In this document: positions 1-38,936 of the stretch, in pieces
How positions within the stretch are numbered: position 1 is the stretch's first letter
Layout: the number at the start of each line of letters is the position of its first letter
Origin: a virus
Taxonomy: Duplodnaviria; Heunggongvirae; Uroviricota; Caudoviricetes
Length of the DNA stretch: 38,936 nucleotides
Reading direction: 5' to 3' (one strand)
Virus record (IMG/VR): IMGVR_UViG_3300029288_007068
Notes under the pieces: model-generated
Database searches by the model: none
The model's input: only the letters and a program-made list of their open reading frames with translations
Told to the model about the DNA's origin: nothing
Translations under genes and position numbers: made by a program

Positions 1-3000
1 AAATAGACTTCATCTTGGAACTCTCTTATAACGTTATCATGGAAAAGACATCTTTCTGCGTTTGCAATATACGCTGGAATTGAAGTTCCTGTGGTAGATG
101 CAACGAATTGGTTTCCAAGAATTGAGATATCGTAAGCAGAACCACTACAATAAACACCATAACAATCCGCGGGTGCGGTTTGTTCATAAAAGACGTTGTT
201 ACTAATAATAACTCTTCTTGTTCCTGTATCTAAATCAATATAGTGACAATCATGATTGTTTGCAGATATCATAGTGTTTCCTGAAATGACAGTCCCATAT
301 ATGGTGGCTTTTAAATCAACACCCTGACAATTTGCGTAGGTTGGATTAAAGAAGTTATTAGAGATAATAGCAAAGTCACCTGTCATCGTAACACCAATAA
401 GACCGCCATAAATGTAATTGCCAGTTACCCGCATGTAATCATCAGAACTTTTGGTTGAATAAATTCCATAACAATTCTGATAGAGAATGTTATCTGATAT
501 AACGACGCGAGAAGAATATCTACAATAAACTCCATAATTAAAACGCATAATGGCACTATCATACATTCCTCTTAAGTAGTTGTTACTAATGATTGTACTA
601 TCTGCACAATACGTTGTATCATATCCCCACATGATAATTGCGTTATGGACTATGATATTGTTTTCTGTTATTGTAGATGCTTTTGCATATCCGTATAACG
701 ACACAAAGTTATGCAACCTATCTGTACAAATGATGTGTTCAACCCGCGCGGTTACATTAGTGAAGTTTGCGAACGTTTGTCTTGAAGCGAACATTCTCCC
801 TTTGATTCTAAACTCCGAAACACCACAAGTCAAACCATAGTACGGCGCAGAAGTATCTTCAAAATGGAATATTGATTTGTTTGTATCTGTGAAGTTAAGA
901 GTTGCACCATCGCTTGTAACAAAGATTTCTTTGTTGGTGAAGTTTACTGTGGCTGTTATGAAGATTTCAGTACCCGGGTCTCTGATGAAAATGGTTCCAC
1001 TACCAACAATCCAATTACTTGCCTTTTGGAGAACGTAAGTGAAGTTGGCATCTGTTGCGATAATGGTTCCATTTCTACCACCACGGGCAGTCCAACTGGC
1101 ATCGGCTTTGTATACAGAAACTGTTATAGGGAGAGCGCTATAGTTTGCACCAAGACCAGTGGAAGCGTTCCATCCAGCCCACCACGATATTGATTTGTTC
1201 ATTTGTGTTGTTGTGAGGTTCCAGTTGTGACCGAAGCCGATAGTTCGATTCCACGACACTCCAAATTGACTTAAAGTCCTGTTGGCTTTGACGACTGTGT
1301 TGTTCCAAGTTGTACCAAAGCCGATGGTTCTGTTGGTCTTGAGAGCGGTATTGTTTGCCTTGAGAGATGTGCCATTCCACTTTGCCATGAAGCTGAGTTT
1401 GCGAATTGACGAATTCCAAGAGGCGCGGTCAGCGTCAGTGATGGAACCTGCGCCATCGGAGGCGCCGGCGGACTGGTTGGCGTATATGTGCGCCCAATTG
1501 TTTGCTGACCTTTTAATCATGAGCAGGTTGTTGGCGGAGTCGAACCAAGCGTAGCCGGGTTGGAAGGTTGATTGGTTTACGATGTCGAAGAAGGTGTTGT
1601 AACCAATGTTGTCTCGAACTATTGAACGTGCACCACTTTGTAGTATAGTAGCAGTACAGGTAATAACGTTGTTGTCTTTTATGATATTATAGTTTCCTGT
1701 TGTACTTTCTCGAATTCCATATCCGCTACAATCAGTAATCATGTTATTGGTAACTGTATTGTTGCAACATTTTGGACTTCCACCAATTTGAATTCCATCT
1801 CCGCCACAACTTTTGATTGTATTTCCTAAAACAGTTGTAAAGTTCCAATTGAAGTTAATACCATCGGATGTACATTTTGAAATTGTATTCCCCGTTATAA
1901 TGTTGTACTTGCCACCATGTAGTATTGGAGTTGCATCTCTTATCGAGTAAATTCCATACCGACCACAACCGCTAATATGGTTTCCACTAATTGTACCGTT
2001 GCTTGCCCAAGTTTGGATACCATCGTAATATCCTGTGATTGTGTTATCTGTAATGGTTGCGTTGTAAAGACCACAAAATATTCCATAGTCTTCATCAGTT
2101 CTCGTACAACTTATGTAATTCCCACTGACAAGAACTCCTATATTCTTTTGTTTATCACTCGCCACAGCTGATGTTAAGTGAATTCCATAAGCAGATGTTT
2201 GATTGATTTTGTTATTTAAAATTGAAACTCCTCTTAAATGAGAAGTAGAAGTAGTCAATCTGATTCCATATCCTGTTGTATCATCGCCATCATTTCCAGT
2301 AACGTTATTGATATAACAATTTGAAAGAGTGAGGTAATCACCATACATCTCTACTCCACAACCGTATATCTCATTCAAGATACAATCACTGATTGTATTA
2401 TTATTCCCACCTAAAATGAAACCTGACCCGGTTCTCGCTGATATGTTACCACACCTCTCCGCAAGACAATTACTAACGGTAACTCGTTCTGTCCCCGCGC
2501 CAAGTACTATCGCCCGTGGTTCATTATTGGTTGTATATACATCTTCCTGTCTTGTCATGTTTCTAAAAATACAATTCGTAACTGTAGCTCTTCCACCATT
2601 TTCAAACCATATTCCACTGAACCCATTGAGATACAAACTATCGGAAATCGTAATCCATTTCGACTTCATTCCATAACTTGGTGAACCGGTAAGCGAAATA
2701 GATTCAAAACAAGTTCCGTGGTTCCAATAGTTCGAAAACAGACAATGTGATATTGTTACATTAGTACATGCTCCACCCCAAATTCCACCGGGTAATATAT
2801 TCTCCGAAACACCAGATGGTAAACCATCTCCCCAACACACTCCCGCTTCAGTTACTTTCACATTTTGAATGAAAACATTGTTACAAGCTCCAATGTATAT
2901 TCCAGCTAATATAGTGTTTTCTATCGTAACTCTCTCTATCGTTAAATTGTGGGTTTGTAATAACTGCATTCCATGTCCCTGGTTCCATCCCCAGTTTGAT

Positions 3001-4679
3001 ATTGAAATGTGGTGGGGTTGATGGTATTGGTTTCCGTTGATGGTAAAATCAGTTAATTTTACATTTGAGTTATTACCTGTTGCAACCGTTGTTCCACCAA
3101 CAATTAAACTTCTGTAGAAGTTAACCAATAAAGTTTTATTTGCTCCATCAGCTAAGTATAAAACGGAAGAATTACCAGCGCCTCGAAGCCATGTATTACT
3201 CGGTACTCTAATCGGAATGGTAATTGATATGTTACATGGCGGTAATTCCACCCATCCCATCAAACCAGAACCGGTGTTGTTTAAATCCCAAATTGCATCT
3301 TGGATACCCACGTTAGATACAGGGAACTTGTAACCACGGCTGTTGGTAATGAAAGTAACATTCGGGGCGAAGTTGCCGCCAGTAGTGGCATTCCATCCAG
3401 CCCACCAAGTGGCGGTTTTGTTCATTTGTGTTGTCGTCAAGTTCCAGTTGTGGCTCCATCCCAAAAATCTGTTATCTCCTGTTGACGCATTCCATAATGC
3501 CCAGAAGGTTTTGGAATTGTTAAAACCACTTGTAGTCTGATTCCATTTGTTACCGAAGTCGGAAGTTCGATTACTTTTAAGAACTGTATTATTCCACTCA
3601 CTTCCAAAGTCGATAGTTCGATTTACTTTGAGATACGTATTATTTGACTGAGTGGTGGTTCTGTTCCAACTATGGCTCCACCCTATAAACCTTAAATCTC
3701 CAGTAGACGCATTCCATGTTGCCCAGAAAGTCTTCGAATTATTAAATCCCGCAGTGGTTTGGTTCCACTTGTTACCAAATCCAATCGTTCTGTTAACTTT
3801 TAAAATTGTATTGTTAAGTTGGAGTGTTGTTCTATTCCAATTGTGACTCCACCCTATGAACCGCAAGTCACCTGTAGAGGCATTCCAAGCGGCCCAAAAC
3901 GTTTTAGAATTATTAAATCCAGACGTTGTTTGATTCCATTTGTTACCGAATCCCTGTGTTCGATTGACCTTGATGACTGTATTATTCCAATTTATTCCAA
4001 ATCCAGCGGTGCGATTTATTCTGAGTGCACTGTTATTTGCCTTTAAAGCTGTTCCATTCCATTTGAGCATAAAACTGAGTTTGCGAAGAGATGTGTTCCA
4101 AAGGTCATCGTAAGCGTTGACATGAGTAACTGAATTGTTCCATTTTGCTCTGTCTTCTTCTGTAATGGAACCAGCGCCATCTGCGCCCGCCGATGCGTTG
4201 ACATTTATGGTTGCCCAATTCCCAGCATTGCGCTTTACTTTAAGGACGTTGTTTGCTGAATCGAACCACATGAAACCGGGTTGAGCGCCAGTGACGTTTA
4301 TGGTTGGAGTGGTAGAATAGTTATAACATTGGAAGTTTACGTTGGTTGGAAGCGACCCATGTTGGAGAAGGGATGCAAACGAAACGCCATAAGGAATGTA
4401 GACAACTCCATAAGTGGCGTTGAGACTCCATGCGGCGTACTTGACGTTGTCCTGAGTGGCGTTATAGATATTGCCATTCGACACGTAAATCTTCGACATC
4501 AGTTCGAAGGTAGAACCATTCTTAAAATCATAGTCTCCATCATACATAATGACGCCGGTTGATGAATCGGTCGTATCGGTTATTATTCTTACGGAGTTAG
4601 CATAAGACGTCAACACCAAAGTGATGACTAAAAAGGCTACTCCGAATTTTATGCGTCTTGCCAATATTTTATCTGACAT
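1..4679 (-). CDS. Giant secreted/membrane-anchored spike or adhesin with two right-handed beta-helix (pectate-lyase-like) domains; 3' truncated by window edge
   Basis: Translated by hand: ATG at 4679 (RBS AGGAGAG) gives MSDKILARRIKFGVAFLVITLVLTSYANS... and stays open for 1559 codons to the window edge with no stop. Beta-helix hallmarks include LRGAGNSSVLYLADGANKTLL, KLTDFTINGN and many I-S-x-N/N-x-I repeats. N-x-S/T sequons are dense. Confidence 0.9.
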   Translation of the reverse strand, partial: MSDKILARRIKFGVAFLVITLVLTSYANSVRIITDTTDSSTGVIMYDGDYDFKNGSTFELMSKIYVSNGNIYNATQDNVKYAAWSLNATYGVVYIPYGVSFASLLQHGSLPTNVNFQCYNYSTTPTINVTGAQPGFMWFDSANNVLKVKRNAGNWATINVNASAGADGAGSITEEDRAKWNNSVTHVNAYDDLWNTSLRKLSFMLKWNGTALKANNSALRINRTAGFGINWNNTVIKVNRTQGFGNKWNQTTSGFNNSKTFWAAWNASTGDLRFIGWSHNWNRTTLQLNNTILKVNRTIGFGNKWNQTTAGFNNSKTFWATWNASTGDLRFIGWSHSWNRTTTQSNNTYLKVNRTIDFGSEWNNTVLKSNRTSDFGNKWNQTTSGFNNSKTFWALWNASTGDNRFLGWSHNWNLTTTQMNKTATWWAGWNATTGGNFAPNVTFITNSRGYKFPVSNVGIQDAIWDLNNTGSGLMGWVELPPCNISITIPIRVPSNTWLRGAGNSSVLYLADGANKTLLVNFYRSLIVGGTTVATGNNSNVKLTDFTINGNQYHQPHHISISNWGWNQGHGMQLLQTHNLTIERVTIENTILAGIYIGACNNVFIQNVKVTEAGVCWGDGLPSGVSENILPGGIWGGACTNVTISHCLFSNYWNHGTCFESISLTGSPSYGMKSKWITISDSLYLNGFSGIWFENGGRATVTNCIFRNMTRQEDVYTTNNEPRAIVLGAGTERVTVSNCLAERCGNISARTGSGFILGGNNNTISDCILNEIYGCGVEMYGDYLTLSNCYINNVTGNDGDDTTGYGIRLTTSTSHLRGVSILNNKINQTSAYGIHLTSAVASDKQKNIGVLVSGNYISCTRTDEDYGIFCGLYNATITDNTITGYYDGIQTWASNGTISGNHISGCGRYGIYSIRDATPILHGGKYNIITGNTISKCTSDGINFNWNFTTVLGNTIKSCGGDGIQIGGSPKCCNNTVTNNMITDCSGYGIRESTTGNYNIIKDNNVITCTATILQSGARSIVRDNIGYNTFFDIVNQSTFQPGYAWFDSANNLLMIKRSANNWAHIYANQSAGASDGAGSITDADRASWNSSIRKLSFMAKWNGTSLKANNTALKTNRTIGFGTTWNNTVVKANRTLSQFGVSWNRTIGFGHNWNLTTTQMNKSISWWAGWNASTGLGANYSALPITVSVYKADASWTARGGRNGTIIATDANFTYVLQKASNWIVGSGTIFIRDPGTEIFITATVNFTNKEIFVTSDGATLNFTDTNKSIFHFEDTSAPYYGLTCGVSEFRIKGRMFASRQTFANFTNVTARVEHIICTDRLHNFVSLYGYAKASTITENNIIVHNAIIMWGYDTTYCADSTIISNNYLRGMYDSAIMRFNYGVYCRYSSRVVISDNILYQNCYGIYSTKSSDDYMRVTGNYIYGGLIGVTMTGDFAIISNNFFNPTYANCQGVDLKATIYGTVISGNTMISANNHDCHYIDLDTGTRRVIISNNVFYEQTAPADCYGVYCSGSAYDISILGNQFVASTTGTSIPAYIANAERCLFHDNVIREFQDEVY

Positions 4680-4760
4680 GTTTTCTCTCCTATTGTTTAT
4701 TTTTAGTTTTTAGTAACTATTAACGTGCATCCCTTCAAAGATTTAAATTCCCATCCCCAT

Positions 4761-5132
4761 CTATTTTAACCACGGAAAGTAAGCCTTTCCAACGAGCTTA
4801 AGCGAAGCCTGACCCTTATGATATGGCTCTATGATGCCTTCGTCTTCAAGCCGGCGTATATAAGCTAACGTATCTTTACCAACTCTAATCCCATCGAGAC
4901 TGACTCCAGTAGTGCCGGGAGTGCCTCTGGCGTTGTTGATGCGAAGTCGCAGTTTCTCAAGTGAACCAGAACCTTTGGTTGACTCGCACAAGTATTTTAG
5001 GGCGCCCGCGTAATCACGCCCGATGGCGATTTGATGTTTGTATTCTTCTATGTGCTGGCGAATGAGTTGCTGGTCGGAGAGCTGGCGCTTGCGTATAACT
5101 TTTCGAGACTTCTTACCTTTATGGAATGTCAT
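4761..5132 (-). CDS. Hypothetical basic protein (123 aa)
   Basis: ORF track; co-oriented with neighbours; no recognisable motif. Confidence 0.7.
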   Translation of the reverse strand: MTFHKGKKSRKVIRKRQLSDQQLIRQHIEEYKHQIAIGRDYAGALKYLCESTKGSGSLEKLRLRINNARGTPGTTGVSLDGIRVGKDTLAYIRRLEDEGIIEPYHKGQASLKLVGKAYFPWLK

Positions 5133-5180
5133 GTTGTTCCCATCCTATTCTTAAATGACTTTTCATATATTTATAATTTA

Positions 5181-5369
5181 TTAGACTTTAAACTTCTTTG
5201 ATTTGTGTTTCATTGCGTTCTTTGTTGACTTGGCGTATGTTGTTGGTTTTACTTTTGACACTTTTAATTTCTTCATTCTATTCTCCTTTTCTGCTTGTAT
5301 CATTCCTTCTAAAGCCGGACCACCTAAACCTTTATATTTGCCTCGTATCCTTATACTTGACTTTACCAT
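5181..5369 (-). CDS. Small very basic protein (62 aa)
   Basis: ATG at 5369 after GAGGTGAGAAGA; K/R-rich (MVKSSIRIRGKYKGLGG...). Confidence 0.65.
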   Translation of the reverse strand: MVKSSIRIRGKYKGLGGPALEGMIQAEKENRMKKLKVSKVKPTTYAKSTKNAMKHKSKKFKV

Positions 5370-5374
5370 TCTTC

Positions 5375-5491
5375 TCACCTCTTATAGTAGCAATCCAAAC
5401 AAGCCCACTTCATCTTTCCATAGATGTCTCGCATTGTGCGGAGATTGAGTGTCTTTTTGCCACAGAAGCTACATTTGACTTGTGGTATCAT
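5375..5491 (-). CDS. Small C4 zinc-finger protein (38 aa), not in ORF track
   Basis: MIPQVKCSFCGKKTLNLRTMRDIYGKMKWACLDCYYKR*; two CxxC motifs; fills the gap between flanking genes exactly. Confidence 0.7.
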   Translation of the reverse strand: MIPQVKCSFCGKKTLNLRTMRDIYGKMKWACLDCYYKR

Positions 5492-6289
5492 TTATTTATC
5501 CTTCTTTTTAGATTTATGTGGGTCCCAAATGTTTGGTGGGTTTAGTCTGGAAGGCGATGGACCGGTTTGTAAGGAAAGCGGGCGTGATGTTGTCATGGGC
5601 GGCGGCGGATTAATGGTATGACGTGGACCACCGGGCGTCATGACTTTGCCACCGGTTGATGGTTGCCAGATGTTTGGGACATGGAAAGTTCCTGCGGGTT
5701 TGGATTCCGGGTAATAGGGAGACTTAGGTCTTGTAGATTTAAGAGCCTCGCGTTCACCTTTGAGTTTTTCTAATTCTGCTTTTCTCTTTTCCATCAGGCG
5801 TTCTCTTTCTATTTTGAGTTTCTCTCTTGCTATTGCCAATCGCTCACGTTCAAGTGCTCTCTCTTCCTCTGCTTCTTCTCTTTCAAGACGTCGACGCTCA
5901 GCTGTCTCAAGACGTTCATGATACTCATGTGCCTTTTCACCAAACTTCTTAACGCCTTCGCGAGTTCCGGTGACTGCGGCTTTGGCGCCAGAGACAACTC
6001 TTTCTTTAGTGCGTTGGATTTTCTCGGCGCGTTCTGCTTGACGCTTTGCCTCTGAGAGTGCTTCAGATTGCGTAAGGACTTTGACTGGAGTGTCGCCATA
6101 CGTTTCTTCAGCAAACCGGCGAGCTTCATTTCGGGAACTGAAGGTGCGGTCAACTAATTCGTAGCGACCAAGACCGGTTTTGATGTAAAGTAAGACAGGT
6201 TCAGCTTTAAATGTTGGAATGTCTTCTTTGGTGGCGGCTTGTTGTGAATGATATTCATATTCGGGACCATATTCTGGTGTTCGTGGCAT
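5492..6289 (-). CDS. Hypothetical coiled-coil protein with Pro-rich C-terminus (265 aa)
   Basis: E/R/K-rich heptad-like middle region; C-terminal region has PNIW twice. Confidence 0.8.
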   Translation of the reverse strand: MPRTPEYGPEYEYHSQQAATKEDIPTFKAEPVLLYIKTGLGRYELVDRTFSSRNEARRFAEETYGDTPVKVLTQSEALSEAKRQAERAEKIQRTKERVVSGAKAAVTGTREGVKKFGEKAHEYHERLETAERRRLEREEAEEERALERERLAIAREKLKIERERLMEKRKAELEKLKGEREALKSTRPKSPYYPESKPAGTFHVPNIWQPSTGGKVMTPGGPRHTINPPPPMTTSRPLSLQTGPSPSRLNPPNIWDPHKSKKKDK

Positions 6290-6290
6290 A

Positions 6291-6590
6291 TTAAAGTCTC
6301 CTATACATATTTAATGTAGATTTGCTTTGCTTTGCGTAACTCTTTAACTCTCTAATGAGTGAAGAATAGTATTGCTTATGTTGATATGAAAGGTAATCCT
6401 GAAGGGCTTCCTGTTCAGCTAAATCTATGGCGGATAACAAATCATCTTTACGCTTACTAAAATGTGCTATATCATCTGCCTTCTCACGACCTAATCCTTT
6501 TGGGTCGTAGAGTTCATCATGAATTCCTCTTTGATAACTCATATTCGATATCATTCGAAGTGCGTATGGTTGAATTTTTTTATATCTCAT
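6291..6590 (-). CDS. Hypothetical protein (99 aa)
   Basis: ORF track; abuts the downstream gene. Confidence 0.7.
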   Translation of the reverse strand: MRYKKIQPYALRMISNMSYQRGIHDELYDPKGLGREKADDIAHFSKRKDDLLSAIDLAEQEALQDYLSYQHKQYYSSLIRELKSYAKQSKSTLNMYRRL

Positions 6591-6597
6591 TTTGACA

Positions 6598-6771
6598 TCA
6601 TCTCCTTTTCTTGGCGGCGTATTCCGCCTTATATTCTTTTAACTCCTTAGTTTGCTCGCGAAGGAGTTTGTTGATTTGCTTTTTGTTTCCACTACGAAGT
6701 ATTCTCACGAGCTCGGTATGCTCTTTGATGAGAGGGACGTAAGGGAATTTTTTGTAGAGGTATTTGGGCAT
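6598..6771 (-). CDS. Small basic helical protein (57 aa), not in ORF track
   Basis: MPKYLYKKFPYVPLIKEHTELVRILRSGNKKQINKLLREQTKELKEYKAEYAAKKRR*; GGAG RBS upstream. Confidence 0.7.
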   Translation of the reverse strand: MPKYLYKKFPYVPLIKEHTELVRILRSGNKKQINKLLREQTKELKEYKAEYAAKKRR

Positions 6772-6811
6772 TTACTTTAACTCCTTCATATTATGTATCT
6801 TTTATTTATAT

Positions 6812-6827
6812 TATTATTGGATAATAT
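6812..6827. promoter_or_regulatory. Palindromic operator-like site TATTAT-TGG-ATAATA (copy 1)
   Basis: 16-nt exact match (TATTATTGGATAATAT) to 31280-31295; both copies are intergenic just upstream of minus-strand starts. Confidence 0.45.
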
Positions 6828-6850
6828 TGTCGTACATATTATTAACTCTT

Positions 6851-7015
6851 TTACCATCTTTTATACTTTGCAAATACATCTCTATAATTTAAACACTCTG
6901 GATTACGTCCACCATAAAGGTCTTTAACGTTAATATATTTTTTGGTACAAAGATATAACTCACCTTTTCTTTTACGATAGTAACAACTTGACATTGAACA
7001 TCTTACTTCAACCAT
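6851..7015 (-). CDS. Small Cys-rich protein (54 aa), DUF1540-like Cys spacing; not in ORF track
   Basis: MVEVRCSMSSCYYRKRKGELYLCTKKYINVKDLYGGRNPECLNYRDVFAKYKRW*; C-x4-C-Y...C...C pattern. Confidence 0.65.
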   Translation of the reverse strand: MVEVRCSMSSCYYRKRKGELYLCTKKYINVKDLYGGRNPECLNYRDVFAKYKRW

Positions 7016-7017
7016 TC

Positions 7018-7278
7018 TTACCACAATCCATCAACTATTTCAGCCCTCTTGTGGGCTTCCTTATACGATAACCCATAGTTCTTCATTAAGTCTATTTCAT
7101 AGAGCTCATGTTTCTTAATCCAAGGGAATTGACAAATGTTTTCGTAGACATCCTGGCGAACCCAAATTTCGTTAGGTGGGATTCGATGATGGAAGTCTTT
7201 GATTTCTTGTTTTGGCACGAGACCATGTAAAGCAATATATGATTTCATTACCGACTTGGGCTTAGACTTGAATATCAT
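7018..7278 (-). CDS. Hypothetical protein (86 aa)
   Basis: ORF track; ends ...WIKKHELYEIDLMKNYGLSYKEAHKRAEIVD, which contains an HE-like motif. Confidence 0.65.
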   Translation of the reverse strand: MIFKSKPKSVMKSYIALHGLVPKQEIKDFHHRIPPNEIWVRQDVYENICQFPWIKKHELYEIDLMKNYGLSYKEAHKRAEIVDGLW

Positions 7279-7549
7279 TTAACCATCCAGGGAAGAGTGA
7301 CCTTTCTTTCGGCTTATAAAGTAGCTTATCTTCAAGCTTATCTATATACTTCCTTGCCTGTTTCTCAGCACTAACTGCTGTTTTCGCTCTGACGACAAAT
7401 GGTTCTAATCCGTAATCGCCAATCCAAACATCTGCATAAACGTAACCATCTTCACGTTTAGTGATTTCTATTTCCCATCCCCGATGCATACGCTTCTTAA
7501 AACGTTTTGTTACATGTATGTCAGGACCTACTCCACTATAAATTGTCAT
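7262..7549 (-). CDS. Hypothetical protein (95 aa)
   Basis: GGAGGT RBS upstream of the ATG; beta-beta-beta-alpha-like pattern. Confidence 0.7.
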   Translation of the reverse strand: MTIYSGVGPDIHVTKRFKKRMHRGWEIEITKREDGYVYADVWIGDYGLEPFVVRAKTAVSAEKQARKYIDKLEDKLLYKPKERSLFPGWLNDIQV

Positions 7550-7555
7550 TTCTAT

Positions 7556-7786
7556 CTACCTCCAACTACCATAAGGGTTATAGGCTTTGTACGGCTTGTA
7601 GCGGGTCTTCGACTTATAGGGTTTATATTGATATGGAGCAACCTTCCTTCCTTGTGGCGTGGGTCTCTTTGAATAAGTGATGTCTTGGATGTTGCGCGCC
7701 ATTCCAGCAAGTAAACCAACGCTGATTCCCATTCCAGCGACACCGATAACTGAACCAGCTAATCCACTAACGTCGTATGTTGCCAT
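7556..7786 (-). CDS. Small protein with Gly-rich hydrophobic N-terminus and basic aromatic C-terminus (76 aa)
   Basis: VSGLAGSVIGVAGMGISVGLLAG followed by K/Y/P-rich tail. Confidence 0.7.
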   Translation of the reverse strand: MATYDVSGLAGSVIGVAGMGISVGLLAGMARNIQDITYSKRPTPQGRKVAPYQYKPYKSKTRYKPYKAYNPYGSWR

Positions 7787-7789
7787 ACT

Positions 7790-7963
7790 TCACTTCTCCT
7801 TTTTATGATATGTTACCGAATAAACGTTCAAATTCTTTTTACCTCTTTCGTGCAACCAAAAACTCCTTTCATGCAACTTTACTATTCTTGTAACTACAAT
7901 GTTCTTCTTTACCTTCTTTCTAACATCTAATGCAGTCTTCCCAATTACATGGATTGTTGTCAT
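7790..7963 (-). CDS. Small basic protein (57 aa), not in ORF track
   Basis: MTTIHVIGKTALDVRKKVKKNIVVTRIVKLHERSFWLHERGKKNLNVYSVTYHKKEK*; GGTG RBS. Confidence 0.7.
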   Translation of the reverse strand: MTTIHVIGKTALDVRKKVKKNIVVTRIVKLHERSFWLHERGKKNLNVYSVTYHKKEK

Positions 7964-7966
7964 ACT

Positions 7967-8134
7967 TCACACCTTTATATCAATCCATTCTTTAGCTTTG
8001 CGAAATCCACCATGACTACCAAGGGCAATAGTTCTACTCTTCCGTTTGATGTCAAAACTACCATCACGGAATTTTCGAATTATGTAGCCATGATAGCGTT
8101 TTACTTCAATATCATGTCCGAATTTTGTTTTCAT
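7967..8134 (-). CDS. Small basic protein (55 aa), not in ORF track
   Basis: MKTKFGHDIEVKRYHGYIIRKFRDGSFDIKRKSRTIALGSHGGFRKAKEWIDIKV*; GGTG RBS. Confidence 0.7.
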   Translation of the reverse strand: MKTKFGHDIEVKRYHGYIIRKFRDGSFDIKRKSRTIALGSHGGFRKAKEWIDIKV

Positions 8135-8143
8135 TCTTCACAC

Positions 8144-8314
8144 CTACTTAAGTTTCTTTACACTTATCGCGTTCTCAGTTCTAAAGTGATAATCGCTATT
8201 GTAGAACTTTCGCTTATACTGCTCTGGGGTTAATTTTGAATGAACTATTTTGTACATTGGTTTTCCTTTTCCAACTATACCTGATATCCAGGTTGCTACT
8301 AATAATGTTTTCAT
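8144..8314 (-). CDS. Small basic protein (56 aa), not in ORF track
   Basis: MKTLLVATWISGIVGKGKPMYKIVHSKLTPEQYKRKFYNSDYHFRTENAISVKKLK*; GGTG RBS. Confidence 0.7.
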   Translation of the reverse strand: MKTLLVATWISGIVGKGKPMYKIVHSKLTPEQYKRKFYNSDYHFRTENAISVKKLK

Positions 8315-8317
8315 TCT

Positions 8318-8530
8318 TCACACCTTCTTTACATAAATTGCCTCATTGGCTTTTGCTCGTTTCGTTGAACTCTTCCATCTGCGGTCGATGACTCTACGTT
8401 TGACATCTAACGCGGTTTTCTTTGTGTCGAATACTGGAACTCGACCACCAGCCGTCCGAAGGCAACCTCCCTTGGTCTTACGACCGGACTGAAGTGGGAC
8501 GCCTTTTTTGTATTTTAGGATGTATGACAT
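8318..8530 (-). CDS. Small very basic protein (70 aa)
   Basis: Likely start MSYILKYKKG at 8530 after GGAGGT RBS. Confidence 0.7.
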   Translation of the reverse strand: MSYILKYKKGVPLQSGRKTKGGCLRTAGGRVPVFDTKKTALDVKRRVIDRRWKSSTKRAKANEAIYVKKV

Positions 8531-8534
8531 TTTC

Positions 8535-8768
8535 TTACCTCCATCCTTTAATTGATTTCCATGTTTGCACAAGAAGCCTATACTTCTTTCCGTGTGATGG
8601 TTTCCACCGCTGGATTACGATTTCATTCCCAAGACCAGAGCGACGCGCTTCTGTCACAGCAATCTGAGCGGCTTCATCCATGTTATGGGCAAGGATGTAA
8701 TGACCCTGACCGATGTGGGGATATTCCCAACGATATTCGTCTTGGTCGTTGTAAAAGTGTCTTGGCAT
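8535..8768 (-). CDS. Hypothetical protein (77 aa)
   Basis: Likely start MPRHFY at 8768, coupled to the upstream stop. Confidence 0.65.
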   Translation of the reverse strand: MPRHFYNDQDEYRWEYPHIGQGHYILAHNMDEAAQIAVTEARRSGLGNEIVIQRWKPSHGKKYRLLVQTWKSIKGWR

Positions 8769-8769
8769 T

Positions 8770-8955
8770 TTACTTCCCCTTCTTGTGTCCCCAGATAAGC
8801 GCACCTGAACCAAAACTTGTATAGACTGTAGTTGGTTTACAACCTTCTCTCAAACAAGTTTTCCTTCGCTGTTCAGCTAAACGTTTGTTGGATGCCACAA
8901 ATGTTAATACTTTTCCTCTGGGTTTGCTTCTATACTTAAACCAATGTACTGCCAT
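8770..8955 (-). CDS. Small basic protein (61 aa), first gene of small-gene operon
   Basis: ATG preceded by AGGAAGTGAG and a TATA box ~40 nt upstream. Confidence 0.7.
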   Translation of the reverse strand: MAVHWFKYRSKPRGKVLTFVASNKRLAEQRRKTCLREGCKPTTVYTSFGSGALIWGHKKGK

Positions 8956-8990
8956 TCTTTCTCACTTCCTATGTTTACTTATTATATTTC

Positions 8991-9001
8991 ATATATATAA
9001 G
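8991..9001 (-). promoter_or_regulatory. Archaeal TATA box for small-gene operon
   Basis: CTTATATATAT on the minus strand ~40 nt upstream of ATG 8955. Confidence 0.5.
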
Positions 9002-9029
9002 GTTTTTGTTTACCTTAATAGTTTTACTC

Positions 9030-9548
9030 CTAATAATAATTATTTCTATAATACGAATAGCCTATAATCCCGAATAGGGTTGCAATCGAACCTATGATGA
9101 GACCTATACCAAGAGTGCTAAAAAACGTTTCGTATGGTGCTTCTGAAACATCCGCTGTAGCGGTCACTGTTATATACTCTACTCCAGTAAGCTGTGAAGA
9201 TGGAGAAATGGTAATACTACCATCGTCATCGTCATAAGAATAACGTGAAGAATCCATCGTCCCAGTTGTGCTGTTTGCTGTCCAATACCGAGTAATCGTT
9301 ATAGAACTGAGAATCGGATTTGATGTGTAGTAAACTGTGCCACCAGCAGTCGTATCGAACGTTTCAGTATACGATTTGTATGAAACCGATGTATTATCTA
9401 TTGAAGATATTGCCATCGACACAATTACAAACCCTAAAACGATGAAGAAGACAGCCGTGATGGAAACGAGTATATGCTCTATTAATATTTCTGGGACTGA
9501 CTTCCGCCTTGGTTGATAATAACTATCCTGATATGGTGAATATTCCAT
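9030..9548 (-). CDS. Two-TM protein with Ser/Thr-rich loop; possible divergent minor capsid protein
   Basis: Same helix-loop-helix hydrophobic layout as the adjacent capsid paralogs; sequons NTS, NST. Confidence 0.7.
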   Translation of the reverse strand: MEYSPYQDSYYQPRRKSVPEILIEHILVSITAVFFIVLGFVIVSMAISSIDNTSVSYKSYTETFDTTAGGTVYYTSNPILSSITITRYWTANSTTGTMDSSRYSYDDDDGSITISPSSQLTGVEYITVTATADVSEAPYETFFSTLGIGLIIGSIATLFGIIGYSYYRNNYY

Positions 9549-9579
9549 GATGTATCACTTGCGCTTAGCGCTAAAGAAT

Positions 9580-9599
9580 AAAGGGCTTTGTTGCCCTTT
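9580..9599 (-). terminator. Stem-loop after last capsid paralog
   Basis: AAAGGGC-tttgtt-GCCCTTT, 7-bp stem immediately after the stop at 9602. Confidence 0.5.
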
Positions 9600-9601
9600 T
9601 A

Positions 9602-10165
9602 TTATGTTTTCGGTCTGACGTATGTGTAGATGAGCCCGATGATTGACATGATGGCTGCTATGATGAGGACGACGCCTATGATGTTGAATACTGAAGTTGA
9701 TGTTCCACTGACATTAATGACTGCGGTATAGGTTGAATTTGTTAACGCAGTTGTTACACCAGTTGTGGTTGAATAGACTAATGTATAAGAGCTGTTTGCA
9801 AAATGCGGCCAACTATCGAACCTATACGTTGAATTGCCAGCTATGAACGTCCCATTGACTGCACCAACATCTTGGATGAGAAACGTATGTGGCGTATCAC
9901 CACAAGTCAAACCATATAACAGACACACTGCTGTGTTGTTTATATAGTTTGGTGTTGATATCCATCTCGTGGTTGCGTTAACATCTAAGTGAATGTTAGC
10001 TGTATTGGTAATAGAACCTGAACCGGCTCTATTGGCTGAACCAGCTGGTGTAGAGGTTGGAATGTTGGCGAATACTGTAAATGATGCGAACACACCTATG
10101 CCGAGCACCATTAAACTGAGCACCACACCAAGAATCTGATTCGGGTCGATGAATCTGAGCTTCAT
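9602..10165 (-). CDS. Spindle-virus capsid protein paralog 4 with ~90-aa loop insertion (187 aa)
   Basis: N-terminus MKLRFIDPNQILGVVLSLMVLGIGVFASFTVFANIP and C-terminus NSTYTAVINVSGTSTSVFNIIGVVLIIAAIMSIIGLIYTYVRP match paralogs 1-3. Confidence 0.8.
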   Translation of the reverse strand: MKLRFIDPNQILGVVLSLMVLGIGVFASFTVFANIPTSTPAGSANRAGSGSITNTANIHLDVNATTRWISTPNYINNTAVCLLYGLTCGDTPHTFLIQDVGAVNGTFIAGNSTYRFDSWPHFANSSYTLVYSTTTGVTTALTNSTYTAVINVSGTSTSVFNIIGVVLIIAAIMSIIGLIYTYVRPKT

Positions 10166-10178
10166 TCTGTCATCCTTC

Positions 10179-10469
10179 TTACATTTTTGGGCGTATGTAG
10201 CTGTAGACGAGACCGACGATGCTCATGATAGCCGCTATGATAAGAACAACACCGACTATATTGAAGACTTGATTCCCGGTTGCCGTGACGTTCATAATTG
10301 CATAATATGTTGAATTAGTCAAAGTTGTTCCCGAAGTTGTTCCATTACCAGGAAGCGTAGTTGGAATGTTTGACACTGTCACGAAGAACGCAAAGACACC
10401 GACGGCTAAAATCACTAAGGCAATAACAGCTGACATGATTTGGTCTGGGTCGATAAATTTGAATTTCAT
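10179..10469 (-). CDS. Spindle-virus major capsid protein paralog 3 (96 aa)
   Basis: Two long hydrophobic helices joined by a glycosylatable turn (NGT, NST, NVT) and a basic C-terminus. This is the architecture of SSV1 VP1/His1-type capsid proteins. Confidence 0.8.
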   Translation of the reverse strand: MKFKFIDPDQIMSAVIALVILAVGVFAFFVTVSNIPTTLPGNGTTSGTTLTNSTYYAIMNVTATGNQVFNIVGVVLIIAAIMSIVGLVYSYIRPKM

Positions 10470-10499
10470 TTTTTCTTTCTCCTTTTAAAGAATGTTTAA

Positions 10500-10517
10500 G
10501 GGGCGTTTTTAAGCCCC
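10500..10517 (-). other. Intergenic stem-loop between capsid paralogs 2 and 3
   Basis: GGGGC-gtttttaa-GCCCC. Confidence 0.45.
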
Positions 10518-10529
10518 CAAGTCACCTGC

Positions 10530-10811
10530 TTATGCGCGGGGTCTAATATATGAATAGACTAATCCCACGATTGACATGATTGCCGCGATGATTAATACAA
10601 CACCCACGATGTTGAAAACCTGGTTGCCCGTTGCGGATACATTTATGATGGCATTATAGGTTGCATTCTGAAGTGTAGTTGACGCGTGCGCGGGTACAGT
10701 TGACGGGATGTTACTAACCGTCACAAAGAACGCAAACACTCCAACTGCCAGAATTACCAGGGCGATTACGGCGCTCATGATTGTGTCTGGGTCAATAAAT
10801 TTAAATTTCAT
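10530..10811 (-). CDS. Spindle-virus major capsid protein paralog 2 (93 aa)
   Basis: Nearly identical to paralogs 1 and 3 in protein sequence except in the turn. Confidence 0.8.
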   Translation of the reverse strand: MKFKFIDPDTIMSAVIALVILAVGVFAFFVTVSNIPSTVPAHASTTLQNATYNAIINVSATGNQVFNIVGVVLIIAAIMSIVGLVYSYIRPRA

Positions 10812-10841
10812 GTTTTTATCTCCTATTTCACTTGCCTATAC

Positions 10842-10859
10842 GAGGGACGTTAATCCCTC
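10842..10859 (-). other. Intergenic stem-loop between capsid paralogs 1 and 2
   Basis: GAGGGA-cgttaa-TCCCTC. Confidence 0.45.
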
Positions 10860-10872
10860 AACCTAATGAGCT

Positions 10873-11169
10873 TTACGCTCGTGGTCGAATGTACGAATAC
10901 ACAAGCCCTACGATAGACATGATGGCGGCGATAATTAATACGACACCAACAATGTTAAAGACTTGGTTACCAGTCGCACTCACATTAATTATTGCATTAT
11001 ATGTTGCGTTCTGCAATGCAGTCGTTGCGGCTCCAGCTCCACCAGCTGTTGGTGTAGTTGTTGGGATGTTGGAGACTGTAACGAAGAATGCAAACACACC
11101 CACTGCTAAAATAACTAACGCAATGACGGCTGACATTATCGTGTCCGGGTCGATGAATCTAAATTTCAT
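10873..11169 (-). CDS. Spindle-virus major capsid protein paralog 1 (98 aa; in-frame upstream ATG at 11220 would give 115 aa)
   Basis: GGAGG RBS before ATG 11169 (MKFRFIDPD), aligned with the paralog starts. Confidence 0.8.
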   Translation of the reverse strand: MKFRFIDPDTIMSAVIALVILAVGVFAFFVTVSNIPTTTPTAGGAGAATTALQNATYNAIINVSATGNQVFNIVGVVLIIAAIMSIVGLVYSYIRPRA

Positions 11170-11243
11170 TTTCGTTCCTCCTAACCTGGGTTTCAAACCA
11201 GTTGTCCCACCGGGACTCATAATGTAAACAATGGGGATAACCC

Positions 11244-11251
11244 TTTATATA
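11244..11251 (-). promoter_or_regulatory. TATA box of capsid operon
   Basis: TATATAAA on the minus strand, 24 nt upstream of ATG 11220. Confidence 0.55.
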
Positions 11252-11342
11252 GTAATTGGGGGTTTAACGTATTATTAAGTTTTAAATATTACTCCATATA
11301 ACTCCCTATTTAATAACTATTTATTACTCCATAAAAACTTGG

Positions 11343-11792
11343 TCATAACCACCACACAATATAGAATGATGCTTTGTGTTGGATTGTCACATCACAATAA
11401 TTGACGCAAATCGATACGTTATAAAACCTATTTGATATCATCTCATCCAGCTGTTGTTGACTTAGGAGGATATCCATCTGTGGCTCCAAGAAGTAAATCC
11501 CGGAAGTAGTATCAAAGGCAACTATCGCGTGACCATCTAATGAAACATAGCCACATCTATAGTTGAACTTCTTTGCTTTTCCTATTACGTCAAAGGAGAA
11601 GTGACGGCATTGATAAGATGGAGTATAAGTATTGTTATTGGTTTGGTCTTGATAGATGAATGCTTTGAGTTCTTGGAGAGTTGGTTGTTTGGAAGTCGAA
11701 AAGGCGTAATATCTGGCTGGGTCAGCATTCGCCCAAAGATAAGTTGCAAATAGAGAGAGTATCACTACAATTGGAATTACTTTCCGCCGCAT
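11343..11792 (-). CDS. Membrane-anchored papain/transglutaminase-like cysteine protease
   Basis: N-terminal signal/TM, then YQCRHFS (Cys), GHAIVAFDT (His) and YFLEPQMD (acidic). This order and context match Cys-His-Glu/Asp triad transglutaminase-like proteases. Confidence 0.65.
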   Translation of the reverse strand: MRRKVIPIVVILSLFATYLWANADPARYYAFSTSKQPTLQELKAFIYQDQTNNNTYTPSYQCRHFSFDVIGKAKKFNYRCGYVSLDGHAIVAFDTTSGIYFLEPQMDILLSQQQLDEMISNRFYNVSICVNYCDVTIQHKASFYIVWWL

Positions 11793-12082
11793 TAGAAATC
11801 TTTCTTAAAATTTAGTTTTATCTTATTGTTTCCCAATCTTACAAGCTCGATAGATGGTGGTAGCGCTATTATGCTCTTCTTATGGTCTGCGTTCCACGAA
11901 AAAAAGATATATTGTAGTTTTACGGGTTCGCGAAGGAAGCGTGAGAGAACGCGGGAAGCAGTTCCATTTTCGGTGACAGCACGTCCATGCTTTGCCAGTT
12001 GTTCAATGATTGAGTTGATGGCTTGCTTTACCTGGTCATCTGTTTTCATTCTGTAGACTATAATACTTTTGTTTTGAGCCAT
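11792..12082 (-). CDS. Hypothetical protein (96 aa)
   Basis: ORF track; translationally coupled to both neighbours. Confidence 0.7.
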   Translation of the reverse strand: MAQNKSIIVYRMKTDDQVKQAINSIIEQLAKHGRAVTENGTASRVLSRFLREPVKLQYIFFSWNADHKKSIIALPPSIELVRLGNNKIKLNFKKDF

Positions 12083-12090
12083 AGTTCACC

Positions 12091-12417
12091 TTATGGTATA
12101 GCTATTTGATTTCTCCTTCTATCCCGCCAAGCAATTACTTCTAAAATGATTGCAATTATATCTATAAGGACAAAACCAAGACATATTGCTCCAACTCCCA
12201 ACTCCATATGTTGCTGATTCCCTGTAGTATAGTTTGTAGCATTCGTAGCCGCGATGAAAGGCACTTCGATGTATATTGCTTGCGCCATAAGAACAACGAA
12301 GATTACGAAGGACATACCCCATAAGAATAAGTCACCTTCTTCTTCCCAGCGCATAATTGCTATCACGGTTAATATTAGCCCCGATACAAACAGCATTATA
12401 AACAAGCTTTCTAACAT
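12091..12417 (-). CDS. Three-TM membrane protein (108 aa)
   Basis: Three hydrophobic segments; NAT/NYT sequons in a loop. Confidence 0.8.
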   Translation of the reverse strand: MLESLFIMLFVSGLILTVIAIMRWEEEGDLFLWGMSFVIFVVLMAQAIYIEVPFIAATNATNYTTGNQQHMELGVGAICLGFVLIDIIAIILEVIAWRDRRRNQIAIP

Positions 12418-12419
12418 TT

Positions 12420-15400
12420 CTAATCTTCTCTCCTTTTCTTTTTCTTAAACCATATTGCAAGTAATCCGAATAGACCAACTATTCCTACTATTCCTATTGA
12501 ATCTCTCATCATAGTAGAACCACCCCCTCCACCCCCTCCACCAGAAGGAACTTCCGTTCTAAAGTAATACCAAGCTGATGCGTTATGTCCATTACCATCT
12601 TCAACGTAAACAGCCCAATAGTAAGTTGTTGAATAAGATGATGCGTTGGAGAATGGCATGTATACATATCCATTAGATTCATTGTAGGAATGGCCCATTA
12701 TTTCTGTACAAGAAGAATTGAATCCCCATGACCATGTGATATTCATTCTATAGTTATAATAATTGGTAAGCTTTACATGGGTCGTTGGATAACGAGGAAT
12801 ATTTGAACTCTTATTAGCCGGAAACTCTGAATCAATGGAAATATTCAATGCCGATGAATTCCTAAATGTTATGTTCCAATGACTCACTGACATATTAGTT
12901 ATTACGTTTTTGAAAAAAATATTCCAAGCAATGGTTGTATTCCACTTTCGAATACTCCTATTGGCGAAAGATATATTCCAATGGTATTCTGAATCATAAA
13001 TTGTTGTATTTCTAAACGAAATATTAAAGGAGTATGGGTGTGTAAGTCCAAGTCTTGTAAAGTTGAATACCGGTCCCACGGTTATTACTGTATGACCAAC
13101 TGAATCTCGAACAGTGATTCTCACATCATACTTGCCCGTTTGGATATTTAAGTGGTCAGTATCAAAAGCTTCATAGTGATTTTGAACACTTAAGTAATAA
13201 GCATACGTCCAAGTGTGATTGCATATTGGATATAAGTATGTGTGTGTTGTGTTATCATATAACGACGCATTTATCCAACAAGAATCAAGGTTTGGGTCAC
13301 CAAGCCATCTATAAGTTAAGTTTATAATTTGACCGGAATGATAGTTGGTTGTCGCGTTTGGCTGAATGACGTTTGCTGGGTTGGGAGGAACATTACCGGG
13401 AGTAATTTGTGTTCGTTGTATGGCAGACCAATTCTCATTTCCCTGAGAATCATTGGCATACATTTTATACCAAATGTAATTGCTTCCATTTCGGTTAGCA
13501 CCAGAACCCCAAACATCTATAGTTCCTTTGATAGTTGTCCAAGCGCCACCATTGTTTGAAGTATACTGTGTAAGGTTAGTGTTATTGAAATCTGAACCAC
13601 TATAGTTATACCAAGCATATTTTAAGTAGTATGGTTTTGAGGGTGGAGTTTTAGATACAAACGCTATGTAAAACTTCGCTGTGGCGCCAGTTGTTCCCAC
13701 AAATCCAGTTTCGTTTATAGTAAAGTTTGCCGACCAATAAGATGAATTTCGGTTCCTATACGCGGGATGGCTTGTTGGATATACTTGTCGCAAGAGTTGT
13801 GCATAGGGAGATGTAGCTGGATTTCCACTTGTGTAACTACTATTGACGTAATAAACTTGAAGCGGGTCGAGAGGAGCTGGTTGGGTTGGGTCTACCATAT
13901 AATTGAAGTTCATAATACAAGTGCTGTTTAAGAAGGCGCCACTATAATAGAAATCAGTATAATTCATATTAAATTCGGTCATATAGTAGTTTTGGTTGTA
14001 TACAGAGAAATTACGCTTGTTGGGCATATCTTGTATATTAGTCCTATCCAAATACCATTGTTGTGGGAAGAAGTGCCTAACATTGAGCGTTAAGTTAACT
14101 AAAGTCCAATTCGAGCCGTGGGCAACCATGTGCAACTCATAAGAACTATTATCGAAGACGCCCCACTCACCATAATATCCTATCTCTCCGGAACCAGTTG
14201 GCTTATTGAATATCTCAAACCACCTATCTTCATTTCTGTTATGGGAACGATTACCAGTGAAGTCGTCTTGATAACTTGGCGGGTATCTATACGACCAATT
14301 GAAACATGTACTTGAAAAGTTAACCAACTGTGCTAAAAAGAAGTTGCTTATTCTTGTGTAGTTAGTTGTGATGTTATAAATGATGGTTATGTTATCTGTT
14401 GAGTTATACCAAACGACTGATGGTGTTTGGGAAATGAAATGTATTCTAACTGTGTCAGATGAATTTCTAAAAGATGTATTCCACCACATAACCCTTTCAT
14501 TGACAAATACAGAAGAGTTTCTGAACGAAGTATTCCAGCTATATCTAACATCAAATGCTGTTTCAGAAGTATTTTGGAAAGATACATTCCAGCTAAATAT
14601 AGATTTGTTGTCTCTCAGAGATGAGTTTCTAAAGCTGGTATTCCATGAAAAAACTTCATTGTGTTCTCCAACTGAACTATTACTAAATGATGTATTCCAA
14701 TGGAAGACTGTTTGATTTATTATTGTATTCCTAAAACTTATATTGTAATGGAAAAGGGACTTATTTACTGTTGCATAAGAATTCTTAAAGGATATGTTAA
14801 AATCCATAAGTTTCAACCACTTTGGATATCCAAGAGGGTAATAATCTAACAGTGAACCAGTGACGTGGTATGGCTCTGTGAATCCATCTCCGACGCTGTT
14901 TCCGGTATTGTTGGAGTAATAGTTCCCACCAATGTATGGACCTCCTATGATGTTTGTTCCAGCTGTTTTAGTAAAATTCCATTTATTTCCTGTTCCAAAG
15001 TCCGAAGCAACAATTCCTATTGATGTGAACATATTGTTGTAAACCCAATTATTTAAACTTGGTCCGTTATCCAAATAAATGCAAGATAAGTTTGAAGTAA
15101 CAGTGTTGTTAACGATTCTATTTCTACTACTACTTCCGAGGAAAAAACCATTTGAATCTGTATCAACGATGGTGTTATTTGATATGAAGTTATCATTAGA
15201 TGTTGCAAGTAAAATCGCAATGACGCTATTTTTAAAACTATTGTTAAAGATGGTTGTGTTGTCACTATATATGATAAAATCACAAAGCTCGATGGTGTTG
15301 TTGCGAAGAATTGAATAGTCGGAATTGTCAGATGTCGCAATGGCAAAACTACTATAACAATGGAAATAGTTATTTTGCACAATAGAACTTGGTGACCTCC

Positions 15401-18400
15401 CATACAAATAGACTCCACTACCATTTGATGTGATGTTGTTGTTGCTTATGTTGGCAAAGTGTGCATTGTTGGTTCGAAGAGCATATGTACCATTCCCATT
15501 TAAGTTATTAGAAAAGACTGAAACATTATTTGATTCATCAATGTAAATGCTAATGTTTGAACCAAGAATAGTAAGGTAAGATATATTGACATCATCAACA
15601 TTGTTAACTAAAATACCATTATCGGTGAACCGGTCGAATTGCAGAATAGAAGTAGAACCATTACCAATGACACTGAGGGTTTTGTTGATAATGCCTTTTG
15701 ATGTGTATGTTCCATCCCAGACGTAGACTATACCACCGGTTGAGACATTATCGAAACCTTCTTGGATTGTGTGGACGTGGGTTCTGTTATACCAATCGGC
15801 GGGCGCATTATCATCTACGTATACATGAATGACAGAGGTGTTTCGGAAACTGATATTCCAGTGGTTGACTGAACGATTAACCAATAAAGATGTATTTCTG
15901 AAACTTATATTCCAATGAACAACAGGCTCATTTACCACAGTATTCTTAAAACTGATATTCCAGTGTAGTAAAGATGTATTCATAAATATACTACTGTTCT
16001 TAAACGAAATATTCCAATGAGATATAGAAACGTTCATAAAAGCAGAGGAGTTCTTAAAACTGGTATTCCAACTAAAAATCAAAGTCTCCATTTCTACTTC
16101 AGAGTTCTTAAATGAAGTATTCCAATGATAAGTACTTTCATTGATAACTTCTGATTTAAAAGACGTATTCCAATGAAGTGCGCTTTTGTTGGTTGGAGAA
16201 TTTCTAAAAGATGTATTCCAGTGAAATAAGGAATTATAAGCCGGCTGGGAAGAATTCTGGAAAGAAATATTATAATGGGCTTGACTTTGATAACTTATTA
16301 ATGATGAATTTCTAAAGCTGACATTCCAATGGAAGAGGGAATTGTAAAACAACATTGAACTATTTCTAAATGATATATTGTAATGAGGTAAACTATTGTT
16401 ATAAGCTGAATTTTTAAAAGAAATGTTATAATGGAAAGAGGATTGATTTAAAGCGATGTTTTTGAATGAAGTATTCCATGTAAACTCCAAAGCGTATAAT
16501 AAAGTAGAACTATTTCTAAATGAAGTGTTCCAAAACAAAGTGTAATCCCATACATCAAAATCTGAGTTCTTAAATGAAGTATTCCAATGTGAAACGCTAT
16601 TGTTAACAATTTCTGAACTATTTTTAAAACTGACATTCCAGTGGTTAGTTACATCATTTATTGCCACATTTTTAAAAGATGTATTCCAAGTGGGTTTTAA
16701 ATACCATACTGTCTCCGCGCTATTCTTGAAAGATGTATTCCACTGAAAAACTTTATCCATAACAGCTATACTATTGAAAGAAGTATTCCAATGGAGCAAA
16801 GAAACATAAAGAGTGGTATTTCTAAAACTTATGTTCCAAGAAAGATATTTATACCACATTCCAGAGTTTTTAAAAGATACATTCCAATGAAAAGCGCTTT
16901 GGTTTAGAGATGTACTTTTAAACGAAGTATTCCAATGGAAAAAAGGTTGATTTGACGAAGTTGATTTAAACGATGTATTCCAATAGAGAACTAAGTCATA
17001 TATATTTGAATTTCTAAATGACGTATTCCAATGAAACTGAGAAGTATTAATCTGTAAGTTCTTAAATGATATATTCCAATGGGTAAAACTCTGATTGCTT
17101 GCAATGTTTTTAAAGGATATGTTCCATGTTGGTTCAACATACCAAAGACTTATGTTATTTCTTCTGCTGTAGTTATTTGGGTCAGAACCAGATAAATCCT
17201 CAAAATAATCATTTATTCCATCATTATCCGTATCTCTTAAAAATGGATTTGTATAACTTCTATATAACTCATACCAATCACTCAAACCATCTAAATCAGA
17301 ATCTGAATAGGAGGCATTTAAAGTAGCATTATCAGGAACATTAAATAATACAAAAGCATTTGCTGATGAATTAGAAAATGAATTTATTAAAGTAAAACCA
17401 GTTCCACCTATTGAAGCCATCCAAACAGCAAACTCAGAAATATTATTATCACATACTTTAACAGGATTATCTAATGTTAAAAGAGAAGTTGCTAATGAAA
17501 AAGAATACCCTGAAATAAATGTTGTTATCGGACCAGAACGTCTGTCTGAATCTAAAAATTGTTTATAGTTGGAAATGTAGTTACTTGGAGTGGTTGCTAC
17601 AGCTGTGGTTCTGTTTACTCCAGCACTAAGATTTACGTTACCATCATGGTTAGTTCCACTATCAAACCAAACATGGTAATAAATATTTTTTATTCTTGTG
17701 TCTGATAAAATTGATAGACTTTCATCAAACCAATACCAAACTGCCGCACCACAATATCTATGTTGTATAGTATCAGAAAAAGTATTGTTAAGCAAATAAC
17801 CTGTGTCTGCTACTGTCCCAGTACCTTGGTCGTGGTGCAACACATCATTATCAAACTTAAAGGGAGAATCATATGTAGCATTAAATAAGTAATATGGTTT
17901 ATAAGACAAATTGTATCCACTACAATTTAACTGTACATATCTTCTTGTTGTTACATTTTCAACTCCCGTTTTATTCCATTCCCAAAATGTTGAACCCCCA
18001 GTACTATTTGCAACAATATCAAAACTATAATTGCTGCCAGCTTTTGTGGTAATGTTTTTTGTCGTATTTATTATCCAAAAATCACCTTTTTGTAATAAAG
18101 GGTATGTCCAATTCGTCCATACCTTTGATTCTCCGGTCTTATTCAGCCAATTTAACCATACGTTCTGAACCGTGCTATCTGGTTCAGTGACAGTAACGTT
18201 TATAGTTATTCCTTCTTCAATCTGGCAACTGTCATTTGTGTAATAACCTTCACCCCAAACTGGATGCCCCTCCAATATCACTTGGTTATATTCAGGTGGT
18301 CTCCAAGCTGGACCGCCATGGTCACTGAGATTTCCTGCAAAGTTTATAACAACACTTGGCGGTGTTGAGTCTGTAGTTGTGTTACCATACTGAAAGTCCC

Positions 18401-19643
18401 AAAGTTCTCCCCAAGAAAATGCATCATTACCACAATCATTTATTCGCAAACGCGTGTATTGAACAGTTTCATTACTACCCAGAGTAACCTCTTTAAAAAA
18501 CATTCCAGTAACATTTCCATCCCAAACTTCATTCCACGCATCATCATAATACATTTCTACTGTTACATTTGATGCCTGTTTCTCTGCTCCACCACTGAGT
18601 GTGACAGTAGAAAAACGAATTCTATCACAGGTTCTGCTGTTGGTTAGATTCAAGTAAATCCATGGTCGTGGAGTTGCAGCCGACTGAATATATGCCCAAG
18701 TCGACATGTTTTTATCAATAGCATATGCTTCATCCATCCACGCTACAGTCGCACTGGTAGAATCGGGAGAAATCCAATCATATGTTCTGTAAGTGGTGGT
18801 AGTAAAGTGGTAAGTGTTGTTTGTTGTTCCAGAAGCGTTCTTCGCCATTATCTTGAACCAATACTTTGTGTTTGAATCGTTTGCTTCATCAAAAAACTCT
18901 TGCCAACTCCCACTTGTCATTAATGCTTTTGAGGGATTTGTAATTCTGTGCCAACTACCTGTTGATGCATTTGTCCAAAGAGCTAAAGTAACTACTGAAG
19001 CTCCTCCGGTATAATTAAATTTTACAACTTGTCCACTTTCAAACGCAGGAATTCCTGTTGAACCATTTGTTGGATAGACCAAAGTTATTACTGGTGTTGA
19101 AGGAACCACTGGAATTTCACCATATAAGTCAATAATCGGGTCGGGAGCTGTATCTCCCCAGTTAAGCAAATCTGGTGCCTGTTCTGCGTTAGTTATAACA
19201 AATTTCACATAACGACCTTCCTTGTCAGTATTATCAACGGTTTGCCAAGCAACTGTATCAACCCAAGTGTTTATTCCAGATGCAACTGCGGCCCCCCAAT
19301 CAACCCCATTTGTGGAAACATACATATCAACAGATGTTGGGTCTGAATCAGAATTCGACCTGCCACGAACCTGTTGAACATCGTATGTTACTCCCAAGTC
19401 AAGAACAAACCACGGGTCACCACCACTAAAATCAGTCATCCAGGCACCACCAGCATCCAGTGCATCTGGTAGACCATCTCCACCAGAAACCGAATCCAAA
19501 TAGGAACTATCTATTCCGAGCCAAGCTGGTGCGGCGCTGATGTTATGAAATCCTGTTTTTTGCGTAAAGATGGGAAGAACCAGATTAAAACCTAATGTAA
19601 AAGAATAGATTAATAATGCAAGTTCACTCCACCGCAAGCGCAT
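12420..19643 (-). CDS. Giant (2407 aa) surface glycoprotein/adhesin: signal peptide, discoidin(F5/8C)-like domains, Ca-binding DxDxDG repeats, WNxSFxN repeats, NosD/CASH beta-helix, C-terminal TM anchor
   Basis: PWFVLDLG...YVSTNGVDW...GRYVKFVI (F5/8C-like); DSDLDGLSDWYE..TNPFLRDTDNDGINDYFE (Ca-binding); NNxIxNN beta-helix; G7 linker + hydrophobic helix + KKKKRR. Confidence 0.9.
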   Translation of the reverse strand: MRLRWSELALLIYSFTLGFNLVLPIFTQKTGFHNISAAPAWLGIDSSYLDSVSGGDGLPDALDAGGAWMTDFSGGDPWFVLDLGVTYDVQQVRGRSNSDSDPTSVDMYVSTNGVDWGAAVASGINTWVDTVAWQTVDNTDKEGRYVKFVITNAEQAPDLLNWGDTAPDPIIDLYGEIPVVPSTPVITLVYPTNGSTGIPAFESGQVVKFNYTGGASVVTLALWTNASTGSWHRITNPSKALMTSGSWQEFFDEANDSNTKYWFKIMAKNASGTTNNTYHFTTTTYRTYDWISPDSTSATVAWMDEAYAIDKNMSTWAYIQSAATPRPWIYLNLTNSRTCDRIRFSTVTLSGGAEKQASNVTVEMYYDDAWNEVWDGNVTGMFFKEVTLGSNETVQYTRLRINDCGNDAFSWGELWDFQYGNTTTDSTPPSVVINFAGNLSDHGGPAWRPPEYNQVILEGHPVWGEGYYTNDSCQIEEGITINVTVTEPDSTVQNVWLNWLNKTGESKVWTNWTYPLLQKGDFWIINTTKNITTKAGSNYSFDIVANSTGGSTFWEWNKTGVENVTTRRYVQLNCSGYNLSYKPYYLFNATYDSPFKFDNDVLHHDQGTGTVADTGYLLNNTFSDTIQHRYCGAAVWYWFDESLSILSDTRIKNIYYHVWFDSGTNHDGNVNLSAGVNRTTAVATTPSNYISNYKQFLDSDRRSGPITTFISGYSFSLATSLLTLDNPVKVCDNNISEFAVWMASIGGTGFTLINSFSNSSANAFVLFNVPDNATLNASYSDSDLDGLSDWYELYRSYTNPFLRDTDNDGINDYFEDLSGSDPNNYSRRNNISLWYVEPTWNISFKNIASNQSFTHWNISFKNLQINTSQFHWNTSFRNSNIYDLVLYWNTSFKSTSSNQPFFHWNTSFKSTSLNQSAFHWNVSFKNSGMWYKYLSWNISFRNTTLYVSLLHWNTSFNSIAVMDKVFQWNTSFKNSAETVWYLKPTWNTSFKNVAINDVTNHWNVSFKNSSEIVNNSVSHWNTSFKNSDFDVWDYTLFWNTSFRNSSTLLYALEFTWNTSFKNIALNQSSFHYNISFKNSAYNNSLPHYNISFRNSSMLFYNSLFHWNVSFRNSSLISYQSQAHYNISFQNSSQPAYNSLFHWNTSFRNSPTNKSALHWNTSFKSEVINESTYHWNTSFKNSEVEMETLIFSWNTSFKNSSAFMNVSISHWNISFKNSSIFMNTSLLHWNISFKNTVVNEPVVHWNISFRNTSLLVNRSVNHWNISFRNTSVIHVYVDDNAPADWYNRTHVHTIQEGFDNVSTGGIVYVWDGTYTSKGIINKTLSVIGNGSTSILQFDRFTDNGILVNNVDDVNISYLTILGSNISIYIDESNNVSVFSNNLNGNGTYALRTNNAHFANISNNNITSNGSGVYLYGRSPSSIVQNNYFHCYSSFAIATSDNSDYSILRNNTIELCDFIIYSDNTTIFNNSFKNSVIAILLATSNDNFISNNTIVDTDSNGFFLGSSSRNRIVNNTVTSNLSCIYLDNGPSLNNWVYNNMFTSIGIVASDFGTGNKWNFTKTAGTNIIGGPYIGGNYYSNNTGNSVGDGFTEPYHVTGSLLDYYPLGYPKWLKLMDFNISFKNSYATVNKSLFHYNISFRNTIINQTVFHWNTSFSNSSVGEHNEVFSWNTSFRNSSLRDNKSIFSWNVSFQNTSETAFDVRYSWNTSFRNSSVFVNERVMWWNTSFRNSSDTVRIHFISQTPSVVWYNSTDNITIIYNITTNYTRISNFFLAQLVNFSSTCFNWSYRYPPSYQDDFTGNRSHNRNEDRWFEIFNKPTGSGEIGYYGEWGVFDNSSYELHMVAHGSNWTLVNLTLNVRHFFPQQWYLDRTNIQDMPNKRNFSVYNQNYYMTEFNMNYTDFYYSGAFLNSTCIMNFNYMVDPTQPAPLDPLQVYYVNSSYTSGNPATSPYAQLLRQVYPTSHPAYRNRNSSYWSANFTINETGFVGTTGATAKFYIAFVSKTPPSKPYYLKYAWYNYSGSDFNNTNLTQYTSNNGGAWTTIKGTIDVWGSGANRNGSNYIWYKMYANDSQGNENWSAIQRTQITPGNVPPNPANVIQPNATTNYHSGQIINLTYRWLGDPNLDSCWINASLYDNTTHTYLYPICNHTWTYAYYLSVQNHYEAFDTDHLNIQTGKYDVRITVRDSVGHTVITVGPVFNFTRLGLTHPYSFNISFRNTTIYDSEYHWNISFANRSIRKWNTTIAWNIFFKNVITNMSVSHWNITFRNSSALNISIDSEFPANKSSNIPRYPTTHVKLTNYYNYRMNITWSWGFNSSCTEIMGHSYNESNGYVYMPFSNASSYSTTYYWAVYVEDGNGHNASAWYYFRTEVPSGGGGGGGGSTMMRDSIGIVGIVGLFGLLAIWFKKKKRRED
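12850..17135 (-). repeat. ~37 protein-level repeats of [W/Y/F]N[I/T/V]SF[K/R]N with 16- or 18-aa period, in three blocks
   Basis: Counted 26 (approx. 17135-15840), 7 (approx. 14815-14460) and 4 (approx. 13030-12850) copies. At DNA level they recur as gtattccaatg / atattccaatg. Confidence 0.9.
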
Positions 19644-19689
19644 TAGGTTCTCTAAAGTAGAAGGAGGAAGGATTTACCTTCCATCTTAC

Positions 19690-20286
19690 TTAGTAGTAAG
19701 CCCAAAATCTGAAATAACACTGGTAGATACGCTGACTTTTGTTTATGCTAAATCCTGGACTTGAACCACCACCATCATAGACATACTGGACCCACAAGAA
19801 ATCTTGTGTAGCTTCCCAACCAACAGACGATATGTTGTATTCATCCATGGTGTGGTTTTGAAGACCAAACTGTGGCATCGAAACGTTTCCACGCACCCAA
19901 TCCAAGTTCCATTGCTTACTTGTAGTATTGTATGCGTGTGTTCTATTCCATCGAACTTTAACCACTAAGTCGAGTTGAATTCCGTAAGGAACATCCGCGC
20001 CGGCTTCAGTATTGTTTGTTTCAGTATATCCAAACATACTTTCATTTCGGGTGAAGTTGTTTGTATATGTATATAATCCATGTTTTACAATGGATACATT
20101 TACTACACCACTTTGACCAGCGGCTGGTGCAATATCACCCAATGCCGGTAGGGTTAAACCATGCCAACTTTTTATGTGTCCTTCTTCCATGACTGGTATC
20201 ATCGGGAGATTGGTGACTACAAAAAACATAGCCACTATCAAGCCGATGATAAAGCTTGCTTCTACTAACTTATTTTTCTTTTTCAT
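19690..20286 (-). CDS. Membrane-anchored glycoprotein (~198 aa)
   Basis: Likely start MKKKNK at 20286 (GGAGAG RBS); N-terminal TM; several sequons. Confidence 0.75.
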   Translation of the reverse strand: MKKKNKLVEASFIIGLIVAMFFVVTNLPMIPVMEEGHIKSWHGLTLPALGDIAPAAGQSGVVNVSIVKHGLYTYTNNFTRNESMFGYTETNNTEAGADVPYGIQLDLVVKVRWNRTHAYNTTSKQWNLDWVRGNVSMPQFGLQNHTMDEYNISSVGWEATQDFLWVQYVYDGGGSSPGFSINKSQRIYQCYFRFWAYY

Positions 20287-20302
20287 GTTTTTTTCTCTCC
20301 AT

Positions 20303-20638
20303 TTATTTGGGTTCAACAAACGTTTTATAAAATATGTTTGTGACAAGGAAGGTAAGAATTAGTCCAAAGATTGCGATTATCGGTGTTGTAAGGACTACTC
20401 CAAAGATGAGTCCAACTATAAAGAGATACGCCGCAACTATGAGATAAATGCGTGTATCTCCTTCGCCAGAAACGTAGATGGCTGTGCCAATGAATCCAAA
20501 CAATATTCCCCAGAACAGCGAACCAAAGATGTTTAAGTACGGCTCAACAGCGTGGTAAGTCCAATTCTGAGTAAAGTTTGTTATATTGATATCTATTGTG
20601 AACACAATATACGATACGAGAGCAGATAGAGACATCAT
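20303..20638 (-). CDS. Multi-TM membrane protein (~111 aa)
   Basis: Likely start at the ATGA overlap with the upstream stop; 3-4 hydrophobic segments. Confidence 0.75.
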   Translation of the reverse strand: MMSLSALVSYIVFTIDINITNFTQNWTYHAVEPYLNIFGSLFWGILFGFIGTAIYVSGEGDTRIYLIVAAYLFIVGLIFGVVLTTPIIAIFGLILTFLVTNIFYKTFVEPK

Positions 20639-21132
20639 TTGTAATACCTCCAACCGCCAGTAACCATTTGCATGATTCCGAAGAGGAATACCCACGCCGA
20701 GATGCCTGTGAAGATGAAAAATACAGTCATAAATATAGATAATTTAATACTTACTCCAACTGAAATAACTGCAAAAATAGAATAGAAAACTTGAATTGTC
20801 TTTAAGTAAGAAAACCAAAAGACGCCAGAAAAGAATCCATAGACGATACCCTGAGATGATGTTTGTGCTTTAAGTAGATAACCCAACAGGGCGGCGCCAA
20901 CAATTGCACCAACAGCGCCCGCGATTCCGATACCGGCGATGTCTATAATGAATTGTTCTGCGCGGGAAGTGACGTCTTCTGAGGCTGAAAAGTCGCTGGA
21001 TTGGTTAAGAGAAGAAGTATCTATTCCTGTCTTGTATCTACCGAGATTGTAAAGGTTGAATCCTATGCCACCGAGAAGCCAGAGGACAAGGTTGAAAACG
21101 AGTAAGTACATTAAGATATCTGCCGCCTTCAT
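20635..21132 (-). CDS. Four-TM membrane protein (165 aa)
   Basis: Hydrophobic segments with a Gly/Ala-rich helix. Confidence 0.8.
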   Translation of the reverse strand: MKAADILMYLLVFNLVLWLLGGIGFNLYNLGRYKTGIDTSSLNQSSDFSASEDVTSRAEQFIIDIAGIGIAGAVGAIVGAALLGYLLKAQTSSQGIVYGFFSGVFWFSYLKTIQVFYSIFAVISVGVSIKLSIFMTVFFIFTGISAWVFLFGIMQMVTGGWRYYK

Positions 21133-24100
21133 CTACCATAACCTCCGAGTGCCGCAATGAGTGCAAGAATGACCATGAAGAATCCACCAATGACAAGTGC
21201 GGCGGCGCCAAGTGTTCCAACTTCTGGGAGATTGCTAAAGAAGGTTCCTGCGAGGGCAAGCCACAAACCAGAACCCGCAACAGCGGCGAAAGCGTTAATC
21301 GTTGCAAAGCTTAGGAGAATGAAGAAAGCAACCGCGCCTATGAGAACATATATCCAAGGAAGTTCGTCTCCAGTTTCTTCATTTACGAATGGCGTCTGAC
21401 CAAAGGTTATGTTTAAGAGATAATTGAGATATGAACCATTGTGACTCGGGAATGCGTATGGATAGAGAATGCCGGTGATGGTTTGATTGAGCGCCCAGTA
21501 TGTGTGGTTGATTGTTAAAATGAAATAATATGTTTGGTGTTGATTGCCAACCGGACAGGAAAAGTTATGGAGAAAAGAAGAGACGTTGTGCCAGTAAAGG
21601 AGATTGCCTGTTGACATATTGTAAACGCGAAGTGATACATTATTTGTCTCAAAGACAGTATCTTGGTATGAAACCCAGCAACCGGGTGGCGCATTTTCCC
21701 AACCAAAGCTGACTACTATGATGTCATTTAGGTTATAGTATTGGGTTGTTTGAAGAGGAATAATGATTTGAGGGTTGAGGGTTGTAGAAGTTGGCGCAAT
21801 ACCTATTCTTTCTATGGCTGCTACTGAACAAGCAATTCCAATGAAGTATCGCTTTTCGAATAAAAGCCATGGGTAGACTTGAGCCGTAGCGTCCAAGAAC
21901 TCTTCGTGAATAATGAGCTTTGTGTTGTTCATATCATATGTATAGATAGAGACATATGAGTCTAAATCGAGGCGGGCATCGAAATAGCCGGTCTTGTCTT
22001 GGAAACTATAAGTGTATCGAACAAGCGTATTATTGATATCATTTGTGTAATCTCCATAAACCATTTTATCTATAAAGACGTAGATGGAACGATTGTATTG
22101 ACCGGCGACCGGGACGATGATTCTGTTACAACGATATTTTTGAACCATGGTATCGGTGCTGTAAGTATAAGTAACATTTACTTGAGTGAACCTGCGGGCG
22201 GTATAGGGATAAATAGTTATGACGTTATCGGTTAAGATGAAACTTGGGAAGGAACGAGAGGGCGAAGCGCCGGGATAGTAACAAGTAACATTGACGCTTT
22301 CAAGGCTGGAGGGAATGTGAGCAAGCTGAATATAGGTGGTAGTTTCATTCTGCTGTAGCGGATACCCAGTGAAGTATTCAGTAGTTGTTGCACTTGTCCC
22401 ACTATGGACAGAATCATTCCAATGGAACTCAAAGAAGATGGGCGTTTGAGTGCAGTTTAAGGCGAACGAACCATTGGCTGGGTCAGACCACGAAAACGTT
22501 GATTCTGCATAGCGCCATGAGTTTCCAATGAAGTGATTATATTCTGTTTTATTAAGATAATGGACGATGAGAGTGTGATTTCCGCCACCCGAATACTTAA
22601 ACTTGGAAAGGTTGATTGGCTTATATGTGGTGTTCTCATATCGAATGGTAAGGTTATACACACCACCTTCGAGCGTTGCCATCGTCCATAAATACGTGTC
22701 GCTGTACCAATGAAAACCAGGCGAACCCTGGTCTTGGATGTAGTGAAATACTGAAAAGTAAACAGTTCCTATGAGACCTGAAATAGTTGTGTGATTGGAA
22801 GAAACGTTAATGGAAGTGCCTTCAGTATAGTTGGTTGGAGGACCGCTTGCCTGATAACAAACTATAGTTGAATTGACTGGAGTAGACGCGGGAATTGATG
22901 CATTAGTCCACTCTACTCTACAAATGCCTCCGGGATGTGTGACTTTGATGGTTGATGGTGGGTTTGGTTTTGTCAAGAAGTATTCTTTAGTTATGGAAGC
23001 ATTGCTGTGAAGAGTTGCGCCTGTACTTTGGTTTACATACCACGCTTTCACATAATAATATTGGGCAGATGTGAGACCGGGAATTGAAGCAGAGAAAGTA
23101 TCATTTAGACTATATGTACCAGCGGCGGAGATGTTGAATGTTGCAGTAAGCTCTGTCAGCGGCTCAGATGTTCCTATCCACCATCCACAAGTGGCATCGC
23201 TGTCTCCATAATATATAGAATTAAGAGTAACGGTTGTTTCTTCTTTATTTGTTGTATTGAGAGGAAAAGTTGTTTGATTTGAATAGACTTTTCTAAAACT
23301 CATGTTGTTTGGAGACATTGCTGTGTATGTAACGCCCCCCACTGTATGTTCTGCATATGTAAACACCCGATAGTGACCAATCGACCCATTGACGTGTCCC
23401 AAAATTGTGTCTTCATAGCATTGATGTGTACTGTTGCTTATGACATCTCCATCGGTCGAATCAGAGGGATAATGAAGACCATTTCTCACTATGATGCTTT
23501 TATTCCAATTACCTCCAGACGAAAGAGTTACATTAAATCCATGTGATATCTTTGTGGCGTCTAAAGAAGAAGTGTTAGAAGGCTTTGTCATAATGATTGC
23601 ATTGGCATAACTTGTGCTATAGTTATTGAGGTCTTTGTATCTTGTCCATGAAAACGCGCTGAGATAATAGGCAGTTGCGGGATTTAGGACAACGCCAGCA
23701 TCCACTCCTTTAGAAAGAGTTGTATTGACGATGACTGAGCCATCAGTTGGATTGGTTGGATAGGAACCGAGTTTTGCTACGATGATGGTATTGTTTGCGC
23801 CGGAACCGGAAGTCCAAGAGAAGTATTGTTGGTGACTGCTGTTAGAGGTTGCTGTCAGAGAAGATGGTGGGTCTGGGATAGTTATGAATCTCTCGGTTGT
23901 TCCTGTGCCTGTGCCACCAGAGTTGTTTGCAAAGGCGCGAACGAAATAACGTGTTCCGGGAGAAAGACCGGTTAAGTTATAAATTATTTGTTTCAGGGGA
24001 AATCCAATTTCTTGAAACCTAAAATCTTGGGTTGTATAATATTTCCAAGTTACTCCAGCATCATTTGATTCCGCTATTACTCCCTGATAACCGGGACCAT

Positions 24101-25121
24101 TGTAAAGCATGACTTGCCCCGGAAGAGGACCGGTTTCACTAAGAACAATACAATATCTAATGGTGGGTTCAACTTTATAGGGAACTGTGAAGTTTACAGC
24201 GCGCCAATGAACTGTTGCGCCAATGTTGTTTGCATTAATACTTCCGGTGGCTAAAATTGCGCCTGTGGGGCAACCTGTGTTATTTGAGATGTAAAGACTT
24301 GCTGTTAGTGTACCAGGTGGACCAAACGGACTATACATATAAAATCTCATTCCAGTTATGTAATGGCTTATGTTTGGACCAGACCAACCGACTTTAAATG
24401 TTTGGGCAAGTTGACGGGTTGGCGATAGACCATAGTATGTACCAGAAGTAGTTGTATATTCAAACATAGTTGTAGAGTTGCTTACAGTACTTCCAAGCGA
24501 ATCAGTTGTTCCATATTGAAAGCCGCTTGATAGAATGGATGTCGACCCATTGCTGGAGATGTATCCATGAAGGGTTGCGTTAGTTGTTCGAATGCCAGTT
24601 GTCTTGTTGGTTGTCACAATTGGAGTATTTGATGCATTGATGAGCGGGTAAATCATCCAAGAATGTTTGCCAGTTGTCTCCCGGCGAAATGAGATTGAAC
24701 CGGTGGCGTTTGATTTGTTAGTGCTAAAGACCGCGCCATCTTGAGTGACATTGTAAAAATCGTTTGGAGTGAGACCAGAGATGTTATACCAGACGCGGGA
24801 CGCGAGTGATGTGTTCAAGTAAAACTTTATTACCTTCGTCCCATCTGCGGCGGCGAGTGGCGAAGGATTAATATACTCGAGATAGATGTATGCGTTTTGG
24901 GCGCTGGACAGATTGAAGCCGGTTGTGTTAAAAACTACATAAGTGGCGGCGATTTGGATTGTGTGAAAATCTGAGTTGTTGGTAACATTATACCACTCAT
25001 TCTCACAATTAAAGAAATCGACCGGAGTGACGAGGACTGCAGATGTCGGGCGTAAAAAGAGGGAAGCAACCAGAGTAAAGAGAATGAAGGGAATAATCCA
25101 TTTGATTCTTGTTTGCTTCAT
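21129..25121 (-). CDS. Large virion glycoprotein (1330 aa) with FnIII-like domains and C-terminal multi-TM anchor; putative terminal fibre/adhesin
   Basis: Signal peptide; FnIII-like motifs (LTGLSPGTRYFVRAFANN, LNPATAYYLSAFS, PGLTSAQYYYVKAW); three C-terminal hydrophobic helices. Confidence 0.85.
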   Translation of the reverse strand: MKQTRIKWIIPFILFTLVASLFLRPTSAVLVTPVDFFNCENEWYNVTNNSDFHTIQIAATYVVFNTTGFNLSSAQNAYIYLEYINPSPLAAADGTKVIKFYLNTSLASRVWYNISGLTPNDFYNVTQDGAVFSTNKSNATGSISFRRETTGKHSWMIYPLINASNTPIVTTNKTTGIRTTNATLHGYISSNGSTSILSSGFQYGTTDSLGSTVSNSTTMFEYTTTSGTYYGLSPTRQLAQTFKVGWSGPNISHYITGMRFYMYSPFGPPGTLTASLYISNNTGCPTGAILATGSINANNIGATVHWRAVNFTVPYKVEPTIRYCIVLSETGPLPGQVMLYNGPGYQGVIAESNDAGVTWKYYTTQDFRFQEIGFPLKQIIYNLTGLSPGTRYFVRAFANNSGGTGTGTTERFITIPDPPSSLTATSNSSHQQYFSWTSGSGANNTIIVAKLGSYPTNPTDGSVIVNTTLSKGVDAGVVLNPATAYYLSAFSWTRYKDLNNYSTSYANAIIMTKPSNTSSLDATKISHGFNVTLSSGGNWNKSIIVRNGLHYPSDSTDGDVISNSTHQCYEDTILGHVNGSIGHYRVFTYAEHTVGGVTYTAMSPNNMSFRKVYSNQTTFPLNTTNKEETTVTLNSIYYGDSDATCGWWIGTSEPLTELTATFNISAAGTYSLNDTFSASIPGLTSAQYYYVKAWYVNQSTGATLHSNASITKEYFLTKPNPPSTIKVTHPGGICRVEWTNASIPASTPVNSTIVCYQASGPPTNYTEGTSINVSSNHTTISGLIGTVYFSVFHYIQDQGSPGFHWYSDTYLWTMATLEGGVYNLTIRYENTTYKPINLSKFKYSGGGNHTLIVHYLNKTEYNHFIGNSWRYAESTFSWSDPANGSFALNCTQTPIFFEFHWNDSVHSGTSATTTEYFTGYPLQQNETTTYIQLAHIPSSLESVNVTCYYPGASPSRSFPSFILTDNVITIYPYTARRFTQVNVTYTYSTDTMVQKYRCNRIIVPVAGQYNRSIYVFIDKMVYGDYTNDINNTLVRYTYSFQDKTGYFDARLDLDSYVSIYTYDMNNTKLIIHEEFLDATAQVYPWLLFEKRYFIGIACSVAAIERIGIAPTSTTLNPQIIIPLQTTQYYNLNDIIVVSFGWENAPPGCWVSYQDTVFETNNVSLRVYNMSTGNLLYWHNVSSFLHNFSCPVGNQHQTYYFILTINHTYWALNQTITGILYPYAFPSHNGSYLNYLLNITFGQTPFVNEETGDELPWIYVLIGAVAFFILLSFATINAFAAVAGSGLWLALAGTFFSNLPEVGTLGAAALVIGGFFMVILALIAALGGYGR

Positions 25122-25200
25122 TTATTTTATCTCCATACTTGAGATTGGGATTTTAGACGCTATAAGTCAAGACCTTTTTGGTGACTTTGGGTAATCCTCA

Positions 25201-25494
25201 CTACATGTTTTGATATTCTTGTGGCGGCGCATATGTTTCGCCTTCTTCTATGTGGGAACCGATGACATAAATGATGATGATACCGATGAGCGTGATTATG
25301 AAGACAAGCCAAAACACCAATTCCATTTGAATGAGAAAATTGTGGACTTTGGCGTAATCGCCAGTCATGTTCGCGGCTGTTTCGATACCTTGCCATAATT
25401 GCACTCTGGCCATATCAAACGTCAGCGCGAGTATGAGTGTCATAAAGGCAATGACGATAAGAATAATTGTGGCAGCTATATCGGAATTGCGCAT
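25201..25494 (-). CDS. Two-TM small membrane protein (97 aa)
   Basis: Two hydrophobic helices. Confidence 0.75.
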   Translation of the reverse strand: MRNSDIAATIILIVIAFMTLILALTFDMARVQLWQGIETAANMTGDYAKVHNFLIQMELVFWLVFIITLIGIIIIYVIGSHIEEGETYAPPQEYQNM

Positions 25495-25496
25495 TT

Positions 25497-25721
25497 TTAG
25501 TATCGCCTCTTTTGCTGAAACATGATGAGTCGGAATCCAGAGCGGAAGAATACAATGGCGGGAATGTAAGTAAACAGGGTAAGCATGGCAGTCCAGAAGA
25601 CAGATGAAGGAGCCGAAAGTTCTGTATACGTTTCCACGAGTAAGAGGTTCAGAAAATAGAACACAAGCCCGCCAATGATGATGACGGCGACAAACCGGAA
25701 ATAGGGAATCACATCTGCCAT
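25497..25721 (-). CDS. Two-TM small membrane protein (74 aa)
   Basis: Two hydrophobic helices and a basic C-terminus. Confidence 0.75.
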   Translation of the reverse strand: MADVIPYFRFVAVIIIGGLVFYFLNLLLVETYTELSAPSSVFWTAMLTLFTYIPAIVFFRSGFRLIMFQQKRRY

Positions 25722-25729
25722 TACTACCT

Positions 25730-28126
25730 CTAAAGAATACGAGGAATCTTTATGTTTGATTTACTTGGTTTTCTCCAAACAACCACCTTAAATGGTTTGA
25801 ACTTTGAACGTGGTTTACGTTCTGTTTCTTCTGTTGACGCAAGAGTTGGGATTTTAAATGTTCTCTCTGTGTAAAGTTTTCTTGGAGGATATCTGCCCCC
25901 ACCACCAGAGCCGAAAGCATATCCACCACCTTCACCACCGGCGCCAAATGGAAATAGCGGTTTAACATTATAACTACCGTAACCCCTCTGAACTGGTCTA
26001 CCTGTTACTACACCGGCAATAACAGATGGTGTCACAAGTTTTTCAGTTTGTTTTTGTTTCTGTACTCTCTCTTGGAAAACGATTTGGTCATATCTGCTTT
26101 TCACAAGTTGTCGTTGATATAAATCTTGTGTTTCTTTGGGAAGTTGTTTTTCTACTTCTTTTGGTTGTGTTCTTCTTTCATCACCACGCCGAACGTAACG
26201 AATACTGGTTAAGCCTTCGTCAAAACCAGGACTAACATCTCCTTCTTCAATGGGAGTATAGACTGGTTGTGGAGGTATTTCTGAACGATAAGGTTCTTCA
26301 GCTGATTCCGGCTTTTGCTCTAAAACTGTCACCTGACTTGGAACTTCGTAAGAAGGTTGATAATAACCAACTCCTCCTCTACCAACCGCGTATGTACCGG
26401 CGGCTCCAAGAACCGTTGGCAACCTACTGAGCGGAAGAATTGTTTGTGTTTCTGCTGTCACTCCCCCCACTACCTTACCACCAGTTGAAACTAATTTAGT
26501 TATTGTTTTGGGTGCTCTGAGCAGGGTTGCTGATGCTTCTTTGCCGGTTCTCGTTATCTGCCTTGCAATCCACGGAATTCCACCACCCTTCTGGTGCGGA
26601 ATAACTGTTTGATACAACCAATTGACTTTTGGATGCCACAGTGCACGTTCACTCTCAAGTAATGGTTTTATGTATTTTTGTGCCTGTATGTTATACAAAG
26701 AGCCTTTTGTCCCTTTTAACCCAGATTCAACAAAAGTACCACCACCGCGAGCTGTTGCTTTGAAGACATCATAAGTCCTTCTTATCCCACCACGAAGACC
26801 AGTCTTATACATTGTCCTTTCAGCCATAACAGTTGCTTCTTTCGTAGCTGGGCGCATGATGGTAGTTATCTCTGCAGATGGCTTTAGTAACTTTGTTGAT
26901 ATGCGCTTTGGCACAAACTCTCTTATTGCGAAGCCATGCCACTTAGTTGGAACTTGCTTGAATGTCCTACTGATATCTGTCAACGTTGTAGCACCACGTA
27001 CTACTTTACTCGACGCAGAACCAACAAGCTTTTCCGTTCCTTTGGTGGCGGGCACATAACCTTTACTAAAAAGCCTAATATTTTTACCAATAGTTGTTTC
27101 GCCAAATCTTCCTATTTTTGATGTTATTGATGGACCTACTTTCTTTACTACAGCTGGCGCTATTCTGCCATAAGTACCGAGTGCACGGGGAATAACAACT
27201 CTCGCACCAGCAACCGCCGCCTTTGAAGCTGCTTTGATTACTTCTCCACCAACTACGAACTGAGCAACTTCTCCACCAACCCCACCAGCTGTAAACGCTG
27301 GGTGTTCTCCCAAAAATTTAGTTGTTCCTTTCGGAGACCAACCAACAGGCTCAAGAGCAACATCTAACGTACTTGGATAATGAATTCCATATTTTCCTGC
27401 TTCTATTCCTCCAACAATACCTCTAACAGATTCAGTTCTATCAAACGGACTTACTCCTTGAGACATTGCGATTGACGCACCAACATCATATTCTTTACGA
27501 AATCCAAGAACATCAGCAACAGGTGCACCTAAACTTAGTCCACTCGAAACGAGTCCCTGACCAAACTGAGCAACTTCTCTAATAACAGGTGGAAGCTTAC
27601 TTGTCCTTCCAACTTGATACTTCGCCCATTCCAATCTTTTCTCCTCTGGAACTGTAAACTGGTATCCCTGTACTGGCGCGGGTGGACCCATTTGACCGGG
27701 TGGAAGCTCTCCCGCCATTGTTACTTCTTCAATTCCAAGTCCCTCTCTTTCGTATTGCCTTACTTGTCTCTCACTTGCCGCAAGACTACCCAAAGCTTGC
27801 ATTTTCTGTTGTGGTGTTAAATCACTCCTAATTACCGATATTCTCGCTTTGTTTATATCTGTATATACAGTTGAATATGATGGTTTGGAAGGAGCCGGTG
27901 GACCGGTAGTGGGAATCGGAGTTGGCTGAACTCCAGCATCGTAACCAGGACCACTTTTCCAATCCGGTAGTACTGATGGCGAAGGTTGTGGCGGAGCCGG
28001 TTGAACAATCGCACCCTGTTGCTCAAGCTGATGTTGCAACTGGTGAGAGTAAGTTTTCGTTGTTGTCTTCGGAGCCGGTGGCGGGACATAAGGTTTAACA
28101 ACTTTACTAACAATGATTTCGACCAT
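25730..28126 (-). CDS. Hypothetical 798-aa Pro/Gly/Thr-rich basic protein, first gene of structural operon
   Basis: Long ORF; low-complexity termini; central G/A/V-rich amphipathic stretch; no sequon enrichment, unlike neighbours. Confidence 0.85.
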   Translation of the reverse strand: MVEIIVSKVVKPYVPPPAPKTTTKTYSHQLQHQLEQQGAIVQPAPPQPSPSVLPDWKSGPGYDAGVQPTPIPTTGPPAPSKPSYSTVYTDINKARISVIRSDLTPQQKMQALGSLAASERQVRQYEREGLGIEEVTMAGELPPGQMGPPAPVQGYQFTVPEEKRLEWAKYQVGRTSKLPPVIREVAQFGQGLVSSGLSLGAPVADVLGFRKEYDVGASIAMSQGVSPFDRTESVRGIVGGIEAGKYGIHYPSTLDVALEPVGWSPKGTTKFLGEHPAFTAGGVGGEVAQFVVGGEVIKAASKAAVAGARVVIPRALGTYGRIAPAVVKKVGPSITSKIGRFGETTIGKNIRLFSKGYVPATKGTEKLVGSASSKVVRGATTLTDISRTFKQVPTKWHGFAIREFVPKRISTKLLKPSAEITTIMRPATKEATVMAERTMYKTGLRGGIRRTYDVFKATARGGGTFVESGLKGTKGSLYNIQAQKYIKPLLESERALWHPKVNWLYQTVIPHQKGGGIPWIARQITRTGKEASATLLRAPKTITKLVSTGGKVVGGVTAETQTILPLSRLPTVLGAAGTYAVGRGGVGYYQPSYEVPSQVTVLEQKPESAEEPYRSEIPPQPVYTPIEEGDVSPGFDEGLTSIRYVRRGDERRTQPKEVEKQLPKETQDLYQRQLVKSRYDQIVFQERVQKQKQTEKLVTPSVIAGVVTGRPVQRGYGSYNVKPLFPFGAGGEGGGYAFGSGGGGRYPPRKLYTERTFKIPTLASTEETERKPRSKFKPFKVVVWRKPSKSNIKIPRIL

Positions 28127-28689
28127 AATTCACCTCGCGGGAAGATAAACAAAAAAATAGAGTATACAGAATTTTATGTTTGTTTTTGGGTGCATCCAAA
28201 ATATCAACCTTCCCAAATATACTTAATAAGCAGTCCCATATTAATAATTTTAGTTATTTTTCAAACCGGTGGGTAGTTTCAAAAGCATTATATAATATTG
28301 AAATACGCCATAGAATATCGATGGATACAGAATACGGAAAGTTGAAAAGTTTAGCAAGTGTATATGTAAGAAGACTATGAATATACTTCATAACATACCA
28401 ATATTTATATATGGATTTGGATGAACGTCGGTCTTTATTGTAGGAGGTGATTTAATGGAATACGGAATATCGAGATGTTACAAACTTACTAACGTTGTAT
28501 CAATCCAGCGTATTTTGGTGGGGGGTATATATTTTTATTAATTCTTTTTATGATATGACAAAAAGACCATCAATCAAAATTAGAAATGGATTTTTCTGCT
28601 TGCTCCATAATTTCCCAAAAACTATAAATACTTGGTTTCATATAATGAGAATATAATAAATATTATATTTGATTGGATGGAATAGTTAA

Positions 28690-28821
28690 ATGAAGGTAAT
28701 TTTCGTAAACGAAAACACACACATACAAATTCACCAACTTAAAGCATCTCTTCAGGCTAAAAATGTTGACGAAGTCATTCAATATTTACTATTTAGAGAT
28801 AAAAAGGAGAAAGAACGATGA
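28690..28821 (+). CDS. Ribbon-helix-helix-like transcription regulator (43 aa), not in ORF track
   Basis: MKVIFVNENTHIQIHQLKASLQAKNVDEVIQYLLFRDKKEKER*; beta-strand + helix + xxDEVIxxLL helix pattern; ATGA overlap with the ATPase start. Confidence 0.7.
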   Translation: MKVIFVNENTHIQIHQLKASLQAKNVDEVIQYLLFRDKKEKER

Positions 28822-29807
28822 GTGAAATAATCGCAGAACCAACCAAACCCATCCTTCCCTCCAAACAAGAAAATAAAGGGAAAGAAATTTTAGCGCGGGT
28901 TTACCTTCGTGACCCAAACGCCGGTGGCAGCTTTACAAGTATAACGGGTCAACCCGGTTGTGGAAAGACGTCCGTGATGCTTGGATTAACCAAGTATATT
29001 TTAAAACATAATAAAGATGAATTAGTATATTGGAGTTCATCATATGGAAGTCCATTGCAGTTCTTTCCTTTGGGCGCCGGGAATTATCACATATTATGTA
29101 AGCGTGGAATGGACATTAAGTTTTGGGATAGAGTTAATAATTGCTATGTAGATTTACCACATGAAGAGTTTACTGATTTTGAAGAGTTGTATCAAAAATC
29201 GATAAAAGGCAAACTGAATTGTGTTTTCTTTGGCGATAGATTGCTATGGATGGATTTTTTAGAATTTTTAATGAGTAAACATGGATGGCATTCAGTATTC
29301 ATTGATGAGATAAGTGAGATATGTCCAGCATTTACTGCGGGTAAGATATTCAAAAAGATTGGTTGGTTTGCAAACCATGTATTGGGACAAACAAGAAAAT
29401 GTTGGTTAACAGTAGTTACTAATACACAGAGCACTGGAGACACAGACCATCGAATACGTAAAAAATTAAACATACGCATTCTGATGGAAGGCTCTAAAGC
29501 TTCAAAGGATACAAGAGTTTTCCAAAAAGCGATTGATAATTTAAAAGTTGACCATCTTCACGGTTCATATGCTTATGTTACTACAGCTGGAGTATTTGGA
29601 GTAGTAAGATTTACAGATGTATTTACTCCAATACCTAACTTTAGCGTAGAAGCAAGAACAAGTTTTAGGAGTGATATCTTTGGAATCAACAGTCCAGAAC
29701 AAAAGCCAGGAAAGATTGACGCAGGAAGACGTTTTATTGAGCCAGATACGATTGATGAATTTCGTGAATGGAAAAATAAACGGGATTCCCTATCTGACGT
29801 CACCTGA
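28818..29807 (+). CDS. P-loop ATPase of FtsK/HerA-A32 type (putative genome packaging/extrusion ATPase)
   Basis: Walker A GQPGCGKT, Walker B VFIDE, TNTQ sensor, downstream RIR (Arg finger-like). Confidence 0.75.
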   Translation: MSEIIAEPTKPILPSKQENKGKEILARVYLRDPNAGGSFTSITGQPGCGKTSVMLGLTKYILKHNKDELVYWSSSYGSPLQFFPLGAGNYHILCKRGMDIKFWDRVNNCYVDLPHEEFTDFEELYQKSIKGKLNCVFFGDRLLWMDFLEFLMSKHGWHSVFIDEISEICPAFTAGKIFKKIGWFANHVLGQTRKCWLTVVTNTQSTGDTDHRIRKKLNIRILMEGSKASKDTRVFQKAIDNLKVDHLHGSYAYVTTAGVFGVVRFTDVFTPIPNFSVEARTSFRSDIFGINSPEQKPGKIDAGRRFIEPDTIDEFREWKNKRDSLSDVT

Positions 29808-30150
29808 AGAAAAAGCAGAATTTTATAAATTGCTTTCTTACGCATTAATGTCCCAAGGTCCTATGAGTCCAGCGGTTTACTTGGGAGTAGATGGTGGCAG
29901 AATACGATTAGCCAACAATCTACATACTCTCGGAATTAAATTAATGGGTATTAAAACTTACACAGTAGTTATCATAGACTGTAAAAAAGAGTATAAATTC
30001 AACTCAGCATATCTATGGAAAGTTTTTTTGGCAAAAGTTGTTGACTTGTTCCCAAACGCCCAAGCAGAAGCACTATCCAAGTCAAAAGAAATTCCAAAAA
30101 GAGATATTAGAAGTATAGGATTTGATTTCTCAGCTGACGAAAAACCATAA
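29755..30150 (+). CDS. Hypothetical protein (~131 aa)
   Basis: Likely ATG at 29755 (MNFVNGKING...), overlapping the ATPase 3' end; the track's longer start is not an ATG. Confidence 0.6.
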   Translation: MNFVNGKINGIPYLTSPEEKAEFYKLLSYALMSQGPMSPAVYLGVDGGRIRLANNLHTLGIKLMGIKTYTVVIIDCKKEYKFNSAYLWKVFLAKVVDLFPNAQAEALSKSKEIPKRDIRSIGFDFSADEKP

Positions 30151-30257
30151 ATTACAACTGCTGGGACATTGTTTCCATTACTTTTGCAATTCTATCCAAA
30201 TCCGATTCAATTCGTTCAAGGATTTGTACAACTTCTTCATCCATACTTTTTCACCTC

Positions 30258-30473
30258 CTACTTTAGAAAGTATTTGTATCCACCCAAAAACAAGAACGAT
30301 ATGAATACTATCCCAAACGCCAAAACGATTACGTCCATAAGGGAGAAAACATTATTCCAGGCTAAGAACACAAACAGGCAAAACAGAAAAGCCATCTGAA
30401 TCTGGAACTTTCTTTTTCTTTTTATGGAGATAACATAGTTTTTAAGTCGGATTTGGAAGTCATTGATGTTCAT
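30258..30473 (-). CDS. Small two-TM protein (71 aa)
   Basis: Hydrophobic C-terminal half; ATGA overlap with the upstream gene. Confidence 0.7.
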   Translation of the reverse strand: MNINDFQIRLKNYVISIKRKRKFQIQMAFLFCLFVFLAWNNVFSLMDVIVLAFGIVFISFLFLGGYKYFLK

Positions 30474-31255
30474 TTGCGCTTCCTCTTTAAAAGCGCTGTC
30501 GGGTCTTTAACGTAAGCATCCACCCGCTTGTTGAGTTGTTGAAGGGCGTTGGTAGTATAATTAGTTTCGATGTCATCGATTACGGCTTCGATAATGAATG
30601 ATGGGAGGGTGAGTTGCCCCAAGTAGGCATCCACTTCCGACGAAGAGTCTTTCTGAGTTGATTGCTTAACTTTAACATATTCCGCCTTAATCCTTCTATA
30701 TTCATCTACATTATCTTTATGAACTACACACTCAAGTTCTTCGTCTATGGCGTATTCAGTTACTGGGTATTGTTCTCGGGCGCCTTCCTTACCTCGAAGC
30801 GTATATGGAACATGAACATCAATTGAAAGTTGTCGCAGTTGAAGTTCTATTTGTTTTAGTAGTTGTTGTTGTTGCTCTTTAAAGGACTCATCTGGTGGCT
30901 GGTTTAGGGCGTTTACATGCGCCCAAACATCCAAATAAGAATTTAAGTTTGAAAGGGTAAGCGCTTGCTCTTCTGGGATTTTGTATTTTCTGGCGTAGAC
31001 CGAAAGTTTATTCTGGGCGCAGAACGTTTTAATATCTTGGACTATAGAAAGGCGTTTGGTTAAAAGGGTTTGTTTCTTGCGCTCATGGTATTCAGTAGAA
31101 TCTGGCGCTTCGTCGACAAAGCGAAACTGACCAACTATATGGCGTCCTATATCTAATTCGTTAGTATACGCAGAGAGGTTGAAGCCTCTGCTCTTACCTT
31201 TATTCCCAATATCGCGGACTATTCCATCAAATTCAATCCACTTTTCTTCTGACAT
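30470..31255 (-). CDS. Hypothetical protein (261 aa)
   Basis: Long ORF with its own TATA (TTTAAATA) upstream. The N-terminus VRDIGNKGKSRGFNL is weakly AbrB-like. Confidence 0.8.
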   Translation of the reverse strand: MSEEKWIEFDGIVRDIGNKGKSRGFNLSAYTNELDIGRHIVGQFRFVDEAPDSTEYHERKKQTLLTKRLSIVQDIKTFCAQNKLSVYARKYKIPEEQALTLSNLNSYLDVWAHVNALNQPPDESFKEQQQQLLKQIELQLRQLSIDVHVPYTLRGKEGAREQYPVTEYAIDEELECVVHKDNVDEYRRIKAEYVKVKQSTQKDSSSEVDAYLGQLTLPSFIIEAVIDDIETNYTTNALQQLNKRVDAYVKDPTALLKRKRK

Positions 31256-31279
31256 AATATGTAACTACCTATTATAATA

Positions 31280-31295
31280 TATTATTGGATAATAT
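31280..31295. promoter_or_regulatory. Palindromic operator-like site TATTAT-TGG-ATAATA (copy 2)
   Basis: Identical to 6812-6827; lies between the TATA box and ATG 31255. Confidence 0.45.
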
Positions 31296-31374
31296 GTATA
31301 ATCATATTATGGAGATGATGGTATTTAAATTTTTAGAAAAGATTAATAGTAGTGATTAATGGGAAAAAACTAAT

Positions 31375-31731
31375 TCAGACCACGTTGGTGATTTCAAATA
31401 CCTTTTTGTTGTGTAACTCATTCTTTGGACAAATGTATGCGTTCCACTTCTGGTTAAGTTCTACGTTCTTCTGGCAAACCGGACATATAATACTTTTTAT
31501 GATATATGTTGACCCGGTTTGGTCTACCGTAACCGCAGATGTTATTTTGGCTTTTTCTTCTGTATTCACAATGTCCGTCACTGTAACCCTAATGTCTTTA
31601 GAGGTGCACCGGTCGTATGGAATATCCAAATTTCTAAAGGTTGGACGTTGTTTCTCTTGTTTTGCTTTCTTTTGGGCTTTTCTCATTGCAATAACTTGCA
31701 ACTTAAATGCTTCCGTAAGTCTTTTTCCCAT
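31375..31731 (-). CDS. Basic protein with C-terminal zinc-ribbon (118 aa)
   Basis: CPVC...CPKNELH motif. Confidence 0.7.
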   Translation of the reverse strand: MGKRLTEAFKLQVIAMRKAQKKAKQEKQRPTFRNLDIPYDRCTSKDIRVTVTDIVNTEEKAKITSAVTVDQTGSTYIIKSIICPVCQKNVELNQKWNAYICPKNELHNKKVFEITNVV

Positions 31732-31794
31732 CTTTCACCACAAATGACTAATGGCGTCGGTCATATTTAAAGATTTGGAAATGTTTAATAGTTG

Positions 31795-32787
31795 TTAAGT
31801 CCACTCGTTATCTGCTGAATCTAAGAAGATTGTAATGTTTTGCTTTGGTTTTGGTTCTTCCTTTAAATCAGCTCCAGCGTAACAAAATTCACTTTCTTTC
31901 TCTTTTACTTTTTTAACTTCTTTTTTCTTTTCTTTAAACTCTGGTTTAGTATTGATGCAATCTAAATGTGCTTTTATGTTATTCGCAAATATGGGGTCAA
32001 GAGGTTTATTTTTATTTCTAAAAAATTCTACATTCCATATTTCATCAAACTTACAAAGCTCTTCCATGAGTCGATAACTTTTTAAATCTACTTGTTCGAT
32101 TGACCTAAAAGCGGTTACCAAAAGTAAATAAGTAAAATCCTCTTTTAACTCCCTCTGTACAAAGAGCTTTAAATTATATGATAAATAATTCATGGGCGAA
32201 ATTTTCTCAATAGGACGCCCTATCAAAAGCCCTTGTAAGGCTGTTCTAACTGAGTTGCTATTATATGCAATCTCATGGATACAATCACATGGAATATTCT
32301 TTTCCTGTAAAATCATTTCAATATCAGAAGTCATAGGTTTTCGAATCTTAACATTTAAACCATTTTTCATAAACTCCTTATCTACATCATCGAGTTTATC
32401 AAAAATATAAATAATGGGATAATTAGAAGTTTTCCATAAGGTATACAATATAGGTCTAATTCTATTCTTTCTGTCTCTGATATCTTGTGCATCATCAAAT
32501 AAAACTATCTTACCACGATTACTATTTATTGATTGGAGATTAATAGACTTCTCCAAATCATTAACATCATCAAAATCGTCAGCTGTAAACCTTAGCAAAT
32601 CAACATCATACGCTTTCGCAAGACATTCCACAAGGAAAGTTTTTCCATTACCACTGGTTCCATGAATGATAGCATATGGTGGACTTCCAGCGCCATTAGT
32701 AAAAAAGTTATCGAGCCACTCATCCAACTGAGCTATCTGCTCTGGAGTCTTTCCATTTCTATTCTTGTAAATACTTGGGAGCGTCAT
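31795..32787 (-). CDS. AAA+ ATPase resembling replication factor C large subunit (clamp loader-like)
   Basis: IIHGTSGNGKTFLVECLAK (Walker A), IVLFDDAQ (Walker B), YPIIYI; acidic/basic C-terminal tail as in RFC-L. Confidence 0.7.
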   Translation of the reverse strand: MTLPSIYKNRNGKTPEQIAQLDEWLDNFFTNGAGSPPYAIIHGTSGNGKTFLVECLAKAYDVDLLRFTADDFDDVNDLEKSINLQSINSNRGKIVLFDDAQDIRDRKNRIRPILYTLWKTSNYPIIYIFDKLDDVDKEFMKNGLNVKIRKPMTSDIEMILQEKNIPCDCIHEIAYNSNSVRTALQGLLIGRPIEKISPMNYLSYNLKLFVQRELKEDFTYLLLVTAFRSIEQVDLKSYRLMEELCKFDEIWNVEFFRNKNKPLDPIFANNIKAHLDCINTKPEFKEKKKEVKKVKEKESEFCYAGADLKEEPKPKQNITIFLDSADNEWT

Positions 32788-32974
32788 CTAATACCCTTTC
32801 TCTTTTTTCTAATTCTTCAATAACCTTTTTAACAATTAAATCCACTTCTTCACTCCTTTTTTTAAGGAAGGTTTTTCCGGCAAAATGAACGCCCAACGTA
32901 ATTCCAATACCAGTAAAAAAAGCATTTACTACTAAAGTTAATCCTATAACTAAATATCCTTGAAAATCTATCAT
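32759..32974 (-). CDS. Small membrane protein (71 aa)
   Basis: One long hydrophobic segment followed by a charged helix; GGAG RBS. Confidence 0.7.
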   Translation of the reverse strand: MIDFQGYLVIGLTLVVNAFFTGIGITLGVHFAGKTFLKKRSEEVDLIVKKVIEELEKRERVLDDAPKYLQE

Positions 32975-33003
32975 TCTCGAAACTCCAATTACAACTTTTT
33001 AAA

Positions 33004-33347
33004 TAGCGTATTTTAGGTTAAAATATAATAGACTATCCTATAAGATGTTATACTATCCTAAATTATCCAAGGTTGTGAGTAGATTGGATGGTGGTCAGTA
33101 ATTGTTTGCACAACTACGATAACCCCACAGCTGTTTGACCAACTATAAGGCTTTTTATACGAGTTACGTCAGTTTATGCTATATTATGTCATTACAGCAT
33201 ATGCTATGCTATATTGTCCCAAATTATTTGAGAAGATAACATATTATTCGATATCCCCACCACTGTTTGACGAGTAGTGGAGCTGGATATCCTGTATTAT
33301 AACATTCTATAATATTACGTACTATGCTGTGTTGGGTTAGTTTATAG
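33004..33347 (-). ncRNA. Putative guide-like RNA array: three degenerate pentamer tracts with interspersed hairpins (VIPR-like)
   Basis: In-phase 5-nt units at 33004-33068 (13), 33165-33254 (18) and 33288-33347 (12). Plus-strand consensus is YAT-NN. A 23-nt element occurs twice (33117-33139, 33249-33271; 20/23 identical). Hairpins need G-U pairs, which works only on the minus strand. No ORF in the region. Confidence 0.7.
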
Positions 33348-33606
33348 AATGCAAATCCGAATCAAATACTACTTTTACTTCTCCTTGTTTTGTTATCAAC
33401 ACTAACTGGTAATGAATACCAACCTTTACAAGAACATTTCTCATACAGAGTTGATTATCTCCTAAATCTTGACCCTCCAACTTATACTCTACACAATGTA
33501 GTCGACCAGATGGCTCTATTCGCCATCGGTCTGGGTATCCATTCTTTTCCAACTGAATACCCAAACTGGCGAAATACTCATCAGCTATATCTTCACTTTC
33601 GGTCAT
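33337..33606 (-). CDS. Hypothetical protein (89 aa) between Cas7-like gene and repeat array
   Basis: ATGA-coupled to the upstream gene; its stop lies inside the first pentamer tract. Confidence 0.7.
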   Translation of the reverse strand: MTESEDIADEYFASLGIQLEKNGYPDRWRIEPSGRLHCVEYKLEGQDLGDNQLCMRNVLVKVGIHYQLVLITKQGEVKVVFDSDLHSIN

Positions 33607-34262
33607 GTATAACTTGATTTATCAATGATTATCTTTGTCATTCTTCGATTTAGAGTCTTCACCGTTGGTAACAACTGAACTATAGACTTAATCTGTCCTT
33701 CATATATCTCAGGATACTTAATAACTATAGTTGTTTTAATCTCTTTAACCGCATCATAATGCTTTCCTATAAAACCACCTCCAATTCCCTTTAGTGGTTG
33801 AGGGGATGTAGCAAAATAATAATTTCCATTATCACGCCAGTTCTTGTCTTCGCTTAAAATAATATATTCTGGTTCAACGTTAACCATTTGAATCATTCTA
33901 TCAACCGTTGATTTATATGGAAATAACGGGTGTTGAATATCCGCAAGATTTTTACCAATAGCTTTTATGGTTCCTCTAACCTTTCTTCCAAGAGGTAAAA
34001 TAGGTCTACCTTTTTCATCAACTTCAAATGTCGCAACGGGAACATTATCTTTTACCGTAACTATCTTATTCGTAAGTCTAACTGGTGGTTCTATTCCTGG
34101 CATCGTACTTTTAGTAATTGTTTGTTTTTCGGCCTTATTTATGGTTTGATGTTCTATCTCTTGGAACCTCTCAACACCATCTCCACCAAAAACATCTTTA
34201 AGAGTTACATTTAAAGTAACTGTTTTCATAGATATTGTTGGTATATCTTTTTCTTGTGTCAT
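33603..34262 (-). CDS. Divergent Cas7/RAMP-like viral protein (219 aa), candidate RNA-guided effector
   Basis: RRM-like layout: VTLNVTLKDVFGG; long insertion; TFEVDEKGRPILPLGRKVRGTIKAIGKNL; VNVEPEYIIL; beta-hairpin PQPLKGIGGGFIGKHYDAV; KTTIVIKY. This matches, from memory, the motif order of phage Cas7-like proteins. The canonical C-terminal G-rich loop is absent. Confidence 0.6.
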   Translation of the reverse strand: MTQEKDIPTISMKTVTLNVTLKDVFGGDGVERFQEIEHQTINKAEKQTITKSTMPGIEPPVRLTNKIVTVKDNVPVATFEVDEKGRPILPLGRKVRGTIKAIGKNLADIQHPLFPYKSTVDRMIQMVNVEPEYIILSEDKNWRDNGNYYFATSPQPLKGIGGGFIGKHYDAVKEIKTTIVIKYPEIYEGQIKSIVQLLPTVKTLNRRMTKIIIDKSSYT

Positions 34263-34348
34263 ATTATTTCATCTCCATAATACTATATGGTATTGGAGTA
34301 TATAAATTTTTTTATATGTTTAATAGTTACTATACTCTTGGAAGTTAA

Positions 34349-34834
34349 TCATAGTTTTTCCTTTAAAGAATTTTGATTTTGATAAGTGCCACTTCTTTGA
34401 GCATATAACCTTGAAGGAGTAGAATCCAACTGGTCAAATACTATTTGACATATCGTTCTCTTGCCATACTTTGGAATCACTATATCATCATCTGAAGAGT
34501 TATACATACTAAGAGCCAAATTCCCGCAATATCCAGCATCTACTACACTCGCCATAAGGATTAACCCTTTTCTGCCGTATGAGCTTCTTATCCAAAGAAA
34601 ACCCACAACATCTGCTGGCATCTCTACTCTCTCTTCAGTCATCCCAACAACAAATGTTTTCGCAGGAATAACTACATCAGCTTCATTGATGTTCTCAACT
34701 TCATCCTTTATTTTAATTTCTTTGATAGTCAAATCGTACCCATTGGGTGTTACTTGTTTCAATTCAAATGGTATGACTAAAGGTCTTCCAAAATGGTCTG
34801 CTCTTTTTATTATCTCTCTATCTACTAAAATCAT
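34349..34834 (-). CDS. dcd: dCTP deaminase / trimeric dUTPase superfamily protein
   Basis: QVTPNGYDL, IRSSYGRKG, VVDAGYCGNL, RTICQIVF, Y..RSGTYQNQ motifs. Confidence 0.9.
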   Translation of the reverse strand: MILVDREIIKRADHFGRPLVIPFELKQVTPNGYDLTIKEIKIKDEVENINEADVVIPAKTFVVGMTEERVEMPADVVGFLWIRSSYGRKGLILMASVVDAGYCGNLALSMYNSSDDDIVIPKYGKRTICQIVFDQLDSTPSRLYAQRSGTYQNQNSLKEKL

Positions 34835-34842
34835 ATTCTCAC

Positions 34843-37176
34843 CTACAAAAACGCATCTAATGAACTCGGTTTATTTTCTTTTTGAATATGGGATTCTTCG
34901 TATTCATCATCCCATCCGTTGTGTGTAGTATCTAAAAACTCATTTAAGGGAGTAAACATTTCGTATTCAGCTTGCATCATAGCAATAATCTTATCAACCT
35001 TGTTTTGGTAGTATTTGATATCTATGTCTTCTTTTTTGGTTAATTGGTAAAGCTCATAACCATCTCGGACTTTAATGTAGTGGTATTCATTTCCTATCTT
35101 TGGAGCTAAATTAAAATGACGTAACGCTCGTTGAGCCATTTGATAAGAAAGATGACTTCTTCCCTTTTCTGTGTACTGATGAGGATGTCTCGCCATTGTT
35201 ACTTGCATCGCAAAATCCCGGAGTTTGAAATCGTTTACATTTAAATTCTTATACTTCTTAACTATTACATCAGTTGACATTCCGCTTAACTTTGCGGTAG
35301 CCAATTCATTAATCACCATCTTACTCAATGGGTCTTTCGAAGACGCTTTCATTGCGGCGCCATGAAGAATTACTTTTCCCTTCTTCATTAAAACGTAATT
35401 CTTTGCCTTATGGAAAAACCCTCTTTCATATTCATCTATGTCAATCGTTAGATTTAACTTCTTCTTAAACTTCTTTTCAAGTGCTTCATTAAAATAAGTA
35501 AGAATACGTTCTTCATTATAATTCTCAGCCGAGAAGTAAACACCATCTGTATCCACTTCTATTACTGAACCGGGATACAACGTTTCCAATACATCTATAA
35601 GCAATTTCGCACACTCACGACCAATGCCAGTTGTTGCTACTGCTGTTGGCGCAAACCCAAACGGACTATTCGGTGAACCCATATTCCCATAAATCCCACC
35701 ATTAGCCTTTACTTTGGCGATATCACTTCTGGCGCGGGCAACCTTTGAATCTGTCTTTTTATATTCTGCTTTAAACTCAGCCCTCTCTTCCAAAAACCTA
35801 TTGATTGCCTTACTTAAAAAGCCTTCTTGCTTTAATGTTTGAACAACTACAATCTTATTTAGTTGGTTATCTGGGATGTAATAAGTAAAAGTATTTTCAT
35901 CTTCCTCTATTTTGAATCCATCTCTCTTATACTTTTCGTATCGTAGAAGTGTGCAAACATCTGGACTAAAGTTAAAAGATGCCGCGATGTTTGGATACAT
36001 AGAAGAATAGTCAGCCTTTAATACGGGCGTAAACAATCCTTTCTTCTTTATGAATACTAATGCACCCTGATAGTTAGAACCATCTTTTTCTTTGGTGCGT
36101 TGGAATATCTCCGGGTAGCGGTCGTAATTTGTGCCATCCGCCACAATGTTGTATTCGCGATATAAATCTCCCAATACAATAATACCTAAGTCGGTAGTGC
36201 TTAAGTTTACAGCCATGTTTAATGGGATTTTTAAGTCTTCTGCGGTATATTCTATTCCTTGCCAATAGATATCAAATAAAAACATTAACCTTGATACATC
36301 TTCTTTGTTATAAGCCACTAACTCTTCTGTTCCTACCGCTTCTGCTATTTCATCTCCAGTTAATACTTTCGCTGTACTCTTAAAACCAAAGTAATCTGAA
36401 ACAACCTTCAACCCTTTATTCGGAACATTACCACTCAACGATTGGTCACGTTCTGCAGATTCATAGACATCATAGACAACTATACCATCCATTCTAACTC
36501 CATGCTTACCACCAACGTAAGGCTTTACTCCATTTTTAGAAAAGAAAGTGATATCTATGTTGTTTGCCTTACATCTATCAAATAACATTGGCAAGTCATA
36601 ACTCTTATTATATATTACTTCTATATCTGGAGAAGGATAACATTCTTTATACTTCTGGAGTAGCTTTTCGTCTGTTGGCGTATCCGTTTTTAAGTAAAGA
36701 GTTCGAATTTTCCTATCATTCCCAGCAAAGCTTATTGATGTTAGTCTTTCTGTTGCATCCGGGAATAGTTTAGTTTTCGGACAATACTGCTCTATATCTA
36801 AAAAATCAAACTCCAAAGGATTGGTATGAGCGTATTTAGTATAAATCTCTGGACTATCAACCCGCTGTCTCAAAGTAAATGGAATATTGTCCTCAAAGGT
36901 TTTCCCGGAACCATAAACTTTTTCTACTTCTTCTTTTGCCTTTACTAATTGCTTTCTTGTAGTAAACTCATATTTATAAAAGGTTCGTTCTTGAAAATTA
37001 GAAAGCGCAATCTTTCTTACCTTCGTTCTCTTTACATACGGAATATTAAAATCTTCATAGGCATAGAAGTAAGGAAGAATGGGAGAAAGTATCTTGGTAT
37101 TTTTACCATTAGTCCAAATAGAAAGTTTTTCCTTTCCACCTTCTTCTATTGATTCAACTGATAATGGTATTTGCAT
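34843..37176 (-). CDS. polB: Family B DNA polymerase (RNA-primed, archaeal type) with 3'-5' exonuclease
   Basis: ExoI FLDIE, ExoII YNKSYDLPML, ExoIII YNKEDV; PolA ADYSSMYPNI, PolB KVKANGGIYG, PolC EVDTDG; N-terminal FEDNIPF segment like archaeal PolB. No TPR insertions typical of protein-primed enzymes seen. Confidence 0.95.
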   Translation of the reverse strand: MQIPLSVESIEEGGKEKLSIWTNGKNTKILSPILPYFYAYEDFNIPYVKRTKVRKIALSNFQERTFYKYEFTTRKQLVKAKEEVEKVYGSGKTFEDNIPFTLRQRVDSPEIYTKYAHTNPLEFDFLDIEQYCPKTKLFPDATERLTSISFAGNDRKIRTLYLKTDTPTDEKLLQKYKECYPSPDIEVIYNKSYDLPMLFDRCKANNIDITFFSKNGVKPYVGGKHGVRMDGIVVYDVYESAERDQSLSGNVPNKGLKVVSDYFGFKSTAKVLTGDEIAEAVGTEELVAYNKEDVSRLMFLFDIYWQGIEYTAEDLKIPLNMAVNLSTTDLGIIVLGDLYREYNIVADGTNYDRYPEIFQRTKEKDGSNYQGALVFIKKKGLFTPVLKADYSSMYPNIAASFNFSPDVCTLLRYEKYKRDGFKIEEDENTFTYYIPDNQLNKIVVVQTLKQEGFLSKAINRFLEERAEFKAEYKKTDSKVARARSDIAKVKANGGIYGNMGSPNSPFGFAPTAVATTGIGRECAKLLIDVLETLYPGSVIEVDTDGVYFSAENYNEERILTYFNEALEKKFKKKLNLTIDIDEYERGFFHKAKNYVLMKKGKVILHGAAMKASSKDPLSKMVINELATAKLSGMSTDVIVKKYKNLNVNDFKLRDFAMQVTMARHPHQYTEKGRSHLSYQMAQRALRHFNLAPKIGNEYHYIKVRDGYELYQLTKKEDIDIKYYQNKVDKIIAMMQAEYEMFTPLNEFLDTTHNGWDDEYEESHIQKENKPSSLDAFL

Positions 37177-37459
37177 TTGACTTCACTTTATGACTCCTTC
37201 CAAAACAAAAAATACAAATTGAACCACTTTTATTATGTTTAACTTCTTCTCTCAAATAATAACGTCTACATACATCGCAGAGTTTTTGCCTCTCTTTCGG
37301 CTTCTCTTCTTTTAACCACAACAACCGGTGACCATCACAACAGAAGTTATGTCTACTTCCAACTCGCGTGAATTCCGTTGGCGTGAACTTCACTCTACAG
37401 TAAGAACAAACCAACTTATTCCTTTTCTGCATGCTGTGCAATACTCCATAACATCGCAC
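37154..37459 (-). CDS. Cys-rich zinc-binding protein (101 aa)
   Basis: CSYC, FCCDGH, CDVC and CIFC motifs. Confidence 0.75.
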   Translation of the reverse strand: MRCYGVLHSMQKRNKLVCSYCRVKFTPTEFTRVGSRHNFCCDGHRLLWLKEEKPKERQKLCDVCRRYYLREEVKHNKSGSICIFCFGRSHKVKSNANTIIS

Positions 37460-37631
37460 TACTTGCCGCTTCCTTTGATATCTCTTTTTTCCGTCCTCTT
37501 TTGGGAATTAGTTTTAAGTTAACTTGACAAACTTCACTGCCCTTACTTATACTTAAACGTCTGCACACCTTCTTACTTTTACATTGATTGCATTTGACAT
37601 TTTCCCAATCAACCACTTTAACCACCATCAT
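37416..37631 (-). CDS. Small Cys-containing basic protein (~70 aa)
   Basis: CNQCKSKKVC...C; start likely at MMVVKVV. Confidence 0.6.
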   Translation of the reverse strand: MMVVKVVDWENVKCNQCKSKKVCRRLSISKGSEVCQVNLKLIPKRGRKKEISKEAASSAMLWSIAQHAEKE

Positions 37632-38052
37632 TCCTGTGAATCCAAGCATACCATCCTTCATAACCACCCTGCATCATATAGATTGGACCGTATACATTCC
37701 CAATCAAGCCTTTACAATACGCTATTGCCGCGTCATCGGGTGTACTATAAACTAATATTGGGCGGGTTGCATCGTAATACATTGATGGGTCTGTTGACCA
37801 CACAGCCTTCGTAACATAAAAACCCTGTAAGTAATGAGAACTATCTGTATTCGCATCCACCACTAACAAATCGGCTTGAGTATTGATTAGGTTATCTCCA
37901 CGTTGACTATCTACTGAATAATATCCCTGTGTCGTTCCCGGCTTGTATCCACTCGGCATCATAGAAGACGATGCTATTAACCATAGCAATAATATACCAA
38001 TGGTTACTAATCCAGCTGCTACTACTTTTCCTTTTTTCGTTAATTCAATCAT
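37618..38052 (-). CDS. Membrane-anchored rhodanese-like domain protein lacking the catalytic Cys
   Basis: N-terminal TM; LLVVDA (VIDVR-like), GFYVTKAV (GHIPGA position), RPILVYS (IVVYC position), IYMMQGGYEGW (C-terminal rhodanese signature). Confidence 0.65.
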   Translation of the reverse strand: MIELTKKGKVVAAGLVTIGILLLWLIASSSMMPSGYKPGTTQGYYSVDSQRGDNLINTQADLLVVDANTDSSHYLQGFYVTKAVWSTDPSMYYDATRPILVYSTPDDAAIAYCKGLIGNVYGPIYMMQGGYEGWYAWIHRNDGG

Positions 38053-38326
38053 TTCTACCACCTACGCTAACGTTGTGAAAGCATCTATAACTATGTGTGA
38101 AGTAATAGACAAACACAACCCAAATAAGAATGAACAAAGGAATATGGAACGGTCGCCCCATTGATAACACTTTCGAGATAAGATGGTCGACATCACAAAA
38201 TATCCCAGCGACCCCGTAAGTAATGAAATGACAAAATGGGTGCACTCGCAACGTATGATATACTCGAGTGAGTAATCGTCGTAATAATACTTTGGAGTTC
38301 CAAAGAAACGATTTAAGATATCCCAT
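38045..38326 (-). CDS. Small membrane protein with D-x-D-H and R-x-x-H motifs (93 aa)
   Basis: ATG 1 nt after the resolvase stop; GIFCDVDHL and GRPFH resemble YdjM-type metal-binding motifs. Confidence 0.6.
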   Translation of the reverse strand: MGYLKSFLWNSKVLLRRLLTRVYHTLRVHPFCHFITYGVAGIFCDVDHLISKVLSMGRPFHIPLFILIWVVFVYYFTHSYRCFHNVSVGGRND

Positions 38327-38331
38327 ATCAA
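38062..38331 (-). CDS. Overlapping alternative-frame membrane ORF (89 aa, TTG start) ending in SHIVID
   Basis: Open for its whole length in a second frame over the previous gene; two hydrophobic segments; H-x-x-x-D motif. Confidence 0.4.
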   Translation of the reverse strand: MIWDILNRFFGTPKYYYDDYSLEYIIRCECTHFVISLLTGSLGYFVMSTILSRKCYQWGDRSIFLCSFLFGLCLSITSHIVIDAFTTLA

Positions 38332-38936
38332 TTAATTCCCTCTTCTTTTGCTCTTTTTATTAACGTTGGTAGTGATACTTTAATTTCTTTTGATATCTTG
38401 TTAAAACTATATCCGTGTGAACGTCTATCTTTTACTATCTCCATATCAATGACTTTCTTTGGTCTATTCATTGGTTTTCCAGACTTTGTACCATGCGTTT
38501 TTGCCCATTCTTTACCAGCTTGCATCCTTTCTACAATAATATCTCGTTCAAACTCAGCAACATCAGATAATACATGGAACATAAACCTTCCCTGTGAATT
38601 TGATAAATCAATATTCTCCTTAACCGATAAAAAACGTTTACCGACGTCTTTAATTTTATCCAAATTATGTTTTATATCGTCAGTACTTCTTCCAAATCTA
38701 AAAACAGAATAAAACATAATTCCCTTAACTTCTTGGTCTTCTATAACTCGCTTAAGGGCTTTTTCAAACTCTGGTCTAAACTTAATACCAGATACCCCCT
38801 CGTCAGCGTAAACTTTAATTAATTCAATATCGTTCATAGCTGCCAGTTTCATTAACGCATCCTTTTGAAAGTCAAGACTGTTGCCTTGGATTTGAGTAAC
38901 AGTTGATACTCTGATATAACCAATAAATTTATCCAT
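38328..38936 (-). CDS. Small serine recombinase (resolvase/invertase family) with C-terminal HTH
   Basis: GYIRVST (catalytic Ser), ADEGVSG, RPEF, RFGRS, FERDIIVERMQAG, GRP-like NRP, C-terminal HTH. The ATG is the last three bases of the window. Confidence 0.92.
   Translation of the reverse strand: MDKFIGYIRVSTVTQIQGNSLDFQKDALMKLAAMNDIELIKVYADEGVSGIKFRPEFEKALKRVIEDQEVKGIMFYSVFRFGRSTDDIKHNLDKIKDVGKRFLSVKENIDLSNSQGRFMFHVLSDVAEFERDIIVERMQAGKEWAKTHGTKSGKPMNRPKKVIDMEIVKDRRSHGYSFNKISKEIKVSLPTLIKRAKEEGIN

Follow-up and report, generated by a model that had tools for sequence, protein, structure and literature searches.

The locus studied here raises the question of whether a short non-coding spacer of a viral genome, organized in pentamers, encodes guide RNAs. 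The spacer (32975-33336, 362 nt), which contains no open reading frame, lies in the 38,936-nt stretch of DNA that was analyzed (hereafter the window, part of a 141-kb contig), between an 89-aa ORF (33337-33606, minus strand) and a 71-aa ORF (32759-32974, minus strand). An earlier note, made from the DNA letters alone, had described it as an array of VIPR-type guides, and the literature to which it referred does exist, with the content that it described (10.64898/2026.04.26.720920, 10.64898/2026.04.26.720927). VIPR systems (for Viral Interference Programmable Repeat) were described only in 2026, and their mechanism is known for GGY-type RNAs alone. According to the two reports, they consist of a minimal stand-alone RAMP protein (Vipr) and usually one accessory gene (vap), and occur mostly in phages and proviruses. 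Their RNAs (vrRNAs) consist of 9-16 YNNGG units and end in a conserved 3′ tail, and one Vipr protomer binds each unit, sequestering GGY and leaving NN exposed. Double-stranded DNA is recognized by reading two bases and skipping one, the natural targets being located in competing mobile elements. The repeat criterion given there is at least four pentamers with the motif GGY or the related NNNGG, YNNNG or NNNNG (10.64898/2026.04.26.720920, 10.64898/2026.04.26.720927).

Reading the spacer in pentamers resolved three tracts in three different phases, which comprised 9, 18 and 14 units after re-registering (41 in total). The unit is Y-A-T-N-N on the plus strand and N-N-A-U-R on the minus strand. 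On the latter, position 4, the center of the constant part, is a T in 37 of the 41 units and a pyrimidine in all of them. Position 3 is an A in 30/41, and position 5 an A in 29/41 and a purine in 36/41. Positions 1 and 2 stay near background, with 11 different dinucleotides among the 41 units. The constant trinucleotide ATA is complete in 20/41 units, giving a consensus A-U-A devoid of G. These counts agree closely with those of the earlier note (43 units in three tracts, with a purine in 43/43 at the corresponding plus-strand position) and bear out both its AUR motif on the transcript strand and its two freely varying positions.

Table 1. Position of the features of the locus in the window
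Feature	Position	Strand	Description
vipr-like gene	33603..34262	-	219-aa stand-alone minimal Cas7-type RAMP (P0001), assigned by fold
vap-like accessory gene	33337..33606	-	predicted 89-aa VRR-NUC / PD-(D/E)xK nuclease; start overlaps vipr stop (ATGA)
vr_a repeat tract	33288..33332	-	9 units NN-AYR; NN = AC GC GT TA TT GA TT AT GG
Tail hairpin a	33254..33283	-	10-bp stem, loop CGUCAAAC; covariance model R1 45 bits, E 8e-10
vr_b repeat tract	33165..33254	-	18 units NN-AUR
Tail hairpin b	33122..33151	-	11-bp stem, 5 G·U pairs, loop GGUCAAAC; R1 47.4 bits, E 1.7e-10
Small hairpin after tail b	33098..33117	-	7-bp stem, UGCAAA loop; MFE and centroid fold of the minus-strand RNA
vr_c repeat tract	33004..33073	-	14 units; no GUCAAA hairpin after it
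Near-cognate vr_c site	32883..32914	-	in the 71-aa membrane-protein gene (32759-32974); 19/22

To quantify the periodicity, the 38.9-kb window was scanned in full, at periods 3-7, with a statistic that scores in-phase runs of a single base. At period 5, the top two runs of the window were both found in the spacer (33005-33070 and 33166-33251, with a score of 14 each), the next best reaching 8. When the 362-nt spacer was shuffled 5000 times with its dinucleotides preserved, a score of 14 was never attained (mean 5.7, maximum 13). Tandem Repeats Finder reported nothing in the spacer, and Rfam at gathering threshold found no family anywhere in the window. The period-5 check proposed in the earlier note was thus positive for in-register runs, whereas the spacer did not stand out in Fourier power at this period (computed for all bases, for single bases and for R/W classes, in segments of 45-80 nt), because A/T also prevails at its variable positions. 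The tracts with their 5-base period are confirmed, and they represent a fixed-register signal and not a simple microsatellite, as had been claimed. A chance periodicity of an AT-rich spacer beside an unrelated RAMP-fold protein could appeal to the Fourier result and to scans for sigma-70 promoters and intrinsic terminators, which remained at shuffle level. It is refuted by the run scores, by the shuffles and by the recurrence of the same type of tract beside every informative homologue (see below), and we consider it extremely unlikely.

The protein encoded next to the 89-aa ORF, 219 aa in length, could not be assigned by sequence. Together with its 35-member family, it had no match in Pfam, PHROGs or PDB sequence searches; an exact-protein look-up of P0001 gave no match, IMG/VR contained no protein relatives, and tblastn against GenBank phages found none. 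An exhaustive HMMER search retrieved 32 relatives of about 200 aa. The AlphaFold2 model computed with the 35-sequence alignment (A2) reached a pLDDT of 89.3 and replaced an earlier one obtained from 5 sequences (pLDDT 57). Its core is a ferredoxin-like RRM; strand 1 is followed by a long beta-hairpin, corresponding to a thumb, and a conserved L-G-x-K-x-x-G motif precedes a helix; in the family alignment, GGDG after strand 1 is invariant. A Foldseek search of this model against the PDB returned only Csm3/Cas7 chains. Of the five accessions on which Vipr was founded, three were retrieved from the AFDB clusters in the midst of CRISPR type III RAMPs, namely A0A1F4YLN4 (rank 2), X1U2U4 (rank 6) and A0A661D0E2 (rank 23). 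X1U2U4 is the PSI-BLAST query from which the published set of 2,664 Vipr proteins was collected (10.64898/2026.04.26.720920, 10.64898/2026.04.26.720927). In BFVD, the top match was a siphovirus protein of 194 aa labelled ‘Cas system-associated RAMP superfamily protein’. The predicted structure supports the assignment of the 219-aa protein as a minimal Cas7-like RAMP, Vipr-like by fold, in line with the Cas7/RAMP-like neighbor postulated beforehand.

In the VIPR reports, the constant motif is read by a loop rich in glycine that connects helix 2 to the last strand, GGY being recognized as syn guanines by this G-loop together with thumb residues (10.64898/2026.04.26.720920, 10.64898/2026.04.26.720927). 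The window protein has a loop at the G-loop position (residues 201-208), but this loop is glycine-free and carries TLNRRM, the family consensus being L-N-K/R-R with an invariant N205. A constant motif without G counts against a VIPR reading, since the published GGY recognition cannot apply as such when the motif contains no G, and the glycine-free loop may do so too. A further point against it is that no sequence-level link connects the protein to known Vipr/Cas7 proteins, Pfam RAMPs or PDB chains.

Orthologs of the 89-aa protein adjoin a vipr-like gene in nine loci (alignment A5). Residues E5, G23, P25, D26, E40, K42 and Q52 are invariant in these nine sequences, and the elements E5, P25-D26, E40-x-K42 and Q52 constitute the VRR-NUC PD-(D/E)xK signature. 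The Pfam VRR_NUC family (PF08774) matched five of the nine orthologs (best E 7e-8), the window copy falling below threshold, and the family profile showed a weak match to the VRR-NUC domain of FAN1. As judged from these residues and from the overlap with the RAMP gene, the protein is a predicted VRR-NUC nuclease with an intact catalytic signature, probably coupled to the RAMP gene in translation. In two related loci, the codon at the position of the window's ATG start is ATA (L001:1618-1620 and L003:1246-1248), and therefore gene callers annotated only a 53-aa C-terminal piece. The full-length frame is open in both, with all catalytic residues kept. Either the start codon has been lost in these loci, or the ATA serves as a non-canonical start that is coupled to the stop upstream of it.

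The tracts are accompanied by hairpins with a (G)UCAAA loop, of which ten copies from six loci could be aligned (A4). In the 11-bp stem, 96.3% of the cells pair, compared with 35-50% when the partner strand is slid, and 10 of the 11 pairs show changes on both sides. The covariation score was equalled by none of 500 shuffles. On the gene strand, roughly one in four of the paired cells is G·U, which becomes A·C on the opposite strand. Searching the 39 kb with the covariance model gave exactly two copies, both on the minus strand (33111-33162 and 33243-33294). Folding of the spacer RNA was likewise asymmetric, with a z-score of -4.17 for the minus strand, where none of 100 shuffles was as stable, versus -0.21 for the plus strand. 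The covariation with G·U pairs and this asymmetry point to the minus (gene) strand as the transcript strand. In the window, the order is tract, hairpin, tract, hairpin (with a small second hairpin, which is not conserved in the other aligned loci) and tract. The same layout is found in L009, whereas L001 displays tract-hairpin-tract, L003 tract-hairpin, and L007 hairpins on either side of all three tracts. From these layouts, the hairpins punctuate the array. By analogy with vrRNAs, a function as 3′ tails is the simplest reading, marks of processing or termination being equally possible.

The third tract, vr_c, reaches the region in which the promoter of the next gene probably lies. There, a TATA-like box TATTTAAA (minus strand, about 33005-32998) was considered as the driver of a leaderless 71-aa gene and rejected, given the GGAG located 9 nt upstream of the ATG of this gene. 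We therefore make no claim on promoter type or host domain.

To examine whether the association is recurrent, contigs were taken for eight relatives of the RAMP gene, and gene and tracts were compared over L001-L012 where the flank suffices. Period-5 tracts adjoin the RAMP gene, on the gene strand, in every locus with enough flank (nine independent metagenome loci, among them L001/L002, L003, L004-6, L007, L008, L009/L010, L011 and L012), which strengthens the reading of the window tracts as a VIPR-type array. Every related tract has three informative positions and two adjacent uninformative ones. The constant motif is C-A-A in L012, Y-Y-A in L007, L008 and L011, C-Y-A in L009, and A-U-A in L001, L003 and the window. 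The base immediately 5′ of NN is an A in all loci, and the NN positions are hypervariable both between tracts and between loci. The neighboring genes differ widely, including GTP cyclohydrolase I, a TGT-like gene, radical SAM, methyltransferase and UDG.

Two tracts of this comparison differ in size or position. In L012 (998-1267), 54 CAA/NN pentamers form an unbroken run of 270 nt, after which come a GC hairpin and a T-run. This length is far above the 9-16 units of described vrRNAs, and the tract may correspond to a staggered or multi-guide transcript. In L011 (2862-2976), a 23-unit YYA/NN tract without hairpin lies upstream of the RAMP gene and reaches the Shine-Dalgarno sequence, so that the position of the array is variable in the clade.

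In the window, the neighbors are a dCTP deaminase, PolB, an AAA ATPase and small ORFs. The AAA protein (330 aa, 31795-32787, minus strand), downstream of the 71-aa gene, matched the PHROG ‘clamp loader of DNA polymerase’ (3.5e-13) and iSTAND/AAA in Pfam. With PolB, dCTP deaminase, AAA and a resolvase (38328-38936), this end of the window forms a replication module. No CRISPR repeat array and no other cas genes were found in the 38.9-kb window. In the Atlas, the nearest RAMP clusters are mostly in viruses labelled Uroviricota, and the nearest PolB clusters are mostly so labelled too, with some archaeal ones among them; the assignment to an archaeal spindle-shaped virus made in the earlier note was not supported. 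A landfill metagenome appears to be the source of the DNA. On the contig of P0038, an ortholog of the 71-aa protein, the small membrane gene comes immediately after PolB and is itself followed by the AAA ATPase. In the window, the interval 32975-34834 places the dCTP-deaminase gene and the whole VIPR module between PolB and the small membrane gene. Given the direct adjacency in the relative, the dCTP-deaminase/VIPR block looks inserted upstream of the near-cognate site described below.

This context could suggest that the tracts act as DNA, as a replication origin, iterons or a bent or AT-rich protein-binding region. The spacer is AT-rich and located inside a replication module, with its PolB, clamp-loader-like ATPase and dCTP deaminase, and it is a junction region, since the module-free relative has PolB directly followed by the small membrane gene. 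However, a 5-bp period differs from the helical repeat, and the tracts travel with the RAMP gene and not with PolB, in contexts that include queuosine-type genes and methyltransferases. The preservation of the RAMP-array linkage while the motif drifts argues against a DNA-level role tied to local replication genes. The G·U covariation of the hairpins, specific to one strand, and the strand-asymmetric fold are also at odds with such a role, as is the fact that a single, specific gap rule brings the variable dinucleotides into agreement with other genes. We regard a DNA role as very unlikely.

This rule was tested by concatenating the NN bases with 0-3 skipped bases between units and scanning both strands of the window. 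In vr_c, the first 11 units (33019-33073) form the core that matches targets. With one skipped base, this core matched 19 of 22 positions at 32914-32883 on the minus strand, the next best site in the window reaching 15. At skips of 0 and 2, no site exceeded 15; at a skip of 3, the array itself scored 22/22 and any other site at most 16. Shuffling the order of the units of the core gave at least 19 in 2 of 2000 cases (p about 0.001). The site lies in the 71-aa gene directly downstream of the array and is read in frame, the skipped base being the wobble position, and its codons (T-G-I-G-I-T-L-G-V-H-F) belong to a transmembrane segment. The target peptide is kept in the orthologs of the 71-aa gene (P0038-P0040). 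Against the orthologous copies in L017 and L018, vr_c scored 22/28 and 21/28 with its 14 units, and 19/22 and 18/22 with the 11-unit core, respectively. All known orthologs of the 71-aa gene have the same two mismatched units with respect to vr_c.

We then scanned IMG/VR for exact gapped patterns, with few controls. Units 2-11 of vr_c had a single match (L014:44-72), which unit 1 also fits, giving 22/22 (L014:41-72). This site, also in frame with wobble skips, lies in a small membrane-protein gene on a tailed-phage contig encoding terminase and portal proteins. With one skipped base, vr_a matched 18/18 at L015:3179-3204 and L016:2585-2610, which are one homologous site covering the last codons and the 3′ flank of a major head protein gene. 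The contigs L014-L016 are otherwise unrelated to the element in the window, tblastn recovering only the 14-aa target stretch. Controls with reversed order and the same composition had no match in IMG/VR, and the 22-base vr_c pattern had none in 596 Gb of prokaryote genomes. As controls were few and only exact patterns were scanned, the database matches are suggestive, and the in-window result for vr_c is the stronger statistic. Both support the 1-nt-skip reading for an AUA-type array. The gapped search recommended in the earlier note was successful for vr_c and vr_a, with matches above chance, but not for vr_b: exact gapped scans of IMG/VR with three of its 10-unit sub-patterns were negative. 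Within the window, neither vr_a nor vr_b had a match above shuffled controls.

These matches also bear on another explanation, an RNA-RAMP complex devoid of programmable DNA targeting. Such a complex could be a structural or regulatory RNP, a decoy or sponge directed against a host type III CRISPR system, or a means for vr_c to autoregulate the 71-aa gene. Autoregulation would account for the best in-genome match of vr_c being its own neighboring gene (86% of the core), with the same two mismatched units in all known orthologs; the absence of any match for vr_b and the binding of crRNA by Csm3-like folds in type III systems agree with a non-targeting complex more generally. Against it, the NN positions are hypervariable between tracts and loci, as for guides with many targets, and vr_a and vr_c have perfect gapped matches in unrelated phage contigs where controls have none. 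In addition, a conserved nuclease predicted to retain its catalytic residues would fit target destruction better than autoregulation. A non-targeting complex is unlikely in our view, though less so than a DNA role of the tracts.

We consider it very likely that the locus 32975-34262, on the minus strand, is a divergent VIPR system composed of a RAMP protein, a VRR-NUC nuclease and a three-guide array. Besides the G-free motif and the lack of sequence similarity, several points speak against this reading: vr_b lacks a match, the third tract lacks a hairpin and reaches the probable promoter of the next gene, and a system coupled to a nuclease would be expected to avoid a near-cognate site in the genome that carries it.

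We infer transcription, RNP formation, DNA binding, repression or cleavage, and a biological role. In the VIPR system proposed here, the operon would give a minus-strand transcript, and the hairpins would mark where the array is cut or terminated. Each RAMP protomer would grip the constant A-U-A of one unit, in which the central U is the most conserved base, leaving NN exposed. By analogy with characterized VIPRs, the RAMP filament could read double-stranded DNA with two bases read and one skipped. The candidate targets are genes of competing viruses, on the one hand one for a major head protein and on the other a family of small membrane-protein genes, and the VRR-NUC protein may cut the bound target. 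As for vr_c, it would be aimed at a transmembrane-coding segment, of which the virus's own copy differs at two codons. A more specific proposal is tentative, and we would rather doubt it than rely on it: the locus may represent a virus-borne, nuclease-coupled VIPR subtype with a G-free AUA motif, in a clade whose motif switched repeatedly (CAA, YYA, AUA) while the 2-read/1-skip rule was kept, and the two codon changes (Ile for Val, His for Leu) that would separate self from a targeted competitor might form a built-in self/non-self rule for inter-virus exclusion.

Compared with the VIPRs of Escherichia phage SUSP1 and of a Pseudomonas fulva prophage (type II), the locus has the same composition, with a minimal RAMP and a small accessory gene in a two-gene operon on a virus-like element. 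It likewise has intergenic pentamers with 3 constant and 2 variable bases, here 9-18 units followed by a structured tail, and several vrRNAs downstream of the genes. The gapped 1-nt-skip matches with wobble skips, located in genes of other viruses, are a further similarity. There are also differences. First, the motif is AUA (AYR) and not GGY, and no sequence similarity is detectable. Secondly, the tail is a simple GUCAAA-loop hairpin, whereas that of SUSP1 is a pseudoknot. Thirdly, the accessory gene is a predicted VRR-NUC on a virus-like element, while the predicted nucleases in the VIPR survey are stated to belong to host-encoded antiviral types (10.64898/2026.04.26.720920, 10.64898/2026.04.26.720927). 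Finally, a site nearly cognate to one of the guides is found in the genome of the virus itself. The fold, the non-CRISPR context, the repeats, the tail (after two of the three tracts), the accessory gene and the skip rule are all found here, and GGY is not. As these classes are set out in the available text, the locus is outside canonical VIPR and inside the class with a ‘non-canonical repeat unit’.

This class has precedents. The accessible part of another report describes non-canonical VIPR-like arrays, detected by entropy periodicity, with the motifs GAC/NN, CAC/NN, WGT/NN and TGH/NN beside a Vipr-like fold, from which it follows that the constant motif can change (10.64898/2026.10.21.760802). 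These arrays share with ours the period of 5, a fixed non-GGY trinucleotide and an adjacent Vipr-like fold. As far as the accessible text goes, the motifs named there all contain G or C, with units repeated 10 times, unlike the AUA motif and the 9, 18 and 14 units of the window, whose clade moreover shifts between CAA, YYA and AUA; an overlap of the wider clade with the 21 clusters of that report is possible (10.64898/2026.10.21.760802). As non-GGY motifs are already on record, the system of the window is no new category. Its new features are an AUA motif free of G, a series of motifs inside a single clade, a predicted VRR-NUC on a virus-like element and the near-cognate site in a neighboring gene.

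Other RNA-guided systems are more distant. Type III CRISPR-Cas (Csm3/Cmr4) shares only the Cas7-like fold: its Cas7 backbone has a period of 6 nt and a contiguous spacer, and works in multi-subunit Cas10 complexes with CRISPR arrays, whereas Cas10, Csm/Cmr subunits and a CRISPR array (repeats of about 30-37 nt) were all absent from the window. TIGR-Tas systems resemble the locus in having a non-CRISPR, array-encoded guide RNA with a short periodicity on mobile elements, but the accessible text gives them a period of 18 nt and Nop-domain Tas proteins, with neither a RAMP nor a pentamer code (10.64898/2026.10.21.760802).

A clade in which CAA, CCA/CUA and AUA are associated with one minimal RAMP fold offers a natural series for the choice of bases by the protomer. 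It raises the question of whether the constant motif can be re-engineered, for example into orthogonal VIPR tools used in parallel. Judging from the gapped matches, the 2-read/1-skip geometry may be independent of the identity of the constant motif, which is a testable statement on the architecture of the filament. The predicted VRR-NUC on a virus-like element suggests cutting of the target over repression in inter-virus conflict, and the near-cognate site in its own gene provides a concrete case for mismatch tolerance and self-avoidance.

Two minor observations concern a further protein and two of the related loci. In P0017, a protein of 2428 aa, five separate stretches match RAMP residues 116-155. 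Either a RAMP sub-motif may have been built into a repeat protein here, or the match may be a chance effect of low complexity. Close relatives of the VIPR module are present in L001 and L002, where the flanks encode GTP cyclohydrolase I, a radical-SAM protein (QueE-like) and a TGT-like protein, a set typical of viral 7-deazaguanine DNA modification.

Follow-up and report, generated by a model that had tools for sequence, protein, structure and literature searches.

Organization of the locus

The DNA analysed here (hereafter the window) is a viral-looking stretch of 38.9 kb (38,936 nucleotides) in which the genes surrounding the features of interest all lie on the minus strand. These neighbours include genes for a family-B DNA polymerase, a dCTP deaminase and a clamp-loader-like ATPase. 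With blastn the region matched none of 50,697 phage records, and the polymerase of the window is at most about 24% identical to sequences in phage records. No tRNA or tmRNA genes were found in the window. Within this setting is a gene for a Vipr-like RAMP protein of 219 aa (33603–34262, minus strand), followed by a gene for a VRR-NUC-like nuclease of 89 aa (33337–33606, minus strand) and then by an intergenic gap of 362 nt (32975–33336) that holds an array of hairpins and periodic tracts. TRF reported no tandem repeats within this gap. The next gene past the gap is a 71-aa ORF (32759–32974, minus strand) with its ATG at 32974. The RAMP protein is the likely protein partner of the array, and the nuclease gene is the accessory gene of the cassette.

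A TTTATATA box after an A-run (34299–34306, minus strand) lies 36 nt upstream of the ATG of the RAMP gene. We infer from the sequence that this box, which has an archaeal-type TATA look, is a candidate promoter for the whole cassette. A GGAG is found 10 nt upstream of the same ATG. A comparable box, ACTTTATATATA, occurs upstream of the RAMP gene at positions 2853–2864 of L017, one of the related loci, which are referred to here by number.

To place the 219-aa protein we relied on both structure and sequence. An alignment-based AlphaFold2 model had a mean pLDDT of 89, and a Foldseek comparison of this model with the PDB gave Csm3/Cas7 subunits as the best matches (E about 1e-5). Against the ESM Atlas, the model aligned with viral hypothetical proteins of roughly 215 aa at a TM of about 0.6. 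A search turned up 32 sequence relatives of the protein, and its homologues in metagenomes are few but clear. Sequence searches of the PDB with the protein or with its family profile gave nothing useful, and a profile comparison with hhalign revealed no similarity between this family and the Vipr protein of phage SUSP1. Undetectable sequence similarity is not unusual among RAMPs. Because there is no detectable sequence similarity to SUSP1 Vipr, the link to VIPR rests on the modelled fold, the gene neighbourhood and the repeat architecture, and we call the protein Vipr-like. In the closest relatives the neighbours of the RAMP gene are GTP cyclohydrolase I, radical-SAM/Fer4_12 and TGT-like genes (L001:345–941 and 2065–3153; L002:341–982 and 1614–2210). 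Such a combination of genes is characteristic of 7-deazaguanine DNA modification, and this modification might protect the viral DNA against the nuclease of the cassette.

The 89-aa protein is 73% identical to its homologue in L004 and 29% identical (E 5e-11) to that in L013. The homologues in L013 and L014 exceed the Pfam threshold for VRR_NUC, and the protein of the window itself had no Pfam match. In L001/L002 and L003 the ATG of the nuclease gene (ACATGACC in the window) reads ATA (L001:1615–1630; L003:1243–1258) while the full frame is conserved. Because of this, gene callers give only a 53-aa ORF at these loci. The ATA could be an unusual start, a sign of translational coupling or a mark of a decaying gene. 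A different irregularity is seen at positions 3935–4075 of L017, where an ORF of 136 aa consists of the 89–90-aa nuclease running through the first tract into the first hairpin; this extension is probably an annotation artefact.

Hairpins in the intergenic gap

The initial annotation had proposed three minus-strand hairpins in the gap, and all three are present where they were placed, each folding better than shuffled sequences. The first, HP1 (33291–33250, minus strand), has a folding energy of –19.2 kcal/mol (z –4.0 versus shuffles). Its inner stem had been counted as five pairs, which was too few: there are eight (CCACUACU/AGUGGUGG), or 10 in the register of the hairpin family described below, where the core spans 33283–33254 and the loop GUCAAA lies at 33271–33266. 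The outer stem has seven pairs (GGAUAUC/GAUAUCC); it has no counterpart among the relatives and occurs in the window only. HP1 also includes a perfect palindrome, GGATATCC. The second hairpin, HP2 (33152–33121, minus strand), folds at –17.3 kcal/mol (z –5.7), with a family core at 33151–33122, the loop GUCAAA at 33139–33134 and UUAUCG on the 3′ side. The 11 pairs first described for it, including four G-U pairs, are correct, and the full fold has 13. The third, HP3 (33117–33098, minus strand), is weaker (–8.0 kcal/mol, z –3.3) and can be drawn with eight pairs and a GCAA loop or with seven pairs and a UGCAAA loop.

Both strands were folded. The gap as a whole gave a far better fold on the minus strand (z –4.17) than on the plus strand (z –0.21). 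Individually, the plus-strand folds reached –15.8 kcal/mol for HP1, –2.0 kcal/mol for HP2 (z +0.7) and –3.9 kcal/mol for HP3 (z –0.7).

As the initial annotation had stated, a 23-nt element is repeated directly in the gap (33117–33139 and 33249–33271). The two copies are 132 nt apart and identical at 20 of 23 positions, and a search allowing zero mismatches found no further occurrence in the 38.9-kb window. It had also been stated that the variable bases of this element are matched by changes in the partner arm. This holds for two of the three differing bases, those that lie in the 3′ arm; both are answered in the 5′ arm, where G-C becomes A-U and A-U becomes U-G.

A hairpin family in related loci

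HP1 and HP2 belong to one family, with equivalent hairpins at seven other metagenomic loci, all on the gene-sense strand. Its members lie downstream of two genes, one for a RAMP-fold protein and one for a small VRR-NUC-like nuclease, and the RAMP proteins of the seven loci are 42–65% identical to that of the window. Scans of viral_contigs and genome_contigs yielded no relatives. One hairpin copy each is found in L001/L002, L003, L004 and L007, and four copies each in L006 (spacing 132–141 nt) and L017 (spacing 113–130 nt), which gives a spacing of 113–141 nt for the four-hairpin arrays. L008/L009 has one copy and one truncated copy. The latter (L008:1455–1480, equivalent to L009:1190–1215) has the full 3′ arm and flank, five to six bases of the 5′ arm and the loop GUCAUU; in L008 it folds weakly (z –1.8).

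The family stem is 10–13 bp long (about 12 pairs) and closes a six-base loop, GUCAAA, which widens to CGUCAAAC upon loss of the closing pair. It is flanked by A-rich sequence on the 5′ side and usually by (A/U)AUC on the 3′ side. Invariant in the family are a G as the first base of the stem, UCAAA in the loop and AU two bases 3′ of the stem. The stem sequences are almost wholly different between loci, yet pairing is kept. Two further relatives of the RAMP gene, in L020 and L013, are accompanied by tracts without such a hairpin, which indicates that the hairpin is dispensable to the wider family.

We then measured how far pairing is maintained across the family. In a gapless alignment of 10 copies in the sense orientation, 94.2% of cells were paired and double changes occurred in 10 of the 12 pairs (shifted controls, 37–48%). 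The covariation score observed for this alignment was reached by none of 500 shuffles. Results from a model-based sense alignment of 15 copies from eight loci were similar, with 95% of cells paired (shifted controls, 40–48%) and double changes in 11 of the 12 pairs, and RNAalifold, run independently, gave the same helix. The idea that these stems are compensatory, first drawn from the window by itself, is thus borne out across 15 hairpins at eight loci.

A covariance model, R1, was built from the 10-copy alignment, with L003 left out of the seed. R1 recovered the unseeded L003 hairpin at 31.7 bits (E 4e-6) and scored HP1 at 43.4 bits (E 1e-9) and HP2 at 47.5 bits (E 8e-11). In the 38.9-kb window it found HP1 and HP2 only.

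The strand of the RNA was addressed with the same alignment. About a quarter of stem pairs are G-U, and because of this the proportion of paired cells dropped to 73.3% when the 10-copy alignment was reverse-complemented. The G-U content together with this drop in antisense pairing makes the strand assignment well founded: the hairpin RNA has the sense of the RAMP and nuclease genes, that is, of the minus strand, as had been proposed from its co-orientation with a Cas7-like gene. Together, these data show that HP1 and HP2 are real, evolutionarily conserved RNA stem-loops separating guide-like tracts.

The three hairpins had been presented as being of one kind. This is correct for HP1 and HP2, but HP3 was missed by R1 even when the search was restricted to 411 nt, and no convincing counterpart of it was found in the relatives. 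A small stem after the hairpin of L004 folds no better than shuffles (z –0.8). HP3 shares with HP2 the inner arm as well as the loop motif CAAAC; a local alignment of the two matches 12 of 14 bases, with a score equalled by 14 of 2000 shuffles. As read from the sequence, the 3′ arm of HP3 is altered yet its pairing is kept. These features suggest that HP3 is probably a degenerate partial copy of the inner stem and loop of HP2 that occurs in the window only, and not a member of the family.

Pentanucleotide tracts between the hairpins

The stretches between and around the hairpins have a five-base periodicity, with lag-5 and lag-10 identities of 0.39–0.51 versus 0.10–0.40 at other lags. The units consist of a fixed A-U-A, or a looser N-U-R, followed by two variable bases. 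Tract A (33284–33325, minus strand) runs from the stop codon of the nuclease gene to HP1 and has about eight units (AUA/AYR + NN). Its lag-5 identity is 0.50 versus 0.13–0.40 elsewhere, and its columns are A (1.0), U (0.62) and A (0.75), then two variable positions. Tract B (33153–33217, minus strand) has about 13 units (NUR + NN) and passes into an A-rich linker before HP2; identity is 0.47 at lag 5 and 0.45 at lag 10 versus 0.10–0.32 elsewhere, and one column is 87% U. Tract C (32997–33066, minus strand) comes after HP3, has about 14 units (NUA + NN) and ends just before the ATG at 32974. For this tract the lag-5 identity is 0.39 and the lag-10 identity 0.43, with columns of U (0.78) and A (0.82). 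At its end are an A-rich linker and a weak copy of the 5′ arm of HP2, without a full hairpin. The similarity of this end to the 5′ half of HP2 is marginal, being equalled by 70 of 2000 shuffles, and partial hairpin copies at the ends of last tracts are in general marginal (70 and 46 of 2000 shuffles were as good).

In all eight loci the order is tract then hairpin, and the first tract begins at the stop codon of the nuclease gene. The periodicity extends through the A-rich linker into the stem on its 5′ side, and a distinct conserved motif is found on the 3′ side. Between a hairpin and the next periodic run there is a gap of about 6–16 nt. With respect to the hairpin, the five-base register varies on both sides, and it differs across each hairpin, as expected if the tracts are separate units. 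In L003 a tract and a hairpin are followed by no clear tract. In the window, L001, L004, L007, L008 and L017 a final tract lacks a full hairpin, so that tracts exceed hairpins by one. The hairpin-less last tracts of L008 (1535–1556) and L017 (4525–4546) both end in CUAAAAAUUCAAGAUUUAAC, before a convergent gene; this sequence may signal termination or represent a conserved terminus of the array.

The fixed trinucleotide differs among relatives. It is YYA/CUA in L006, L007, L008 and L017. In the distant relative L014 (975–1290) about 55 NNCAA units are followed by a single AAAC-loop hairpin and then by UUAUAG and a U-run. In L020 (1780–1945) the NNCCA units number at least 35, are included in a called ORF and are not accompanied by a hairpin, and L013 (2860–2975) has a YYA-type tract that is upstream, not downstream, of the RAMP gene. 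Thus, the fixed trinucleotide seems to change along with the protein clade.

For the window itself no RNA run was listed; the one run containing it is a DNA run from a landfill metagenome, which is probably its source. RNA evidence came from one relative. A contig from a groundwater RNA library carries a nuclease gene roughly 93% identical to that of L006 together with 49 nt of periodic tract (L006:700–1020), and DNA carry-over could account for it; we take this contig as a weak hint of co-transcription of the nuclease gene and the tract. Past position 1020, the hairpin array of L006 was covered by no RNA contig. The tract of the groundwater contig differs from that of L006. Because a nuclease gene with about 93% identity is here paired with a different tract, close relatives vary in their guide tracts while keeping their genes.

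Comparison with VIPR systems

VIPR systems were first described in 2026, with guide RNAs studied in one clade that has a pseudoknot tail and GGY/NN repeats. The VIPR guide RNA, or vrRNA, consists of 9–16 pentanucleotide repeats (GGY + NN), then an invariable structured 3′ tail (10.64898/2026.04.26.720920). In SUSP1 the filament is capped by the 3′ pseudoknot (10.64898/2026.04.26.720927), and the consensus tail has been treated as conferring on the vrRNA its competence for complex formation (10.64898/2026.10.15.759431). Non-GGY pentamers (GAC, CAC, WGT, TGH) have also been reported to adjoin Vipr-like folds (10.64898/2026.10.21.760802). We read the SUSP1 array directly as a comparison and found GGYNN runs, each with a tail of roughly 40 nt after it. 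Each SUSP1 unit is preceded by a repeated spacer box, which is taken here as a putative promoter.

The hairpins of the window are similar to the VIPR type II vrRNA tail (Escherichia phage SUSP1, Pseudomonas fulva prophage; 10.64898/2026.04.26.720920, 10.64898/2026.04.26.720927, 10.64898/2026.10.15.759431) in several respects. Both are structured elements 3′ of a pentanucleotide tract with three fixed and two variable bases, both are viral and adjoin, on the same strand, an accessory gene and a gene for a small single-domain RAMP protein (in the window, as judged from the modelled fold), and both occur once per guide and are supported by covariation. There are also clear differences. The type II tail is a pseudoknot, whereas the element found here is a plain hairpin of 10–13 bp with a GUCAAA loop. 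The fixed trinucleotide is not GGY but NUR in the window and YYA, CAA or CCA in relatives. There is no G requirement, and the tracts fit neither the VIPR repeat consensus GGY/NN (YNNGG) nor its variants NNNGG, YNNNG and NNNNG; none of the non-GGY pentamers listed in 10.64898/2026.10.21.760802 matches those of the window either. Tracts in the relatives are longer, with about 17–22 units between hairpins versus 9–16 in vrRNAs, and those of the window have about 8, 13 and 14. Unlike the SUSP1 units, each with its spacer box, the units here are consecutive and leave no space for promoters of their own. The accessory gene, which is VRR-NUC-like, and the RAMP gene, whose product has no sequence similarity to SUSP1 Vipr, also set this cassette apart from that of SUSP1.

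The presence of several tracts in one array with structured RNA between them resembles the hammerhead-interspersed and staggered arrays of VIPR types I and V (figs S18–S19 of 10.64898/2026.04.26.720920), and this likeness implies processing of a common precursor. Unlike in those arrays, no hammerhead or other Rfam ribozyme is detectable in the one described here; its separators are simple hairpins without a known self-cleavage motif. A search of the whole window with Rfam at gathering thresholds returned no family, and a relaxed search of 32900–33400 gave only microRNA and sRNA rows at chance level. Known ribozyme separators are therefore ruled out as far as Rfam sees. What is new relative to published VIPR is the plain hairpin in place of a pseudoknot, the non-GGY repeats and the hairpin-punctuated array, which is apparently on one transcript.

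Possible roles of the hairpins

By analogy with the published systems, we consider it fairly probable that HP1 and HP2 are each the structured 3′ tail of the preceding guide RNA in a divergent VIPR-like cassette. One RNA, starting at a promoter upstream of the RAMP gene, would cover the whole cassette. The periodic tracts would be the equivalent of the guide portion of a VIPR vrRNA, and RAMP protomers would coat them, one per five bases. Each hairpin would form a structured 3′ tail on the preceding tract and mark where the guide ends. After a cut in the AU-rich flank it would stop 3′-to-5′ trimming, and it would cap or seed the protein filament in a manner comparable to the 3′ pseudoknot of SUSP1. 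With only 6–16 nt between a hairpin and the next tract there is no room for separate promoters, and the guides therefore likely come from a shared precursor, with processing or partitioning at the hairpins.

Several observations favour this order of tract and tail. Every locus opens with a tract, right after the stop codon of the nuclease gene, and in L003 and L014 the hairpin comes after a tract and is not itself succeeded by a clear one. On its 5′ side the stem is continuous with the periodic run through the A-rich linker, whereas its 3′ side has a conserved motif of its own. Published vrRNAs have the same order. The initial annotation had suggested that the hairpins define individual guide units. 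This is supported for HP1 and HP2, since each follows a 5-nt tract, relatives have arrays with four hairpins and the design of vrRNAs fits; it does not extend to HP3, which is not a conserved member of the family. The varying register counts against a cap that sets the phase of the filament, for which a constant register would be expected.

We also considered the idea that the hairpins act like CRISPR repeats, with the precursor cut in the hairpin or at its base to leave a 5′ handle, or both 5′ and 3′ handles, on each guide; the RAMP protein, the nuclease or a host enzyme would be the cutter. This is the main rival reading, and we regard it as unlikely. As in palindromic CRISPR repeats processed by Cas6, there are repeated hairpins with compensatory stems between loci, variable guides, a fixed strand and a partner with a RAMP fold, and RAMP folds include the Cas6 endoribonucleases, which appeared at low TM in the structure search. 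The apparent presence of several guides on one transcript, without room for separate promoters in the 6–16 nt after each hairpin, speaks for this explanation. A tract comes after each hairpin, and in six loci the last tract has no full hairpin downstream. Because tracts outnumber hairpins by one in most loci, a 5′-handle model fits the counts equally well. In addition, the 3′ arm and flank of HP1 and HP2 (20 of 23 bases) are much better conserved than the 5′ arm, and partial copies in L008 and L001 retain the 3′ half. By contrast, the tract that precedes the first hairpin of every locus, starting at the nuclease stop codon, counts against such a scheme, as do the hairpins of L003 and L014 with no clear tract behind them. 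The A-rich linker joins the tract to the 5′ side of the stem, with a separate conserved motif on the 3′ side; the structured part of published vrRNAs is at the 3′ end; and the cassette lacks a Cas6-like second RAMP. The array also differs from CRISPR in form. Its inter-hairpin segments are periodic tracts of 83–111 nt, as opposed to contiguous spacers of 30–40 nt, and the window has only two full copies of the hairpin, with flanks that differ between them. No cas1, cas2 or cas6 was found among the neighbouring genes. CRISPR arrays have direct repeats of 23–47 nt in alternation with unique spacers about as long, whereas in the window the two full repeats are 132 nt apart and have periodic tracts between them.

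A more far-reaching version of this idea is that the hairpins are repeat-like processing signals of a single precursor, recognized and perhaps cut by the RAMP protein or its VRR-NUC-like partner, and that the clade is a living intermediate between VIPR and CRISPR. We hold this to be quite doubtful. In this reading, hairpin repeats would punctuate guides and be read by a RAMP protein, and the invariant UCAAA loop could imitate a single repeat unit (YCA + NN) and so seed the protein filament.

It is decidedly unlikely that the hairpins are ordinary features of the RAMP–nuclease mRNA, such as 3′ stabilizers, attenuators or terminators, with no role in guides. Their position, immediately after two genes of the same orientation and before the next one, would suit such a function, and like intrinsic terminators they are stable hairpins downstream of genes. 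A stable hairpin protects the 3′ end of mRNA in many systems. The single hairpin of L014 is, moreover, followed by a U-run. However, no U-tract follows HP1, HP2 or the hairpins of close relatives; the 3′ flanks in the window read UUAUCGUAG and AUAUCGAAU, and a terminator scan of 32500–33800 found none. Up to four copies per array at a spacing of 113–141 nt are more than one terminator needs, and the family has no other copies in the 38.9-kb window. Loci with entirely different stems all keep the UCAAA loop and the 3′ AU unchanged, which argues for specific recognition rather than mere stability. The lack of a U-run, the empty scan, the multiple copies and the invariant loop make a terminator in particular unlikely.

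Finally, the perfect palindrome in HP1 and the location in an AT-rich intergenic region amid replication genes could suggest that the inverted repeats act as DNA, as a regulator site, a recombination site or a replication element, but this is very improbable because of the G-U content and strand asymmetry: roughly one stem pair in four is G-U and becomes a mismatch in DNA or in the complementary strand, the antisense alignment is 73% paired as against 94% in the sense orientation, HP2 is essentially structureless on the plus strand, and between loci only the pairing, not the sequence of the stem, is conserved.

Implications for VIPR-like arrays

The locus of the window and its relatives define a divergent VIPR-like clade, with a changed trinucleotide (NUR, YYA, CAA or CCA) and a covarying hairpin tail that carries UCAAA. 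Because the hairpin fixes the transcribed strand, it provides a prerequisite for the prediction of targets from the variable dinucleotides. The covariance model R1 finds arrays of this type where repeat searches based on GG fail. In non-canonical VIPR arrays the hairpin would serve as a compact RNA handle for the boundaries of guides, and the case is relevant to the origin of the repeat hairpins that punctuate guides in CRISPR arrays.

Follow-up and report, generated by a model that had tools for sequence, protein, structure and literature searches.

We report that a 219-amino-acid open reading frame in a large uncultivated archaeal virus quite probably encodes the RAMP subunit of a VIPR-type RNA-guided system, an assignment that we hold with good confidence. 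VIPR loci, which are found mostly in viruses and serve them against rival genetic elements, consist of a lone RAMP protein (Vipr), an accessory gene (vap) and flanking vrRNA guides (bioRxiv 10.64898/2026.04.26.720920, 10.64898/2026.04.26.720927 and 10.64898/2026.10.15.759431). The guides are built of 9–16 units, each comprising GGY and two variable bases, and end in a structured 3' tail (2026 VIPR preprints); each pentamer is bound by its own protomer, and double-stranded DNA is read through the variable bases with a skip of one base per unit (10.64898/2026.04.26.720927). Of the seven types distinguished, some use related repeat motifs and have nucleases or helicases as Vaps, and an alternative motif class, 'NNNGG', has been published (2026 VIPR preprints).

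We regard the system described here as a divergent variant of VIPR, of a kind already described in the preprints of 2026, and not as a new class. What is new is the combination of its features: a RAMP protein without the G-loop, a guanine-free A-U-A or C-C-A scaffold, a VRR-NUC partner and an archaeal virus as host. The discovery of VIPR is only months old and its rules (GGY/NN, the G-loop, silencing) come from one clade, and a family that keeps the architecture with a changed trinucleotide, loop and accessory protein would reveal where the code has room to vary. Furthermore, non-GGY scaffolds would be orthogonal to GGY for programmable DNA binding.

Results

Organisation of the locus

The window, by which we mean the whole stretch of 38,936 nucleotides of viral DNA that was analysed, is contained in only one sequencing run, a landfill-metagenome DNA run that is possibly its source. 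The vipr-like ORF is present in it as called (33603–34262, minus strand), and the motifs quoted in an earlier, sequence-only reading of this DNA, FEVDEKGRPILPLGRKVRGTIK, VEPEYIIL and TLNRRMTKI, all occur in the protein, the last of them at residues 203–211. The gene order, entirely on the minus strand, is serine recombinase, family-B DNA polymerase (PolB), dCTP deaminase, the RAMP ORF and an ORF of 89 amino acids (33337–33606); 3' of the latter follow a non-coding stretch of 360 nt, a membrane protein of 71 amino acids and a clamp-loader-like ATPase. About 37 nt upstream of the RAMP ATG lies a promoter (34299–34328, minus strand) composed of AACTATTAA, 14 nt and the TATA box TTATATA. The motif AACTATTAA-N14-TTATATA is specific to this virus, with two exact copies in the window and none in 100 shuffles, and the TATA box that had been noticed near 34300, TTTATATA, proves to be the 3' end of the exact copy at 34299–34328.

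The protein had been described as stand-alone, which holds in so far as it has no cas partners. Pfam scans of 27 window ORFs revealed no cas families, and TRF and a direct-repeat scan revealed no CRISPR array in the window, the only repeats reported being the coding repeats of a giant ORF; the earlier statement that both are absent is therefore sound, and neither cas genes nor a CRISPR array is recorded in the 10 related loci. The description fails, however, for the gene itself, whose stop codon overlaps (ATGA) the start of the 89-amino-acid ORF; the two genes are translationally coupled.

The predicted fold of the RAMP protein

The AlphaFold2 model of the 219-amino-acid protein (pLDDT 89.3, pTM 0.78) is that of a single-RRM RAMP protein, in which strand 1 is followed by a long beta-hairpin (strands 31–42 and 66–77, with a flexible basic tip, the whole spanning residues 31–77), helix 1, two core strands, helix 2, a loop and the last strand. 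Structure comparisons agree on the Cas7/Vipr-like RAMP character of this predicted fold; a Cas7/RAMP-like protein is what the sequence-only reading had claimed, and it had named the fold beforehand as a point on which it could be refuted. The 50 best Foldseek matches in the PDB are nearly all Csm3, Cmr and type VII Cas7 proteins (E 1e-5 to 3e-4, probability 1.0), the best of them being Csm3 (E 1e-5, probability 1.0), and VIA-align, run against 48,161 chains, gave Z scores from 9.3 to 11.2 over 129–165 aligned residues: 11.2 for Cmr-beta 6s6b_I, 10.5 for Csm3 9g9a_D, 9.8 for Csf2 8rc3_A, 9.7 for a further Csm3 and 9.4 for a type VII Cas7. Amongst the AFDB clusters the matches are mostly type III RAMPs, with X1U2U4 at rank 6 (E 6e-5, probability 1.0, TM 0.49 by query and 0.59 by hit); X1U2U4 is taken as the reference Vipr in a later preprint (10.64898/2026.10.21.760802). 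BFVD agrees with a RAMP fold, and the neighbours in the ESM Atlas are viral clusters and then RAMPs. The TM score of the match to the Cas7 fold is only about 0.5, and the solved SUSP1 Vipr (36pp) is absent among the fold-search matches listed. A sliding clamp, which the position of the gene between PolB and the clamp-loader-like ATPase had suggested as a first guess, is ruled out by the fold.

A family without the glycine-rich loop

By sequence the protein stands apart from known families. It has no match in Pfam (E<=0.1), PHROGs, NCBIfam, PADLOC or PDB sequences or profiles; the RAMP profiles of Pfam (PF03787 and relatives) match none of 35 family members at E<=1; tblastn of GenBank phage records with P0001 and P0070 found no match; and a search of IMG/VR yielded no related loci. 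Its family is known from metagenomes only: a search of 5.8 billion clusters gave four close relatives, one of 1.8 billion gave 32 representatives at E<=1e-3, most of which by far are about 200 amino acids long, and a profile search gave 47 members. Members are also present on bacterial-type contigs. One apparent member, P0017 (2428 amino acids), was discarded as a spurious match to a repetitive protein.

In the family alignment (A2) the following are invariant or nearly so: G-G-D-G after strand 1, P-Q-x-L-N-G, F-D-V-I, Y-P and L-N-K-R-R, together with P-x-L-R-L-G-G-x-H-G-K-L-W-G, which is, however, shorter in the clade of the window protein. Between helix 2 and the last strand, the site of the G-rich loop, the window protein reads T-L-N-R-R-M-T-K and the family consensus L-N-K-R-R, with N205 invariant and no glycine in either. 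Since the order of elements in the AlphaFold2 model places L-N-R-R where RAMP proteins carry their glycine-rich loop, the claim that TLNRRMTKI replaces this loop is borne out. It had further been suggested that the altered loop goes with the altered constant motif of the repeats. This is so for the family as a whole, in which LNKRR occurs with YA-containing repeats, but the association is not specific to the ATA of the window.

A VRR-NUC nuclease as constant partner

The accessory, vap-like gene (33337–33606, minus strand) encodes a VRR-NUC nuclease of the PD-(D/E)xK kind. Alignment of the 89-amino-acid ORF with eight genes neighbouring the homologues reveals an invariant E5, P25-D26, E40-x-K42 and Q52, which is the PD-(D/E)xK pattern. 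The ORF itself has no Pfam match at E<=0.1, and Pfam VRR_NUC (PF08774) is recorded on the neighbours of the RAMP gene in six loci (L001, L007, L008, L011, L012 and L013). A VRR-NUC gene adjoins the RAMP gene in all ten independent loci, including L005, L009 and L010, where gene callers missed or distorted it although the sequence encodes it. In L008, L011 and L012 the flanking genes lie on the other strand, which makes an island of the pair. Prediction of a complex between the two proteins gave a score of 0.00, which allows no call either way.

The partner resembles viral stand-alone VRR-NUC nucleases (PF08774) in retaining the E...PD...ExK...Q catalytic pattern and differs from them in being always paired with the RAMP gene and pentamer arrays. 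The accessible portions of the VIPR preprint texts name HNH, WH and HTH Vaps, nucleases and helicases, and within those portions VRR-NUC is not among the Vaps named. The presence here of a nuclease-bearing version in viruses, an archaeal one included, would test the statement of the preprint that nuclease-bearing VIPRs are host-domesticated. This conserved partner was absent from the sequence-only reading.

Pentamer arrays

The sequence-only reading had placed an array of pentamers downstream of the RAMP gene. The arrays are real, with a strict period of 5 nt in three tracts between 33004 and 33347, all assigned to the minus strand: T2 (33288–33347; 12 units, A-Y-A-N-N on the gene strand), which overlaps the last codons of the nuclease gene, T1 (33160–33229; 14 units) and T3 (33004–33068; 13 units). 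A phase-aware scan for a Y-R step every 5 nt scored 14/14 units in T1, 12/12 in T2 and 12/13 in T3, and at best 7 elsewhere in the window. On the plus strand, position 1 of the unit is T in 31, C in 7 and G in 1; position 2 is A in 33 and G in 6; position 3 is T in 27, G in 7, A in 4 and C in 1; and positions 4 and 5 are variable, so that the unit reads A-T-A-N-N on the gene strand, with three fixed and two variable positions. Only the phase-aware Y-R scan or a column-information scan detects the arrays. A generic Fourier scan passes them over: across the region as a whole, period 5 has a z of 1.7 and the strongest signal is period 10 (z 5.6), and the 40 highest-ranking windows include none from an array.

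Arrays abut the RAMP gene in each of the ten independent loci (L001, L002, L005 and L007–L013), the linkage between homologues and pentamer arrays on which the sequence-only reading had staked its proposal. RAMP protein, VRR-NUC nuclease and arrays, which are all three found in these loci, therefore constitute a three-part module of the family. In the related arrays two columns are often invariant over 10 units. The motif on the gene strand is C-C-A in the GC-rich L008–L013, Y-Y-A in L007, C-A-A or C-A-R in L001 and L002, and A-T-A in the window and L005; for phage SUSP1 the same caller gives GGY, as it does for a canonical VIPR system that contig L012 carries in addition.

Comparison with known VIPR and CRISPR systems

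The exemplar of type II VIPR, for which a preprint predicts DNA-binding Vaps, is that of Escherichia phage SUSP1 (KT454805.2; vipr 28474–29061 and vap1 28031–28471, both on the minus strand). The locus of the window shares with it a lone small RAMP protein of about 20–25 kDa, a minimal two-gene virus locus adjoining replication genes, co-oriented arrays on its flanks in which each 5-nt unit has three constant bases and two that vary (12–14 units per tract) and a candidate structured element 3' of the tract, which is here found after two of the three tracts. The two also differ in several respects. The fixed trinucleotide is GGY in SUSP1 and ATA, CCA or CAA in the window family; the G-loop of the SUSP1 Vipr, G-x-G-D-W-R, is replaced by L-N-(K/R)-R; strand 1 is followed by a helical bundle there and, in the model of the window protein, by a beta-hairpin; and vap1 gives way to a VRR-NUC nuclease, in a host that is archaeal. 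The residues of the SUSP1 Vipr that read GGY are H17 in strand 1 and D177, W178 and R179 in the G-loop, and the motifs LxH and G-x-x-D-[WY]-R-P, common to the SUSP1 and canonical L012 Viprs, have no equivalent in the window family.

Profile comparison by hhalign gave a probability of 0.1 both for the window family A2 against the SUSP1 Vipr and for A2 against the canonical Vipr family A4 (from L012); as a positive control, A4 against the SUSP1 Vipr gave 97.5% (E 6e-12). From the missing match, and from the absence of H17 and the D-W-R residues, it follows that the window family is not type II, although such an absence of homology excludes this type only, since the published Vipr types are themselves very divergent.

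Arrays with other motifs have been reported in a survey with a genomic language model, which lists 21 clusters with non-GGY motifs, for example GAC/NN, CAC/NN, WGT/NN and TGH/NN (10.64898/2026.10.21.760802). These resemble the window arrays in having a period of 5 and a non-GGY trinucleotide beside an X1U2U4-like fold; the motifs given in the text of that survey do not include CCA, TGG, ATA or TAT. The VIPR preprints themselves allow related consensus motifs besides GGY.

With the Cas7 backbones of type III and IV CRISPR-Cas systems (Csm3, Cmr4, Csf2), its best solved structural matches, the protein shares a RAMP fold with an RRM core and a hairpin insertion. It is unlike them in that its family lacks cas genes, a CRISPR array and the G-rich loop and is not matched by the RAMP profiles of Pfam, and in the period, which is 6 nt in Cas7 systems and 5 nt in the window arrays.

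Candidate tail hairpins, the probable strand of a guide RNA and alternative explanations

Two of the tracts are followed by a hairpin on the minus strand, E1 after T2 (33250–33291) and E2 after T1 (33108–33160), which share a loop containing GUCAAACAG and are candidates for the 3' tails of the first and second guide RNAs, respectively; no hairpin tail was found for T3. The gene strand of E1 folds at -19.2 kcal/mol (z -3.5) and its opposite strand at -15.8, and for E2 the values are -19.3 kcal/mol (z -5.0) and -2.0 (z +1.3); a related element in L005, which keeps the GUCAAACAG loop on a different stem, folds at -13.6 on the gene strand and -7.2 on the opposite one. All three elements fold well on the gene strand only. 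The asymmetry arises from G-U pairs and thereby suggests an RNA of the gene strand, which would also be the strand on which the promoter upstream of the operon transcribes the arrays. Apart from one inverted array in L008, the arrays run in the direction of the gene, as they do in SUSP1 and in the canonical L012 system. We think it fairly probable that the guide RNA comes from the gene strand. The same VIPR-like system with guides from the strand opposite to the genes, where the fixed bases would be U-A-U here and U-G-G or U-U-G in the relatives, is unlikely to our mind but has several observations in its favour: such motifs are closer to the published ones that contain G (the reverse complement of CCA-NN, NN-TGG, would fit the 'NNNGG' class), L008 carries one array in each orientation, a run of T5 follows the E2 region on the plus strand and the flank hairpin of L001 folds better on the opposite strand (-16.6) than on the gene strand (-11.5). 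The flanking hairpins of distant relatives display no strand preference.

There are two further alternatives. In the first, which involves no guide RNA, the arrays would work as DNA, be it as iterons, an origin or bent DNA, and would be acted on by the RAMP-fold protein and the VRR-NUC nuclease as factors of replication or recombination; the position of the cassette within a replication module (PolB, dCTP deaminase and clamp-loader-like ATPase), the membership of VRR-NUC in a replication-repair nuclease family and the strong regional signal at period 10 are all consistent with such a role. We nevertheless find it improbable, given that the cassette has unrelated neighbours in other genomes, that two of five positions are free and three fixed, as in guide arrays, that the strand-specific G-U hairpins imply RNA and that the fold is that of the RNA-binding Cas7/Vipr proteins. 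A Cas7 mimic acting as an anti-CRISPR, which would poison the type III effector complexes of the host and for which the arrays would be unrelated or decoys, could account for a virus-encoded protein that has no cas partners and whose closest solved folds are the type III proteins Csm3 and Cmr4; it leaves unexplained the strict linkage to pentamer arrays and a nuclease in all ten loci, and it sits poorly with the lack of sequence similarity to any Cas7 (in searches of PDB sequences and profiles and of the RAMP families of Pfam) and with the occurrence of the family on bacterial-type contigs. Of this explanation we think very little.

Discussion

If the locus is a VIPR-type system, its working can be sketched from the published structures of SUSP1 VIPR. 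The promoter at 34299–34328 would drive one transcript, to be cut into guide RNAs, on which each pentamer would be bound by one protomer, its fixed trinucleotide (A-U-A here and C-C-A in relatives rich in GC) concealed and its two variable bases exposed. In reading double-stranded DNA, the resulting filament would skip a base at every unit, and the L-N-(K/R)-R loop may form part of an altered pocket that accommodates the non-GGY scaffold. A filament with one pentamer per subunit is what the sequence-only reading had proposed to explain the period of 5; as a general idea it equals the published VIPR mechanism (10.64898/2026.04.26.720927), and for the window protein it would hold by analogy with that mechanism. 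The VRR-NUC protein may act on the bound target, in which case the variant may go beyond silencing and cut DNA. It is from such analogies that we infer RNA expression, its strand, filament formation, the choice of target and the role of the nuclease.

The targets are likely to be competing viruses or related elements, and the interference role put forward in the sequence-only reading is plausible. A bolder interpretation, which we entertain but doubt, would set the family apart as a Vipr lineage of its own, distinct from the seven published types, that has lost the G-loop, uses a guanine-free scaffold (A-U-A, C-C-A) and has a hard-wired VRR-NUC nuclease, so that the system cuts its target rather than silencing it; the T3 guide would then be aimed at the family of the adjoining small membrane-protein gene, with the virus's own copy spared or tuned by way of two mismatched units.

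Possible guide targets

Convincing natural targets of T1–T3 were not found in the window, IMG/VR, metagenomes or the PolB gene of a relative. Exact patterns of 10 units under the rule of one skipped nucleotide had no match in IMG/VR for T1 and T2. For T3 there was one match in IMG/VR and three in metagenomes, and these reduce to two different sequences. The first belongs to a marine tailed phage that has a T4-like portal and SLT, where it falls within an ORF for a small membrane protein; the second is in a stretch that stops interrupt in that frame. Their number is about that expected by chance, as estimated from the length of the pattern and an assumed database size, and for this reason we do not take them for targets. 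The PolB gene of L002 was likewise rejected as a target of T2, its score of 18/24 being reached by 9 of 100 shuffles.

A candidate lies closer at hand, in the next gene. Read with the N-N code of T3 and the one-nucleotide skip, positions 32883–32911, which are codons for G-I-G-I-T-L-G-V-H-F, match at 17 of 20 positions. No other combination of tract and skip rule scores as well, and 2 of 200 shuffles attain this value. We treat this apparent match to the neighbouring gene as a lead and not as a result. The promoter, two genes and three guides together make a compact unit of about 1.3 kb, in which the module is testable.

Matches to the third pentamer tract

When the two variable bases of each unit of T3, the third pentamer tract (33004-33068, minus strand, 13 units), are read under the 1-nt-skip rule, in which one target base is skipped per unit, the resulting code agrees at 17 of 20 positions with window 32883-32911, and the skipped bases there are wobble positions. 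This match lies within the gene for a 71-aa membrane protein (32759-32974, minus strand) situated just downstream of the tract, and could reflect either self-regulation or a guide directed against sibling viruses. In a marine phage with a T4-like portal, the code also gives an exact spelling (20/20) of a 37-aa membrane protein, at L017:2-97 and at a further locus, L020. Because the number of matches is close to the chance estimate, this exact agreement is probably a coincidence around the common G-x-G-x-x-x-G helix motif.

Taken as a whole, the non-coding stretch 33004-33347 carries a strong period-10 signal (z 5.6) that exceeds its period-5 signal and may represent alternating unit types or phasing at the level of the DNA.

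Related loci and a second VIPR system

In the closest relatives (64% identity), at L005:345-3153 and L006:341-2890, the cassette is found inside a 7-deazaguanine DNA-modification cluster: the gene directly upstream of it encodes GTP cyclohydrolase I, that for a TGT/DpdA-like protein follows downstream, and a radical-SAM QueE is encoded close by.

One contig bearing a family member, L012, also holds a canonical VIPR system (2600-4560), and thus two VIPR systems with differing repeat codes are present in one element. The Vipr of the second system is a protein of 191 aa (3691-4266, minus strand; 97.5% to the SUSP1 Vipr by hhalign) flanked by GGC-NN arrays at approximately 2640-2810, 3520-3680 and 4385-4545, with a ParB-like gene in between and a strong terminator hairpin at 2636-2602 (minus strand).

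Since CCA-NN arrays contain no stop codons, gene callers have mis-annotated several of the family's loci: the VRR-NUC reading frame is called as running through the array at L009:8615-8989, a 154-aa frame is called on top of the array at L010:9521-9985, and the nuclease is called only as a 53-aa piece at L005:1723-1884.

Other features of the window

The replication module includes a clamp-loader-like AAA+ ATPase (31795-32787; PHROG 11838, E 3.5e-13); no sliding clamp gene was recognised within the window. The promoter box AACTATTAA-N14-TTATATA recurs without any change at 8994-9023 on the minus strand, and this second occurrence adjoins the start (9030) of a run of small paralogous genes spanning 9030-11220.
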